Part shown: one piece after another, positions 1 to 64,000 of the stretch
Layout of the letters: each line of letters opens with the position of its first letter
Numbering within the stretch: position 1 is the first letter of the stretch
Assembly: GCA_963833575.1 (NCBI GenBank)
Contig: CAWHXY010000007.1
Span: forward strand, 576,001 to 640,000
Direction: 5' to 3'
DNA: 64,000 nucleotides
Source of the DNA: Candidatus Bathyarchaeota archaeon
Lineage (GTDB): Archaea; Thermoproteota; Bathyarchaeia; Bathyarchaeales; Bathycorpusculaceae
Notes under the pieces: generated by a model
What the model saw: the letters and a program-made list of their open reading frames with translations, nothing else
What the model was told of the DNA's origin: nothing
The model's database searches: none
Position numbers and translations under genes: made by a program

Positions 1-2
1 AA

Positions 3-1364
3 GCAGGCACAAAAAGCGACTTTCTGCGCGTTTTACACTCAGCTGGAAAGGTAAATGGCGACATGGTAAGCGCAGACTACGACAAAAAATGCATTTACAT
101 TGACCAAATGGACAACACAATTTACAGCGTAAATACTCAATATGCTGGAAATTCTGTCGGTTTCAAAAAATTAGCCTTCCGCTTGGCCATCAGAAAAGCA
201 AGCAGCGAAGGATGGCTAGCCGAACACATGCTCTTAATGGGGGTCTTCGGGCCAAACGGGCGCAAAACATATTTTGCAGGAGCATTTCCAAGCGCTTGCG
301 GAAAAACCTCAACCGCAATGCTTCCAGGCGAAAAAATACTTGGAGACGACATTGCTTACTTGAGAGATGTAGATTCTGCGGCACGTGCCGTTAACGTTGA
401 ATCAGGTATATTTGGCATCATACAAGATGTAAACGCCAAAGATGACGCGTTAATTTACAAATTGCTTACAAGCCCAGGGGAGATAATATTCTCAAACGTG
501 TTGGTTAAAGATGGCAAGCCGTACTGGCTTGGTATGGGCGAAGAACTTCCCAAAGACGGATGCAACTACACCGGCGCATGGTATGAAGGCAAAAAAGATG
601 AAAATGGCAACGATGTTTCACCTGCGAACAAGAACGCACGATACACTTTAGCGCTTAAAGCATTAGAGAACTGCGACCCTGAGCTTCATAATCCCTTAGG
701 AGTCGAAGTAGGCGGCATAATGTACGGTGGACGAGACGCCAAAGCTTACGTTCCCGTTCAGCAAAGCTTCAGTTGGGAACACGGTATCATAGCTTACGGT
801 GCGTCACTTGAAACTGAAACTACTTTCGCCACTGTCGGCAAAGAAGGTGTCCCCGAAATTAACATGATGAGCATTCAAGACTTCATTTCGATTCCAATGG
901 GCAAAAACGTCAATAATAACCTAGAATTCGGTCGAAAACTCAAAAAGCGACCAGTAATCTTTGGAGTGAACTATTTCTTAAAAGAGCTAGGAAACGGAAA
1001 ATATCTAAACGGAGTTCAGGATAAGCATGTCTGGATTAAATGGATGGAGCTAAGAGTTCACAACGAAGTTGATGCTTTAACAACACCAACAGGTTACATT
1101 CCGAAATATGAGGATTTACGCAAGCTATTCAAACAGGTACTAGGCAAGAACTATGCTAAGGAAGATTACGTTAAGCAATTCACCATCCGCGTCCCAGAAA
1201 ACCTTGCAAAGATTGAACGAGTTTCACGGTTCTACCAAGAAAACGTTACTGATACACCATTAGAGCTATTCGGTCTTCTATTTCTACAACGTCAACGATT
1301 AATGGAAGCTAAAGAAAAATACGGCGAATACATCTCACCAGAAAGCTTTGAAAAAAGAGAATGA
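3..1364 (+). CDS. pckG: GTP-dependent phosphoenolpyruvate carboxykinase (5' end outside window)
   Basis: WLAEHM, AFPSACGKT and GDDIAY motifs; frame is open from position 3, upstream of the ATG at 63. Confidence 0.95.
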   Translation, partial: AGTKSDFLRVLHSAGKVNGDMVSADYDKKCIYIDQMDNTIYSVNTQYAGNSVGFKKLAFRLAIRKASSEGWLAEHMLLMGVFGPNGRKTYFAGAFPSACGKTSTAMLPGEKILGDDIAYLRDVDSAARAVNVESGIFGIIQDVNAKDDALIYKLLTSPGEIIFSNVLVKDGKPYWLGMGEELPKDGCNYTGAWYEGKKDENGNDVSPANKNARYTLALKALENCDPELHNPLGVEVGGIMYGGRDAKAYVPVQQSFSWEHGIIAYGASLETETTFATVGKEGVPEINMMSIQDFISIPMGKNVNNNLEFGRKLKKRPVIFGVNYFLKELGNGKYLNGVQDKHVWIKWMELRVHNEVDALTTPTGYIPKYEDLRKLFKQVLGKNYAKEDYVKQFTIRVPENLAKIERVSRFYQENVTDTPLELFGLLFLQRQRLMEAKEKYGEYISPESFEKRE

Positions 1365-1518
1365 GCAACCCCCATGTTTCCAAAACATCTATTTTCACAC
1401 CTTTCTTGCGTCAAACTTTTAAATGGATCAAATATACTGACTTGTAATTCATAACCGTTAATTAACAAAAAGAAATAATAAAAAAATCAAGAAAACAAAA
1501 ATAATGAAGTGAAGGAAA

Positions 1519-1761
1519 ATGATGATGAAAAAACTCGACAACAACGATTCCGAATACACAGTAGATCTTATCGCCATTGAAGGTGACGGCTCCTTCCCCT
1601 GCCCAAAATGCGGAATGTCAATCTCACCCGAAGACGAATCCGAAACAAACTACAAAATCGTAGATACCAAAGTTGTCAATGATGAACTAGCTGAACTAGT
1701 CATCAGTTGTGGCAAATGCGGAAGCACCTTAAAACTTACTGGTTTCGCCCAAAATCTTTAA
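1519..1761 (+). CDS. small zinc-ribbon protein
   Basis: CPKCG and CGKCG pairs; purine-rich leader. Confidence 0.75.
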   Translation: MMMKKLDNNDSEYTVDLIAIEGDGSFPCPKCGMSISPEDESETNYKIVDTKVVNDELAELVISCGKCGSTLKLTGFAQNL

Positions 1762-1867
1762 CGTTAAGGTTCAGAGTTTGCGGCAAAACTAGCTTACTCT
1801 ACACGATTTTTTGTTTTTAGCTAAATACTTTTATTTGATCTTTTCATCTTTACTCAAATTGATTTGA

Positions 1868-2482
1868 ATGATAATTGAATCTTTCACCGTTGGTATGTTA
1901 TCAACAAACTGTTATGTTGTCAACTCAGAGCAGACCAAAGAAGCCATTATTATCGATCCAGGCTTGGAGTTTGCTCCCGAAGCCCAACAAATTTTCAATT
2001 ACATAGCTGAAGGCAATTTAAAAGTAGAGTTGATTCTTAACACTCACGGTCACGATGACCACATAAGCGGTGACATCATTTTTCAGAAAAAATATGACGT
2101 CCCCATATACATTCACAAATATGACGCCCCATCCATTGAGAAATTGGAAAACGACAAATTCCCTGCACCTGTACTGCTGGAAGAAGGTAGCCAAATTAAA
2201 TTCGGAGATGAAGCCCTCACAGTTATGCACACGCCTGGACATACACTCGGAAGTATATGCCTTATCGGAGAAAAGCTCGCCTTCACAGGCGACACATTGT
2301 TCGCTAGGGGGATCGGAAGAACAGATTTCCCGGGAGGCTCAATGAGTGAAATGCGTCATTCTCTAGAAAAACTGGTACGTTTGCCTGATTATTTCTTAAT
2401 TTACCCTGGTCATGGCTCTTCGTCTATTATTGGTGAAGAAAAAAGGAGTAATCCCTTCTTAGTTGATGGCGGCAGCTTTTGA
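1868..2482 (+). CDS. MBL-fold metallo-hydrolase (glyoxalase II-like)
   Basis: THGHDDH, HTPGHT, FTGDTLF, YPGHG motifs. Confidence 0.92.
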   Translation: MIIESFTVGMLSTNCYVVNSEQTKEAIIIDPGLEFAPEAQQIFNYIAEGNLKVELILNTHGHDDHISGDIIFQKKYDVPIYIHKYDAPSIEKLENDKFPAPVLLEEGSQIKFGDEALTVMHTPGHTLGSICLIGEKLAFTGDTLFARGIGRTDFPGGSMSEMRHSLEKLVRLPDYFLIYPGHGSSSIIGEEKRSNPFLVDGGSF

Positions 2483-2483
2483 T

Positions 2484-3503
2484 TTAGGTGTTGATTGCTT
2501 GGTTGCTGCTTAGTTCTTGTAGAGCACGTAAACGTTTGATTATGTTTGGATGTGTTGAGAAGATTTCAACGAATTTTTCGCCTTGTGTTGGTTGCTTTGC
2601 AAGGGTATCTCGGAGTAGGTCTTGTTTGCTTCTGATGTTTGCGTTATGAAGGTCTGCGGCGTCGGCGCTTGCTCTGTTGGTGTCTGTTATGAATAGTGCT
2701 CTGAAGGAGCTTTGGTTTTTCTGGTCTTGTTTCTTTTGTTGGCCGCCACGTTTGCTTTCTGCTACAATTGTTACTAAGCCAGTGGAGAGTTTTTCTGCTC
2801 CGTTTTCAACCACTGAAACGCTATGCCTATCCGCATAATACTCTCGCAATCGGCTCAAGTATAGTGTAAATAGAGTTAGTACCCAAGAGAAAGCCATGAA
2901 TGCTATACCTATCAAAGCGTTGTTGCCTCCGCTGTTTTTCTTGCTGCCACCGCCGCCGAACATTCCTGACAACATCATTGAATAGCCAATATAGTAGAAC
3001 AGGGCGGGTAAGAAAGAGGCTACCATCATTACTTGAACGTCATGGTGCTTTATATGACCAAGTTCATGTCCCAACACAGCTTCAACTTCGCCGCCGTCAA
3101 GAGAATCCAAAAGCCCCTGGGTGACAGCGACGCGGGTACCCGATAAGGGTGAGCCGTAAGCGAAGGCGTTTGGAAGCGGAATGTTCGCTAACATGAGTTT
3201 TGGTATGGATATGCCACTTTTCCTGCTTATGTCATTGACCATTTGGTGCAGTTCTGGCTTCTCATCCTGCTTAAGTTCTTTAACTTTGTAAATCCAGCCA
3301 ATAAGATATGGTGCCAGTAACCACTGACCTACGTTGAGAACTACCACGAGAATGCCTATGTCTATTAAAGTGAAACCTATTCCAGCCACAGTTAAGATGA
3401 CTGCGAATACTAGTGTAGATAAACCAAATATGATGGCTAATGTTCCAGCCATAGAAATACGAAGTTTCCAAGCGTTCATGCATCGGTCACTTTTAATCCT
3501 CAA
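2484..3503 (-). CDS. htpX: zinc metalloprotease HtpX (M48)
   Basis: PNAFA, HELGH, SRLREYYAD and STHP motifs; TM segments; true start may be the second Met. Confidence 0.92.
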   Translation of the reverse strand: MRIKSDRCMNAWKLRISMAGTLAIIFGLSTLVFAVILTVAGIGFTLIDIGILVVVLNVGQWLLAPYLIGWIYKVKELKQDEKPELHQMVNDISRKSGISIPKLMLANIPLPNAFAYGSPLSGTRVAVTQGLLDSLDGGEVEAVLGHELGHIKHHDVQVMMVASFLPALFYYIGYSMMLSGMFGGGGSKKNSGGNNALIGIAFMAFSWVLTLFTLYLSRLREYYADRHSVSVVENGAEKLSTGLVTIVAESKRGGQQKKQDQKNQSSFRALFITDTNRASADAADLHNANIRSKQDLLRDTLAKQPTQGEKFVEIFSTHPNIIKRLRALQELSSNQAINT

Positions 3504-3660
3504 TGACTTTCATGGGCGCTTATAACTTTTATGCGCTAGTAATAAACTAATTGCCTTAAGTTCACAATAGCTGTTTCCCAAATCAATAGTCTCTTTTTCC
3601 ATTGTGGTTGAGTAAACTGCACAGCTGATTCTTAGGAACAGACTTTTTATTGCTGGCTGG

Positions 3661-4656
3661 TTACCTTTGCGTTTGCTTCTTCAGCCAATCATAAATTGCG
3701 CCGGCAGCTTCCTCATCAAGTTCTGCATCAGCCGCGTTATAATGTAAAGATACATATTGAGCATTGAGTGCTTCCCGAGGTGTCACTTCATGTTTTAGAA
3801 CGTGATTAGCATTTTCTGGATAAACAAATGACACCACAGTTTTTTGCGCGGTTGCGTTTTCCAATATTTTTCCGTCTATTTTCCAGTCAACTTGGATGTC
3901 TTTTTTGCCGATTGCAAGTAGAATGGGCTCATTTACTTTGGCAATGTATTCTGAGAGTCTGTATGTCCATAATTCTCTAGAAAATGGCAAGTTGGCTGGG
4001 GTCTCTAAGCTGCGAAGCAGCATTTTTATGCCTTCGGGAAGAGACGCATCCATTGTCACGGGTTTATTGGCTAAAAAATCAGCGATGGCGTCATCGTAAG
4101 GTTTCATAATTACTTCGGCATTGGATAGGTGCTTGATTTGGTCGAAGATTTGGCTGCGAGCTAATTCACCAACCGCTCTGCCAGGTACTCCAGTCAGCAC
4201 CAAGCCTTTGAGGCGGTTACTCGACGCTTTTAGCTGATAGTTTACTGCGTGTATTGCGCCTTCACTGTTGGTTAGCGCAAAAAGATTTTCTTTGTTGACG
4301 TTTTTTTCTGCGATAATTGTTTCAACTGCGCCACTTAGTTCTTCTATGTGGCTTTGCATGCTAATTTTGCCAATAAGTTTGGGAATGTTTTCTCTAACAT
4401 GTGGTCCAGAGGCAACTTTATCGTAGCGCAATGTAACAAAGCCTTGAGCTGCGAGAGCTTCAGCCAACAATTTTGCGCTGCCATTTGTTCCCGGCAAAAG
4501 AGGCGAGCACCAGTTTCGATCCGTCGGACCGCTACCTGCTACAAAGACAACCGCTGAATGGACTTCTTTGTCTGCTGGCGCCGTAACGGTTCCATAAATA
4601 TCAATATCAGAAAGTTTCCAAGTCACTTCTTTATCTGTTATAATTTCAGGTCCCAC
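3661..4656 (-). CDS. alpha/beta hydrolase
   Basis: GSGPTDR, LRYDK, nucleophile elbow TNSEG, KDIQV, NHVLK. Confidence 0.85.
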   Translation of the reverse strand: MGPEIITDKEVTWKLSDIDIYGTVTAPADKEVHSAVVFVAGSGPTDRNWCSPLLPGTNGSAKLLAEALAAQGFVTLRYDKVASGPHVRENIPKLIGKISMQSHIEELSGAVETIIAEKNVNKENLFALTNSEGAIHAVNYQLKASSNRLKGLVLTGVPGRAVGELARSQIFDQIKHLSNAEVIMKPYDDAIADFLANKPVTMDASLPEGIKMLLRSLETPANLPFSRELWTYRLSEYIAKVNEPILLAIGKKDIQVDWKIDGKILENATAQKTVVSFVYPENANHVLKHEVTPREALNAQYVSLHYNAADAELDEEAAGAIYDWLKKQTQR

Positions 4657-4802
4657 TTAGTATTCCTCGTCTCTCTCTAATTTGTAACTCAAATTTTTCA
4701 ATGCAATCGCTTGATATAAGGTAGTAGAAACCACTTTCACATCTTGAAAGTACTCAGCGTGTCTAGTTGCAAAAACTGGAAGAAGCGACTGATCTTAAAG
4801 GC

Positions 4803-4829
4803 TGTTCTTCTTGTGGAACAGTGCGTTCC
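4803..4829. promoter_or_regulatory. triple half-site motif TGTTC-N7-GGAACA-N4-GTTCC, copy 1 (putative operator)
   Basis: tgttcttcttgtggaacagtgcgttcc; same spacing as the copy at 10642-10668. Confidence 0.5.
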
Positions 4830-4883
4830 GTGGGGAGAGTAATATTCCGCTTACATGTTAGACATTAAAATAATGATGAGCGG

Positions 4884-5807
4884 GTGGTAATGGATTTGAA
4901 AAACATGAACATGAAAGTGGTTTTTGTAGTGTTAGCCCTCTCTGTGTTGTTTGTTGCCTCTTTGGAGAGCGTTCATTTTGTTAAGGCAGGTTCAACTGGT
5001 TCCATGGGATTTTCTGGCGGAGTTATCCTAAACAGTCCAGTAAACACAACATACGACTATATTCCAATTTTAAGCCTTGATTTCGCCGACGGGGGATTAC
5101 ACTGTACATTAAATTACAGTATAGACGGAATCAACGAAGGCGTAATACCGTTTGTCTATGTGGGCTCCGAAGAGACTATTTTCATCGCCAACATGAGTGG
5201 AACAGCGCAATTGCCTCAGTTATCCGTGGGTACGCATAGTTTAACCATTACCCAAGAAGCCAATCTGAACGGCTACGGTGGCGCAAACCATCCTGGGGCA
5301 CCTTTCAAAGAGACTAGCCCCGGGAGCGGCGACTACTTTGCCGTATGGGTTGATACTGTCTACTTCATCATAACATCAAATAACGTCAGAATGACTCCGC
5401 CGCCTGCGTCCGCACTATTAGACACTTGGCCTCTAAAAATAACGAATCTTTCAGTGGCAAACAAAACCTACCCCTCAGATAATGTTCCGTTGAACTTTAC
5501 TATTAATGGGAACACCGCTCAAATCACTTACAGTTTAGATGAACAAGCCAACGTCACCATCCCAGGAAATACAACGCTGACCGGATTATCAGTCGGAGAC
5601 CACAACGTAACAGTTTACGCTTGGGATATTGCTTCTGGAAACACTGGAGCCAGCCAAACAGCCAACTTTAACGTAGCTCACATGATATCAGCAGTAGTTC
5701 AGCCGACACAACCTTTTCCGATCACAACAGTTCTAGCTGCTTTAGCGGCGTTTGCAGTTGGGGTTGTCCTTACTTTTCTCTTTTTCTTCAGAAAAGATAA
5801 GCGTTGA
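4884..5807 (+). CDS. secreted, C-terminally anchored surface protein with two Ig-like modules
   Basis: signal peptide, repeated YS(I/L)D...LSVGxHxxT modules, C-terminal TM plus basic tail. Confidence 0.8.
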   Translation: MVMDLKNMNMKVVFVVLALSVLFVASLESVHFVKAGSTGSMGFSGGVILNSPVNTTYDYIPILSLDFADGGLHCTLNYSIDGINEGVIPFVYVGSEETIFIANMSGTAQLPQLSVGTHSLTITQEANLNGYGGANHPGAPFKETSPGSGDYFAVWVDTVYFIITSNNVRMTPPPASALLDTWPLKITNLSVANKTYPSDNVPLNFTINGNTAQITYSLDEQANVTIPGNTTLTGLSVGDHNVTVYAWDIASGNTGASQTANFNVAHMISAVVQPTQPFPITTVLAALAAFAVGVVLTFLFFFRKDKR

Positions 5808-5834
5808 AAGACTTATTTAAGGACCAAATATTAA

Positions 5835-6644
5835 TCATGTCGCAACGGCAACCAAAATAAGTCTACTAGCTTTAGGGCTAAAGCTGCGTTCGTCGTAATC
5901 ACCAAAAACTTGGTTAACTGCAAAGCCAACGTTTCTCAACAGCTCTTGCAAATGCTTCATTTCATATAAACGTACACTGTGGCTGAAAACTCTGATTTGT
6001 CCATCTTCCTTGTCGCGGATTACCCACAAATCATGAAGTTGTTTACCATCGGCGTCAACAGTTCGCTTTTGTAGCAAGAGAAAGCTTGGGTATTCTTTCC
6101 ACTTAAAGAATTGAAAGAGTATCCTCTTGGCAAAGCGATTTGGTTTCAATAAAGTCGGCAAAAGAATCCATTTTAAATTCGTAAGCCGATTTGTTTTGTA
6201 CTTTAGGATTAGGCGTTCGCGGTTAAAGACATCAATATTAAATACGCCGCCATGGTTGAGCGTTTCCCTTAATTCGTTTAGGCTTTGGCTGTCATCTACT
6301 TCTGAGGGCAGGTATCCAAAACTCGTATCCATGCTAATTGCAGCCGAAAACGATGCAGGCTTGAATGGTAAAAACCGCATATCACCTCTAACCAGTTGAG
6401 CTTCACTCCATCGGCTTTTAGCTATCTTGAGAAGATTCGAAGATATGTCTAAACCGACAACATCGAAGCCCTCTTTGCTTAGACGAATCAAGTGTCTTCC
6501 AGTACCGCAGGCTAGGTCCAAAATCAACCCTGTTGTCTGGAAAGTTTTTTTTGCGAATTGTACTTGATTTTCTATTTGACCTTTGTCGGCTATCTCTGTC
6601 CAGTACTTACCCATTTTATCAAAAACATACATTACAAGTTTCAA
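5835..6644 (-). CDS. class I SAM-dependent methyltransferase
   Basis: ILDLACGTGRH, VVGLDIS, GDMRFLPF, TSFGY. Confidence 0.9.
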   Translation of the reverse strand: MKLVMYVFDKMGKYWTEIADKGQIENQVQFAKKTFQTTGLILDLACGTGRHLIRLSKEGFDVVGLDISSNLLKIAKSRWSEAQLVRGDMRFLPFKPASFSAAISMDTSFGYLPSEVDDSQSLNELRETLNHGGVFNIDVFNRERLILKYKTNRLTNLKWILLPTLLKPNRFAKRILFQFFKWKEYPSFLLLQKRTVDADGKQLHDLWVIRDKEDGQIRVFSHSVRLYEMKHLQELLRNVGFAVNQVFGDYDERSFSPKASRLILVAVAT

Positions 6645-6790
6645 TCCTGATTTCTTAGAAATCCGCTATAATAAATGAAACTAACAAAGATTTAGCTATT
6701 CTTGCTCACTTGTTTGGCTATCGCTTAAATTTTTTCGAGTCGCTTAAATACAGATACAACTTATCCTCTAGCCCACTGGAGTATCAAGCT

Positions 6791-7480
6791 TTGAGTGAAA
6801 AACACGATTGGCAACACCTCTACATGCTCCTAAAACTCGCAGAGATGGGTGCTTACAAACGAACCGCTAAAATCTCAACAGAATACTTAGCGGGCAAACT
6901 TGGGATTTCACAGCAGACAGCTTCACGTTATCTCATAGAACTTGAACGGAAAGGATGGATACAAAGGAACATCACTCCAGAAGGCAGCTTAATTAAAATT
7001 GAAGAAGCTGGAACCAAAGAACTCCAGAAACTCTACTCAAACCTAAAATTTTTGGTTGAAAAATCTTATCCTCCTTCAGTGACCCTTGAAGGAACAGTCT
7101 TCACTGGCCTTGGCGAGGGCGCATACTACATTGCAAAAGAAGCATATCGTAAACAGTTTGCTGAAAAGTTAGGTTTTGAACCCTACCCAGGCACTCTTAA
7201 CTTAAGACTATCCAGTGATTATGACATTAAAACAAGGATGGAAATCGAAGCCTACCCAGCCGTTGAAGTTCCCGGCTTCAAGAATGAAGACCGAACTTTT
7301 GGCTTAGTCAAATGCTACCCGGCGACCATTGATAACAAGGTTAAAGGCGCTTTAATAACTGCGTTACGTAGCCATTATGATGTTTCAGTTCTGGAAATTA
7401 TTGCTCCTGTCTGCCTTAGAAGACAGTTGAACCTTAAAGATGGTAACAAGGTCAAAGTGGAAATTTATATTCAGCCATAA
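6791..7480 (+). CDS. ribK: CTP-dependent riboflavin kinase with N-terminal HTH (RbkR type)
   Basis: GISQQTASR HTH; GLGEGAYY, YPGTLN, LEIIAP..LR motifs; start placed at TTG 6791 (ORF open from 6710). Confidence 0.92.
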   Translation: MSEKHDWQHLYMLLKLAEMGAYKRTAKISTEYLAGKLGISQQTASRYLIELERKGWIQRNITPEGSLIKIEEAGTKELQKLYSNLKFLVEKSYPPSVTLEGTVFTGLGEGAYYIAKEAYRKQFAEKLGFEPYPGTLNLRLSSDYDIKTRMEIEAYPAVEVPGFKNEDRTFGLVKCYPATIDNKVKGALITALRSHYDVSVLEIIAPVCLRRQLNLKDGNKVKVEIYIQP

Positions 7481-7481
7481 C

Positions 7482-8096
7482 CTAGAACGGCAAAGTTGTC
7501 GAATACGAGTATTTAACTGACTGCTGATCACTTGGCTTGCGCCTTGTAGCTATCCAGTAACCTATAATCAAACCGAAACCTAATCCGCCCAGATGCGCCA
7601 AAATGTTAACGCCCTCACCCGTATTGATAATAAATAGAAAGAACGCGAAAACCAATGCTCCTACTATAGATTGTCGAACAGAACGCCTAGCATAAATTAC
7701 AACTGCGCCAAACAATGCGAAAATTGCGCCTGAAGCCCCAACTGAAAGTAAGTCTGGTCCCAAAGCCAAAGAAAGAACGTTTCCTGCTAAGCCTCCAATT
7801 AAGTAGATTCCAAGGTATTCTGGCAGAGAGAACATTTCTTCTGCTCTTAAACCGAAAATAAACAGAAACAGCATGTTGCCGCCGATGTGTGCTATTGACG
7901 CGTGGACAAACATGGATGTGAAAAGCTGATAATACGCACCATTATAGAACACATCGCCATTGAGTTGGTACAGCGGGGGTATACCATTGAAGTTTGTGCT
8001 TACCCAGTTGCCGCCAACTATAGATGTGTAAATGTATACTGCGATGTTGAGTGCGATCAGAATAATGGTGGGCTTGTACTTTATTGAATTTGGCAT
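7482..8096 (-). CDS. rhomboid intramembrane serine protease
   Basis: TSMFVH..HIGGNM, GASGAIF, AHLGG. Confidence 0.93.
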   Translation of the reverse strand: MPNSIKYKPTIILIALNIAVYIYTSIVGGNWVSTNFNGIPPLYQLNGDVFYNGAYYQLFTSMFVHASIAHIGGNMLFLFIFGLRAEEMFSLPEYLGIYLIGGLAGNVLSLALGPDLLSVGASGAIFALFGAVVIYARRSVRQSIVGALVFAFFLFIINTGEGVNILAHLGGLGFGLIIGYWIATRRKPSDQQSVKYSYSTTLPF

Positions 8097-8108
8097 TTTG
8101 TATGACCG

Positions 8109-8573
8109 TTAGTTTTTGGCGAGTTTGTCGATAATTTTCTGTTTTATCTTTGATGAACTATCTAAAGTATTCTCTCCAAACTTGCTTATTCTAACAATCT
8201 TAATGTGGGCTTTATGTGAATCAACATATTTGCGTACTTGTTGTTCCATGTCCTCTTGATCGTATCCTAACGCAATAACGTCTGGCTTAATGTTCTCAAT
8301 GACTTCGCCTATGTCGAGACTCTCATGGCCAAGCACTACTTCGTCAACAACTTTCAGAGATTCAACCAGTGCACATCTCTGTTCCTCAGACATTATGGGT
8401 TTTTTACCTTTCATTTTCTCTACCGTGCTATCTCTTGCAATGACAACAACCAACTCGGCATTTGCGCCCCCTGCTTTCTTGGCGTCTTCCAAAAACTTAA
8501 CGTGCCCCAAATGAAGCAGGTCAAAAACGCCTGAAGCTAAGACAATGGTTTTCTTTCCTGATTTGTTGGCCAT
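8109..8573 (-). CDS. ribL: archaeal FAD synthase
   Basis: GVFDLLHLGH, VIARD, PDVIALGYDQ, SSSKIK; near ribK. Confidence 0.88.
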   Translation of the reverse strand: MANKSGKKTIVLASGVFDLLHLGHVKFLEDAKKAGGANAELVVVIARDSTVEKMKGKKPIMSEEQRCALVESLKVVDEVVLGHESLDIGEVIENIKPDVIALGYDQEDMEQQVRKYVDSHKAHIKIVRISKFGENTLDSSSKIKQKIIDKLAKN

Positions 8574-8824
8574 TCAAATTTCACAGCGCCCAATAATCTT
8601 AAAGCATCTAAGAGCCCTTCACAGTAAGCAACTGAGGTTAGGCTTGTTTCAAGCTTGCCTTTAGCCTTATAATACTTTGCGTCCTCCAAATAGTCAGCAG
8701 CCCAACGCAAAATATTGCCTATCGCGTCGTCAGTTAGGCTAATGGGTGTTTTTGTTCGCTCAAGTTCTTTTATCACTTTTTCTGCAGAATCGATATATTT
8801 TGCCGCAAGAGTTTCAAGGTTCAC
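8537..8824 (-). CDS. DUF357 family protein
   Basis: YLEDAKYY...YCEGLLDALRLLG; typical neighbour of dph5. Confidence 0.8.
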   Translation of the reverse strand: MNLETLAAKYIDSAEKVIKELERTKTPISLTDDAIGNILRWAADYLEDAKYYKAKGKLETSLTSVAYCEGLLDALRLLGAVKFEWPTNQERKPLS

Positions 8825-9618
8825 TTAGCAAGCCTCCTAAACTCTGCTGGTGCACCCCCAAAAGCGATTAACGAATCAATTTCCATAAAATGCAGATCGC
8901 CTGGAAAAATTAAGCTGTAGGGTGGCTCCCCGAAGTTAAATGCAGCTAAGTCTTTTAGAAAGTCTGCTTTGATTGTTGGATTGTCGCTACCTGCTCGTGC
9001 AATTCCAACTGCAGGAGTACTCGACGTTATGACGCCTTGATTTTTCTTTTTCTCGACCTCAAGCAGCATTACGATGGCTTGGTCGATGCTTAGGAAGTGT
9101 TTCTCGGTTGCTTTCAAATCTAAAAGGCAAAGAGTATGCAATCCCAGCGTTTTGTTTTGTGCGATAACGTTGTAGGGTGTTTCCGAAAAGTTTTCTGGAA
9201 ATGGGACGGTAACTGTTTTTCCAAATTTGTAATTATGCAGTCCTGAGAGGCTAACAATTGCTGAAATTATTGATGTGCCATGAATAATTCGAGTTTTTAT
9301 TCCCTGATTTTCAGCATCAATACGCAATGTCACATGGGTTGTTGCAATAAACGGATCTCCCGGAACTAGAAACAATGTCTTCCCTTTTTTTGCGGCTTCA
9401 AGAATCATACTGCCGTTTTCTTCTTCAAGATCATTTCTTGAAACTAATTTTATTTTTTTCCCGCATAAGCCTTCAAAACGTTGTAGGCTAAAGTCGGACA
9501 TGAGGCTCGTGTAGAGTTCAATAAAAACGCTGTCTGCGTTTTTGACTTCTTCTAAACCTTTAACGCTTATGCCTTTTTCATCGTTTAATCCTAAGCCTAC
9601 GAAGACAAGTTCATTCAA
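8821..9618 (-). CDS. dph5: diphthine synthase
   Basis: GLGL, ELYTS, GDPFIATTH, YKFGKTVT, GLHTLCLLD. Confidence 0.95.
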   Translation of the reverse strand: MNELVFVGLGLNDEKGISVKGLEEVKNADSVFIELYTSLMSDFSLQRFEGLCGKKIKLVSRNDLEEENGSMILEAAKKGKTLFLVPGDPFIATTHVTLRIDAENQGIKTRIIHGTSIISAIVSLSGLHNYKFGKTVTVPFPENFSETPYNVIAQNKTLGLHTLCLLDLKATEKHFLSIDQAIVMLLEVEKKKNQGVITSSTPAVGIARAGSDNPTIKADFLKDLAAFNFGEPPYSLIFPGDLHFMEIDSLIAFGGAPAEFRRLAK

Positions 9619-9660
9619 GTTGAAGCCCTTGTAAGTAATTGGGAAGTTGAAATTTTAAAG

Positions 9661-9846
9661 TTATTTCTCTTTGATTTCGCCTTTTTTGACCAGTTGATCA
9701 TAGTAAACGCGGCATGTATCTATGGAGATTCCATGCCTTTGGCAGTAAATGGTAAGAACTTCTTCAACTGGTTCATCTGGCTTTCTATTCTTGATCATGT
9801 CCTTTAATTCTTGAATTTTGTGTTGCTTATCAAATTTCTCGCTCAT
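9661..9846 (-). CDS. small hypothetical protein
   Basis: 61-aa ORF with GGAGGAG SD upstream. Confidence 0.65.
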   Translation of the reverse strand: MSEKFDKQHKIQELKDMIKNRKPDEPVEEVLTIYCQRHGISIDTCRVYYDQLVKKGEIKEK

Positions 9847-9983
9847 CTACATCTCCTCCATTCCTTAAGGTATTTCGTGCGTTCTCTGCTTGATTATTCT
9901 CATGCTGTTTTATAAAAGTTAAAAAGTTCAAACCAAAAAACAAACAGATAGACTTGGCGATTTGATATTATTAAAGTCTGAAG

Positions 9984-10550
9984 TCAGTTGATATTGGGAA
10001 CTCTGTTTGTTGTCTTAAGAACCGAACCTATACTTCTGTTTCGTTGAAATCTAAACGTTGAAATTCCAACCAAGAAACCTAAAGCGATAGCTCCGGAAAC
10101 TGCAATCAAGCAATATCTGACCCAGGTTATTGGTGTTTTGGGAATTGCAACATAATAAGAATGATTAGCCTGACCAGTTGCGTTGTGAAATGAATTACCC
10201 CACCAATTACTCGCTCTAATAATGGTTCCATCACCAGGATAAGGAAAAGTTGCTTCACCACTCTCATCTGTAAACACCGTTAACGGATGCATACCATTCC
10301 GAGTTATCGTAACAGTTGCATTATCCACCAAAAAAATGTTGAAGTTTCCTGCTGCTACTCCAACCGTTACATTTTCTCCAACCCTTGGGTTTTCAGGCGA
10401 TACTGAAATTATCCACCAGCCCTCTTGAGTATTTCCAACTCCAAAAACCCACCAGAATGGAACACCAAAAGCTTGAATTAATAATAATAACACGACAAAA
10501 AAAGTTAAGGCTCCACAAAGAAAACTGTAGCCTATGTTTCTTTTTACCAT
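9984..10550 (-). CDS. membrane protein with extracellular Ig-like domain
   Basis: N- and C-terminal TM helices; SPENPRVGENVTV and TDESGEATF; start set at ATG 10550. Confidence 0.7.
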   Translation of the reverse strand: MVKRNIGYSFLCGALTFFVVLLLLIQAFGVPFWWVFGVGNTQEGWWIISVSPENPRVGENVTVGVAAGNFNIFLVDNATVTITRNGMHPLTVFTDESGEATFPYPGDGTIIRASNWWGNSFHNATGQANHSYYVAIPKTPITWVRYCLIAVSGAIALGFLVGISTFRFQRNRSIGSVLKTTNRVPNIN

Positions 10551-10640
10551 GACAGCTTTTAGAAGACAATCGATATTAAAGCTTGTCAAAAAAGTTGACT
10601 CATCAGTTTTTTGGTCAAACACTTGAATAATCTGCTCTAA

Positions 10641-10668
10641 GTGTTCCAGATCTGGAACACAGTGTTCC
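10641..10668. promoter_or_regulatory. perfect 20-bp palindrome GTGTTCCAGATCTGGAACAC plus third half-site; triple half-site motif copy 2
   Basis: read directly; lies between divergent surface-protein genes, just upstream of AATTAAAA. Confidence 0.6.
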
Positions 10669-10703
10669 TTGAATAGAATTAAAAGTCACATAGGAGTCAT
10701 TGA

Positions 10704-12056
10704 TTGCCTGAGATGACCATGAGAAAGGCAATCATTCGCTTAGTTACAGTTGTTTTAGTAATTCTAGCTTCAAGTTTAGTTTTATTCTCGTTTGCCTTTG
10801 AAATGCCGTTAGTTGTTTCAGGAGCAAAGATTTCCGTCGCGTTGTCTTCACCAGTTGAGCTACAATACAATCTAACCGGCGAAGCTGGGTACTCAGTTTT
10901 TCAGCTTGCAGATGGAAGCTTAGTTCTAAACACCGCTAACCAAAACTTCACTTATCTTATAAAAATTGACTCTTCGAACCACGTGTTGTGGACAAAAACA
11001 ATTCAGATCGAGCAAAAAAGTACGGTTCTTTCCCGCCTTCTGCCTACAAGTGATGGAGGATATCTTTTGGCGGGAATCGTCGATAACTTTTATGCGTTAG
11101 TCAAAACCGATTCGCAGGGCAACATTCAATGGACTAAAATGTTCAGTTCAGGAGCGCCTGTAAACTACTTCATGTCGATTATTCAAACCCGCGACGGAGG
11201 TTATGCTATTGCGGGTTTCGGCGAGAAAGTTGAGGAGAGCGAGGGCTGGATCTGGTTTGCAAAAACTGATTCATCTGGAAACATGGATTGGAATGAGACG
11301 ATTTCTGGGCCAACAGCGGATTGTCCATCGACTGTCTTTCAAACTTCTGACGGTGGATATCTATTGTCCGATGTTAGTTATTCCTTTGTTCCGAATCAGG
11401 CCTTCTTCGCGCTAATCAAAATGAACGCTAACGGAAAAGTACTTGGAAAAACAACTTATGGCGGCTCGGGCTATTACTTTCAACCTGAATGTAACATTGC
11501 TATAACCACAAAAGACGGTGGATACTTAATGGCAGGTTATCTTTGGCAAAAGAGCGCATGGATACTCAAAACTGATGCCCAAGGCAGCATGCGTTGGAAC
11601 CAAACCTACGGCACCGACGGCAGCTCGGTAACCTCCGTGCTTGAAACCCAAAGCGGAGGATTCCTTCTGTTAGATATTTCAAATCTAACCAATGCTGGGT
11701 TAATTATGACTGACAAATTAGGCAACGAACTTTGGAACACGACGTTGCCAGGAGTTACCTTGCCTGTGGGATTAGAGGCAAACTTTAATTCAATTATCAA
11801 CGCCAAAGACGGCGGGTACATCATGGTAGGTTCAAAAAATCATTCTGTATGGCTGGCAAAACTTGACTACCAACAAAACGGATCCATTGTCTCTCAACTG
11901 TTTTCGCTTAAGAACTTAGCATTGGCACTAGAAATTGCACTTATAGCAGCTTTGACAATAATTATTGTTAGATTTAAAATAAAAAGAAAAGTCAAGAACG
12001 ATAATGATCAAAACGGTTCAATTGTTCAAAATAAACCGTGTAGATACCCAATGTAA
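10704..12056 (+). CDS. secreted, C-anchored beta-propeller-like repeat protein
   Basis: about 7 repeats of TxDGGY...KTDxxGNxxW; signal peptide; C-terminal TM. Confidence 0.85.
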   Translation: MPEMTMRKAIIRLVTVVLVILASSLVLFSFAFEMPLVVSGAKISVALSSPVELQYNLTGEAGYSVFQLADGSLVLNTANQNFTYLIKIDSSNHVLWTKTIQIEQKSTVLSRLLPTSDGGYLLAGIVDNFYALVKTDSQGNIQWTKMFSSGAPVNYFMSIIQTRDGGYAIAGFGEKVEESEGWIWFAKTDSSGNMDWNETISGPTADCPSTVFQTSDGGYLLSDVSYSFVPNQAFFALIKMNANGKVLGKTTYGGSGYYFQPECNIAITTKDGGYLMAGYLWQKSAWILKTDAQGSMRWNQTYGTDGSSVTSVLETQSGGFLLLDISNLTNAGLIMTDKLGNELWNTTLPGVTLPVGLEANFNSIINAKDGGYIMVGSKNHSVWLAKLDYQQNGSIVSQLFSLKNLALALEIALIAALTIIIVRFKIKRKVKNDNDQNGSIVQNKPCRYPM

Positions 12057-12208
12057 TTTCAGTTTAATGTTTTTTAAATAATTTTTCTAAAATCATAAAT
12101 ATTGAGCTTTTAGGTTTTGGATGGAGCATCCAACCAAACATTTATATCATTTACGTTTAAAAGAAACCTACGCATTTCAGCTCCATGGTTGAGGATTGAA
12201 TACCAAAG

Positions 12209-13339
12209 ATGAAGCCCATAGAAAACTTGGCTAGAGACACCATAAGGAACCTTAAGCCGTGCATTCATGGCGGAGAGGTTTTGGATGCTGCAGACAAAAG
12301 CGGGCTTAAACGGGATGAAATTTTGGATTTTAGTTCAAGCGTCAATCCTTTAGGTCCATCAAAAAAAGCGCTTGAGGCAGCCAAAAAAGCTTTCAGCCAA
12401 ATTTCAGCCTACCCTGATTCAAATTCAAATGAGTTACGGGAGGCTATTGCAAGTCACTTCACATCATTAACCAAAGACAACGTTATTATGGGAAATGGCT
12501 CTACGGAACTCATGTATTTGTTCGCTGAAACTTTCCTGAACAAAGGCGACAAAGCCCTTATTCCGACACCCACATTTGGAGAATATGAAGGCGCGGTCAA
12601 GAAAGCAGGAGAAACACCCAAATTTATAAAGCTAAACAAAAGTTTTAACATTGAAAAATCAACATTTGCAAATGAAATAGCCGGAGCCAAAATTGTCTTC
12701 TTATGCAACCCAAATAATCCAACAAGTATGCTCATTCCATCAGAAACCCTAACAGAAATAATTGAGAATGCTTTAGAGCAAAATAGCCTCATTTTTCTTG
12801 ATGAAGATTTTTTGGAGTTTGTAGAAAACGAAAAAGCACTTTCAATGATTGGCAAAATCAACAAGTATCCAAACTTGTTTATCCTGAGGTCTTTCACCAA
12901 AATTTTTGGTTTAACCGGCTTGCGCATTGGCTACGGAATCGCCAACGATGAAATAATTAATTTGTTATCATGTGCCAAGATTCCTTGGAACGTTAACTGT
13001 TTAGCGCAAGCGGCTGCTGTTGCTGCATTAAAAGATGAGGATCATCTGAAGATAACACGGGAACTTATCAAAAAAGAGAAAGCAAAACTATTAAGCAAAC
13101 TTGAAGAAATCAGGTCATTCAAGATTTTTCCTTCAGACGCCAACTTTTTCTTTATAGATATACGCAAATCTGGCCTGACAGCTGCTCAATTGGCAAGCAA
13201 ACTTTTGAGCGAGGGCATTTTAATTCGAGACTGTACCTCTTTTAGAGGACTCGACACATACTTTGTTCGTATAGCCGTCAAAACTCAGGCGGAGAATGAA
13301 CGGTTGATTGAGATTTTTAAGCGCATAGTAAAGACCTAA
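12209..13339 (+). CDS. cobD: threonine-phosphate decarboxylase (CobD/HisC-like PLP enzyme)
   Basis: HGG, DFSSSVNPLGP, CNPNNPT, RSFTKIFGLTGLRIGY; adjacent to cbiB. Confidence 0.8.
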   Translation: MKPIENLARDTIRNLKPCIHGGEVLDAADKSGLKRDEILDFSSSVNPLGPSKKALEAAKKAFSQISAYPDSNSNELREAIASHFTSLTKDNVIMGNGSTELMYLFAETFLNKGDKALIPTPTFGEYEGAVKKAGETPKFIKLNKSFNIEKSTFANEIAGAKIVFLCNPNNPTSMLIPSETLTEIIENALEQNSLIFLDEDFLEFVENEKALSMIGKINKYPNLFILRSFTKIFGLTGLRIGYGIANDEIINLLSCAKIPWNVNCLAQAAAVAALKDEDHLKITRELIKKEKAKLLSKLEEIRSFKIFPSDANFFFIDIRKSGLTAAQLASKLLSEGILIRDCTSFRGLDTYFVRIAVKTQAENERLIEIFKRIVKT

Positions 13340-13358
13340 CACGGTTTGATATTGACCC

Positions 13359-14318
13359 ATGTTTGCTTTTGATCTCTCTTTATTTGTTGATTCCGTGTTG
13401 ATTTTCGTCTTAGCCTTTCTAATTGATGCAGTCCTAGGCGAGTACCCTGACAGAATTCACCCCACAATCGGAATTGGCAAAATAATAGCATATCTTAAGC
13501 CGAAAGCTAAAAATGTTAATCCCCGAATTGAAAAAGCAAACGGCGTACTCTTAGCCATAACCATTATGCTGGTTGTTTCGCTTCCCGTATTTGCCTTGCT
13601 TTTTTGGCTACGAACTTCATTCGGCTCCATACCCTACATTATTGTTGGTGCGATTTTGTTTAAAGCAACTTTTGCAGTCAAAGGCATGGGCCAATATACC
13701 AAACCTATTGCTTCGGCACTCAAAAAGAATGATTTAGTTGAAGCCCGCAAATGGCTGCCCTTTATCGTTAGACGAGATCCAAACACGCTTGGAGAAAAAC
13801 AAATCATTTCCGCTGCAGTAGAATCCATTGCAGAAAGCACGACAGACGGAATAACGGCACCCTTCTTCTTCTTTGCGATTTTCGGTGTTCCTGGTGCCTT
13901 CGCATATCGTGTAATTAATACATTGGATTCAATGGTCGGCTATAAAGATGTTGAAAACAAAAACATCGGCTGGTTCTCCGCAAAACTTGACACCATCACT
14001 AACTACATACCCACCAGACTAACAGGCTATCTGATGGTTGCGGCTGCATTTCTGTTAAGAGAAAACTGGCGTGAGTCATGGCGCATTCTTCATAGAGATA
14101 AAGGAAAAACTATGAGCGTAAACGCAGGCTGGACCATCTCAGCTATGGCTGGAGCCTTAGACACCCAACTGGAAAAGCAAGGTCACTACACTTTAGGTGA
14201 CGACCATGGCATTTCATCAGAACACATTTCAAGAGCTTTGCGGATGATGACGTTAACCGCCGTTCTTTTCGGTATAGTCATAGTTCTACCGATTTTGGCC
14301 TTAAGAGTTAATATCTAA
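13359..14318 (+). CDS. cbiB: adenosylcobinamide-phosphate synthase
   Basis: ESIAESTTDGITAP, YRVINTLDSMVGYK, NAGW..SAMAGAL. Confidence 0.93.
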   Translation: MFAFDLSLFVDSVLIFVLAFLIDAVLGEYPDRIHPTIGIGKIIAYLKPKAKNVNPRIEKANGVLLAITIMLVVSLPVFALLFWLRTSFGSIPYIIVGAILFKATFAVKGMGQYTKPIASALKKNDLVEARKWLPFIVRRDPNTLGEKQIISAAVESIAESTTDGITAPFFFFAIFGVPGAFAYRVINTLDSMVGYKDVENKNIGWFSAKLDTITNYIPTRLTGYLMVAAAFLLRENWRESWRILHRDKGKTMSVNAGWTISAMAGALDTQLEKQGHYTLGDDHGISSEHISRALRMMTLTAVLFGIVIVLPILALRVNI

Positions 14319-14515
14319 ACTTGGGCAAAGAAATCAAATCTATGATAAAAAATAATTTCAATTAATGAAGCGACTTTTTTTTATGCTTTGAATGCATGAT
14401 TTTTGGGGTAAGAAAGTTCCATTATTTGAAAATTAAGGTAAGCCACAGGTTTAGCATAATGTTATATATTAATAGTTAACAAAGTAGTCGTATCAATTTG
14501 TAGGAGAAAAGAAAA

Positions 14516-17449
14516 ATGCAAATTAATAAAAACAGAATTTTAGCTATCGCAATCGTTATTTTGTTAATGTCTTCAATTTCATTTTCAACGATGCTAATAC
14601 CGAAGGCTAGCGCACATACACCAGCATGGCAGATTCCAACTTTCGCATACATTGTCGCAGAACCTAACCCTATAGGTGTAGGTCAGTCACTTTTCGTTTA
14701 TCTTTGGCTTGACGCCGTTTACGGAGCAGCCGGGGGAACAACTGCCACCATAGGCACGAATGCTTCAACCGCCAGCGCAGCGCTGACCGCAAACAACTAC
14801 AGATTCCAAAACTTCCAAGTCGTCATAACAGCTCCTGATGGTACAAAACAAACAAAGAATTTCGCTTTTATCTCAGACCCAACATCATCGCAGCTATTTT
14901 CCTTTACACCGTCTCAGGTTGGCACTTACAATTTCAACTTTACTTTCCCAGGGCAAGTCTATGGCGCTGGTGGTAATGGTTATGAAAAATCACCGATTTT
15001 TGGCGACACTTATCTGCCAAGTTCAGCATCAACAACACTTAATGTGCAACAAAACCCAATACCCGCAGCCGAAGGCAGTACCCCTCTTCCATCTGAATAC
15101 TGGGCACACCCAATATATGGCGAGGGCACTGATTGGTGGGCAATTTCATCAGACTGGCTTGGTTCAGGTTCACCAGTTCCAGCAGGCTACACTACATCCG
15201 CTATCTATCATGGCGATGCAATAGGACCTCAAACTCCGCATGTGATGTGGACAAAGCCACTTCAATTTGGAGGAGTTGTCGCAGGAAATCCATTTGTCTC
15301 CGGAGGCTCAACTCCTGGTAACGGTGGGGTTCAAGGAGCCCAATACTTCGAAGGCACTTCTTACGAGCCAAGATTCGTCAATCCCATAATAATCAGCGGA
15401 TACCTCTACTACACAGAACCAGTATCATTCACAGGACCAAGCAGCGGACCAACAGACTGCGTAGATCTTCGCACAGGACAGGTTATTTGGTCTAGATCCG
15501 ATGTGCCACCGCTCTCATTTGGCTACATATACAACCTTTGGAATGGCGAACAACACGGAACTTTCCCACCAATTCTATTCACAGCCAACTTTGCGCAAGC
15601 TTTCGATGCATACACAGGAGACCCATTGTTCAACGTAACAAATGTTCCTTCGGGGACAGCAGTAGCAGGTCCAAGTGGCGAACAATTAAGATATGTGTTT
15701 ACGAACGCAGGCTCCGCAACTAATCCACAGTGGTATTTGGCCCAGTGGAACTCATCCAGACTTTGGCAATACGATGTAAATCCATATACTGGCGGTGGAA
15801 GTCTGAATCCATCCATTATCAACGCAAGCAACCTGGTCCTCGTTTCGACTACTCCAATTAATCCAAATACAGGCACTACAGGCACCATTCCGACTTCAAC
15901 TGGTGGAACCACCGTTCCGGTTCCTTATGGTTCTTCATTCACAGTCAATGCAAACATTCCTATCAACTCCACAACGCTCGGAGGAGAGATTCTAGGAACA
16001 ACAGCCAAAATTGCTGGTCCTGGCATCAACACTTATGACTGGAACGTTTCGTTACCTTGGCTCAATACCATGCCTTTAGGTTTACTGGTAACTGTGGGGC
16101 CCAGCGGATCAACAGTTTCACCGGCACCTGCGGGATCAAATCCTGTAACGGTAGTCGCAGCTAACACCGGCGATGTGATGCTTTGCAGAAACGGCTCTTT
16201 GCCCATTGGTTTCATGAGAACTTACAGCGGCGTCCCACAACTTCCCTATACATTATTTGCAGTTAACCTAAACGCTTCTAGAGGTGCAATCGGTACGATA
16301 TTATGGATGCAGAATTATGATCCCCCAGCAGGCAACCTCACGCTCGCTATACAAGGAGTTGACTGGCAAAACCGTGTCTTCATCGTCAATTACGGGGAAA
16401 CTATGCAATGGGTAGGATACAGTCTGGATACAGGCAACAAATTATGGGGTCCAACCATATCTCAAGCACCCTTTGACTACTATACGACAAGCTACCGATG
16501 TTTGATAGCTTACGGCAATCTCTACAGCATGGGCTATGCAGGAATATGTTACTGCTTTAATGATTTGACAGGAAATCTAAAATGGACCTACGGAAACGGC
16601 GGATCCGGTAACAGTACTAACGCTGGCCTAAACGTCTTTTACGGTGATTACCCCACAATGATGGAGTCAGTCGCCAATGGAGTATTATACACAGCTACTT
16701 CTGAACACACAATGCCTAACCCGTTTTACAAAGGTTGCACATATCGCGCTATTAACGCCACTGACGGAACAGAAATATGGCAGCTATCAGGATACCCCAG
16801 CGAATGGTCCACCCCTGGCAGTGAATGGGCAACAGCAGATGGCTTTATTGCATGCATGAACGGTCTTGACAACAACATTTACAGTATAGGCAGAGGACCA
16901 AGCGCTACCACAGTTACAGCGCCAAATACTGGCTTATCCTTTGGATCATCAGTAGTAATACGTGGTACAGTAATGGACATTTCTGCAGGCACAAAACAAA
17001 ACACACAGGCAGCTGATTTTCCAAATGGCGTTCCAGTTGCATCAGATGCAAGCATGAAGGATTGGATGGGATATGTCTATCAGCAAAAACCGCTCCCAAC
17101 CAACTTCACCGGCGTTCCAGTGACAATAGCCGTACTCGATTCCAATGGCAACTATAGAAATATTGGCACCACAACTACAGATGCAACCGGCATGTATACT
17201 ATATCATGGAAGCCCGACATTACTGGTAATTTCACAGTTGTAGCCACTTTCCAAGGCTCCAACGGTTACTGGCCATCACACTCAGAAACAAGTTTTGCAG
17301 TCGATCCAGCGGGGCCAACAGCCTCTCCATATCCTGTTATTAGTTTGCCACCGACTGAAATGTACGTCATGGGAACAGGAATTGCAATAATAATTGCAAT
17401 CGCTATAGTAGGCGCAATAGTCGTACTAATGCTAAGGAAACGACCATAA
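14516..17449 (+). CDS. large cell-surface PQQ-like beta-propeller protein, paralog 1
   Basis: signal peptide, PNPIGVGQ, propeller W-repeats, C-terminal Ig-like domain, TM and RKRP tail. Confidence 0.85.
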   Translation: MQINKNRILAIAIVILLMSSISFSTMLIPKASAHTPAWQIPTFAYIVAEPNPIGVGQSLFVYLWLDAVYGAAGGTTATIGTNASTASAALTANNYRFQNFQVVITAPDGTKQTKNFAFISDPTSSQLFSFTPSQVGTYNFNFTFPGQVYGAGGNGYEKSPIFGDTYLPSSASTTLNVQQNPIPAAEGSTPLPSEYWAHPIYGEGTDWWAISSDWLGSGSPVPAGYTTSAIYHGDAIGPQTPHVMWTKPLQFGGVVAGNPFVSGGSTPGNGGVQGAQYFEGTSYEPRFVNPIIISGYLYYTEPVSFTGPSSGPTDCVDLRTGQVIWSRSDVPPLSFGYIYNLWNGEQHGTFPPILFTANFAQAFDAYTGDPLFNVTNVPSGTAVAGPSGEQLRYVFTNAGSATNPQWYLAQWNSSRLWQYDVNPYTGGGSLNPSIINASNLVLVSTTPINPNTGTTGTIPTSTGGTTVPVPYGSSFTVNANIPINSTTLGGEILGTTAKIAGPGINTYDWNVSLPWLNTMPLGLLVTVGPSGSTVSPAPAGSNPVTVVAANTGDVMLCRNGSLPIGFMRTYSGVPQLPYTLFAVNLNASRGAIGTILWMQNYDPPAGNLTLAIQGVDWQNRVFIVNYGETMQWVGYSLDTGNKLWGPTISQAPFDYYTTSYRCLIAYGNLYSMGYAGICYCFNDLTGNLKWTYGNGGSGNSTNAGLNVFYGDYPTMMESVANGVLYTATSEHTMPNPFYKGCTYRAINATDGTEIWQLSGYPSEWSTPGSEWATADGFIACMNGLDNNIYSIGRGPSATTVTAPNTGLSFGSSVVIRGTVMDISAGTKQNTQAADFPNGVPVASDASMKDWMGYVYQQKPLPTNFTGVPVTIAVLDSNGNYRNIGTTTTDATGMYTISWKPDITGNFTVVATFQGSNGYWPSHSETSFAVDPAGPTASPYPVISLPPTEMYVMGTGIAIIIAIAIVGAIVVLMLRKRP

Positions 17450-17463
17450 AAAACATTCAAACC

Positions 17464-17486
17464 CTCATTTCTTTTTTTTGTTTTTT
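17464..17486 (+). terminator. oligo-T terminator
   Basis: ctcatttcttttttttgtttttt just after the stop codon. Confidence 0.6.
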
Positions 17487-17535
17487 ATCCGATAGAGTAT
17501 TAATTAGAAACAGGACTAAAAGGGCAGAAAAATAA

Positions 17536-18060
17536 TCAATCTTTTTTAGATGTTATTTTTTTGATAGCTTTAAGATAAACGTTCTTGACACCGTTATTTT
17601 TCTCTGCCTCGGCTATCTCCTGCATCTTGGGAAGAAGCATACTCTGAGCTGACGTGTTGTTTTTTGCGATTTCGCTTGTGGCAAAAGCGGCACACCATTT
17701 GACTACTGTGCTTTCGTCTTTCGTATTGATTAGTAATTTAGGAATTGCCTTCTCCGCTTCGATAGGATACTTTTTGGATAAGTTACCAATGGCTTGCGGG
17801 ATACCCCACTTCACTCTAGGCAAATCATAATTTATGTAGTCAATTAAATCGTTAATGTAGGGTGCTACTAATTCGGGATTATCAATCGATAACTGCTCTA
17901 TAATGTCGGCAGATGTTCCTTTCTCTACTTTGGAACCTGTCTTTAACAGGTTTATGACCTTAGGAAAAAGAGAGTTATCTCGAGCGATTTTTTCTGTTAA
18001 AAAAATCACAAGCTCTTTCGGTTTGCCTTTCCAACTCTTAATTTCCTCTGCGATTTCCAA
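17536..18060 (-). CDS. HEAT/ARM-repeat protein
   Basis: helical repeats PRVKWGIPQAIGNL and TVVKWCAAFATSEI. Confidence 0.75.
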   Translation of the reverse strand: MEIAEEIKSWKGKPKELVIFLTEKIARDNSLFPKVINLLKTGSKVEKGTSADIIEQLSIDNPELVAPYINDLIDYINYDLPRVKWGIPQAIGNLSKKYPIEAEKAIPKLLINTKDESTVVKWCAAFATSEIAKNNTSAQSMLLPKMQEIAEAEKNNGVKNVYLKAIKKITSKKD

Positions 18061-18180
18061 GATAACTCGCCTGCACTATTTTATTGCAATGTGTTTATAC
18101 TTAATTTTTTTGTTCAGACTAGCTTCTAATTAGGTTAAACTTGTTTAGAGCGCAAGTTGTTAGGAAGTTTCTAATCGGCG

Positions 18181-19389
18181 TTAATGATTTGCGAGGAGAA
18201 GCGAAATTAGGTAGTTATTTTGGATCAGACCGTATTTTCCGTTTTTTGCCGATTCCTCATCAAATTTTTTGAGGTTGTCAGCTTTCAGTGATGGTGCTTT
18301 AATGGCGAAAGGTACTGGATCTCTTGTGTGTGTTCCGATTTTGACGGGTGTTGGATGGTCTGGCGATATGGCGATGGCGTAGGGCTCTTTTAAGCCGTCT
18401 AAAATTCTGCCGAGCAGTCTCTTATCCAAGTTCTCTATTGTTTTCACTTTCAAAGCGTAGTCTTTGCAGTGACCTGCTTCGTCAGGTGCTTCTACATGAA
18501 CAACAACTAAATCGTTCGTCTCAAGAGCTTTTAGGGCTGCATCTGCTTTGCCCTCATAATTAGTGTTATCTAGCCCTGTTGCGCCGGGAACATTAATGAT
18601 TTCCATACCCGCGTAAGTGCCAATTCCTTTTACCAAATCTACTGCAGAGATAACTGCGCTTTTGATTCCATACTTTTCTTTCAATGTGGGCATCGCTGGT
18701 TTTTTGCCGCCTCCCCAGAGCCAAATTAGGTTTCCTGGGTTTTTGCCTGCTTTTTCACGGGCAATGTTTACGGGGTGAGTTCCAAGGATGCCACTGGATC
18801 GGCAGATTAGTTCTCTTAGTAATCGGGTTGTTTTTTCTGCTTCGGTTGATGTGGCTTCTGGCAGAACATCTAAAACTTTTGCTCCTATAGCGTCATGGGG
18901 TGGAGTGCAGTGGATGAGTTCTGGTTTTGGAAAGTTACGCAGTATCAGAAAATGTCTGTAGTCGAGTCCTGCAAAGAATTCGATTTTGCCTAATTTTCCA
19001 AACGCTTTATTTATTGATGCGATTAGTTTGCTTGATTCTTCTGTGGTTATGTGGCTAGCAGAGTAATCAATGATAACTCCATCTTTCTCAGTTATCAAAT
19101 TGCATCTATATGCTGTATCGTTGTCTCCTAGTTTTATGCCTCTGGCTGGTGCTTCAAGTGGTCCTCTGCCCGTACAATATTTCCGTGGATCGTAACCTAG
19201 CAGTGAGCAAATTGCCGTTTCGGAGCCTGGATTGCACTCTTCAGGAACGGTTTTGATAAGTCCACTTCTACCTTTAGCTGCTATTAAATCCATATTTGGC
19301 TTATTTGCTACTTGAAGTGGCGTCTTGTTTCCTAATTCAGGAATAGGGTAATCAGACATTCCGTCGCCAATAACCATCACATACTTCAT
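18181..19389 (-). CDS. apgM: cofactor-independent phosphoglycerate mutase (archaeal)
   Basis: GDGMSD, PGSE, GRGPLEA, HVEAPDEAGH, PDHPTP..HT. Confidence 0.92.
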   Translation of the reverse strand: MKYVMVIGDGMSDYPIPELGNKTPLQVANKPNMDLIAAKGRSGLIKTVPEECNPGSETAICSLLGYDPRKYCTGRGPLEAPARGIKLGDNDTAYRCNLITEKDGVIIDYSASHITTEESSKLIASINKAFGKLGKIEFFAGLDYRHFLILRNFPKPELIHCTPPHDAIGAKVLDVLPEATSTEAEKTTRLLRELICRSSGILGTHPVNIAREKAGKNPGNLIWLWGGGKKPAMPTLKEKYGIKSAVISAVDLVKGIGTYAGMEIINVPGATGLDNTNYEGKADAALKALETNDLVVVHVEAPDEAGHCKDYALKVKTIENLDKRLLGRILDGLKEPYAIAISPDHPTPVKIGTHTRDPVPFAIKAPSLKADNLKKFDEESAKNGKYGLIQNNYLISLLLANH

Positions 19390-19609
19390 CTTAGTTATCT
19401 CCAGAGAACTTGTTGTTCATTAACGACCTTGGCATCCTCTTTGCTTCACAAATATCACGACCGCATATTTATCTGCTTTATTGACAAAATCACTTTTGCC
19501 GTGTAGTAAGCAAGCGGTTGTGATTGTTAACGCACTACAACAAATGTATTTATGAATTTAAAGGCTAGAAGATAAGTCAGAAATAAAAAATGAAAAGGAG
19601 ACTTTTTAA

Positions 19610-19954
19610 ATGCTTGAAGGATGGGAATGGATAATTATCGGTGTTGTTGCCATTGTCATTATTATGTGGGGTCCCGCGAAGATTCCAGAGTTTGCTAAAG
19701 CGTTAGGACGAGCCAAAGGCGAGTTTAACAAAGCGCAGAAAGAATTTACTGACGCAGCGATGAATACCACTTCTACGACTACTTCTACCTCAAGCTTTGT
19801 TGACTCTAGACCAGCACCTGTAACCACAATAAAATCAAAAGACGAAATGTTGCTTGAGACAGCTCAAAGACTCGGCATTCCAACAGATGGCAAAACCAGA
19901 GACCAGATATCCGAAGAAATATCCATAAAAGTAAAATTGCTAAGTGCGTCTTAA
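19610..19954 (+). CDS. tatA: twin-arginine translocase subunit TatA
   Basis: EW-TM-WGPAKIPEFAKALGRAKGEF. Confidence 0.92.
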   Translation: MLEGWEWIIIGVVAIVIIMWGPAKIPEFAKALGRAKGEFNKAQKEFTDAAMNTTSTTTSTSSFVDSRPAPVTTIKSKDEMLLETAQRLGIPTDGKTRDQISEEISIKVKLLSAS

Positions 19955-20192
19955 ACTGGCTTTTTTTTGCCGTGTCTTTTCGCAACGAAAATACAGGTAA
20001 GAGGCTAAATCAATAACTAACAAATCGTGGAAACCAGAAGCCGTCTCGTAAAATAGGGCAACACTAGTCAAAGAAGGCATTGCTGATAGATTCTTTGTCT
20101 ACGTTTCTTTCTGCAAAACAGCACCAACGAGGGTTGGATACTGAGTGTTCAACTTTGAACAAGTGTCTTGATGAATATGGATTGAAAAAATT

Positions 20193-21122
20193 ATGAGTTC
20201 TGAATCTTCGTCGCCTTTTAAAAGCTGGGCTTTAAGCTTTTGGGATCATATCGATGAGTTGGTTCGCCGATTCAAAGTGGTGTTAGTTGCAATTATTATT
20301 GCTACTATAGTGGGATGGTTACCCACGAGCATAGCTGGATTAACCAATCCTATTGGCGGTTACCAGCCGCTTCTCTCACTTGTGATGCTCAGGATAAAGG
20401 CGGCTTTTCTTCCCGGTCAAGCAACTCTGATCGCCGGAGGACTGGGCGACACTGTTTACCTAATGGCGTACCTGTCCATAATCATCGGGTTGTTACTTGC
20501 TTCCCCCGTAATTTTTTATGAAGTAGTCGCTTTCATCAAACCAGCATTATATGAGAATGAAAAGAAAGTTCTAGGATATTATCTGGGATCTTTAATCGGA
20601 CTTTTGGCCTTAGGCGCAGCCATGGCATATTTTTTGATTATTCCAATATCGTTTAGAATTCTAATTTATTTTACAATGCAGGGCGGATCAGTGCCTTTCA
20701 TTTTCATCAAAGACTTCTACAGTTGGATTTTTACCCTGTTCGTTTTGTGCGGTGTTTTCTACACGATTCCGGTGTTTCTTGTTATGCTTGTGCATGTTGG
20801 AGTTTTACCTGTAAGATTTTTGAAAGGAAAAAACAAAATCATCGCCTACGTAGCAATTTTGATGGTGTTTTGGATTTTTGGTCCCGACCCAACTCCCGTT
20901 ACAGGCTTAATCATGTTGGCTCCCTTTGTTTTCGTTTTTGAAACTGCAACGTTCTTCGCGAGAAGAATTGACAGCTCACGCAAAAGAAGAAAAGAAGCAG
21001 GAACCTATGGAGCAACACCAGTAGCCCAAACCTACTTTACAAAATCCTCATGCAGATACTGTCACTCCCCAATAGAAAAAAGCACAGTCTTCTGCCCAGG
21101 GTGCAACCGATCAATAAAATAA
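20193..21122 (+). CDS. tatC: twin-arginine translocase subunit TatC with C-terminal zinc ribbon
   Basis: FWDHIDEL..R, FIKPALYENEKK, PDPTP; tail CRYC...CPGC. Confidence 0.9.
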   Translation: MSSESSSPFKSWALSFWDHIDELVRRFKVVLVAIIIATIVGWLPTSIAGLTNPIGGYQPLLSLVMLRIKAAFLPGQATLIAGGLGDTVYLMAYLSIIIGLLLASPVIFYEVVAFIKPALYENEKKVLGYYLGSLIGLLALGAAMAYFLIIPISFRILIYFTMQGGSVPFIFIKDFYSWIFTLFVLCGVFYTIPVFLVMLVHVGVLPVRFLKGKNKIIAYVAILMVFWIFGPDPTPVTGLIMLAPFVFVFETATFFARRIDSSRKRRKEAGTYGATPVAQTYFTKSSCRYCHSPIEKSTVFCPGCNRSIK

Positions 21123-21250
21123 TTATGATTTTACCCAGATTGATACAGTAGCTTTAGATTCTACTTGATTTATGCTTTGATTTGCTTGAAGGCTGCTATT
21201 TATTTTCTAAAACTAAAAAAAAGGAAAGATGGTTTTTTTGTTTGATATTC

Positions 21251-23905
21251 TTATGGTCGTTTGCGGGTCATTAATAGCATAAGCACTGCGCCGACAATGA
21301 TTACTACGATTATTATCGCTATTGCCGAAGCTAAGATGTATGTGTCGGTGTTTGATGCTACTGGTGCTGTAGTTGGTGCTGGACTGGCTGCTGCCTGCAT
21401 AACCGTGAAGCCGTCTTCAGCGTATGATGGCCAATACCCGTTGGTTCCGTGGAATGTTGCGATGACGCTGTAGTTGCCTGAAATGTTGGGTGTCCATGTC
21501 ATTCTGTAGTTGCCGGTTGCGTCAGTTGTGGTTGTGCCTATGTTTCGATAGTTGCCGTTAGAGTCTAAAACGTCCACTGTTACGTCAACGCCTGTGAAGG
21601 TTGTTGGAAGCGCTTTTTGCTGGTAGACGTATCCCATCCAGTCTTTCATACTTGCGTCAGATGCAACTGGAACTCCGTTGGGGAAATCAGCTGCTTGCTG
21701 AGATTGCTTTGTACCAGCAGAAACATCCAAGACTGTTCCAGAGATTACAACTGGTTGCCCGAATGATAGACCACTATGAGGTACTGAAACTGTAGTAACG
21801 CTTGGTCCTCTGCCGATGCCGTAGACTTGGCAGTCATACCCATTGAACATTGTTGCATAACCGTCTGCAATAGCGGCTGTTGCAGTGTTAAATGCGCTTG
21901 TGTAACATGAAAGAGTCCAGATTTCTGTTCCGTCAGTAGCGTTGATACCGCGTGTCAATGCGCCCTTGTAAATTGGTGTAGTGACCGTGTGTTCGGTTGT
22001 AATAGTGTACAGTACTCCGTTGCCGATAGCGTATATTGTGGTGGGAAAATTGCCGCGTTGTCCGTACCCAAAGCTTGTACTGTTTCCATCGCCGCCATTA
22101 CCGTAGGTCCACAGTAGATTGCCAGTTTTTGAATCGTAGCAGTAGATTATTCCTCCGTATCCAGCACTGTAGATTTTACCGTATGCCATTATGCATCCTC
22201 CTCTTCCACCACTGTAGTATCCAAGAGTGCTATAGTATTGGAATGCAACTTGGTCGCCGACTGGACCCCAAATTTTCTGACCTGTTGCCATGCTGTATCC
22301 TACTCGTTGCATTGTTTCTTTATACGTTTCAGCAAAGACGCCGACAGTTGGGTCAGCTCCGATGTATGAAACACTGATGTTGCCTGCGGGTGGTTGAACT
22401 GTATTTGTCCATAGCATTGTACCGATTGAACCGTTAGTTGCATTGAGGTTAACTGCAAAGTAAGTGTAGGGAGACCAGCTTGTAACGGTTAGTAGACCAG
22501 GACCAGCTGGATAAATGCCGCTCATGCCAAGCAACATATCATCTTTGACGATATCCACTATGGAAGATGCTTGAGTCATAGTGTTGAGTGCGGGCATCGA
22601 AATATTCCAGTCTAATAGGCTCGGATCGCTTCCGTCAGTTATTGGTGGAACCACTGCTGGTGTTGTTGATGGACCAGAGTATGTATTGTCCCATAGTCTT
22701 GATGAATTCCATTCTTGCAGATAGTATTTCATGGGGCCAGTAGGATTGCCAAAGAAGTCGGTCGGTCCTAAGTTTACAAGAGAATAAATTAGAACTTCTC
22801 CATTTGGACCCAAAGCTGATGTTCCTGTAGGTACGTTAGTAACGTTAAACATTGGATCTCCCGTGTAGCCATCAAACGCTCGCCATGATGTGCCTGAAAC
22901 AGTAATTAGCATTGGTGGATAAGTTCCATGTTGATTGGGTTCTTGAACATCATATATGTAACCGAAAGTTGGCCATGGTACGTCACTGCGAGACCAAATG
23001 AGTTGTCCTGTTTGCAAATTGACGCATTCAGTTGGACCATAAGGATTCGGATTAAATGCTCCTGCTGTACCTCCGAAAGATAGTGGCGTAGTGAAGTAGA
23101 GCATTCCGTCCATTATTATCGGATCTTCGAATCTTTGAGCATAAGCAGAACCCTCAAAGTAAGTGGCTCCTGTTTGCTGGAAGGCGTTTCCTCCGACTAC
23201 TCCACCACTCTGAATTGGCTTAGTCCACATAATATGGCCCGTCAGAGGACCTACTGCATCGCCTGGATATCCAGTGACACCGCCTGGTCCATTATACCCT
23301 AACCAGTTTGACGAAATCGTGTACCAGTTAGGGTTCTCTCCATATATTGGACGCGTCCAATAAGCAGATGGAAGCGGATTACCAGGAATTGCAGCTATAG
23401 CTGACGACTGAACAGTAAGCGTTGTTGATGCTGAGCTAGGTAGGTAAGTGTCGTTTATATACTCACTTGGTGCAGGTGGACCAAAGAACGAAACAAGTCC
23501 AGTATATGTGTATTTGTATCCAGGGAAAGTAAAGTTAAGCGTGTAGGTACCTGTTTGGGTGGGAGTGAAAATATAGTGCTGATTTGACGTGGGATCTTGG
23601 ACAATTGGAAAAGTCTGTGTTTGTGTTGTGCCGTCAGGTGCAGTGATGAGCAGCTGGTAGTTTTGAAATCGGATGGGATTAGTTGGTTCTGCGAGATCCG
23701 GTATTTTGTCAACCCACATGTATATTATTGCCTGCTGGCCGACACCGATAGGATTAGGGACAGCCTGAACATAGGCGAAGGTTGGAATCTGCCATGGAGG
23801 GGTATGTGCACTAGCAGTTGAAACTAGCAATGTTGAAGCTGAAATCGACAGCATTAAGAATATCACAATAAAACTAGTTATAACTCTATTTTTAGCAAAT
23901 TTCAT
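21251..23905 (-). CDS. large cell-surface PQQ-like beta-propeller protein, paralog 2
   Basis: clear paralog of 14516..17449 (HTPxWQIPTFAY, QAADFPNGVPVASDASMKDWMGYVYQQK, RKRP). Confidence 0.85.
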   Translation of the reverse strand: MKFAKNRVITSFIVIFLMLSISASTLLVSTASAHTPPWQIPTFAYVQAVPNPIGVGQQAIIYMWVDKIPDLAEPTNPIRFQNYQLLITAPDGTTQTQTFPIVQDPTSNQHYIFTPTQTGTYTLNFTFPGYKYTYTGLVSFFGPPAPSEYINDTYLPSSASTTLTVQSSAIAAIPGNPLPSAYWTRPIYGENPNWYTISSNWLGYNGPGGVTGYPGDAVGPLTGHIMWTKPIQSGGVVGGNAFQQTGATYFEGSAYAQRFEDPIIMDGMLYFTTPLSFGGTAGAFNPNPYGPTECVNLQTGQLIWSRSDVPWPTFGYIYDVQEPNQHGTYPPMLITVSGTSWRAFDGYTGDPMFNVTNVPTGTSALGPNGEVLIYSLVNLGPTDFFGNPTGPMKYYLQEWNSSRLWDNTYSGPSTTPAVVPPITDGSDPSLLDWNISMPALNTMTQASSIVDIVKDDMLLGMSGIYPAGPGLLTVTSWSPYTYFAVNLNATNGSIGTMLWTNTVQPPAGNISVSYIGADPTVGVFAETYKETMQRVGYSMATGQKIWGPVGDQVAFQYYSTLGYYSGGRGGCIMAYGKIYSAGYGGIIYCYDSKTGNLLWTYGNGGDGNSTSFGYGQRGNFPTTIYAIGNGVLYTITTEHTVTTPIYKGALTRGINATDGTEIWTLSCYTSAFNTATAAIADGYATMFNGYDCQVYGIGRGPSVTTVSVPHSGLSFGQPVVISGTVLDVSAGTKQSQQAADFPNGVPVASDASMKDWMGYVYQQKALPTTFTGVDVTVDVLDSNGNYRNIGTTTTDATGNYRMTWTPNISGNYSVIATFHGTNGYWPSYAEDGFTVMQAAASPAPTTAPVASNTDTYILASAIAIIIVVIIVGAVLMLLMTRKRP

Positions 23906-24885
23906 GCATTTTTTCTCCTTTTTCTATGTATTACATGTTAACGATATTTCTTTATAAGATTTTGCAAAAACGTAACAGCGTAGCTTCTTAATTAATTAAT
24001 CAGCGCCAAACAATTAACAAAAATGCATTAGTCTTAATTGAAACATTTTTTACACAATAGGCTATGAAATCATTCATAGCGCGGTTAACAGCTACAGATT
24101 CTGGTGTCGGCATCCCAAAAAACACACAAGAAAAGATGTTCACTTTAATGTTTACTATCAAGTTCACGGATCTGCTTAGTTGCTTAATAACTATTGATGG
24201 CGTACATGGATAATGCTGAAGCATTGCAGTTCTTAGAGTTGTCTGCTGAGTGCCCTAATATTGATTAAGCGGTCTTTATCTTTAGACCCGCCAACTTTAA
24301 TGCGAGTTCAAAAAGCTTATACTAGCGCGCGCACACGCGAAATTTAGACTGTCTTCTGAGGTTTCATTTATTGTTCATGAAATATGTTGATTCCCGCACT
24401 CCGCAACTTTTGGATGAAGGGGGCAAGGCAGGCAGGAGCATTGGAGCAATAGCTCGTTATAGATTGGACAAATATTTTTGCGCAGTAGATATAGCTTCTC
24501 GCCTAAAAAGCTATCGGTTATCTTCAGGCTCTCGATAACAACCTGCACAACTGGATTATTCATTTTCCTGCTTTAACGTTGCAAAATGTAAAACCAAAAT
24601 AAGCCCAATGCGCCAATATTTAACAAAATGGAACAAAAACAACCGACTTTCAACTCGATCAACCCCCTAAAACCGCAACTTTCTTGCAAAGGCGCTTTCT
24701 CAATTAGGCAAAGCAAAATAAATTATACCTTCAAATTCTTTTTTCGACATTTTATTCGGAACTAGCGGACGCTGTAAAAATTAGTGATTTTTACGTTTAA
24801 AGCGTCTTGTTCTTCGAGTTTTTGTTATATGGTTTTTAAACATGTTTAGCACCATTGTATATTTAATTGAGAGGGAACTGCATAG

Positions 24886-26064
24886 TTGAATGGGAAACCG
24901 CTTGTCAGCATTGTTAGTGCTGGAATGTCTAGGTTTGGTAGGCATGAGGGTTTGCTTGCTAGAGAAATCTTTTCTGAAGCAGCTCATGAAGCGTTTTGTC
25001 GCTGTCCCAAACTGGATCCTAAGGGCGATATCAAAGCTTTGTTTATTGGTCATATGGGTGAAGCGTATGAGCATCAGGGGCATATGGGAGCGGCTGCTGC
25101 TGACTGGGCGGGTTTAACAGGCATTCCAGCTACTCGTACTGAATCGGCTTGCGCGTCTTCGGGAGCGGCTTTGAGAGCAGGCATTTACGCTACAATGTCT
25201 GGCTTAGCTGACGTAGTTATGGTTGGCGGTGTTGAGAAGATGACTCATCGCACAACAGTTGAGGTTACTGAGTATCTGGCTATGGCATCAGATTTCCCGT
25301 TTGAGCAGTGGCACGGCATCACTTTTCCAGCCCTGTTTGCGATGATGGCGACTGCGCACATGTACAAGTATGGCACGACCGAGAAACAGATGGCTTCGGT
25401 AGCAGTTAAAAACCATTTTCACGGAAGCCTCAATCCGAAAGCTCATATGCAAAAAGAAATTACCCTAGAAGCCGCCTTATCGTCAAAATGTGTGGCTTGG
25501 CCGCTAAAACTCTACGATTGCTCTTTGATAACTGACGGCGCAAGCTGCATAATTCTAGCCAAACCCGAATTAGCTAGTAAATATACTGACATGCCAGTTC
25601 ACATAATTGGAAGCGGGCAAGCCAGCGACAGCATCGGATTATACCAACGCAAAAGCCTAACATCGCTCAACGCCACCAAGCTTGCGGCAAAAACAGCTTA
25701 TGAAATGGCAAAAACCAAACCGCAAGACATAGACTTAGCGGAAGTTCACGACTGTTTCACATTTGCAGAACTCATGGCTTATGAAGACTTAGACTTCTGC
25801 CCAGTCGGAGAAAGCGGGAAACTAATTGAAAGTGGAGAAACATGCCTCGGTGGGCGCATTCCGGTGAACACGAGCGGAGGATTAAAAGCCAAAGGTCACC
25901 CTGTCGGCGCAACCGGAACAGCACAAGCCTACGAAATATACCTCCAACTCACTGAGCAGGCAGGAAAACGCCAAGTAAAAAACGCAAAAATTGGTTTAAC
26001 GCACAATGTTGGTGGGTCAGGCGCTACCTCGGCTGTTCACATATACCGGAGAGATCTGAAATGA
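24886..26064 (+). CDS. archaeal thiolase (acetyl-CoA C-acetyltransferase family)
   Basis: ESACASS, GVEKM, EVHDCF, GHPVGATG, HNVGG. Confidence 0.93.
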   Translation: MNGKPLVSIVSAGMSRFGRHEGLLAREIFSEAAHEAFCRCPKLDPKGDIKALFIGHMGEAYEHQGHMGAAAADWAGLTGIPATRTESACASSGAALRAGIYATMSGLADVVMVGGVEKMTHRTTVEVTEYLAMASDFPFEQWHGITFPALFAMMATAHMYKYGTTEKQMASVAVKNHFHGSLNPKAHMQKEITLEAALSSKCVAWPLKLYDCSLITDGASCIILAKPELASKYTDMPVHIIGSGQASDSIGLYQRKSLTSLNATKLAAKTAYEMAKTKPQDIDLAEVHDCFTFAELMAYEDLDFCPVGESGKLIESGETCLGGRIPVNTSGGLKAKGHPVGATGTAQAYEIYLQLTEQAGKRQVKNAKIGLTHNVGGSGATSAVHIYRRDLK

Positions 26065-26459
26065 GTCAGCCAGAACCATTCACAATCGAGCAATTCTACA
26101 AATTCTTAAAGCAGCAGAAACTTATGGCTGGACAATGCATAAAATGCGGAAAAATCCATCTGCCCCCAAGACCCCTATGTGATAACTGTTTCTCTCAAGA
26201 CTTCAAATGGATCAACATATCTGGAAAAGGAAAACTACTTACATACACCATTATCTGCGTTGCACCACATCAATTCCAATCTCTAACTCCCTATGCCGTG
26301 GGAATAGTGGAACTGGAAAACGGCTTAAGAATACCAGGAATGTTACCGGGTCTGACACAGGAGCAACTAAAAATAGGCATGGAGCTTACATTGGATTTTG
26401 GATCATGCAACACAACACAGCAATGGCCCCAGTGGCAAAGATACTGCTTCAAACCCTAA
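26061..26459 (+). CDS. DUF35 Zn-ribbon/OB-fold thiolase partner
   Basis: CxxC-PPR-CxxC, PYAVGIVELENG; overlaps thiolase stop. Confidence 0.9.
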   Translation: MSQPEPFTIEQFYKFLKQQKLMAGQCIKCGKIHLPPRPLCDNCFSQDFKWINISGKGKLLTYTIICVAPHQFQSLTPYAVGIVELENGLRIPGMLPGLTQEQLKIGMELTLDFGSCNTTQQWPQWQRYCFKP

Positions 26460-26582
26460 CAGTTAAACAAAATAACTGTTGTCTAACTTGTTTTGTTTTT
26501 TCACCCTTAACCGCCATCTTTATGTCAAAAAAACCTTTATTCACGATTAGATAAATAGGCTTTACTTTAGAAGCTGAATAAA

Positions 26583-27203
26583 GTGAATGAAAAATCAAAG
26601 TTGTGCCTTGTTTCTTGCAGTGTCTTAAGAGAGGAGCTTGAGCAATTAGTTAAACAAGGCGACCTTGATGCAGATCTAGTTTTTGTCAGCAAATACTTCC
26701 ATGTGGACTACGAAGCCGTAGAGAAAAACCTGCGTAAAGTTCTAGAACACACACTTAGAATCTCTAACCGAAAAGTTTTGTTGGTTTACGGCGATCTCTG
26801 CCTTGGACAAAACGACGAAATGAAAAAGCTAGCTGAGGAATATGGTGTAGTTAAAGTTGACGCTGTAAACTGTATTGATTGCCAACTTGGGGGAAAAGGA
26901 AAATTCTTTGATGTTGATCCTGAGCATAAGCTTATGTTTATGGGTCCCGGAATGATTGGTTTCTTTACGCATGCGAAGGAAACAATACTCAAAGAAGGAG
27001 TTGATGAAGAAGCATTTGCAAACATGTTCAGAGGGATTAAAGGTTTCGTAATCTTAGACACTTGCGGGAACGAAGAAAAACTTGTGTCAGAGATTAGAAA
27101 GTCAGGCATCGAACTTCCAATTCTGGAAATAAGAAAAATCGGTATCGAAGGCGTTAAGCAAGTGGTTTTTGATGCAATTGACCGGGTAAGTAGAGCCAAG
27201 TAA
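26583..27203 (+). CDS. DUF1638 family protein
   Basis: SCSVLREE, YGDLC, NCIDCQLGG. Confidence 0.7.
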   Translation: MNEKSKLCLVSCSVLREELEQLVKQGDLDADLVFVSKYFHVDYEAVEKNLRKVLEHTLRISNRKVLLVYGDLCLGQNDEMKKLAEEYGVVKVDAVNCIDCQLGGKGKFFDVDPEHKLMFMGPGMIGFFTHAKETILKEGVDEEAFANMFRGIKGFVILDTCGNEEKLVSEIRKSGIELPILEIRKIGIEGVKQVVFDAIDRVSRAK

Positions 27204-27317
27204 CTCTTTTGCAGCTTAAAAGTTAAGTAATTGATTTCTCCAAGACCGATGGTGTTACCGCAAATATTAAAGAAGCATCAGCACATATGGAAGCTATTAC
27301 TTGGATGTGCGTCTTAG

Positions 27318-30300
27318 ATGGCATCAACAGTTACTTCTCAGCCTATGAAACGAGTTGAAGATTGGAAATCCCGATTAATCGATCTTTCAAGGAGAAACAA
27401 TCTTCTTTACTTCAGAAAGAACCGACGTGGAAACCTGCCTATCTCGCAGCCTGAAGCACAAACAATCTTCAATGCACTAGTGATAAAAAAGCGTCGTTTA
27501 GAATTTTGGGCGCCACCTGAAGAGGTAAAAACGACGGAAATGCCTGAAAAAGTAAAAGGCAAAGGAAAAGCCAAAGCTAAAACGGCTAAAGCGACAGCAA
27601 AAGCCGCTATTAAAGAAACAGCAACAGAAGAAGTAAAACAACGCCCAACAGCAAATCAATTGGTCAGCGGAAGCTTATCTCGCCAAGACCTCGAAAGGAC
27701 ACTTAAAGGTTTGCAATGGCGTTCACTTCTTGATTATCGGGAACGAGGGGTCCGCATTTTACACGCTGCCTTTGGCACCCTAAACTGGGTGGATCAAGAA
27801 ACAAAAGAAAACGTCCAGTCACCACTAATTCTTGTACCTTTAGAATTAACTAAAGACTCAATACGCCAACCCTACACAATCGCCGTACCCCCAGTTGAAG
27901 AAGAAGCCGTCTTAAACCCCGCATTACAAGTCAAGCTCAAAAATGATTACAAAATCGATTTGCCACCTTTACCTGAAGGATGGGAAACCCAAAACCTGGC
28001 AGACTACTTCACCTTAGTCAATAAAGCAGTTGAACAAATGGGTTGGAAATCCGAGACATCGGTTGATCTAAGTCTTTTTTCATTCCAAAAACTGGTCATT
28101 TACAAGGATCTTGAAGCAAACGCCAACTTAGTTACGCAGCATCCACTTATCAGGGCAATTGCCGGAGTAAAAGAAGAAAACCTCATAGTAGAGGGGTTGC
28201 CAGACGAGAAAGACGTCGACAAAATTGAGTTGCCAGCACAAACATACCAGGTTCTTGATGCCGACAGCAGTCAGCGAGTCTCAATCGAATATGCATTACA
28301 CGGACAAAGCTTCGTTATGAAAGGGCCACCTGGCACGGGAAAAAGCCAAACCATCGCCAACATAATCGCCGAATGCATCGCTAATGGAAAATCCGTTCTC
28401 TTCGTCAGTGACAAAATGGCTGCTCTAGAAGTAGTTTACAAACGTTTGAGCGAAGTAGGTTTAGCCCATTTCTGCCTTGAGCTTCACAGCAGCAAAGCCA
28501 ACAAGCAACAAGTTGTAGCTGAACTCAAACGTAGCTTAGATGAAAACCTCGTCCCACGCAAGTTACCCTCGGCTCATGAATTTGAACGGATGACGCAGTA
28601 CCGTGAAACACTAAACGGTTACGTTACAGCATTACATGAAAAACGCCCATACTTGCAGAAAAGTGCTTACGAAATTTTGAGCCTAATTTCAAGTTTGGAG
28701 CGCCTTCCATTCGTTCCCGTAGGCTTAACTGAAATTGGAACGCTAACTCCCCAAAAAATGCAGGAACTCGAAGAACTCGTCTCTCACCTTAGCAAGGTTT
28801 GGCAAGTTATCGAAGAACCAGACTTCCCCTGGCTAGGATACCGCGCCAACACCTATAACTTGGAAATTCGCTCTGAAGTGCTAACAGCACTTGAAAACAT
28901 TAAAGAAACATTACATGAAATGCAACTGGAAACTGAAGATTTCTCATCTAAACTGGGAGTTTCTCCGCCAAAAACATTTTCTAAAACAAACTGGTTGCTT
29001 GAAGTAAGCCAGTTATTGTTTGAAAGCCCAAAACCAGAAGCTTACTGGTTAACAAGCCCTGACATTGAAAAGCTCGTGAGCGAGGCTAAGACCTATGGTG
29101 AAACCGCAGCCTGGATAAAGAACACCCGAACCAACCTCAATGAAAGGTACAACGTATCGTTGTTCACCTTAGTTCTTAACAGATCGGCTGAAATCAAAAT
29201 GCAGCTTGAATCCCTTAGTAAGATGCTTCCCGCAGTAGAACTGCAAGATAGCAAATTTTTACAAGAAAGAGAAAAATTCCTATCATTCATAAAAAACACC
29301 CAGCTATCAGTCAGGAAGTGGCGTGAAAACTCAAAAGCGCTCGCTCAAATGTTCGGATTAGACAGCGATGACTGGACAATTAACCGACTAAATGAATTAT
29401 CACGACTTGCTCTACTTTGCTTCGCTGAAGACAAGCCGGAACTTCAATGGTTCGACGCAAAATATCTTGAGCAGGTTGAAGAAACAGTATCAAAAGCAAA
29501 ACTCCAATACCAAGACTACAACTTGCTAAAAAGCAGATTAGATGAGACTTACAGCGATCGAATCTACGACTTGAAACTAGACGAGCTCATAGCTAGATAC
29601 AGCGGACCATACCAAAGCGGTCTAAAAATCTTCAATTCAACCTATCGCAGCGACCAAAAACTAATTGCCAGCTTAGCCAATGACGGAAAAGTTCCAAAAA
29701 ACGTACTGAATGACCTTATTGATGCACGCAAAGTCAAAAAACTGCATTCGCAAATAGAAGAATCAGCTGAAACAGTTCGCACTCTGCTTGGGCATTTTTA
29801 TGATAAATCCAAACCTGATTTTCAAGGTGCCGAAAAAGCGATACAATTAACAGTTGAAATAAAAAAGTTTTCGTGGGCAATACAAATTCCTGAAAATCTT
29901 CTCAAACTGATAACTAACACTTCAAGTCCTTCGCCGATGATTAAGAATTTAGGTTTAGATCTACAAGAATCAGTTGATAGATGGCAGCAACTTGCCAAAG
30001 ACATAGAACAATCTTTACCCGTAAGCTTGCCAAAATCCGATGTATCTATCACTCAAACCTCACTCTCTCTGCTTGAAGAATGGGCAAACGAAACAGAAAA
30101 ACAGCTAAACCCACTATGTACATTGACAAAAGAAACGTTGGCAACCTGTAGGCAAGAACCTCAAAGCTACAAAAAACTGCTTGAAGACCTCAGCAACGCT
30201 GAAGATGTACGAAAGAAAGAAGCAGCGATCATAGGTGAAAAGGCTCAACTTCAAGCAAAATTTGGCGTCCGTTTTCGTGAACTTGAAGCAAACTGGGAAG

Positions 30301-32987
30301 ATATAGTTACTGTTCTGGAATGGACAAGGAAAGTTCAAGCGGCCTTCCAAGACAGTCCCGTTCCAGAAGCTTATGCAAGTCTTGCAGCTCAAGGGCCCGT
30401 TGCCGCGCCGTCAAACACAGAATTAAGCCAAAAATACGAAGCAGCTCTAAAAGTTCTAACCGATTTTGAAGCAAGATTTGAAACAGAAATGAAATATCAA
30501 AACCTGAAACTTAGGGACTTAGAAATTGAAGTGATCGTTGAAAGAATCCAAGCGCTCAGGGACCGAGTGGATGATCTTCAGGTTTGGATTGACTTTAAAG
30601 ATATCAAAAATCGATTTGCTCTACGAGGCTTAGAGCAGTTCTTCAACCGTATGGCGGAGCAGCGCCTCCCAGCTGCGGACTTGGTTGACGTTTTTAGAAA
30701 AGGAGTTTACCAAGAATGGATAAACAACCTCTACAGTGAAGACCAGAAACTGGGTAGATTCAGAAGGGAAAATCATGAACAATTAATCGCTGACTTCAAA
30801 CAATTAGATCAAGACCTTATTCATCTTACCCCCAGCATGGTTATAGAGCAGGCAAACAGCCGAAAACCCCAAGACATACTTATTCAAGCAGGCGATTCAG
30901 AGGCTAATATTCTTCTTAAAGAAGCTGCAAAGAAGAGGCAGCTAATGCCAATTCGAACGCTTATGCAAAAGATTCCTCACTTGCTTGTGAAACTAAAACC
31001 TTGCCTACTGATGAGTCCAATAACAGTTAGCCAATTCCTTCCTCCAGAAAACAACAAGTTTGACTTAGTCCTGTTTGACGAGGCATCACAGATTGTTCCT
31101 GAAGATGCAATTGGTTCAATTTACCGTGGAAAAACCTTAGTTGTTGCAGGAGATAACAAGCAATTGCCGCCTACATCGTTCTTCCAGAAAAACCTAATTG
31201 ACGATATAGATTGGGACGAGCTGAATGAAGAGAACGTTGAAGTCTTCGACAGCATACTAGACGAGTGCTTAGGCATCGGGTTGCCGGTCAAAACTTTGAA
31301 GTGGCACTATCGTAGTAGACACGAAGATCTAATTGCTTTTTCAAATCACCGCTTCTACGATGATAAACTGATAACTTTTCCAGCGGCAAAAGCCCAAACC
31401 GACAGCTTAGGCGTAAAACTAGTCTACGTTTCCGACGGCATCTATGACCGCGGCGGCAAAAGAAACAACCTTAACGAAGCAGAAAAAGTTGCAGATCTCG
31501 TCTTTGAACACTTTCGTAACTATCCAAAGAAAACCTTAGGTGTTGTAACCTTCAGCATAGCTCAAATGGAAGCCGTTGAAGAAGCCATAGATCGTCGTCT
31601 CAAAGAGCAGCCCGATTTTGAGCAGTTTTTCAAGGAAGATCGATTGGAAGGTTTTTTTGTTAAGAACTTGGAGAACGTTCAAGGCGACGAGCGCGATGTC
31701 ATATTCTTCAGCGTGGGATACGGATATGACGAGCAAAAACAAATGGCTCTGAATTTTGGTCCACTCAACAAACCTGGAGGCGAAAGACGTTTAAATGTGG
31801 CAGTCACCCGTGCCCGAGAAAAAGTCTTGTTGATAACGTCAATTAAAGCTTCTGACATTGACGCTGAAACTAAAGCAATAGGCGTGCAGACGCTGAGGGC
31901 TTACCTTGACTATGCTGAGCATGGTCCTGAAACATTGGGATCGGTCAAAGTTAAAGAAAGCGAGTTTGAATCAGCATTAGACGAAGACGTTGCTGCGGAA
32001 ATAAAAAAGATGGGTTATGAAATCATTCCTCAAGTTGGTTGCAGCGGCTACAGAATAGATATCGGCGTAATTGATCCAGTTAGTCCCGGATGTTATCTTC
32101 TTGGAGTAGAATGCGATGGATCAACTTACAGATCAAGCAACAGTGCCCGGGACAGAGATCGCCTAAGAGAGCAAGTACTAACGAATTTGGGCTGGCGAAT
32201 TCACCGTATTTGGTCACCTGCTTGGGTTGCAAGACGAGATTCTGAAATCAGACGTTTAAAAGATAATTTGGAACAAGCGCAACAGTTGCAGCTTGAAAAG
32301 GAGGCTCAGAATCTAGTTGTTGATGATAAAGGAGATAATACTCCGAAGACAGATGTTCAAAAAATCCAGTTTGCAGGAATCGAAAAAATTGGTGTGCCTT
32401 ATAAGATTCAACCGCTCAAAGCAGTGCATAATCCTTACATTAAAATCGCCACAGCGAACTCGACATATGATTCAAGACAAAAAAACGAGTTCCATTTCCC
32501 TGAAAACAGAGAAAACCAAACAAAACTACTCTATGAGCTCGTTCAAAAAGAAGGCCCGGTTCATTTCGATTATGCAGTTGAACGTTTAGCATCTGCATGG
32601 GGAGCAAAACAGGTAACACCTCAAATAACACACGCAGTTAAAGAGGCACTCAACAACTTACTAAAAGAACAAAAAGTGACTATCAAAGGCAGTTTTCTTT
32701 GGCCGCCTGAACTTGCAGGAACTCCAATACGAATTCCTGTTCAAGGCATTCCTGAAACCAAACGGAAACCAGAATATATTGCGCCTGAAGAAGTTGAGTC
32801 AGCTATGATGCTTGTTGCTCAATATGCCTTAGGAATCAGTGAAGACGCTTTAATTTCAGAGACAGCGAAAGTTTTCGGCTTGAACCATTCAGGAGGAGAC
32901 GCCAAACAAGTTTTCTCTGAAATACTTAAGCAGTTGTTAAGAGACAGAAAACTGGTCGCCAAAGGCAACATCATTACCTTCGCTTAA
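27318..32987 (+). CDS. DUF4011 - SF1 (Upf1-like) helicase - Vsr-like nuclease - DUF3320 protein; Hhe-like putative antiviral defence
   Basis: WKSRLIDLSRRNNLL, GPPGTGKSQTI, FDEASQ, GDNKQLPP, HYRS, VQGDERD, RLNVAVTRAR, RIDIGV...VECDG...RDRDRLR..L..LGW. Confidence 0.88.
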   Translation: MASTVTSQPMKRVEDWKSRLIDLSRRNNLLYFRKNRRGNLPISQPEAQTIFNALVIKKRRLEFWAPPEEVKTTEMPEKVKGKGKAKAKTAKATAKAAIKETATEEVKQRPTANQLVSGSLSRQDLERTLKGLQWRSLLDYRERGVRILHAAFGTLNWVDQETKENVQSPLILVPLELTKDSIRQPYTIAVPPVEEEAVLNPALQVKLKNDYKIDLPPLPEGWETQNLADYFTLVNKAVEQMGWKSETSVDLSLFSFQKLVIYKDLEANANLVTQHPLIRAIAGVKEENLIVEGLPDEKDVDKIELPAQTYQVLDADSSQRVSIEYALHGQSFVMKGPPGTGKSQTIANIIAECIANGKSVLFVSDKMAALEVVYKRLSEVGLAHFCLELHSSKANKQQVVAELKRSLDENLVPRKLPSAHEFERMTQYRETLNGYVTALHEKRPYLQKSAYEILSLISSLERLPFVPVGLTEIGTLTPQKMQELEELVSHLSKVWQVIEEPDFPWLGYRANTYNLEIRSEVLTALENIKETLHEMQLETEDFSSKLGVSPPKTFSKTNWLLEVSQLLFESPKPEAYWLTSPDIEKLVSEAKTYGETAAWIKNTRTNLNERYNVSLFTLVLNRSAEIKMQLESLSKMLPAVELQDSKFLQEREKFLSFIKNTQLSVRKWRENSKALAQMFGLDSDDWTINRLNELSRLALLCFAEDKPELQWFDAKYLEQVEETVSKAKLQYQDYNLLKSRLDETYSDRIYDLKLDELIARYSGPYQSGLKIFNSTYRSDQKLIASLANDGKVPKNVLNDLIDARKVKKLHSQIEESAETVRTLLGHFYDKSKPDFQGAEKAIQLTVEIKKFSWAIQIPENLLKLITNTSSPSPMIKNLGLDLQESVDRWQQLAKDIEQSLPVSLPKSDVSITQTSLSLLEEWANETEKQLNPLCTLTKETLATCRQEPQSYKKLLEDLSNAEDVRKKEAAIIGEKAQLQAKFGVRFRELEANWEDIVTVLEWTRKVQAAFQDSPVPEAYASLAAQGPVAAPSNTELSQKYEAALKVLTDFEARFETEMKYQNLKLRDLEIEVIVERIQALRDRVDDLQVWIDFKDIKNRFALRGLEQFFNRMAEQRLPAADLVDVFRKGVYQEWINNLYSEDQKLGRFRRENHEQLIADFKQLDQDLIHLTPSMVIEQANSRKPQDILIQAGDSEANILLKEAAKKRQLMPIRTLMQKIPHLLVKLKPCLLMSPITVSQFLPPENNKFDLVLFDEASQIVPEDAIGSIYRGKTLVVAGDNKQLPPTSFFQKNLIDDIDWDELNEENVEVFDSILDECLGIGLPVKTLKWHYRSRHEDLIAFSNHRFYDDKLITFPAAKAQTDSLGVKLVYVSDGIYDRGGKRNNLNEAEKVADLVFEHFRNYPKKTLGVVTFSIAQMEAVEEAIDRRLKEQPDFEQFFKEDRLEGFFVKNLENVQGDERDVIFFSVGYGYDEQKQMALNFGPLNKPGGERRLNVAVTRAREKVLLITSIKASDIDAETKAIGVQTLRAYLDYAEHGPETLGSVKVKESEFESALDEDVAAEIKKMGYEIIPQVGCSGYRIDIGVIDPVSPGCYLLGVECDGSTYRSSNSARDRDRLREQVLTNLGWRIHRIWSPAWVARRDSEIRRLKDNLEQAQQLQLEKEAQNLVVDDKGDNTPKTDVQKIQFAGIEKIGVPYKIQPLKAVHNPYIKIATANSTYDSRQKNEFHFPENRENQTKLLYELVQKEGPVHFDYAVERLASAWGAKQVTPQITHAVKEALNNLLKEQKVTIKGSFLWPPELAGTPIRIPVQGIPETKRKPEYIAPEEVESAMMLVAQYALGISEDALISETAKVFGLNHSGGDAKQVFSEILKQLLRDRKLVAKGNIITFA

Positions 32988-33664
32988 TCTTTATTTATTT
33001 CCTTTATTAGAACAGGCAAATCAGCTAATGCAGTTATAATATAGTTTGCTCCGCTATTTTTTAGCTGTTCAATTGTTGAAATTCCTGATGGAAAACCAAT
33101 TGCGATCGCTTTTAGTTCCTTGGCACTTTGCATGTCCACGATGCTATCTCCAACTATTACAGTTTCTTTTGGACGTATGTTTAATGTCTTAAGTGCAAGC
33201 TCAAACGGTTCTGTATTTGGTTTAACATCTTTTACTTTGTTTCTGGAAACTACAGCTTGGAAGAAATCTTGAATCTTAAAACGTTTAAGAATATAGTTGG
33301 TTGCCTTTTCACTATTTGTAGTACATAAACCCATCTTTGTTTTCATGCGTTTGAGTTCTTTTAGCATTTCGTTGGCTCCAATTTGCAAGCTAGTTGTTTG
33401 GGCGGCTTCCATTTCATATTTCTCGGCAATAGCTAAAGCTTGAGCACGGACTTCATCAAATGTTTCAGCGGGTTTACCGCTGTTCTTTAAGAAAATTTCT
33501 GTTTTTTTCAGCATTTCAAAAATGCTTTCATTAACATCTACAACTGAAGTTGGAACGCTCATTCTTATCAGGTAACTCCGGACTTCACCACGGAGAGATT
33601 TGAAATCTAAGTTGAAGTGGGCGAGTGTTCCGTCTAAGTCAAAGATTACAGATTGAACTGGCAC
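32984..33664 (-). CDS. HAD-superfamily hydrolase (phosphoglycolate phosphatase-like)
   Basis: FDLDGTL, TTN, KP, VGDSIVD. Confidence 0.9.
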   Translation of the reverse strand: MPVQSVIFDLDGTLAHFNLDFKSLRGEVRSYLIRMSVPTSVVDVNESIFEMLKKTEIFLKNSGKPAETFDEVRAQALAIAEKYEMEAAQTTSLQIGANEMLKELKRMKTKMGLCTTNSEKATNYILKRFKIQDFFQAVVSRNKVKDVKPNTEPFELALKTLNIRPKETVIVGDSIVDMQSAKELKAIAIGFPSGISTIEQLKNSGANYIITALADLPVLIKEINKD

Positions 33665-33751
33665 AATTTTATGCTCCGTTTTCGAAAGTGAAACTGGGTT
33701 AACACTTGCTCAATTAGAAATATACTTTGTGGTTAGATATCGTTATCAGTG

Positions 33752-34723
33752 TTATCTTGTTATGATGACTTTCAGAGGCTTCTCCGATGGAGTATCAACC
33801 GTTTCCAATGCTTTTTCAAACTCATCAAGCTTAAATCTATGACTAATGAGCCCTTTTACATCTACAAGTTTTCTTTCAATTAATTCAATGGCTGAAGGGT
33901 ATTCAATAGGCGAAATGTAAATAGTGAAAAACATAGCTTCGTCAGCATCCTCCAAGTTCAAGTTACCCTTAGATTCTCCTACCAAAGCGACTTTACCAGC
34001 TTTCCTGACCAAATATGGAGTCTGCTCCACAGTACGTGAGGTTCCAGCAGCTTCAATTACCAAATCAGAACCCCTTTTGGTTAATTTCCTGACAGTTTCG
34101 ACGACATCTTCGGTTCTAGCGTTTATCACAACATCCGCACCGTACCTCTGGCTGCATTCAAGCCTGTAGTCTTCAAGATCTATTGCAATAACTCGGCATC
34201 CTTTCAGCAGTGCAACTTGGGTCATAAGCAAACCAATTGGACCTTGTCCAACAACGGTTACCCAATCACCTAAGTTCGGCTTCATGCAATCTAACACGCG
34301 CAGAGCCAAAGCCACAGGCTCAATAATTGCCGCTTCCTCGTCACTCACGCTATCGGGGACAGGGATTAAGCTTCTGGGTAACATAGCTTTGGATTCAGCG
34401 AAGAAACCGTCCCTTGTAAGCCCATAAAACTTGCCTCTGACACAATAAGTTGGCAGCCCCCGAAGACAATAGAAGCAGTGACCGCAATTTACAATAGGAA
34501 TCATAACCACGCGTTTACCCGTGTCTTCTTGATTTCCCCAAGCATCATGCCCAAAAATCATGCCTTTCTTCATCCATTTCCAATCGCCTCGGTAAAAATG
34601 CATATCGGTACCGCAGATACTTCCACCCTTAAACTTTACAAGCACTTTTCTATCTGAAACTTCAGGCTCAGGGACTTCTTCAATTTTGATATTATGTGCT
34701 CCTCGATAAACAACTGCCTTCAA
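33752..34723 (-). CDS. zinc-dependent (MDR) alcohol/polyol dehydrogenase
   Basis: CGTDMH, GHD, CxxCxxC-7-C, EP, GQGPIG. Confidence 0.88.
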   Translation of the reverse strand: MKAVVYRGAHNIKIEEVPEPEVSDRKVLVKFKGGSICGTDMHFYRGDWKWMKKGMIFGHDAWGNQEDTGKRVVMIPIVNCGHCFYCLRGLPTYCVRGKFYGLTRDGFFAESKAMLPRSLIPVPDSVSDEEAAIIEPVALALRVLDCMKPNLGDWVTVVGQGPIGLLMTQVALLKGCRVIAIDLEDYRLECSQRYGADVVINARTEDVVETVRKLTKRGSDLVIEAAGTSRTVEQTPYLVRKAGKVALVGESKGNLNLEDADEAMFFTIYISPIEYPSAIELIERKLVDVKGLISHRFKLDEFEKALETVDTPSEKPLKVIITR

Positions 34724-34844
34724 AACTCATCAACCTCTGATAATTCAAGCATCAGTATTTGTGTATTAACTTTTTGCATTTTGAGAATTTTCGTTTTTGG
34801 GCTAGTTTAATAACTATAATGGCATATGCAAGGTTTGAGCGCAC

Positions 34845-35057
34845 ATGAATCTGGAAGAGTTAACTAAAGAGAGGATTTGGCAACTTCTTGTGGAAACAGT
34901 TCATGCTTCAGTTATGTACCCAACTCATAAATCATACACTCGAGACAGTATTTTGCCGCTGAATACAGACATTTCAGCAACCGAGCTTGCAGAACGACTT
35001 GGAATGCCTCTTGGCGAAGCACTTGTGATTTTGAGCGAGCTTGTACAATATAGTTAG
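34845..35057 (+). CDS. small HTH-like protein
   Basis: SATELAERLGMPLGEA. Confidence 0.6.
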   Translation: MNLEELTKERIWQLLVETVHASVMYPTHKSYTRDSILPLNTDISATELAERLGMPLGEALVILSELVQYS

Positions 35058-35134
35058 CGTCTGATTGTATGCTTGTTTTTTGTAGATTTTGTACATCTAG
35101 TTTAATAAGTACGTTATTTGAAGCGGTTGACTGC

Positions 35135-35158
35135 CGTTATGTTTAAATATTCACATCG
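35135..35158. promoter_or_regulatory. putative ModE operator overlapping the TATA box of tupA
   Basis: CGTTATGT-TTAAATAT-TCACATCG, a 24-bp CG...CG box resembling bacterial ModE sites; modE-like gene follows the operon. Confidence 0.55.
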
Positions 35159-35172
35159 TTTCCCTAAAAACA

Positions 35173-36564
35173 GTGAAAAAAATGAAAAGTACGCATATTA
35201 TCATAGCAGCAATTGTTATAATCGTTATTATCATTGGCGGAGTATTCGCTTACATATCCCTATCAACTCCTGCCTCGACACCTAATTCAACCCCTACTCC
35301 AACCCCTACAGCAACTTCGTCTCCTACCGCTTCACCGACACCAAATACATCAGCATCGCCCACACCAACTCCCTTTACAACACCATCTTCAACGCCGACT
35401 CCTGCAACATCTCCGACTTCAACTCCAACTCCTAGTGCGACAACGTTGAATATTGCAACAACCACAAGTCTTCATGACACAGGGCTGGAAGACACAGGAA
35501 TAAATGGCGACACAACAGGCACAATGAAAGCAGCTTTTGAAGCTAAGTATCCTTGGATAACTGTAAACTTCATCCCACTTGGAACTGGGGCAGCAATAGC
35601 TAGGGCAGAGGCAGGTGACGCAGACATGGTATTGGTTCATTCTCCCTCACAAGAACTCGCATTCCTAAACGGAGGATATGGAATAGACCGAAAAATCATA
35701 GCTTACAACTTCTTCACTATCGTTGGACCGGCAAACGACCCCGCAGGCATCAAAGGCATGACCAACGTTACACAAGCTCTAATCCAGCTCTACACCGCAG
35801 CACAAACAAATTCGCAGGTGCAGTGGGTCACAAGAAACGATGCCTCAGGTACAGCAACAGCAGAACAGAACCTATGGAAAGCCGCAGGCTATGCGAACTT
35901 TAATACTCTGCTGGCACAAACTTCATGGTTCCATGCAACTGGACAAGGGATGGGCGCAAGCTTGCTGGTAGCTAACAACGGCATCGGCGGAGGCTCACCT
36001 GCATACATTCTCAGCGACATGGGTACGTATTTGGCATACTCTAAAGCCGGCAACATTCCCCAACTAACCATCGAAATTCAAAACCAAAAAGCGTTACTAA
36101 ACGTGTATAGCGCCATAATTGATAATTTCCAAAATACCGCTTTGTCAAATACTCACTTTTACGCCGCACAAACATTCATAAACTATTTAGTCTCTACCGA
36201 AGGTCAACAGCTAATTGCGAATTTTGGAACATCAACCTACGGTCAACAACTTTTCGTTCCATTCGTACCTTTAGCTAGTGGTGCTGCACCCAACGCGACG
36301 TTACTAGGTTGGATTCAAAGCTACGCTTACATGAGCTACAATACTGCAACTAATTCAGCAATTATCAGTGCAAGCGGAACTGAATGTCCAACTCAATTCC
36401 GATCTTACGCAGGAGACATGTACTCGCCATCTTATGACACTGTGGCAAACATGAATCTCAACGCTTCAATAACCTCTCCAAACTATTATTCTACCGATGG
36501 ACAACAGCTTTTGCTTACGCAACCAACACCCACTCTAAGCAGTGGAAAATTCTACAAAGCATAA
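35173..36564 (+). CDS. tupA: tungstate ABC transporter substrate-binding protein
   Basis: ATTTSLHDTGL, GTGAAI, DMVLVHSP, RNDASGT, GQGMG; TM anchor and PT-rich linker. Confidence 0.9.
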   Translation: MKKMKSTHIIIAAIVIIVIIIGGVFAYISLSTPASTPNSTPTPTPTATSSPTASPTPNTSASPTPTPFTTPSSTPTPATSPTSTPTPSATTLNIATTTSLHDTGLEDTGINGDTTGTMKAAFEAKYPWITVNFIPLGTGAAIARAEAGDADMVLVHSPSQELAFLNGGYGIDRKIIAYNFFTIVGPANDPAGIKGMTNVTQALIQLYTAAQTNSQVQWVTRNDASGTATAEQNLWKAAGYANFNTLLAQTSWFHATGQGMGASLLVANNGIGGGSPAYILSDMGTYLAYSKAGNIPQLTIEIQNQKALLNVYSAIIDNFQNTALSNTHFYAAQTFINYLVSTEGQQLIANFGTSTYGQQLFVPFVPLASGAAPNATLLGWIQSYAYMSYNTATNSAIISASGTECPTQFRSYAGDMYSPSYDTVANMNLNASITSPNYYSTDGQQLLLTQPTPTLSSGKFYKA

Positions 36565-36612
36565 TAGGGAAAACCTCAAATAAAATTCCCTTTATTTTCT
36601 TTTATGATATGC

Positions 36613-37377
36613 ATGGCGGATATTATCGTCCAATCCTTTCAACAAGCAATAAACTTACTTACCAGCGGCAATCCTGAAATCTATGCGACTGTTTACCGGA
36701 CAATCTATGTTGCAGGGGTAGGCGCACTTTTAGCATGTGTTTGGAGTGTTCCAATCGCTGTGCTGTTAGGCTTGTATAATTTTAAAGGAAAATGGGCAGT
36801 CAAAGGCTTCTTTAACGCCCTTATCGGCATCCCAACTGTTGCGCTCGGCTTGCTTATGTATTTGCTTTTGTCAAGGCAGGGTGAATTTGGTTTTTTGCAT
36901 CTCCTATACACACTTAATGGCATAGCTTTAGGTGATGCGATTCTTGTCTCTCCGTTAATTATTAGCTTCACAGCCAATGCATTAGGAACAGCGGATGTAC
37001 AACTCCGAGATTTGGCACGAACTCTTGGTGCGTCAGGTTTAAGAACGAACCTCAAGCTGATCCGAGAAACAATGTGGTCTATGATACTCTCGATTACAGC
37101 AGCTTTTAACAGAGGCTTTGGAGAACTCGGCATAGCCACACTGGTTGGCGCAAGTTTACTGGGAAATGGGACAGTATTTGGAGGGACCCGAGTCTTAACT
37201 ACAGCTATTGCGTTGGAAACAAACTTCGGACGCTTCGACATTGCGATGGCATATGCCATTATCCTTATGGCAATTGTAATTGCGTTGGCATTAACTCTTA
37301 GCTTAATAGAACGACTGCGACAGGAAGATGGATTACACGTAAAACTCTCATTCTGGAGAGGTTTGGGAGGAAGCTAA
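36613..37377 (+). CDS. tupB: tungstate ABC transporter permease
   Basis: PTVALGL..Y.LLSR.G, TRVLTTAIALET..G.F. Confidence 0.88.
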   Translation: MADIIVQSFQQAINLLTSGNPEIYATVYRTIYVAGVGALLACVWSVPIAVLLGLYNFKGKWAVKGFFNALIGIPTVALGLLMYLLLSRQGEFGFLHLLYTLNGIALGDAILVSPLIISFTANALGTADVQLRDLARTLGASGLRTNLKLIRETMWSMILSITAAFNRGFGELGIATLVGASLLGNGTVFGGTRVLTTAIALETNFGRFDIAMAYAIILMAIVIALALTLSLIERLRQEDGLHVKLSFWRGLGGS

Positions 37378-38094
37378 TTGAGCCTTCAACTGCAGCTTGT
37401 AGATATTAAGAAAAGCTACCGTAATGTTGCAGCTTTAGATTCAGTGTCTCTTGAAATGCAGGGAGGCAAAATCATTGTATTATTAGGGGTTAACGGGGCG
37501 GGAAAAACAACACTCATGCGCATCATGGCTGGCTTAGAAAACGCTGACAGTGGACAATTACTTTTCAATAACCAAAACATAGATTGTACAGCTTTACGCC
37601 AAGTATCAACGCTGGTTTTTCAGAAAAGTGCCATGTTCAGCAGCAATGTTTATGATAACTTAGCATATGGACTAAAAATAAGAAAGATTCCAAAAGAGGA
37701 AATTGAAAAGAAGATAACCGATGCCTTGCAAGCAGTTAGGCTTTCAGGGTTTGAAAAGCGCAGGGCAAAAAAGACTTCGGGCGGCGAGCAGCAGAGAATT
37801 GCGTTAGCCAGAGCTTTTTTGCTTGAATCGAATGTTTTTCTCCTAGACGAGCCAACGGCTAATTTGGATCCCAACAGTGCATCCATTATTGAAAAAGCGA
37901 TAGTTAGCCGGAAAAGGAACGATCGAATTATTGTAATGGCAACTCATAATCTAACTCAGGCAAGAAGAATAGCTGATGAAATAGTCCATATCTACAACGG
38001 TAAGATAGTAGAGGCTGCAGACCCAAAGAATTTCTTTGAAAACCCTAAAAGTGAAATTTCGCGCAAATTTGTTAACGGAGAATTAGAATTCTAA
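37378..38094 (+). CDS. tupC: tungstate ABC transporter ATPase
   Basis: GVNGAGKTT, SGGEQQR, LLDEPTANLDP. Confidence 0.88.
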   Translation: MSLQLQLVDIKKSYRNVAALDSVSLEMQGGKIIVLLGVNGAGKTTLMRIMAGLENADSGQLLFNNQNIDCTALRQVSTLVFQKSAMFSSNVYDNLAYGLKIRKIPKEEIEKKITDALQAVRLSGFEKRRAKKTSGGEQQRIALARAFLLESNVFLLDEPTANLDPNSASIIEKAIVSRKRNDRIIVMATHNLTQARRIADEIVHIYNGKIVEAADPKNFFENPKSEISRKFVNGELEF

Positions 38095-38186
38095 TTTCTT
38101 CTATCCGAAGTAACTTAGTTTGCGCAAACCCGATTTTTTCTTTTTGATTAGCTTTATATGGTCTTTTTGACATAACCGTATTTAGA

Positions 38187-38744
38187 ATGCTCACTGATAA
38201 AAAACACAAATTCTCATGCAAGGTATGGCTGGAATACAAAGATAAGCCTGTAATTGGTAAGGGCGGAGCTGAAATTCTAGAAGCCATTGAGAAAGAAAAC
38301 TCGCTTACATCAGCTGCGGAGACCTTAGGAATGTCATATCGCTACGTTTGGAATTATGTTCAGGGCATTCAGAAGACTTTAGATCAATCTATAGTTGAAA
38401 CGCATAAAGGCGGAAAATCTGGCGGTGGTGGAGCGCTGCTGACTGATTTAGGCAAAAGTTTACTTGCAGAGTATAAGCAAGTTGAGAGCTATATGGGCAA
38501 GGTTTTGACAAGTTCAGAGAGTTTGGAGGTGAAAAGTTTGAAGTTGAGTGCAAGAAATCGGTTTAAAGGAAAAGTTATTGCTGTTGAAAAAGGGGTTATT
38601 ACCGCAAAAGTAAAAGTTGAGGTAAAGATGCCTGTCACGGTTACGGCAGTTATAACAAAGGACGCGGTTGAAGATTTAGATATTAAAGTCGGCGATGAAG
38701 TGGAAGCAATAGTTAAGTCAACAGAAGTAATGATTGCTAAATAA
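38187..38744 (+). CDS. modE: ModE-type wHTH regulator fused to a TOBE/Mop domain
   Basis: SLTSAAETLGMSYRYVW, GGKSGGGGALLT, LSARNRFKG. Confidence 0.85.
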   Translation: MLTDKKHKFSCKVWLEYKDKPVIGKGGAEILEAIEKENSLTSAAETLGMSYRYVWNYVQGIQKTLDQSIVETHKGGKSGGGGALLTDLGKSLLAEYKQVESYMGKVLTSSESLEVKSLKLSARNRFKGKVIAVEKGVITAKVKVEVKMPVTVTAVITKDAVEDLDIKVGDEVEAIVKSTEVMIAK

Positions 38745-38904
38745 CCCATATTTTATTTTGTTTTTCTCAAAAAGAACAACAGCAGTTGGAATTGCAATTT
38801 TTGAGCAAACGAGTTTGAATTGCTTTTTTAAAATTAAGCTTAAGTCATCTGCAAGTAGGTTCAATATTAGACAATGAAAATCATGAAAATAAAAATTTTA
38901 GGGA

Positions 38905-39456
38905 CTATTCTACTACGTATCTGTAAGTGATATGTTCGCCTGCGGTTGCGCTTTTTCTGGTGATTTTTAGCACGTCGCCTGGTTTTGCTCCGATGACTTT
39001 GACTGCGGGGTCACCTGATTTTATTTGTGGCATTTGGTAGGGTTTAACTTTGAATTGAGTGAGAAGTTGGTTTTTTTCTTTTTCGCTTAGGATTTCGTGG
39101 AAGGGAACTAGTGCATGTTCAAAAATGTCGAAGACTGGGAAAGATTTTGGTAGTAATTCTACTTGTTTCTTTTTTGCGCCAAGCTTCACTGCGTGTGTGT
39201 AGCGTCCTTCAGTAACTACGATTGCACGGTCAATCTCTTTTTCTTTCATCACTTTGTAGAGAGTGTTCATGGCTGCAATACCGACAGTTGCTTCTCCCAG
39301 GATACACCAGATGAGCGCTTTTTCTTTATCCTGCGGAATATCAATTATGTATCCGACGGCACCTTCAGATTTTTCTTTCTCAAGTAACTTGTATTTTCGA
39401 AGTTTAATCAGGACTTCTGCCTTGCGTTCTTCAATTGTTTCCATTTTAGCGCTCAA
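38905..39456 (-). CDS. rpo5: RNA polymerase subunit Rpo5/RpoH with RPB5-like N-terminal domain
   Basis: C-terminal [10 protein letters not shown]...PQIKSGDP...[14 protein letters not shown]...YRYV; extra ~105-aa N-domain. Confidence 0.9.
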
Positions 39457-39547
39457 ACTATAAACCTCAAAGATTAGGAATACGCGAAACCATAAGAAAC
39501 TATTGCCCTTAAACTTTTCCCCTTAAAAAAGGGTTGTGCTTAACTAT

Positions 39548-40126
39548 CTATGCTTTTATCAGTTTGTAGCCTATTTTTGGCCCCATTCCATACTGGTAGG
39601 CTAAGTTGATTATCATTATTCCCATGGCTTCCAGATATCGCGCTGCTTTCAATGGTCCGCAATCCACGGGGTCAAAACCGATGTCTCTTGTTAACTGGGC
39701 TACCGTTTGTTTCGCTTGTAAATCGTCGCCTGCAATAAACGCTGTTAGTTGTTCTTTGCCGATTTTGCCGCTGCTTTGGTTTTGAGCAAATACCGTGTTG
39801 AATGCTTTAACTACGTGGGCTTTAGGCAGTTTTTTCTGTATCTCTTCGGCAGAGGAAGTAGTGCAACTTATTGTTAACCCACCATTGGATCCTACTGCAT
39901 TAATTACGTCAACAACTATTTTTCCGTCGACATAAGATCTTATTTCTTCAACGGCATCATTGGCACTGCCGTGCGGAACAGCAAGAATAATGACTTCACC
40001 CCATTTTGTTGCTTCAGAAACAGGCTCAGCAGGATCCCGATGACCAAATTTTGTTTCATGCTTGACGCTTAGACCATTGCATAATGCGGTGCCAACATTG
40101 CCTTTTCCTATGATAGCAATTTTCAC
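39548..40126 (-). CDS. F420-dependent NADP oxidoreductase family dinucleotide-binding protein
   Basis: GKGNVG, ILAVP, VVKAFNT, IAGDD, GFDPVDCGPL. Confidence 0.85.
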   Translation of the reverse strand: MKIAIIGKGNVGTALCNGLSVKHETKFGHRDPAEPVSEATKWGEVIILAVPHGSANDAVEEIRSYVDGKIVVDVINAVGSNGGLTISCTTSSAEEIQKKLPKAHVVKAFNTVFAQNQSSGKIGKEQLTAFIAGDDLQAKQTVAQLTRDIGFDPVDCGPLKAARYLEAMGIMIINLAYQYGMGPKIGYKLIKA

Positions 40127-40492
40127 AGAGATTCATCTGAAAATAATGAGGTTAGTTTGAGTTCATTAGAAATTGTGATTGCATAATGCCTACAACTAAC
40201 TCTTCTATGGGAAACAAAGGGGTTAACCCAAGGCTTTGATTGAAATAGCATTTATTTTACAAATCTTTTTTGTTTGCGAGTTGCTTGATTTGATAATTTA
40301 TTTTAGAAACTGTTCAAACCGTTTCGTTCTCAGAAAGATTTACTTATCCAAAATGAAATTGAAGCCAGAATCATTGTTTGAAAAGATCAAGCATTTATGC
40401 AAAACTGATGAAAGAAAGAAAAGAAACAATTTGAGAGAAGGCATTAAACCCAATAGCATAAACAAAGTTTTCTAAGTTGGAGAATACTGGCA

Positions 40493-40708
40493 TTAAGCTT
40501 TCTTTGGTTTTATGGCTAGCTTCAAAGTAACGTTGACATCATATTCTTTTTCCATTTTTCCAACTGAAACATTCCATTCCTTGACTTCAACGTCCATATC
40601 CTTGAAGTGGGTCATAATTGATTCCCTGTATTGGTTAACCGTTTCGCCAATCTTCGAGATCCTTTCAGCAATATCCATATGTTTTTCAGACAATTTTCCA
40701 CCTCCCAT
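40493..40708 (-). CDS. small hypothetical protein
   Basis: 71-aa ORF with protein-like composition. Confidence 0.55.
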   Translation of the reverse strand: MGGGKLSEKHMDIAERISKIGETVNQYRESIMTHFKDMDVEVKEWNVSVGKMEKEYDVNVTLKLAIKPKKA

Positions 40709-40917
40709 ACCGAGAGCACTGTATATTCAAGTAAATCTGGTTCAAGCTTTCTTAAGCCTATGTGGCTGTAGCGAGACAACAACAAAGTCACAGCAAGACG
40801 CTAAATACTTACATAATAAGAAAGGCCCAACCTAAAATCACCCTCTCCTTCGGGAAAACTTGACTTGCTCTATATTTCGTTCTGATTAGTTTCTTCAGAT
40901 GGTTTGATACTTCTAAA

Positions 40918-42369
40918 TTAAGTTACGAGCGTTAAGTGACCGCTATCTATAGTTAAATCAACTGTGTAGCCTGAATTTGGAATTGTGCGAGTTTCGTTAT
41001 TTAGAGTAGTTAATACAAATGGTTTGGTTGCTTCGAAAATTTCGTGGTATGTTCCAAGCTTAACTAGAATGGTGTCGTTTTGGTTAGTTGCATACGATGA
41101 TAGTGCTTCTTGGATACTATTGTATCCTAAACCATTGTTTTGGTCTATTACTGGGTAGGTGACGTTTGATTCAAAGTCTTTAGGCCAATAAACGATTTTG
41201 CCATATTTGTTCTGCACGGTATTTTGGAATTGTGGGTCACTGTAGATGATGTTCAGGCTTGAATTGTATTGGTTAACCAGGTTTGTAACGTCCTTGTACA
41301 TTTTGACTGTCCAATTATCGGGCAAATGATAGCGCCATACTGAATCGTCAGGGCTGCGAAAGCCAAAAGCGTAGTATTGCGGAAGAACAAGTGCAGTATC
41401 TGCTGTGAGAACCCCGTGTTTGTCGGGGTTATGCTGCATGTAGCTCCAGAAATTTTTTAGTGCGTTGTAGTGGTCTTGCGTTAGTGTAGTGCCTGTGTAG
41501 TTTTGTGTTGAGTCGTAGATCACTATGTAGTTTGCACCTGAATTATAAGCCAAAACCATGTCATCGTATAGTTGAGGCCCAGACTCCAAATAGGGCGTTT
41601 GCCTATATGTCCATGTTATTATCGCTCCCCAATCCTTGTCTTGTGCCTGAGCCGCTCCTCTAACCAGTGAGATTTGTAAAGGTCTGCTATTATTCCATCC
41701 AAACTGAGCAAAAAGTGTGTCGTATCCAACTAAATAGTCAAACCAATACAACGCATAGTCTGAGGCAAAAACTGAAGAATTTAGACTGTGAGTAAAATTA
41801 GCGACCGCAGGCACACCACCACCATGAGTCCAAAGCCAATAAAAGTTTACATAATACTCCTCATAACTTATTGGCGAATCAATAGGCGGTTTTGCGCTAA
41901 ATGGGCCACTTTGGTCAAGTTGGATCCCTCCGGCTTCGTCATAAAAGTATATGCCAAGCATATGGTTACCATAGCGCTGTTTAGCTGCTGCGAACCATGT
42001 TGAAGGTGAATAATGATTCGTTACGCCCGGATAGTCACCTGATACAGTCATGTTCTGATAGTAGACAATGAGGTACATACCCGCCTTGTAAGCGTAATCA
42101 CACGTTTCATTAAGCAATGCCTCATTTGCAAGAATTAGAGACGACGCAATAATAAACAAGTTAGTGTAATCTTTAACGTTATCAATCAGTATTTTGCAGT
42201 CGCTGAAATTACTATCCCAACCCGTTTCAATTCCTACAAGAGGAGAGGGTAAACCTGCAGTCTGCTTTGACGGCGCAGGTAAAACTGTTAGAGCTACAAA
42301 AAAGGACACGATAATAACCACTACTAAGAAGATGGCTATGAAAATGTTTCTTTTCTTCGCCGTTATCAT
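40918..42369 (-). CDS. N-anchored extracellular protein, possible glycoside-hydrolase-like TIM barrel
   Basis: N-terminal TM; GIYFYDEAGG; aromatic-rich; C-terminal YNSIQEAL...DTILVKLGTYHE module. Confidence 0.7.
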   Translation of the reverse strand: MITAKKRNIFIAIFLVVVIIVSFFVALTVLPAPSKQTAGLPSPLVGIETGWDSNFSDCKILIDNVKDYTNLFIIASSLILANEALLNETCDYAYKAGMYLIVYYQNMTVSGDYPGVTNHYSPSTWFAAAKQRYGNHMLGIYFYDEAGGIQLDQSGPFSAKPPIDSPISYEEYYVNFYWLWTHGGGVPAVANFTHSLNSSVFASDYALYWFDYLVGYDTLFAQFGWNNSRPLQISLVRGAAQAQDKDWGAIITWTYRQTPYLESGPQLYDDMVLAYNSGANYIVIYDSTQNYTGTTLTQDHYNALKNFWSYMQHNPDKHGVLTADTALVLPQYYAFGFRSPDDSVWRYHLPDNWTVKMYKDVTNLVNQYNSSLNIIYSDPQFQNTVQNKYGKIVYWPKDFESNVTYPVIDQNNGLGYNSIQEALSSYATNQNDTILVKLGTYHEIFEATKPFVLTTLNNETRTIPNSGYTVDLTIDSGHLTLVT

Positions 42370-42534
42370 ACCCTCAACTTTATCGTACTATAATTTTGTC
42401 CAAATTATTTGAATATACCCTCTCTTATGTTCACATTCACTTCTACAATCTGTAGATGTTCGAACTAAGCAAATCTAAAAGAACAACAACCGTTGGTTGT
42501 CACACTTGGGTATTGTTCTTCTCTTGAAAAAAGA

Positions 42535-42646
42535 AAGGCAACGGAATTAACATAGTGTCATCCTTTTACTTCTTCTAAGCTTCTAAAAGAAGAAGAAACT
42601 TGCGGGGTGCACACCTCTTCTTTCAACTTGCTAATCCGTTAGCCTT
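42535..42646. other. long nested inverted repeat (candidate structured RNA or MITE-like element)
   Basis: three nested stems: 42535-552/42629-646, 42555-564/42604-614, 42569-576/42588-595. Confidence 0.5.
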
Positions 42647-42748
42647 GTCGCAACATTTTGCGTCTATTTTAACAAGTTAAGAAAATCCCTAAGATATTCG
42701 GGATAACACCTATCTACGATCACGCATATGTATTATTAGGTATAGAAT

Positions 42749-44383
42749 ATGAGCCAAAATCAAATGTTCTGTTATCAATGTGAACAGACAGCCAAAGGTC
42801 AGGGCTGTACAGTAGCGGGCGTTTGCGGAAAAACAGCAGATGTTGCTGCGCTTCAAGATTTGCTTGTCTATATGCTAAGAGGACTTAGCCAACTCTCAGT
42901 TGAAGCTGCGAAAGCTGGCGCAAAAGACGAGAAAATCGGTGTTTTTACATGCGAAGCATTATTTGCAACTCTAACAAACGTAAATTTTGATCCAGAGTCA
43001 ATAGCAACGTACATAAAGAAAACTGCACAGTTACAAGAAGAATTACGCAGCAGAATAGTTGCAATAAAAGGTAAAGTTAACTCCACATTCAATTTAACGC
43101 TAAAAGAAACAACGGCAGACTTAATTGCGCAAGGAAAGCATTATGGAATAAACTCTGATCCAGCAATGGATCCAGATTTGCATTCGCTTCAGTGGCTTCT
43201 AACTTATGGGTTAAAGGGAGTAGCCGCTTACACATATCATGCTTACCTTCTTGGTAAGAGCGATGAAAAAGTTTTCGATTTTATCTCTGAAGGGCTCGTA
43301 GCTCCATTCGACAAATCACTTGGCGTTAATGAGTTTGTAGGATTAGTTTTCAAATGCGGCGAAACTAATGTACGTGCAATGGAACTTCTTGATGCAGGAA
43401 ACACCGAAAAATATGGTCATCCAGTCCCAACAAAGGTACCTTTGGGGCACAAAAAAGGAAAAGCAATACTTGTCTCAGGACACGACCTCATCGATTTGGA
43501 ACAAATTCTAAAACAAAGCCAAGACAAAAACATCACTGTCTACACACATGGAGAAATGCTTCCCACACACGGCTACCCAAAACTCAACAAATACCCAAAC
43601 TTCTACGCTCACTACGGAACAGCATGGCAAAACCAACAAAAAGAATTCGCCCAATTCCCCGGAGCCATACTAATGACTACAAACTGCATCCAAAGACCCG
43701 TCGAAAGCTACAAAGACAACATTTTCACTGCAGGGCCAGTAGCTTACCCAGGCGTGCAACATATAACTAACATGGACTTTTCTGCAGTGATAAACAAAGC
43801 GTTAGCGATGCCGGGTTTCCAAGAAGACACAGAAGGAAAAAGCGTTCTGGTGGGCTTCGGCAGAAACGCCGTCCTAAGCGTAGCAAGCAAAGTTATCGAA
43901 TCTGTCAAGAGTGGACACATTAAACGTTTCATATTAGTAGGCGGTTGCGATGGAGCCAAACCAGGAAGAAGCTACTACACAGAATTCGTAGAAAAAGCAC
44001 CCAGCAACACAATCATCTTAACATTGGCATGCGGCAAATTCCGTTTCTTCGACAAAGAATTGGGAACAATCGATGACATCCCAAGGTTGCTCGACATTGG
44101 ACAATGCAATGACGCATACTCCGCAGTCAAAATCGCTCAAGCATTAGCTGACGCCTTTGGCGTACAAGTCAACGATTTGCCACTATCTATAGTGCTATCA
44201 TGGTACGAACAAAAAGCCGTAGCAATCTTGCTATCACTGCTTTACTTGGGTATAAAAGATATGCGCATCGGACCAAGCCTGCCAGCATTCATAACACCAA
44301 ACATACTAAAGGTGCTAGTGGAAAAATTCAACATCATGCCCATTAAAACAGTAGACGAAGACCTCAAAGCTATCATGAAATAA
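42749..44383 (+). CDS. hcp: hybrid cluster protein (hydroxylamine reductase)
   Basis: MFCYQCEQT...GC...GVCGK, SGHD, HGEMLP, GCDG, GQCND, LSWYEQKA. Confidence 0.97.
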   Translation: MSQNQMFCYQCEQTAKGQGCTVAGVCGKTADVAALQDLLVYMLRGLSQLSVEAAKAGAKDEKIGVFTCEALFATLTNVNFDPESIATYIKKTAQLQEELRSRIVAIKGKVNSTFNLTLKETTADLIAQGKHYGINSDPAMDPDLHSLQWLLTYGLKGVAAYTYHAYLLGKSDEKVFDFISEGLVAPFDKSLGVNEFVGLVFKCGETNVRAMELLDAGNTEKYGHPVPTKVPLGHKKGKAILVSGHDLIDLEQILKQSQDKNITVYTHGEMLPTHGYPKLNKYPNFYAHYGTAWQNQQKEFAQFPGAILMTTNCIQRPVESYKDNIFTAGPVAYPGVQHITNMDFSAVINKALAMPGFQEDTEGKSVLVGFGRNAVLSVASKVIESVKSGHIKRFILVGGCDGAKPGRSYYTEFVEKAPSNTIILTLACGKFRFFDKELGTIDDIPRLLDIGQCNDAYSAVKIAQALADAFGVQVNDLPLSIVLSWYEQKAVAILLSLLYLGIKDMRIGPSLPAFITPNILKVLVEKFNIMPIKTVDEDLKAIMK

Positions 44384-44388
44384 ACCGC

Positions 44389-44425
44389 TTTCTTTTTCTT
44401 TGTTCTTTTTTTCTTCGGTCTTTTT
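44389..44425 (+). terminator. oligo-T terminator
   Basis: T-rich tract directly after the hcp stop. Confidence 0.55.
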
Positions 44426-44722
44426 CTCTCTCACTACCCCTTCTCTTAGGGTTTACCGGAAGATACTACTAGGAACATCTATAGGATCCTAATACGCCGA
44501 AAAAACCGTCGCGTAATGAACCCGAAAACACGGTTCAGCTTTAGGCACATTCAAGGAAAACATTCTGCTAAAAAGTAAGTATCTTTATGACGGCACATTT
44601 GTTTTTCTTCGTTGGACTTTTAATTTGGATTTTTATCTTTCGAAATTAAGTTTTGCTATAGGCCGAGTTAATGCTTTATAAAGTAAGGCGCATAACAGCA
44701 AAGCCTATGAGGGAAACCAAGT

Positions 44723-45667
44723 TTGCCCAATCCGCTGCTAAGTCAAAAAGGTAAAGCTATCTTTATTACCCTGCTGGCTGGAGCATTATGGGGCACTTCT
44801 TTTCCAATAACAAAAATTGGGTTAACAGACACTGACCCGTTTGCATTTGTGTTCTGGCGGTTTCTAGTTTCAGCCTCAACTCTTTTAATAATCATGATAC
44901 TTCTAAAGAAAATGGATTTCAGAAAAATTCCAGACGTTAAACTTCTGGTTTTTCTTGGAATCACAAACGCCAGTGGCTATCTGCTCCAATATGTTGCTAT
45001 GGGGTCCACCACAGCGGCGAAAGCTGCGCTTTTCATAAATTTGAGCGCCATATGGGTTGCCCTTCTAAGTCCCAAACTGCTCGGTGAAACCTTCTCCAGA
45101 AAAAAAATCGTCGGCATAATCATTGGACTATTCGGCATCGTTTTTGTTAGCACAAACTTAGATTTTGCATCGTTAAGCGGTGGGCAATCCTTAGCAGACA
45201 TAACGCTTGTTATTTCAGGGTTCACTTGGGCAATATTTATGATCTACAATAAGAAGCTGGTTTCAAATTCCACTACTTCAGCAACTTTTCAATCGATGAC
45301 TTGGATCCTTTTGTTCACCTTCTTCTCCATAGCACCGTTTGCACTGTTGGCTGGACCTAACTTGTTTGATTTGTCAAGTTTTGCGTGGTTAGGGATTTTT
45401 TGGACTGCAATTGTTTGCTGGGTCATACCTTACTATTTGTGGCTTAAAGGGCTCAAACATCTTTCCGCCTCAACTTCAACTGTTTTGTTGTTGTCGGAAA
45501 TTGTGATGGCAGTTATCTTATCCATCGTTGTGCTAAAAGAACCAGTTACTGTATTTTCAAGTATTGGCGCATTCTTAATTGTCATAGCAATAGCACTTGT
45601 TTCCGTGCAAAATAAAAAAGCAAACAGCGGTAAAACCTCGTTGATTGACACTTTGGATAACGCTTAA
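44723..45667 (+). CDS. DMT/EamA family transporter
   Basis: LWGTSF, 10 TM segments, duplicated EamA halves. Confidence 0.9.
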   Translation: MPNPLLSQKGKAIFITLLAGALWGTSFPITKIGLTDTDPFAFVFWRFLVSASTLLIIMILLKKMDFRKIPDVKLLVFLGITNASGYLLQYVAMGSTTAAKAALFINLSAIWVALLSPKLLGETFSRKKIVGIIIGLFGIVFVSTNLDFASLSGGQSLADITLVISGFTWAIFMIYNKKLVSNSTTSATFQSMTWILLFTFFSIAPFALLAGPNLFDLSSFAWLGIFWTAIVCWVIPYYLWLKGLKHLSASTSTVLLLSEIVMAVILSIVVLKEPVTVFSSIGAFLIVIAIALVSVQNKKANSGKTSLIDTLDNA

Positions 45668-45692
45668 GCTTAAATACATAAAGTTGCGATAA

Positions 45693-46556
45693 ATGGCTGG
45701 GGAGAAAATAAAAAAAATGGCAAAAAACCTGACAATGGTTCTAGTTGTAATAATGCTCATTGTAGGCTTTGGTATCGGAATAATCGCTAGTCCGTTTATA
45801 GTGGCATCGAATAATTCATCGACAGACACAGTATGGACAAATATTGAGAAAAGAGGATACATTAACGTTGGGACAGACCCAAGTTGGCCACCCTATGAAC
45901 AGCTTGATAACGCGACAGGTGCAATCGTTGGATTCGAAGTTGATTTGGCAAACGCCTGCGCACAACAATTGGGGCTGACTATTCATTGGCATGATGTAAG
46001 CTTTGACGACATTATAACTGAGGTCCAAAATGGTCAACTCGACATGGGTGTTAGCGGTTTCTCAATAACAGCAGATAGACTTAACAGTGTATCATTTACC
46101 ATCCCACACACCACAACAGCGGCTCAACTCATCATGACTCAAAGCGAAATCAACAAGTTACACATAACCAATGGCACCATAACATCGCTAGCAGACGTCA
46201 AGAATCTAGGCTTGACTGTTGGAACTCAAGATGGCACAACTGAACAATCAGAGCTCCAAGCAGCTGGAGTTTCTGTGCGATCATGGGGAAGCTTTGCGGA
46301 TTCCATTCAGGACATGGCAAGCGCAAATCCAAGTGTACAGGCAGTTTATGCTGAAACTCCAATAACGACCGCTTGGATTGCTCAATACGCAGCTCAAGGC
46401 GTACCTATCGGCATTGTATACCAGCATCCATACTATCCATGTGCATTCGTAGTAAACAAAAACGCTCAAACTTTCCTTGCGAAATTTGACGGTGCAATTT
46501 CAAACATAATCAGTACAGGTCAACTAGATCAATTGAAAGCTAAATGGAATGCTTAA
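45693..46556 (+). CDS. polar amino-acid ABC transporter substrate-binding protein
   Basis: GTDPSWPPYE, GFEVDLA, SITADR, GTQDGTT. Confidence 0.9.
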   Translation: MAGEKIKKMAKNLTMVLVVIMLIVGFGIGIIASPFIVASNNSSTDTVWTNIEKRGYINVGTDPSWPPYEQLDNATGAIVGFEVDLANACAQQLGLTIHWHDVSFDDIITEVQNGQLDMGVSGFSITADRLNSVSFTIPHTTTAAQLIMTQSEINKLHITNGTITSLADVKNLGLTVGTQDGTTEQSELQAAGVSVRSWGSFADSIQDMASANPSVQAVYAETPITTAWIAQYAAQGVPIGIVYQHPYYPCAFVVNKNAQTFLAKFDGAISNIISTGQLDQLKAKWNA

Positions 46557-46572
46557 ACAAACGTGATTTGGC

Positions 46573-47223
46573 TTGGATGTTGGGCAAGAACTAATTTTCC
46601 TGATAGAGGGAGTCCCCCTCACTTTTTCCGTTTCCATCATCGCCTTTTTCGTTGGTTTGGGTATAGGGCTACCGTTGGCTTTCCTACGTGTATATGACGC
46701 TGAAGTTGGTTTCATCGTTGATGTATATGAGAAAGTCTTCAGGGGCATACCAGAAATTGTTCTAATGCTATTTCTTTTCTTCGGTTTAGGCCCAATCTTC
46801 AATTTTCCCTTCGGTAATCCTTTCTTTGTAGCAGCCCTGGTTCTGGGCTTGTCCAGCGGTGCTGATCAGTCTCAAATTTTCAGAGGCGCAATTCGAGGCG
46901 TCGGAGACGAGCAGATGATTGCTGCCCAATCCGTTGGCTGCTCTAAATGGAAGGGAATTTGGCATATTATGGTTCCTCAAGTTTTAACTTTTTCAACCTC
47001 AAGCTTAGGAAGCGAGTACGCGCTTTTAATCAAGAATTCATCGTATGTGTGGGTTATAGGCATATTAGATATCATGCAAAAAGCGCTTTATCTAAAAGTC
47101 GCGGATTATGACCCTATCGTCCCTTTCATCTTCGCAGCTGTATTATACGTTGCACTTACCTTTCCAATTGCTTTGTATCTTGATCGGTTAGGAAATAAAA
47201 GAAAGAAAAAAATAGGATTGTAG
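46573..47223 (+). CDS. amino-acid ABC transporter permease
   Basis: FRGIPEIV, IFRGAI, EAA-like loop, LIKNSS. Confidence 0.9.
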   Translation: MDVGQELIFLIEGVPLTFSVSIIAFFVGLGIGLPLAFLRVYDAEVGFIVDVYEKVFRGIPEIVLMLFLFFGLGPIFNFPFGNPFFVAALVLGLSSGADQSQIFRGAIRGVGDEQMIAAQSVGCSKWKGIWHIMVPQVLTFSTSSLGSEYALLIKNSSYVWVIGILDIMQKALYLKVADYDPIVPFIFAAVLYVALTFPIALYLDRLGNKRKKKIGL

Positions 47224-47227
47224 AAAA

Positions 47228-47980
47228 ATGAGCGACATTATAATGGAAGCCAAAAACGTCTGCAAAAACTATGGCAAACTTGAAGCTGTAAAAGACGTGT
47301 CACTGCAAATCAGAAAAGGTGACATAAAACTGATCTTTGGCCCCAGTGGTTCCGGAAAAAGCACGTTTCTTCGCTGCATGGCAATGCTAGATATGCCTGA
47401 GTCGGGCGAAATTTACCTCAAAGAAGAATGCATCACAAAACCAGGCGTAGATTTGAATAAAGCGCGAGCAAGAATAGGCTACGTTTTTCAACACATTTAC
47501 CTGTTTAGGAATCTTACGGCTTTGGGAAACGTAGAGTTGGCTCTTAAACACGTGCTTAAATTGCCGAAAGATCAGGCGCGTGAGCGCGCGTTAGCCGCGT
47601 TAAAAGAAGTGAAAGTGCTTGAGTGCAAAGACCGCTATCCCTCCCAAATGTCTGGCGGGCAAGCGCAAAGAGTAGGAATCGCACGTGCCATCGCCCGCAA
47701 CCCCGACATCATATTACTCGATGAACCCACATCAGCTTTAGACCCTGAACTTACAGGAGAAGTCATCGACACGTTAAGAGATCTTGCACATGAAGGAACA
47801 ACCATGCTTATCGTTAGTCACGAGATGCCGTTTGCACGTGAAGTTGCCGAAGAGATGATTTTCTATGACGAGGGAAGCATCTTAGAAACAGGAACGCCAG
47901 ATCACTTTTTCAATGCACCTGATAGTGATCGAGCAAAAAAATTCATGACGAGAATAATTAACAAAACAACCCGAGAATAA
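47228..47980 (+). CDS. amino-acid ABC transporter ATPase (GlnQ-like)
   Basis: GPSGSGKST, MSGGQAQR, LLDEPTSALDPE, HEM. Confidence 0.93.
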   Translation: MSDIIMEAKNVCKNYGKLEAVKDVSLQIRKGDIKLIFGPSGSGKSTFLRCMAMLDMPESGEIYLKEECITKPGVDLNKARARIGYVFQHIYLFRNLTALGNVELALKHVLKLPKDQARERALAALKEVKVLECKDRYPSQMSGGQAQRVGIARAIARNPDIILLDEPTSALDPELTGEVIDTLRDLAHEGTTMLIVSHEMPFAREVAEEMIFYDEGSILETGTPDHFFNAPDSDRAKKFMTRIINKTTRE

Positions 47981-47983
47981 ACA

Positions 47984-48661
47984 ATGTTTGGACAATTTGG
48001 GCCTGTCTTGCTTCATTGGAATTGGATCCTTCAAGGACTACAGTTGACAATTGAAATTACGCTTTTCGGGGTCTTTTTAGGGCTAGCTTTGGCAATCGTG
48101 CTGGCAATTGGCGATATTTACGGAAACAAGGTACTTAAGGGAATTATCGCAGTTTATGTAGAAGCTTTTAGAGGCAGTCCATTGCTTGTTCAATTATTAA
48201 TAGCTGAATACACCATACCAGCAATAACGCATATTCCAATTGACCCGTATATTACAGCTTTCGTAGTTTTTGGAATAAACAGTGCCGCATACCAGAAAGG
48301 CTACCTCAAAGGGGCAATGGAAACCATATACGAAGATCAAATGCAAGCTGGGCTGTCAACAGGTATGTCCAAATGGCAAACCTTAAGGTACGTCATTATT
48401 CCTCAAGCTTTGCGTATTGTTATTCCTTCGTGGACAAACGAGTTCTGCTCTCTAACAAAGAGTTCCTCTGTTGTATCTTATGTGGGATTATATGACGTAG
48501 TGGGCGCAGGCAGAGAAGTAATTGGACAATTCTATATTGTTCTCCCAGTCTGGTTAGTCATTGGATTAATTTATCTAGCGTGGATTACCGGGTTCACGAA
48601 ATTAATGGATTACATTTACGAGAAAAAGAAGATTCCTGGCGTAGAACTGCTAATGCAGTAA
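47984..48661 (+). CDS. amino-acid ABC transporter permease
   Basis: FRGSPLLVQL, IPQALR, LTKSSS. Confidence 0.9.
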   Translation: MFGQFGPVLLHWNWILQGLQLTIEITLFGVFLGLALAIVLAIGDIYGNKVLKGIIAVYVEAFRGSPLLVQLLIAEYTIPAITHIPIDPYITAFVVFGINSAAYQKGYLKGAMETIYEDQMQAGLSTGMSKWQTLRYVIIPQALRIVIPSWTNEFCSLTKSSSVVSYVGLYDVVGAGREVIGQFYIVLPVWLVIGLIYLAWITGFTKLMDYIYEKKKIPGVELLMQ

Positions 48662-48970
48662 ACGGAGCGTTTAGACGTTTAGTTTCTTAATTAGCCACGC
48701 AATGCAATTCTGCCCAAGCTTACCGAATAATTATTCAGTCTTGGACCAATGAGTTTTGTTCTTTGACAAAAAACACTTCAACATTTAAAGTTCTTTTATT
48801 CGAGCAGTTGAAATAAAGTTATGTTTATCAAAGCTTTCGTTTGAATTTTACTTTATTCTCATCCTAATACTAAAGTCTACTCTTAATTTCTTAGGATAAT
48901 ACAGAAAAAAACAAGTTAGAACTGAGGTGAGCTTTCGATGCCTTCAAGCTGTGAGTTCTGTTCAAATATT

Positions 48971-49578
48971 TCAAATCAAATTGACTATTGATTTGTACTC
49001 TATTTTTGCAACAGTATAGTTCTCTTGCACACTTGGGTTGATAATGTAAAAAGTTAATACCTGACCTATTTTTTGTACTGGTGAATAATCGGTTGCTGAA
49101 ACTAATGGTCCCCAACTTTCTGGAACACTGAAATTCTGAGAACTTCCAGCGTCAATGTACATTGATTGCGTGGTTGAGTTTTCCGTTGTGGAAGTTGGTC
49201 CAATTGGTTGTCCAATGACATTGTAACCCTCAATGGTTTGTATCATGACAACTGAGAAAGTTCCGCTCTGATTATCAAGATTCATTACGCTAACATAACT
49301 TGGAAAATACAAGTTTTGGGAAAACGAGTTCTTAGAATCTATTGTTCCATGAATTGGTAATTACTTTGCAGAGTTTTCGTTCTTTGCTCTTGTATAGCGA
49401 TCTTTATGGGAATTATAGGTTCTGTTACAACAAGAATAATTGCAATCGTAATTACAACAGCTAAAACTGGCACGATAAGTCGTTTGTATTTGGACAGATA
49501 TTTGTTTGGAGTTTTGGGAATCAAAGTAGTTTGTCTGAAGTATTTACGCTTCATCTTAGGTCGGATATTGCTTACCAT
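48971..49578 (-). pseudogene. frameshifted single-TM membrane protein gene (ORFs 49339..49593 and 48971..49312)
   Basis: adding one base near 49350 joins ...QSNYQF to (N)GTIDSKNSFSQNLYFPSYVSV...; ATG 49578 is 23 nt from the repeat-A TATA. Confidence 0.55.
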
Positions 49579-49601
49579 AAAAACATAAAGCAATCATAAC
49601 A

Positions 49602-49677
49602 GATAAAAGGCTACTCGTAAAAGTTCCTTGACTGAGTTTAGTCAAACTTTCTTGACTTGGCTGGTTTTTCGATGCCT
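49602..49677 (-). repeat. repeat A copy 1 (triple box core 49628-49657 plus promoter)
   Basis: gataaaaggctactcgtaaaagttcc TTGACT gagttt AGTCAA actttc TTGACT tggctggtttttcgatgcct. Confidence 0.9.
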
Positions 49678-50403
49678 AAGCATTAACAGAAGAGGTATCG
49701 CTCCGAGGATTGCAAATAGTGCTCCAATAATCAGTGAAGAGGAAATGAGACTGTTCCATGACATCTTTAGGTCTGAATACCAATCTGGTAACAAATAGTT
49801 GTTGCTTTCAAAGTTGACCCATAAGTTGGATAAACCAAAAAAGAGAATGCTTGTACCACCAGCAAGAGAAACAGATGCAAGTCTTCTTCCAATGCCAATA
49901 CCCCATATTATTCCGAGAACAATCAAGAAAGAACCAATTAAGAGGTACCCCAAAAGAGTTACCTGCATATTGAACACCACTAACGAGATTAAAAATTGTG
50001 GCGAAACATCAGGCGGCACAATATCTTGTACTGGGACGGACAAATTCCAAAAATCAATAATATTGATATACCAATGTACCCAATAAACCAATAAAATGTA
50101 CGTTACAATTGCTATGAGCGTAAATCCAACTGCTATTAAGCAGTAGAACACTTTGCTTTTGATTTGTCGAATTATTGCAATCCCGATAACGGCAGAAAAT
50201 GCCCCTGCAATTAAGCAAACGCTAATGAGTGGTGCTTGAACATACCAGAAATAAAATCGATTCAGATAGCCCTCGGCTGAAAACTCGTTGATTTCAAGAT
50301 AATATGCTAATATGACTACTGCAATAATAATTAAGGCTAATCCGATAGCAACTGGAATGTATCCTCGTTTGTCTTTTTTCTTTGTCTTTTCCAAAGTTGC
50401 CAT
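49642..50403 (-). CDS. polytopic membrane protein ending in RHRKT tail
   Basis: about 6 TM segments; stop codon lies inside repeat A copy 1. Confidence 0.75.
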   Translation of the reverse strand: MATLEKTKKKDKRGYIPVAIGLALIIIAVVILAYYLEINEFSAEGYLNRFYFWYVQAPLISVCLIAGAFSAVIGIAIIRQIKSKVFYCLIAVGFTLIAIVTYILLVYWVHWYINIIDFWNLSVPVQDIVPPDVSPQFLISLVVFNMQVTLLGYLLIGSFLIVLGIIWGIGIGRRLASVSLAGGTSILFFGLSNLWVNFESNNYLLPDWYSDLKMSWNSLISSSLIIGALFAILGAIPLLLMLRHRKTSQVKKV

Positions 50404-50405
50404 AA

Positions 50406-51570
50406 CTACTCACTCAAGTTAGCGGTTTTTCGACTCCTTCGATAAATCAGCAATAGGACAACGACAACTAAGATGATTACGAGAGATGTAATTAAAATAA
50501 TCATAAGAGCACTCAGATATGGAAGCGGATGATGGTCAACGTTATTAGCGTCAATAACATAAGCAAACGGGTTATTGTAATCACTCCAATAATTGCCAGT
50601 TGACCCTTTATCCCATAAAACCATATCTGTTCCATTATTAACATAGCCAACGTCATATGGAAACGCATGTTCGACTTTTGCGTTTATTTTATTGTAGATA
50701 AAATGATTGTTATAGACAACGTTTCCTATACCTAATGGGTAGCCATCAACTCTAAGTGGAGCGAGAGATGAAGCTGTTGCAAAATTCATCAGGTCAATGC
50801 CTATTTGATTGTAGGCTAAATTATTATCCTGTACGATAGAATCACTACAATTTTCGCCAAATTGGATACCGTATCCAGTATTGTATGCTATGTTATTACT
50901 GTTAATGTAGAAAGGACCGTAAAAGCGAATAAGCACACCATTTGCATTATGTGATATATCGTTGTGATTCACAGTTACATTTTGGCTTGAATCAATAATT
51001 ATCGCTGTACCTTTGTTATCAGTTATGGTATTGTTTGAGATTTATGCTATTTGACGAAGCGAAGTAAATACCGTAGCCATCATTATTTGTTATGCTGTTT
51101 GAAGAGATAACGTTATTATCGCTAACTTCTGAGTCAATTCCTGCAAATTCGGAGTTTTCAATTTTGTTGTTGGTTATTTTGCAATTGCTGTTTGGCAAGT
51201 GTATTGCCGTTGGATAAAAACTACTGATAATTGTAAAACCTGAAAGGACAACATTATCGACTGTAATATCAATTAAGGCATTTGCGTAATAACTTGCTGT
51301 TCCTTCAATAGTTGTTGCTTGGTTATCCTGTCCGATTAATGAAACAGATTTGTTAATAGTTATTCCCGTGAATCCTGTAATATTGTATATTCCATCTTTT
51401 ACATACACGGTGTCTCCTGCACTTGCATTGCCTATTGCTTCTTGAATGGTTGGGTATTGGTCGGGAACAACAAGCGTTTTTGGGGAATCAGCCTTAACAA
51501 CAGAGTTTGAAACTAAAACTAACGACATTCCAAAAAAGAAAACAATCACTAAGGCTAAACACTTGTTCAT
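50406..51570 (-). pseudogene. frameshifted NosD/CASH beta-helix surface protein
   Basis: removing one T from 51041-51043 fuses ...ASSNSI to ISNNTITDNKGTAIIIDSSQNVTVNHND...; VPDQYPTIQEAI, GNYWSDY, TM plus RRSRKTAN. Confidence 0.8.
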
Positions 51571-51615
51571 ACTACCCCATCCCTCTTCCTTAATCTTGTC
51601 ATGGGCTGATGGTTC

Positions 51616-51681
51616 AATAAAAGTATTGCAGTAAAACTTCCTTGACTGCTATTAGTTAAACTTTCTTGACTTGCTGTCTTC
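51616..51681 (-). repeat. repeat A copy 2 (core 51642-51671)
   Basis: aataaaagtattgcagtaaaacttcc TTGACT gctatt AGTTAA actttc TTGACT tgctgtcttc. Confidence 0.88.
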
Positions 51682-51704
51682 AAGTCTTCTTTTCAAGTGT
51701 TTTA

Positions 51705-51790
51705 AACTCAAACCCTCCGGCATTTTAGGCGGGGAATCGAATTGAACCCACACTCCAGTAGAGATTTCACCCGCATTTCCCCTTTTTTTT
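51705..51790 (+). repeat. repeat B copy 1 (structured element ending in T-tract)
   Basis: aactcaaaccctccggcattttaggcggggaatcgaattgaacccacactccagtagagatttcacccgcatttcccctttttttt. Confidence 0.85.
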
Positions 51791-51863
51791 ACGTGAACCT
51801 TCCTTTTATCAAGGTAATCGTTTAGAGTTCAGTTTAAATTCTGGAAACCAAACGAAAGAAAGC

Positions 51864-51919
51864 AGGGGGTTGGACTTGTACCCACACTTCTGTGGAAACC
51901 CATCCTCATTTCTTTTTTT
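51864..51919 (+). repeat. repeat B divergent/partial copy
   Basis: agggggttggacttgtacccacacttctgtggaaacccatcctcatttcttttttt; same stem layout. Confidence 0.6.
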
Positions 51920-52002
51920 AATCAAATTTTGTTCGAGCTATTCGTCCTGACTACCTTTTAAATCACGATAATTCAATACAGCCAACCTCAAAAAGAAAAA
52001 GC

Positions 52003-52194
52003 ATGACATCTTCTAACCAAAATGTGACTGGCAGTTATGCAGTTTGCCCAAAATGTGGTTTTAAAAGGATAACAAAAGATGGAACCTATAGGATGGAAAC
52101 AAAACATGGAATGAATTTTTTCTTAGTAGATGCTTACGTCTGTGATAATTGCGGTTATATTGAGTTTTATAAGATGAGAGAGCCTATTTTGTGA
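52003..52194 (+). CDS. small zinc-ribbon protein (DUF2082-like)
   Basis: CPKCG...YVCDNCGYIEFY; TTTTAAA TATA upstream. Confidence 0.7.
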   Translation: MTSSNQNVTGSYAVCPKCGFKRITKDGTYRMETKHGMNFFLVDAYVCDNCGYIEFYKMREPIL

Positions 52195-52205
52195 CCAGTT
52201 TTTGA

Positions 52206-52289
52206 AGAGTACCGCTTTTGCCGTTGCTCCTTTCAATGTTCTTTGTTGCTGTGATAGTTAGGAATCGAAAAACCGCAAACATGAAATGA
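52206..52289 (+). pseudogene. orphan C-terminal membrane-anchor fragment
   Basis: reads RVPLLPLLLSMFFVAVIVRNRKTANMK* with an in-frame stop immediately upstream; matches array tails but on the opposite strand. Confidence 0.6.
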
Positions 52290-52308
52290 GATAACAGAGT
52301 CAGGGTTG

Positions 52309-52389
52309 AACTCAAACCCTCGGGCACTTTAGATGGGGAATCGAATTGAACCCACACTCCTTGGAGACTTCTCTGCATCTCCTTTTTTT
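52309..52389 (+). repeat. repeat B copy 2
   Basis: aactcaaaccctcgggcactttagatggggaatcgaattgaacccacactccttggagacttctctgcatctccttttttt. Confidence 0.85.
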
Positions 52390-52392
52390 GTT

Positions 52393-52683
52393 CTAAGAAG
52401 GGTTCTGTTTTGTGTCTTCGCTCGTAGTTATTATTATTCTTCCTCGAATTCCAAGATAACCTGCCGCTACGACTACCAACCCAAGAATAAATATGACAAT
52501 GCCACCGCTTACATGTGAAAGAGCCCCCGTGTTAGCTAAAGTTATGCTGCCAAAATTAGTTAACCCATTAATGGCATTGAAAAATCCAGAACTTATTAAA
52601 ACAACACCTAATAAAGCAATTATTGCCCAAAAAATCTGTATAGTGGGTCTACCAATCTTGATAATTATCGTCATTCTGGTCAC
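52393..52683 (-). CDS. small two-TM membrane protein
   Basis: two hydrophobic helices; GTG start with AAGGTGA-like context. Confidence 0.6.
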   Translation of the reverse strand: MTRMTIIIKIGRPTIQIFWAIIALLGVVLISSGFFNAINGLTNFGSITLANTGALSHVSGGIVIFILGLVVVAAGYLGIRGRIIITTSEDTKQNPS

Positions 52684-52702
52684 CTTTCATAAGCTACAAC
52701 GC

Positions 52703-53527
52703 TTAAAAGATTTTAGAACTTAATGTTTTTTGATACCTTAGTATTATTGCAACAGAGAGCGTCATGAGAAACAAAGGCAGAATCGCCCACAAAGGAAACT
52801 CCGGAACGGCAGGAGTTGGAGTCGGCGATGATGTTGAAGTTGGCGTTGGAGTTAACGTTGAGTTTAAGGATAACGGGGTAGGCGTTGGGTTTGACGAGGG
52901 AGATGCAGTGATTGAAGTAGAAGTTGACCCGTTAGATATGGTTATGGTTTGTGTGTTGCTCCAACCGCTTGATTGACCTGTAAAGTCTTCAGCACCATAA
53001 AGGGAATAAGGGGAAGGAACCGTTATCCAATACCCTATTGTTGCTTCTACTTGAAAGTCTACTTGACCGCCAGCGATAACTTCGGCTTGACCGGTGTTCC
53101 AGATTGGAGTGTATGAACCATTATACAGGGTCACCTCATAGCTGATGACCGTGTATTCAGAATTACTCGCAGGAACCCATGTGGAAATTGTATTCCATTC
53201 GTTGCCGTTGCTGAAATGTCCTTCTTCCTGAACGTTGTACGTCAAGCTAAGTGTGGTGCCGTTCTCAAGAGCGTTCGCATTAAAAGCTTGGTTTAGAATC
53301 ACAATCTGCACCGTGTCGTTGGCATACGTGTGCGTTACGGTTGCTCCTGTATCCGTATTTGTTGTGTTCACACTGTAAGATGATTCAGTGTATGTTACAC
53401 TAAACTCTGGAGCCGATGGTGTGGGTATCGACTGAGCAAATACGGGTTTAACTATCATTAGACTTAAACTTGAGATAGCGATGATTAGAATCAGAATAAC
53501 TGCGAAACTCTTGATTGTTCTTCCCAT
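52703..53527 (-). CDS. secreted surface protein with PT linker and PEF-CTERM-like sorting signal
   Basis: signal peptide, PTPSAPEF, SGWSNTQTITI, VPEFP-TM-RYQKT. Confidence 0.85.
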   Translation of the reverse strand: MGRTIKSFAVILILIIAISSLSLMIVKPVFAQSIPTPSAPEFSVTYTESSYSVNTTNTDTGATVTHTYANDTVQIVILNQAFNANALENGTTLSLTYNVQEEGHFSNGNEWNTISTWVPASNSEYTVISYEVTLYNGSYTPIWNTGQAEVIAGGQVDFQVEATIGYWITVPSPYSLYGAEDFTGQSSGWSNTQTITISNGSTSTSITASPSSNPTPTPLSLNSTLTPTPTSTSSPTPTPAVPEFPLWAILPLFLMTLSVAIILRYQKTLSSKIF

Positions 53528-53550
53528 AGTTATAGCTAGAAATGATTTTG

Positions 53551-53633
53551 GATAAAAGACTTCTCGTAAAAATATCTTGACTGATTTAAGTCAAAGTTTC
53601 TTGACTTCCTGAGTTAGCGGTTTTTCGATGCCT
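53551..53633 (-). repeat. repeat A copy 3 (core 53577-53606)
   Basis: gataaaagacttctcgtaaaaatatc TTGACT gattta AGTCAA agtttc TTGACT tcctgagttagcggtttttcgatgcct. Confidence 0.9.
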
Positions 53634-54515
53634 TCTATAAAATACTACGCTTAAAACTACTATGACGACTGCTCCACTTGAGACAATGACAATACTTAAC
53701 GTTGGCAAGTTAGTCGGCATAGGCAAAAAACCCTCAGTCTTTATAAGGTAAATTGTGCCCGACATTGGGATATCAACCGCCTCATATCCGACTCCCATTA
53801 TAGCAAGTGCGCCATCGGAAGTTTCAATTACTGAAGCTACCTTAAGAGGAGTAGCATATCCATATGGGTTCGTATAGTTCAAATTTAACACCCATTGAGT
53901 GTTATTATTGGAATCGGTTTTGATTATGCTTCCACCTGTCCAATAAGCAAACCCATCATCGCTTGTTCTAATCTTTCCGACTGATGAAGGGTCTAAATCG
54001 ACTAATGAAGAAGTCAATGAAGGAGTTACTTCTAAATTCGGAACGCTTGAATAGTTTCTAACAGATTCAATGTTTCCTTGAGGGTCCATTTTGATAAGAT
54101 TATATTCAAAAGCAGAATTATCCCAATATCCTGAAACTTCCAGTCCTCTATCGCTTGTCTGCTTAATTGCTAATCCAAGAATGTTATTGATGGCTTTTGT
54201 CCAGTTGATATTTCCCGAAGAGTCAACCTTGAAAACTATTGAGGGTGCAAAATTACCGTAAGAACCCCAACCTTCATCCATGAAGACATACCCACCATCA
54301 CTTGTCTGAATCAGATTGGAAACAGCTGCGACACCTTGAACCATATTGGTTACAGCTTGAACACCTGTGCCGTTGAAAAAAGCACCATATGTTTGTTGCC
54401 AAGCTATAGCAGGTGCTTGATTACTTGACTGTGCCTTGACAATGGTTGGTTGAACGGTTACTAAAGGTGTTAGAAGTAAGACAAGAACACTCATTAAAGC
54501 CAAACACTTGTTCAT
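53586..54515 (-). CDS. secreted C-anchored TSDGGY-repeat (propeller-like) protein
   Basis: signal peptide MNKCLAL, QTSDGGY repeats, TM plus RRHRKTANSGSQETLT. Confidence 0.85.
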   Translation of the reverse strand: MNKCLALMSVLVLLLTPLVTVQPTIVKAQSSNQAPAIAWQQTYGAFFNGTGVQAVTNMVQGVAAVSNLIQTSDGGYVFMDEGWGSYGNFAPSIVFKVDSSGNINWTKAINNILGLAIKQTSDRGLEVSGYWDNSAFEYNLIKMDPQGNIESVRNYSSVPNLEVTPSLTSSLVDLDPSSVGKIRTSDDGFAYWTGGSIIKTDSNNNTQWVLNLNYTNPYGYATPLKVASVIETSDGALAIMGVGYEAVDIPMSGTIYLIKTEGFLPMPTNLPTLSIVIVSSGAVVIVVLSVVFYRRHRKTANSGSQETLT

Positions 54516-54558
54516 TCTATCCCATCAATCTTCCTTAACCTGTGAGGGAGCTATTGAT

Positions 54559-54638
54559 GATAAAAAGATATTCGTAAAGGTTCCTTAACTGAAATTAGTC
54601 AAAGTTTCTTGACTTCCTGATCTAGCGGTTTTTCGATG
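54559..54638 (-). repeat. repeat A copy 4 (core 54585-54614)
   Basis: gataaaaagatattcgtaaaggttcc TTAACT gaaatt AGTCAA agtttc TTGACT tcctgatctagcggtttttcgatg. Confidence 0.9.
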
Positions 54639-55571
54639 TCTCCTATAAATTAACAGAACAATACTTGAGGCAACAACTACCGCTAAAAGTGCAATTATTA
54701 GAATTTGTTCATTAACGGTTATTATGTTGGGAGCTGGTGTGGGACTTGGTAAAGGTGTCGATAAAGGACTTTGTGACGGCAAAGGCAAAAATGCAGCAGT
54801 TTTCATTAAATAAATAGGACCCCATAAACCTTGAGGTTGCAAATAAGGGTCTGCAATGCCAAGACATGCAAGTGCTCCATCTGATGTTTCGATGATGGAA
54901 AATATTTTAAAAGGAAAAGTGATGGTGCCATTATAATAATTTGAAGGAATTGGATAAGGGAAATTTTCAATCCATTGTGTATTGTTATTTGGATTAGTTT
55001 TCACAAGGGTAGGAAAAGACGTTACTGTAGGAAAAACGTTTGAGTTTGCTGGTTCAAAGTAAGCGAACCCACCGTCGCTGGTTTGAATATTTGATGAGGC
55101 AATGGCTAAGTCTAAAACCGTAATTGTGTTTTCATACCATTGCATATTTCCCTTAGAATCGGTTTTAATGACAGCTGGTGTGTCAACGTAGGTGGTTCCG
55201 TATGTTGACCATTGTCCTGATATTTCATATCCGCCATCGCTGGTTTGAATGAGGTTTGACGCTGTAAATGATTTGATAGTTTTATTCCATTGCATATTGC
55301 CTAAAGAATCAAGCTTGTAGAGAATTGCAGGAGTAAAAAAGGTCTGGTAGAACTTGGCGCAATCTAAAAAGGCGTATCCACCATCACTTGTTTGAATCAA
55401 ATTAGAAACTAATTGAGTATTTCCTGACCCATATAATTTTTGCCATTGGGTGGCAGGAAAGGAAGTGGTGCTTGAGGTTTGGGCTGAAACTAAAGTAAAT
55501 TGAAGAATTATTAAAGATATTATGAAAACAGCAACGAGGAATGAATCGAAACTTTTGCTTAAACTACGCAT
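54585..55571 (-). CDS. secreted C-anchored TSDGGY-repeat protein (paralog of 53586..54515)
   Basis: VSNLIQTSDGGY, IETSDGALA, TM plus RRHRKTARSGSQETLTNFS. Confidence 0.85.
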   Translation of the reverse strand: MRSLSKSFDSFLVAVFIISLIILQFTLVSAQTSSTTSFPATQWQKLYGSGNTQLVSNLIQTSDGGYAFLDCAKFYQTFFTPAILYKLDSLGNMQWNKTIKSFTASNLIQTSDGGYEISGQWSTYGTTYVDTPAVIKTDSKGNMQWYENTITVLDLAIASSNIQTSDGGFAYFEPANSNVFPTVTSFPTLVKTNPNNNTQWIENFPYPIPSNYYNGTITFPFKIFSIIETSDGALACLGIADPYLQPQGLWGPIYLMKTAAFLPLPSQSPLSTPLPSPTPAPNIITVNEQILIIALLAVVVASSIVLLIYRRHRKTARSGSQETLTNFS

Positions 55572-55594
55572 AATTACACAAAAGAATCGTATTC

Positions 55595-55663
55595 GATAAA
55601 AGCCTATTCGTAAAAGTTCCTTGACCGAGTTTAGTCAAGGTTTCTTGACTTGACTGTTTTCGA
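55595..55663 (-). repeat. repeat A copy 5 (core 55621-55650)
   Basis: gataaaagcctattcgtaaaagttcc TTGACC gagttt AGTCAA ggtttc TTGACT tgactgttttcga. Confidence 0.9.
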
Positions 55664-55680
55664 GCCACCGTTTAGCGTTG

Positions 55681-55759
55681 AACTAAAACTCTCCGGCAAT
55701 TCAGGTGGGGAATCAAATTGAACCCACGTAGCAGTGGAAACTTTCCTTGAATCTCTTTT
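55681..55759 (+). repeat. repeat B copy 3
   Basis: aactaaaactctccggcaattcaggtggggaatcaaattgaacccacgtagcagtggaaactttccttgaatctctttt. Confidence 0.8.
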
Positions 55760-55813
55760 ACTGAAATTAGGGTTTGAAATTTGTTGCGGGCTAGTGGCAA
55801 ACATATTTGATTG

Positions 55814-56389
55814 TTAAGATTTGAGTTTTTTTAGCAGCCAAGCTATATTTTGGCCTAAGTCATCCATTGTTTGCATGGCTTCGTTATCTTTTTCAACATC
55901 GCCTTTGTTTAAGCCTATTCCTATATTCCAATAGGATGAGCCAGGAATTATCATCTCGCTAATGAGAAAGAAATGATTTATAGCATCAAATGTCGGAATT
56001 GCACCTGCCCTTCGAACTGCAACAACTGCGGCACCAACTTTTCTCCTAAATAAATCAGAATTAGCTCGACTGACAAATCCTGAACGATCAATAAGAGCTT
56101 TCAATTCAGAAGACATCATTGAAAAATAAGTTGGAGAACCAAGGATAATTCCATCTGCCGCAACCATCTTTTCGATATATAGGTTAACATTATCGTTTAC
56201 AATTTTGCATTGCTTATTTTTGATTTTGAAGCATACACCGCAAGCTGTGCAACCGTGAATTTGCTCGCCTGCTAACTGAATTAGTTCGGTTTCTATTCCT
56301 TCACTTTCAAGAACCTGCAAGACCCGGCGAATCAAAATAGCAGTGTTTCCATCTTTCCGTGCGCTTCCATTAAAAGCAACAACCTTCAT
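55814..56389 (-). CDS. iron-sulfur flavoprotein / NADPH-dependent FMN reductase family
   Basis: [16 protein letters not shown]-6-C, GSPTYF, RRAG. Confidence 0.9.
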
Positions 56390-56438
56390 TTTACAAACCT
56401 CTAAATGTAGCTTAGAGATTTAGGATAAAAAAGTAGCG

Positions 56439-57371
56439 TCAAGAAATTTTTCTCTTTCTCATCCGCTTAATGGTAAACACCGCCGCAAGCAACACCGCAG
56501 ATAACGATATTCCAAAAACTATTGCTTCAACTGTTATCATTGATATTTGAGTAGATGATTTAATCGGACTTTGCATCAACGGAAACCGATCCCGATCTAA
56601 AACATCAATTGCATAGGGAGTATCGCCTATTCCATCATGATTTGTGTCGGTGCCATTATAATCGCTCCAGTAATTTCCCTGTTTTCCATTATCCCAATTG
56701 TGCGGCGGCTCTGACATATTGTACGTTTTACATTGGCAACCGCTAAGTTGGACTTTATTGTTTTCAAAATCGTTTTGAAATACCATTATGTCGTTTGGGA
56801 CTACCCCCGTATTGAAGCCCATAAATACGCCTCGCATATTGTCGGAAATGTAATTTTGTGATAATGTGGCATTTGAGCCTGAAATCAATAATCCAACAAT
56901 ATTATCGGAGACAGTATTTCTGGTTACAGTATTGTTTTGGGTCCAGATGTACATGCCAATACTGAAGTTCTCGACGTTTAAGTTCTCAATTGTAATTCCA
57001 TTTACGCTCTTATTTCCTAAGTCAATGCCTATAGTGTATTTGTCCAGGGTGTTTGGGTCTGGTCCAGTTCCTATAACCCATATGTCTGTTGAGTTGCCGT
57101 TAAACGGACCCCTGAGCGTGTAGCCAGCGCCGTCAAGAACTGTATTACTTTTCAAGATTTTTATCGCTGCGTAAACGTTATCAATAAAAGTATAGATGTT
57201 TCCACTTCTCTGAATTGGCGCGGTGTCAGGGTAAATACTCCCGTCAGGTTGAATGAAAATTGTTGGTAGAACCGGTTGCGCGTTGGCGGATTTAAATACA
57301 AATATTGGTGAAACGAGTGCTAAGAAGATCATTATTGAAACTTTAGTTTTCTGAGCTCTCAATTTCCTCAT
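56439..57371 (-). CDS. NosD/CASH beta-helix surface protein
   Basis: IQPDGSI, LDGAGYTL, GNYWSDYNGTDTNHDGIGDTPY, C-terminal TM. Confidence 0.85.
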   Translation of the reverse strand: MRKLRAQKTKVSIMIFLALVSPIFVFKSANAQPVLPTIFIQPDGSIYPDTAPIQRSGNIYTFIDNVYAAIKILKSNTVLDGAGYTLRGPFNGNSTDIWVIGTGPDPNTLDKYTIGIDLGNKSVNGITIENLNVENFSIGMYIWTQNNTVTRNTVSDNIVGLLISGSNATLSQNYISDNMRGVFMGFNTGVVPNDIMVFQNDFENNKVQLSGCQCKTYNMSEPPHNWDNGKQGNYWSDYNGTDTNHDGIGDTPYAIDVLDRDRFPLMQSPIKSSTQISMITVEAIVFGISLSAVLLAAVFTIKRMRKRKIS

Positions 57372-58993
57372 TCACTATCTACCTTACCATCGTTCGAATT
57401 TATTAACCAGTTCCTAGACCTACAAACCGTTTTTCCAGCAAACTTAAACTGCAAACAATCCTCATATGGACACATCTCAATGCAGCGCAAACACCAGATA
57501 CACTGGGATGAAGCCACATCTCCACTTTTTTGCTCATACACTTCTTTGTCTTGGGTCGGGCAAACTCTCTTGCAAATACCACATTTCTTGCATTTCTCAG
57601 ATTGCTTATTCAAGCGCACGCCGGAAATCCATTTGAACGGCGGAAACCTGTTAAACAGCGCTATCAAACCGCCTAAAGGGCAAATTCTACACCATGACCG
57701 CCTAAAGAAGAACGCAGCAATAGTGACAACGGCTAAAATAATTAGATTCTCAGAGGTTAAATAGAAACCAAGCTGGTAAAATGCGCCTCCAGTTGTTTGC
57801 GTGATCCAATCTGGCCTTTGCAAGCTCAATCCAACGTCTGCTAACATGCAAAATGGTTTCATAGGGCAAACTTGGCAAAACGGCGCTGAAAAGTAATTGT
57901 AGACAAAGCCTCCTTTTTGAGTTCCAGGCACCAATTGAGTTCCAGCAATGGCTTGTGAGCCGAAAATAATGCTGAGTATGATAATAAGCGCTAGGATAAG
58001 ATAGCTTAACTGGTGAAATCGTTCGTTAAACTTGTCTGAAAAGCTTCTCCGCTTAATCCTTAATACTCTTCTTAAACGAGTCATCAAATCCAAATACAAG
58101 CCAAACGGGCAGACCCACCCACAGAAGATTCTTCCAAGAATAACAGCCGACACAATCACAACACCAAAAACTATAGCTAATCTAGCCAAGCCAGTGGAGT
58201 CATAATGTACACCCCAACCTTCTCCAACATTAAAGAACGGGTAAAGATACGTTTGAATTTGCCAAAGAGCACAAGTAACGGTTCTACCGCAAGGATAATA
58301 GCATCCGAAGAAGGGCACCGGCAGCCCATCAGGCAGTGATACTCCAAAGGCGCTAGTTGCAACCAGTGAACTATGCGGAGACAGTTCCTCGATGGGCAAA
58401 GACAGGTATTGGTGGTCAATGAAGACGCCGAAGAAAATCAGAAATAAAACGCCTATCTGAAACAGGAGCCTAAACGAACTGATCTTTATGGTTTTATTTC
58501 TAACTCCCAAAACTGCTGTAGCAACACCTAAGCTAATCAAAGCCGCAGTTGCCCCAAATACCGAATAATTCGGATGATACACTAGCGGTATGGCAGGAGG
58601 AGGAGCAGTTGGGTTAGGGTTGGCTGGATCAGTTACCTGAGCGAATAATCTATCGGCAATAACGCCGTTTATAGCAAAAATGTTCCAGTATCCAGCTGTA
58701 TCGAGTTTTTCAGTAACACTAAAATTGCCAGTGGTAGGGTCAGATAAGACATCTTGCTCTAGGTATGAGAAGTCGGGTCGTGTATAAACTACTCTTACGT
58801 ACTTATTTTCACCTGGCGGACAAATTTGCCCTGTTACGGTGACGGTCTGGTTAACGTTAATTTGGGTCACGTTTATGTTGGCTGTTACGCATGGGCCGTA
58901 GCAAGAGTTGGCTAGTTGAACATAATCTACGCTGACAAGGTAAGTGGTGATTATGATTGCAACAGTTAAACAGAGAACAGTTCGTCTTTTAAT
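57368..58993 (-). CDS. NapH/MauN-like 4Fe-4S membrane protein with N-terminal extracellular domain
   Basis: GRIFCGWVCPFG, WCRICPLG, two CxxCxxCxxxCP; frame extends 41 codons upstream of GTG 58870 to ATT 58993 after GGTGA SD. Confidence 0.85.
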   Translation of the reverse strand: MKRRTVLCLTVAIIITTYLVSVDYVQLANSCYGPCVTANINVTQINVNQTVTVTGQICPPGENKYVRVVYTRPDFSYLEQDVLSDPTTGNFSVTEKLDTAGYWNIFAINGVIADRLFAQVTDPANPNPTAPPPAIPLVYHPNYSVFGATAALISLGVATAVLGVRNKTIKISSFRLLFQIGVLFLIFFGVFIDHQYLSLPIEELSPHSSLVATSAFGVSLPDGLPVPFFGCYYPCGRTVTCALWQIQTYLYPFFNVGEGWGVHYDSTGLARLAIVFGVVIVSAVILGRIFCGWVCPFGLYLDLMTRLRRVLRIKRRSFSDKFNERFHQLSYLILALIIILSIIFGSQAIAGTQLVPGTQKGGFVYNYFSAPFCQVCPMKPFCMLADVGLSLQRPDWITQTTGGAFYQLGFYLTSENLIILAVVTIAAFFFRRSWCRICPLGGLIALFNRFPPFKWISGVRLNKQSEKCKKCGICKRVCPTQDKEVYEQKSGDVASSQCIWCLRCIEMCPYEDCLQFKFAGKTVCRSRNWLINSNDGKVDSE

Positions 58994-59093
58994 GCAACCT
59001 CACCAACTGAGGTTCCTTCTAGACCTTTATTTGCTCATATGTTTTTGCAAATTACTGATCGGTTACTAGATATGCACCTTTGAGGAGAAAGGC

Positions 59094-60383
59094 CTATTCA
59101 AGGTGATACGCTTCTTCTCCATGTTGACTGATATCTAATCCGTCTTCTTCTTCTTTTGGACTAACTCGCAGTGGCGAAAATACGTCTACTAACCGCAGGA
59201 GCAAGTAAGAGCCGCCAAAAGCGAAGGCAGAAACAACTAGTACTGCAAGTACTTGTACACCAAGCAGAACAAGGTTTCCATCAACTAATCCGTGGACGAG
59301 AGGATTCACCAAAGCGGTTGCGAACAAGCCCACAGCAATAGCGCCGATTATCCCGCCGATTCCATGGCACGCAAAAACGTCCAATGTATCATCTATTCTT
59401 GATCTCCCTGCTCGCCAGTTAGCTACCAAGTTAGAAACTATGCCTGCTACTAAACCAATAATCACTGCTGCCATGAAGCTGACATATCCTGAAGCTGCAG
59501 TAATTGCTGCTAAACCGCATACTGCACCTACTGCAATACCTATCGCTGAAGGCTTGCCCTTTATTAGCCAATCCATTATCATCCAACTTACGGCTGCAGC
59601 GGCAGCTGCCAAATTGGTAACAACTACAGCTGAAACAGCAAGATTGTCGGCTGCTAACGCGCTACCGCCGTTGAAGCCGAACCAGCCGAACCACAGTAGA
59701 CCAGCGCCCAAAATTACATAGGGAATGTTTGTTGGTTTAAACTCCGTTCCCGCATTTGCCGGTTTACTTGCGCCTTTCTGGTCTAAGGCTTTAAGCTGAT
59801 CTTTCCAATAAACGACGCCTTTTCTTCGGCCAACAACAAGAGCAGCCGCCAACGCTGATAATCCTGCAGCTACGTGAACAACTATGCCGCCTGCAAAATC
59901 AACAGCACCCAACACATGAAGCCAACCGCCGACATTCCATATCCAGTGGGCAATCGGGGAGTAAACGAGAGTGGACCACAAAACAACAAAGATCAATAAT
60001 GATTTGAATTTGATTCTTTCTGCACATGCCCCTATAATTAGGGCTGGTGTGATAGCTGCAAACTTGAGTTGGAATGCAAAGAATAGAATTTCGGGAATAA
60101 GTGGCGCGTAGGATGTGTTAACTGTGTTTATTGTTATGCCGTTTAATCCAAATAAGCTCGGGCTGAAACCTATGATGCCACCTACAGTTTTTCCATAAAC
60201 GAAGCTGTAACCCCAGAAGAACCAGACGAGGCTAACTACTGCAAAAATAATGATGCATTGAACAAGAGTAGAAACCAGGTTTTTTCTTCGAACTAAACCA
60301 CCGTAAAAGAAAGCCAAGGCTGGAGTCATTAGCATTACTAGAGCTGTGGATGTTAGTACCCATGCGATGTCAGCTGCCGCCAT
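59094..60383 (-). CDS. amt: ammonium transporter, paralog 1
   Basis: LMTPALAFFYGG, DFAGGIVVH, WFGWFGFNGGS, DVFACHG; start at MAAADIAW. Confidence 0.95.
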   Translation of the reverse strand: MAAADIAWVLTSTALVMLMTPALAFFYGGLVRRKNLVSTLVQCIIIFAVVSLVWFFWGYSFVYGKTVGGIIGFSPSLFGLNGITINTVNTSYAPLIPEILFFAFQLKFAAITPALIIGACAERIKFKSLLIFVVLWSTLVYSPIAHWIWNVGGWLHVLGAVDFAGGIVVHVAAGLSALAAALVVGRRKGVVYWKDQLKALDQKGASKPANAGTEFKPTNIPYVILGAGLLWFGWFGFNGGSALAADNLAVSAVVVTNLAAAAAAVSWMIMDWLIKGKPSAIGIAVGAVCGLAAITAASGYVSFMAAVIIGLVAGIVSNLVANWRAGRSRIDDTLDVFACHGIGGIIGAIAVGLFATALVNPLVHGLVDGNLVLLGVQVLAVLVVSAFAFGGSYLLLRLVDVFSPLRVSPKEEEDGLDISQHGEEAYHLE

Positions 60384-60661
60384 TATCTCTCCCCTCTTTA
60401 GCGTTACTACTGATTGCTTGTTCATGCATCTTGGGAAAACTAATATTTAAACTAAGCATTCGATTCGATATTTGTTGTTATTATTGATAAATGCGCAGAA
60501 AAGCGCTTGCTTTACCGCCATTCTTTCAATATTTATTTTGAATGAAAGGATTTTATGGAAACATGTCCAAAAAAATGGGTTCAAAACTTCAGAATGTTCC
60601 AAGAAAAAAGTAAGTTAGAATTAAACTAAAAAAGAATATTTGTGAGGATTGGCTCGATCTC

Positions 60662-61951
60662 TCAATCGAGCTGATATGCTTCTTCGCCATGTTCGCTTAG
60701 GTCTAAGCCAGCGTCTTCTGCCTGTTCACTTACTCGTAGTGGTGAGAATATGTTCACCAATCTAAGCAATAAGTAGGAACCAAAGAACGCAAATGGAACT
60801 ACTACGCCGACTGCTGCTAACTGAACAAGCAACTGATGTGGATTTCCGAAGAGAGCACCGTTAACGCCGGGAACGCCTACTGTTGCACTGATAGCTGCTG
60901 AGGCGAAGAGTCCTGTTGCAATTGAACCCCATATTCCGCCGACACCATGGCAAGCAAACACATCTAGCGAATCATCCACACGCGATCGGCCTGCTCTCCA
61001 ATTTGCAACTAAGTTCGAGATAACTCCTGCTGCTAAGCCAATGATTAATGCTGATGAAACGCTGACGTACCCTGCTGCAGGTGTAATTGCGACCAATCCC
61101 ACCACAGCTCCAACAGCGATACCTGTTGCTGAAGGTTTCCCTTTGATTACCCAGTCTGAAAGCATCCAACTTACCGCAGCTGCCGCCGCCGCAAGATTTG
61201 TGGTTACAAGTGCTGAGACCGCTAAGTCATTTGCGGCTAACGCACTGCCCGCGTTGAAACCAAACCAGCCGAACCACAGAAGTGCAGCGCCGAGCAAAAC
61301 GTAAGGAATGTTTGTCGGTTTGAACTCGGTCGCGTTGTCTTTTTTGTCTAATGCTTTCATGGCGTTTTTCCATGGGACCGCACATCCTTTTCTTCTGCCC
61401 ACTACTAGTGCTGCGGCTAATGCCGAAAGGCCTGCTGAAATGTGGACTACGATGCCGCCTGCAAAGTCGATGGCTCCCAAGTTGTGTAGCCATCCGTTAG
61501 GGTTCCATACCCAGTGCGCTATTGGGACGTAGATAAGCGTAGACCAGAGAACCATGAATATGAGGAGCGATTTGAAGCGAATTCGTTCTGCGCAAGCGCC
61601 AATGATTAAGGCGGGTGTGATTGCTGCGAACTTTAGTTGAAATGCGAAGTATAGCAGTTCAGGGATTTGCGGCGCGAGTGATGTGTTAACCGCATGTATG
61701 TCTAGGCCGCTCATGCCTACTAAGCTTGGGCTAAAGCCGATTAAGCCGTTGATGCTGTTTCCAAAAACTAGGGCGTATCCCCAGAGTGCCCAGATAATGC
61801 TTACGACTGCGAATATTATGAAGCATTGTACGATTGTTGATACCAGGTTTTTCCTTCGTACTAGGCCTCCGTAGAAGAATCCTAGTGCTGGTGTCATTAG
61901 CATAACTAATGCTGTTGCCGTTAATACCCATGCTATGTCTCCTGATGCCAT
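60662..61951 (-). CDS. amt: ammonium transporter, paralog 2
   Basis: same motifs; twin His retained. Confidence 0.95.
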   Translation of the reverse strand: MASGDIAWVLTATALVMLMTPALGFFYGGLVRRKNLVSTIVQCFIIFAVVSIIWALWGYALVFGNSINGLIGFSPSLVGMSGLDIHAVNTSLAPQIPELLYFAFQLKFAAITPALIIGACAERIRFKSLLIFMVLWSTLIYVPIAHWVWNPNGWLHNLGAIDFAGGIVVHISAGLSALAAALVVGRRKGCAVPWKNAMKALDKKDNATEFKPTNIPYVLLGAALLWFGWFGFNAGSALAANDLAVSALVTTNLAAAAAAVSWMLSDWVIKGKPSATGIAVGAVVGLVAITPAAGYVSVSSALIIGLAAGVISNLVANWRAGRSRVDDSLDVFACHGVGGIWGSIATGLFASAAISATVGVPGVNGALFGNPHQLLVQLAAVGVVVPFAFFGSYLLLRLVNIFSPLRVSEQAEDAGLDLSEHGEEAYQLD

Positions 61952-62360
61952 TTTTCATCTTCCTTTTGACATTCGTTTAGTTCAGTAATTTTTGTCTATA
62001 CAACTACACGGACTTATATTTAAAATATGCTCATATGAAACACATGTTTGCTTATTGGTGTGCAATCGTTTACTTCAACATGCGTTAGCATTTTATCCAT
62101 TCAATTTTTCAAGTAAACAAAGCCTCACATTAAAAAAACGTTCAAAACTAAGTCGAAAACTGGAATATCTTAAGGATTACAAAAAGCATGAAATTTAACC
62201 TGTTTCACAAATTTACAGATTTAAATAAAAACAATCATTGAAATGAGAAATAGCATCTGTAAAATCAAATTTTCTGCTCCAAAAACAAAACTAATAATTT
62301 CAAGTTTTACAAGAAAACTTATAATGTAACCCCCGTTTCTTTGGGTAAGGCGCACAAGAT

Positions 62361-63266
62361 ATGAAGTTTGGCACATTTACTTTTCAACCCCAAAAACCTA
62401 AAGGTTTTGATTTTAGTGTTTTACGCGTAAAGCCTGAAACCGGAATAAGACTAACTCCAGTTCAAGACATGAACAGTAACATTGCTATTTTTGCTGACAA
62501 TGTCGCTGTGCAGAACCATCCTGATTGGATATCTCAGTCACCTTTGGGTCCTGCAAAAATGGGAAACGCCAACTATAACATTTACTGGGACGTTGTATGT
62601 GCCACGCAGCCCCAGCACCGAGCTGAACAATTGAATTACATATCTGATGTTGACCGACAATCGCCCGGCATATGGCTAAACAGTCAGTATTTTGCAGACC
62701 ATGGACACTGCACTTGTACTAGATGCACTGAGCTATGGAAAAAAAGCGGTTTAAGCTGGTTTGAATGGCGAAGAAAAGAAGTCACCAATTACATGGCTGA
62801 AGTGAGAGAGGTAGTTAAAAAAGAACTTGTCTTAAGTATTCAACCTGATCCCATAAGCTCATATGAACGGTATGGCGTAGATTTTGACGATTTGGCAAAG
62901 TACGCCGACGCTTTCAACGTTGTAATGTTCAGCAAAAACTACGCCACTCCCTGGTACTGGGAAATGCTTACCCGCGGATTTAAGAAACTGCTTAAAAAGC
63001 CATTCTACATTAGCCTCTACGTTTTTGGTCCAGGCGACATTCCAAAGGATGTACCAACTGCCTCAGAACTGTTAACTGTCACTGTGCGGTGTGCAAGAGT
63101 TGGCGCTGACGGTTTCCTTTTCCTCACCGATGGGGAAAGCCAGCTACGAGATTTCCAAAAAACAGCTCTCGAACAAGTTGAACTAAGACAGAGACTAAGA
63201 AATTATGGTGGCAAGCCGGTACAGGAATTTCTCGATTTTGTCTCAAGTTGGGAAAAAACAATCTAA
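62361..63266 (+). CDS. glycoside-hydrolase-like TIM-barrel protein with CxCxxC
   Basis: HPDW, GIWLN, CTCTRC, WRRKEVT, YGVDF..LAKYAD...VM. Confidence 0.6.
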   Translation: MKFGTFTFQPQKPKGFDFSVLRVKPETGIRLTPVQDMNSNIAIFADNVAVQNHPDWISQSPLGPAKMGNANYNIYWDVVCATQPQHRAEQLNYISDVDRQSPGIWLNSQYFADHGHCTCTRCTELWKKSGLSWFEWRRKEVTNYMAEVREVVKKELVLSIQPDPISSYERYGVDFDDLAKYADAFNVVMFSKNYATPWYWEMLTRGFKKLLKKPFYISLYVFGPGDIPKDVPTASELLTVTVRCARVGADGFLFLTDGESQLRDFQKTALEQVELRQRLRNYGGKPVQEFLDFVSSWEKTI

Positions 63267-63377
63267 TCTTTTTCTTAACGGAATTTCAGTTTCGACAAGT
63301 CGGTATCTTATTTAAAGATCCGTTATGTTTTTATTAAATCGTCAACACGATTAATTCAAGCTCTGGAGAATGTTAAT

Positions 63378-64000
63378 TTGGATTATACGTTTCTTTTAAA
63401 TTTCATTTTACAATTAGGTAAAGCAGTGATTGCTTTATTCATAATTGTTGATCCATTTGGAAACATTCCCATCTTTGTAGGCTTGACCGAGAATGTTCCT
63501 GAAGCACAAAGAAAAAAAATATACAACACCGCCGTAATAGTCGGGGTGATTCTATTGCTTGTTTTCGCTTTCACTGGTCAAGGAATTTTAACTCTTTTCG
63601 GGGTCTCGTTTCCCAGTTTTTATATCGCAGGGGGAATTTTGTTATTAATTGTTTCCATTAGAATTTTAATAACAGGTAGCATGCACGAGAATTTTGATTC
63701 TGTGGAGAGTTTAGGTGCAGTTCCCATAGCCATACCGCTTTTGGTAGGACCTGGCGCAATCACAACAACAATATTGGATCTTCAAATTTACGACATAACA
63801 ATAACTGTTTTAGCAGTTATATTGGTCTTAGCTTTAACATGGATTATTCTAAGGCATATCAATCAATTTTACAAATTATTGGGGAAAACTGGTTCTCTGG
63901 TTATAGCTAGAGTCATGGCACTACTTATTGCTGCGATTGCAGTTCAATATATCTTGACGGGGGTAACCCACTTTGGTAACTTGACGGGGGTAGCCCACTT
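63378..64000 (+). CDS. MarC family membrane protein (runs off window; absent from ORF track)
   Basis: TTG start, LFIIVDPFGNIPIF, IAGGILL, VPIAIPLLVGPGAITT, RVMALLIAAIAVQ. Confidence 0.88.
   Translation, partial: MDYTFLLNFILQLGKAVIALFIIVDPFGNIPIFVGLTENVPEAQRKKIYNTAVIVGVILLLVFAFTGQGILTLFGVSFPSFYIAGGILLLIVSIRILITGSMHENFDSVESLGAVPIAIPLLVGPGAITTTILDLQIYDITITVLAVILVLALTWIILRHINQFYKLLGKTGSLVIARVMALLIAAIAVQYILTGVTHFGNLTGVAH

Follow-up and report, generated by a model that had tools for sequence, protein, structure and literature searches.

A tandem inverted-repeat promoter element as the probable operator of a surface-protein regulon in a Candidatus Bathyarchaeota genome

We consider a short DNA box that recurs in a window of 64,000 nucleotides (the whole stretch of DNA analysed here) from an uncultured Candidatus Bathyarchaeota archaeon (Bathyarchaeia). 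Judged from its sequence and placement, the box serves, with a probability of about 0.85, a regulon of surface-protein genes as its operator or upstream activating site, and its five window copies would be the promoters of neighbouring regulon genes. The motif is previously undescribed and of an ordinary kind; it is very probably not a gene-shuffling site. An earlier note on this DNA had left two readings side by side, an integron-analogous array served by a trans-acting recombinase and a regulon duplicated together with its operator. The second is supported by the fixed orientation of the box and its fixed distance to the TATA-like box and start codon, by a location mostly at isolated promoters, by occurrence in two genera and by spacing that changes in steps of ~10 bp.

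Architecture of the box

Scanning the window for TTGACT-N6-AGTCAA-N6-TTGACT with at most three mismatches gives 11 matches where 0.08 are expected from shuffles, a number reached in none of 100 shuffles of the window. The matches are the five copies already reported (49628, 51642, 53577, 54585 and 55621), with 0 or 1 mismatch, together with the same copies 12 bp out of register, and the five copies are thus real. A repeat search of the window finds a 94-nt unit around them (family D1, 61-81% identity to the reference copy), which contains GATAAAAG, the TATA-like box that had been described as part of the unit. The half-sites do follow a 12-bp period as claimed, but a fourth, degenerate half-site (TTTACG) continues it, so the box unit is two tandem inverted repeats AGTCAA-N6-TTGACT, the proximal one degenerate, and "triple box" is a misdescription. 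Where variants have 10-11 additional bases separating the inverted repeats, the middle palindrome is absent.

The two repeats measure 16-18 bp each and lie 24-25 bp apart from centre to centre. Read on the minus strand, the module is AGTCAAGAAAsTTTGACT - AAnnTC - AGTCAAGrAAcTTTTACG - aatAGc - CTTTTATC, in which CTTTTATC is a weak, T/A-rich, BRE/TATA-like element that starts ~7 nt after the proximal repeat ends (23 aligned copies). The start codon follows ~24 nt past the TATA-like element, which would make the transcript leaderless or near-leaderless, or ~44 nt past it with a Shine-Dalgarno sequence. The five modules of the window are:

55593..55652, minus strand: promoter module 5 (profile E 1.7e-15); distal repeat 55633-55650, proximal repeat 55609-55626, TATA-like box 55595-55602; predicted target ORF 54585..55571 (minus), ATG at 55571
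54557..54616, minus strand: promoter module 4 (profile E 1.2e-13); distal repeat 54597-54614, proximal repeat 54573-54590, TATA-like box 54559-54567; leader of ~43 nt with AAGGAAGA, then ATG at 54515 (minus)
53549..53608, minus strand: promoter module 3 (E 1e-14); distal repeat 53589-53606, proximal repeat 53565-53582, TATA-like box 53551-53558; ATG at 53527 (minus)
51614..51673, minus strand: promoter module 2 (E 3.8e-11); distal repeat 51654-51671, proximal repeat 51630-51647, TATA-like box 51616-51623; leader of ~45 nt with AAGGAAGAGG, then ATG at 51570 (minus)
49600..49659, minus strand: promoter module 1 (best match, E 7.4e-17); distal repeat 49640-49657, proximal repeat 49616-49633, TATA-like box 49602-49609; ATG at 49578 (minus)

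Because the array genes are all on the minus strand, each box lies upstream of the lower-coordinate gene and downstream of the higher-coordinate one. Three minus-strand ORFs end within the core, 49642..50403 (...SQVKKV*), 53586..54515 (...SQETLT*) and 54585..55571 (...SQETLTNFS*); their stop codons fall at core offsets 14, 9 and 0, so that two reading frames are used, in agreement with the earlier observation of stops in different frames. The array genes are so tightly packed that the last few codons of the preceding ORF overlap what would be the next promoter. The same ends of upstream ORFs, inside or just before the box, could be taken as the mark of an RNA element between genes: in read-through transcripts the palindromes would fold into hairpins serving as terminator, attenuator or processing site. 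Alternative hairpins of 6-8 bp can indeed be drawn, but folding predictions give weak structures that vary from copy to copy (z-scores -0.14 to -1.63 against shuffles), no T-run follows the palindromes, most copies have no upstream gene in the same orientation, and Rfam gives no match; we regard such an element as extremely improbable.

The module across the genome and its relatives

With a profile built from the copies, the whole genome yields the ~60-nt module at 22 loci (E<=1e-5) on seven of its eight contigs. Within the array the copies sit at junctions of co-oriented genes, as had been stated, but they are not confined to such places, since 17 of the 22 lie outside the array. A location mainly at isolated promoters is what the earlier note had itself listed, among its refuting outcomes, as making the box an ordinary operator. 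The TATA-like box is on the same side at all 22 loci, and at 16 an ORF of at least 40 aa stands directly behind the module, its start 73-103 nt from module position 1 (most commonly 80-82). Read by eye from the sequences, all but one of these 16 ORFs have a signal peptide or membrane segment at the start, and 12 end in a hydrophobic anchor and a basic tail. Pfam assigns the box-driven proteins NosD, PQQ, Kelch, BNR or BsuPI domains, or nothing. Six loci are without a close ORF behind (contig:position C5:18094, C1:68271, C2:22386, C8:163298, C6:75463 and C7:360883), and one of these six points antisense into a regulator gene.

Among genomes of the genus, 40 of 41 have a module match at E<=0.01, with a best E<=7e-9 in 39. 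In a sample of 41 genomes of the order the module is matched in only five, namely the window's genome, one other of its genus and all three of a second genus (g16), and it was not found in the other 36 (29 further genera); a reversed-pattern control gives no matches. The g16 modules also precede secreted, anchored proteins. At the TATA position other species have only T/A-rich words (TTTTATC, TTTTAAC, TTAATAT, TTTATAT).

Neighbouring GTCAA-N6-TTGAC sites in this genome are 24 (8 pairs) or 25 bp (3 pairs) apart, start to start, with no other spacing up to 70; at loci fetched from other genomes the spacings are 23-26 (38 pairs), 33-35 (14) and 43-45 (4), with none between. These classes form a pattern as for proteins on one face of the DNA.

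Activator-like layout and known systems

Combining this information, we propose that the "triple boxes" form the upstream halves of conserved archaeal promoter modules, ~60 nt long and read on the minus strand. One sequence-specific DNA-binding protein would bind as two dimers on the same helix face, the proximal dimer touching TFB/TBP at the adjacent BRE/TATA. Through the shared box some twenty genes scattered over the genome, whose products are secreted surface proteins with a membrane anchor, could be switched together. Going by position, the bound proximal dimer most likely activates transcription by recruitment. Known archaeal activators have a tightly constrained dimer site a few bp upstream of the BRE, and their additional sites are two or three helical turns distant (PMC2995911). 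Here too the position of a palindromic site is constrained, a few bp in front of BRE/TATA, and additional sites are phased by whole helical turns.

The alternative is that the same operator is a repressor site, at which the bound protein blocks the access of TFB/TBP until a signal de-represses the genes. The proximal repeat does abut the BRE/TATA region, and the gene of a protein that we call TF-B, paralogue of one candidate regulator (below), has a strong TATA followed downstream by palindromes, as is classical for repressors. The box repeats, however, are wholly upstream of BRE/TATA, their TATA-like element is weak (TTTTATC or TTTTAC) against TTATTTAAATA at the TF-B gene, and the layout fits the activators as described in PMC2995911. 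Repression is accordingly rather unlikely, at well under an even chance.

Several described systems have parts of this arrangement. The Lrp-type regulators Ptr2, LysM and Ss-LrpB resemble it in having a dimer site close upstream of the BRE, and the regulator's own gene can carry sites (PMC2995911). Lrp-type boxes, however, are 13-17 bp with an AT-rich centre (PMC6396743) and arms ~8-9 bp apart, a distance worked out from consensus sites in PMC2715240, while the arms here are 11 bp apart, so the geometry does not fit; no Lrp/AsnC protein is implicated, and the regulon consists of envelope proteins, not metabolism. At the flaB promoter of Sulfolobus acidocaldarius, ArnR/ArnR1, membrane-bound HTH activators, act through two inverted-repeat boxes, TCGAC-N5-GTCGA, both needed for binding (PMC6396743). 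The present element likewise has two inverted-repeat boxes upstream of surface-protein gene promoters, and membrane-anchored winged-helix proteins, candidates only, are its best phyletic match. It differs in repeat sequence and geometry (5+6+5), in candidates with an ArsR-type domain, one membrane segment and a large outer domain instead of the HAMP and two C-terminal segments of ArnR, and in targets that are ~20 unrelated secreted proteins rather than type IV pili. EarA of Methanococcus maripaludis, finally, uses four copies of a 6-bp site at the fla promoter that are required for transcription of one operon (PMC6396743); repeated short sites upstream of surface genes are shared, but here a palindromic pair is spread over ~20 promoters.

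Candidate regulators

Our best lead for the box regulator, a tentative one, points to membrane-anchored winged-helix proteins of ArsR type, which form a family. In the order sample a 430-aa member has full-length orthologues in all five box-positive genomes and in none of the 36 box-negative ones, a match that rests on two lineages. Its paralogues adjoin boxes at C7:12146-13141 and C8:162363-163220, with GTCCAGAAAACTGGAC in their promoters, and in all three g16 genomes the promoter of the paralogue there contains a double palindrome resembling the box. Against these observations stand the following. The 430-aa protein was not found at E<=1e-40 in seven of the 41 genus genomes; among these, G003 (one contig) has five box matches and only a 360-aa paralogue, and G042 has 12 box matches. 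G049 has the protein and no box match. In this genome no box is present in the protein's own promoter, and a box stands beside the start of an orthologue at one of 12 loci scanned (G045), plus G046.

A second, distinctly weaker lead is TF-A, a cytoplasmic multi-winged-helix protein with the box in its own promoter. At least 16 genomes have the box in front of a TF-A gene; the TF-A paralogue TF-B instead has a double palindrome of its own, ATGAC-N4-GTCAT, in 33 of 33 clade members. Four box-rich genomes (G046, G014, G005 and G007) gave no TF-A, and the family was not found in g16, while it is present in genera without boxes.

The surface-gene island

We turn our attention to the array itself, which is a young, mosaic, partly decayed, lineage-specific island, with the following features in it and at its edge:

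48705..55676, no strand: the island, a ~7-kb array
54585..55571, minus strand: 328-aa secreted protein with repeated IQTSDGGY motifs, C-terminal membrane anchor and tail YRRHRKTA
53586..54515, minus strand: 309-aa paralogue of the 328-aa protein, same C-terminal tail (YRRHRKTAN), repeat families D5-D7 and D10
52703..53527, minus strand: 274-aa secreted protein, PEF-like C-terminal anchor (VPEFPLWAILPLF...)
52393..52683, minus strand: 96-aa membrane ORF; this ORF and the 274-aa gene's 3' end are jointly 95% identical to C6:81869-82313
50406..51570, minus strand: gene for a NosD-like surface protein (right-handed beta-helix), split into ORFs 51019..51570 and 50406..50972, PF05048 on both
49642..50403, minus strand: 253-aa polytopic membrane protein, paralogue of C8:163281-163982
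48971..49578, minus strand: a short ORF of 79 aa that has a membrane segment and another of 113 aa, both behind module 1
55678..55765, plus strand: D3 repeat copy C, immediately beside module 5 at its distal edge; in G009 it is conserved together with the FMN-reductase gene
51702..51790, plus strand: D3 repeat copy A, immediately beside module 2 at its distal edge; diverged partial copy at ~51865-51896
52306..52395, plus strand: D3 repeat copy B, directly after a plus-strand remnant of anchor-tail coding sequence (~52240-52290)

For the 328-aa protein no Pfam family was found; it is possibly a beta-propeller, a lead only, the nearest clusters in a feature search being PQQ/SBBP-like at 0.83-0.90. 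The 274-aa protein, to which Pfam and NCBIfam gave no family, falls in Bathyarchaeota clusters only and is the commonest gene kind behind the box. The NosD-like gene is probably a pseudogene, and the gene of the 253-aa protein, which has no box of its own, starts 3 nt past its end. A decayed copy of anchor-tail coding sequence near 48930 follows the two short ORFs, and together they are probably one broken gene. D3 is a second repeat of ~90 nt with a T-run at the end in most copies.

The question of recombination at the box

The island is flanked by an ABC permease gene ending at 48661 and an FMN-reductase gene (55814..56389), which are adjacent in seven other genomes of the genus; in G009 a different 2.3-kb insert takes the island's position. 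Such a lineage-specific array, the inverted half-sites, and the several homology tracts between paralogous modules that stop within 1-2 nt of the box distal edge (e.g. 52767-53607) are what would recommend the integron-like reading, in which a site-specific (tyrosine) recombinase acting in trans would use the boxes as core sites to capture, excise or reorder surface-gene cassettes. In integrons an integrase gene with attI adjoins the array, and promoterless cassettes each end in attC. The present array shares with attC/attI arrays its co-oriented unrelated genes, a repeated element with inverted symmetry and a variable island. Neither an adjacent integrase with attI nor promoterless cassettes is found here; unlike integron cassettes, each unit has its own promoter. 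The element is mostly at single promoters, its orientation and distances are fixed, and its repeat spacing changes in whole helical turns, a variation incompatible with a strand-exchange core. The window has no match to PF00589 (tyrosine recombinase), consistent with the reported lack of a recombinase, and the five PF00589 genes of the genome are at least 4 kb from any box, the nearest 4 kb off elsewhere on the contig. Other breakpoints of the mosaic fall inside a gene and inside a D3 repeat. We therefore consider the integron-like reading very unlikely. No core-to-core joints were seen in the contigs of the single public run containing the stretch, but its data (34% of words, depth 0-5) are too sparse for this to carry weight.

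What survives of the cassette idea is the lineage-specific mosaic with tracts ending at box edges, and ordinary homologous recombination among paralogous modules explains both. A possible addition to the operator reading, not competing with it and somewhat doubtful, is that the module is a promoter and also a portable homology tract of ~60-90 nt, which with the anchor-tail coding sequence and D3 would allow homologous recombination or gene conversion to duplicate, swap and delete promoter-gene units among surface-protein islands. Segment 52343-52783 is 95% identical to the C6 segment listed above and 52767-53607 is 85% identical to C8:156534-157336; composites of box and D3 occur at four places, many tracts end at the box distal edge, and several island genes are broken. 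Selection alone, however, would also be expected to let tracts end where a conserved element does.

The tails of the proteins deserve a last remark. VPEFP..., VPELS... or VPEIP... tails are visible in five box-driven proteins, and others have the YRRHRKTAN tail without PEF. PEF-CTERM proteins, as archaeosortase substrates, are marked by a C-terminal PEF motif with a membrane helix and a basic tail, in a genome that also encodes an archaeosortase. NCBIfam reports no CTERM model at E<=0.01, and the genome has two PF09721 genes.

Architecture of the box

The five copies of the 30-bp core TTGACT-N6-AGTCAA-N6-TTGACT that the earlier note located at 49628, 51642, 53577, 54585 and 55621 of the window are all present. 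With up to three mismatches allowed, the pattern matches the window 11 times where 0.08 matches are expected, and the 11 are the five copies with their 12-bp-shifted registers. A repeat search places the copies within a 94-nt unit, with 61-81% identity to the reference copy. All genes from 48.9 to 57.4 kb in the window ORF list are on the minus strand, and on this strand the promoter unit (the box, with its window copies called modules 1 to 5) reads AGTCAAGAAAsTTTGACT-AAnnTC-AGTCAAGrAAcTTTTACG-aatAGc-CTTTTATC. The fourth half-site, TTTACG, is degenerate and explains the shifted matches. The element is therefore two inverted repeats in tandem, AGTCAA-N6-TTGACT each, 24 bp apart, in place of the triple box originally proposed, whose "middle" palindrome is missing from longer-spaced variants. 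The observation that three ORFs stop within the core in two frames holds (they end in SQVKKV, SQETLT and SQETLTNFS, each followed by the stop).

A T/A-rich box lies ~7 nt beyond the end of the second repeat. From this box the distance to the start of the next ORF is ~24 nt in modules 1, 3 and 5 and ~44 nt, with the Shine-Dalgarno sequence AAGGAAGA ahead of the start codon, in modules 2 and 4; the geometry is presumably the one known from archaeal BRE/TATA promoters whose mRNA has a short leader or none. The possibility that the box is an RNA element was discarded, the predicted folds being weak and differing from copy to copy. Over the whole window, Rfam at gathering score gives no match and a tRNA search finds none.

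Neighbouring GTCAA-N6-TTGAC sites (at most one mismatch of 10, at most 70 nt apart, start-to-start) are separated by 24 (8 pairs) or 25 (3 pairs) in this genome and by no other distance, while loci from other genomes give 23-26 (38 pairs), 33-35 (14) and 43-45 (4) with none between. By hand tally, the match span minus the model span is -1 to +2 in 137 of the 150 profile matches listed, +8 in one and +10 or +11 in 12, with none from +3 to +7. Cooperative binding on one DNA face predicts such steps of one helical turn (PMC2995911), which a strand-exchange core would not easily explain. The 24/34/44-bp series is a textbook signature and a possible guide for binding assays.

Distribution and conservation

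The scan of the genome for the core that the earlier note had suggested yields, with the module profile at E<=1e-5, 22 loci on seven of the eight contigs (C1-C8), 17 of them outside the window array (48705..55676). Five are clustered in this array, and an island at C8:157-164 kb contains three more; the others are single or paired. The pairs lie at C6:3.9-7.9 kb and C7:13-15 kb; the second C7 box (15.5 kb, E 0.002) is a weaker match that does not count among the 22. Two sites are readable in both directions. Behind 16 of the 22 boxes an ORF that is 40 aa or longer begins 73-103 nt further on. Judged by eye, the N terminus is a signal peptide or a membrane segment in 15 of the 16, and in 12 the C terminus is a hydrophobic anchor plus basic tail; Pfam assigns NosD, PQQ, Kelch, BNR or BsuPI domains, or none. 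The sixteenth ORF encodes TF-A, a protein of 328 aa with several winged-helix domains. At the other six loci no ORF stands close to the box on that side, and a search for small ORFs behind the boxes at C1:68271 and C2:22386 found none. One box promoter, C8:163241-163298 (L001:7240-7299 in its locus), faces the 3' end of the membrane-anchored winged-helix gene C8:162363-163220 in antisense orientation and is without an ORF behind it.

The comparison with related assemblies, also suggested earlier, is positive in 40 of the 41 genomes of the genus by the module profile (best E<=7e-9 in 39, and as many as 64 matches in one relative) and in all three genomes of g16, a genus of another family. The strict pattern occurs in 28 of the 40 other genomes of the genus and its reversed control in none. 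Within a sample of 41 genomes of the order, the box is found in five, namely the window's own genome, one congener and the three of g16, and in none of the remaining 36. The double repeat in g16, with AAAAACCCTTTT, stands ahead of secreted, anchored proteins including NosD-like ones, and does likewise in two further members of the window's genus (G046 and G014).

Judged from these sequences, the box is a real, conserved and previously undescribed element, a predicted operator or upstream activating site of a Bathyarchaeia surface-protein regulon. The earlier suggestion of a dedicated regulon with its operator is supported by the conserved box ahead of secreted-protein genes in both genera. The Bathyarchaeia are abundant and almost wholly uncultured, and we know of no described regulon or operator among them; the best 10 full-text matches on promoters, transcription factors and palindromes include none that names the Bathyarchaeia, which is weak evidence of absence. 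The finding opens no new kind of genetic system. It provides a sequence-only handle on surface genes predicted to be co-regulated, ~20 in this genome, as well as testable regulator candidates.

Among described systems the nearest is that of ArnR/ArnR1 in Sulfolobus, membrane-bound HTH activators that require two inverted-repeat boxes at a surface-structure promoter (PMC6396743). The Lrp-type activators Ptr2, LysM and Ss-LrpB have a site layout equal to that of the box (PMC2995911). From both, the box differs in repeat sequence and geometry, candidate protein architecture and regulon breadth, and we claim membership in neither.

Candidate regulators

There are two candidate leads to the box-binding protein, TF-A and a group of membrane-anchored ArsR-type winged-helix proteins. 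The TF-A gene (C4:1179000-1179986) has a variant of the box whose proximal repeat is perfect, and at least 16 genomes have a box ahead of a TF-A-type gene. In all 33 clade members, the gene of the paralogue TF-B (69% identical) has instead two copies of ATGAC-N4-GTCAT, placed downstream of a strong TATA. The box at the one and another palindrome at the other suggest that this family autoregulates through paralogue-specific palindromes. In the TF-B promoter (C4:595098-595199 in the window's genome, and loci L054-L082) the strong TATA TTATTTAAATA is directly followed by two palindromes ATGACGCNTGTCAT, an arrangement that looks like a classical autorepressor operator. As the box-binding regulator TF-A is weakened, because searches do not find it in the box-rich genomes G046, G014, G005 and G007, and because genera free of the box have its family whereas none was found in g16. 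Compared with solved structures, the TF-A sequence gives weak ArsR-type matches only (E 0.03 or worse).

The second lead centers on a 430-aa protein (C6:257329-258618). In the order sample, all five box-positive genomes have a full-length orthologue of it and none of the 36 box-negative ones does, a phyletic match that comprises two lineages only; within the genus, 34 of the 41 genomes have it. Boxes are present with no orthologue found in G003 and G042, G049 has the orthologue and no box match, and a box beside the orthologue's start is seen in G045 and G046 only. Two paralogues (C7:12146-13141 and C8:162363-163220) adjoin boxes and have a palindrome of the box kind, GTCCAGAAAACTGGAC, before their own promoters; in all three g16 genomes, a double palindrome resembling the box stands at the paralogue there. 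At the three g16 box loci examined there is no regulator gene behind the box.

One ArsR-type membrane-anchored subfamily has GTCCAGAAAACTGGAC upstream together with a conserved GTCTACAAAAGAGGGATTAAATA promoter at C8:162273-162294, C7:13197-13214 and C4:813.6 kb. A 56-63-aa CxxC...HxxC protein stands behind a "regulator-type" box variant in two TF-A-lacking species (L131, L146 and L149; G046 and G014); it was rejected as the regulator, there being no counterpart in the window's genome.

The island and its recombination

The array lies between two flanking genes:

ending 48661, ABC permease gene (left flank)
55814-56389, FMN-reductase gene (right flank)

These flanks are at most ~300 nt apart in seven relatives (G002, G003, G005, G011, G012, G042 and G045; G011 and G003 were checked). 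G009 has an unrelated 2.3-kb insert between them, with an ArsM-like methyltransferase and others, and in G013 the flank region is altogether different. The ~7-kb array is therefore a lineage-specific island. It is a mosaic: several of its genes are broken, and it has pieces in common with two other islands of the genome, one at 95% and one at 85% identity.

The earlier note had also considered an integron-like array, with breakpoints at the core. Several homology tracts do stop at the distal box edge, and others stop within a gene or within D3, a second repeat. The note saw no recombinase in the window, and none of the genome's five tyrosine-recombinase genes lies there; the shortest distance from such a gene to a box is 4 kb. 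Four of the five are less than 20 kb from a contig start (C1:827-1542, C2:778-1704, C4:4201 and C7:19451) and two of these adjoin genes for tRNA-Cys and tRNA-Gln, a setting that points to integrated elements breaking the assembly. One public DNA run contains 34% of the sampled window words, and no RNA run with the stretch was listed; contigs of three public runs are fragments of 130-391 nt without joints between cores, an uninformative data set. One odd piece joins 55613 to 53577 with 7 letters between; it comes from a run with only 2% of the words, was placed at a 90% likeness threshold, and is most likely the box of a relative. With spacing by helical turns, no recombinase near and mostly single boxes, the integron-like array is not borne out. 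We read the island as probable ordinary multigene-family turnover, with conserved promoters among the homology tracts and no site-specific system.

D3 and the anchor tails

Two further sequences recur in the island (window coordinates):

51702-51790, D3 copy
52306-52395, D3 copy
55678-55765, D3 copy
51865-51896, diverged piece of D3
50417-50446, tail coding sequence
53612-53641, tail coding sequence
54620-54649, tail coding sequence
49660-49680, tail coding sequence

D3 is ~90 nt long (GGGTTGAACTCAAACCCTCCGGCA...GGGGAATCGAATTGAACCCACAC...), with its T-run end on the plus strand in most copies. Its 13 genome copies are clustered in surface-protein islands, and four of them adjoin the distal box edge in divergent orientation. 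Copies in other species are 87-93% identical while the genes of those species are ~70% identical; BLAST with one copy finds 4 of 41 genus genomes, and short 87-93% matches are seen in more. A structured RNA was rejected, single folds being no better than shuffles and a nine-copy consensus reaching -2.97 kcal/mol with almost no covariation; Rfam around D3 gives chance-level matches only. A coding reading of the minus strand (WVQFDSP...) was dropped because copy differences, judged by eye, show no bias to silent positions.

Surface proteins that are otherwise unrelated share the C-terminal cytoplasmic tail Y-R-R-H/S-R-K-T-A-N, and the DNA encoding it is itself conserved (GCGGTTTTTCGATGCC, 77-90% identity over 30 nt); a common signal for sorting or retention is one possible role, a tract for recombination another.

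Promoter module, anchor-tail sequence and D3 could together form a modular "plug-and-play" system, in which a secreted-protein gene landing between modules would join the regulon of the candidate membrane-anchored sensor-regulator and recombination between common modules would keep reshuffling a strain-specific surface proteome. Taken as one claim we consider this improbable; if true, it would be functionally analogous to cassette arrays, built on promoters and without a dedicated recombinase.

Directly before the second D3 copy, at 52240-52290 (plus strand), is an anchor-tail coding remnant ending in VAVIVRNRKTANMK and a stop, without a gene body, a further sign of island decay. At the left island edge, just past the permease stop, 48707-48785 is a decayed fragment with ~80% identity to an internal part of the relatives' ABC permease gene, its counterpart being the permease part at ~48396-48470.
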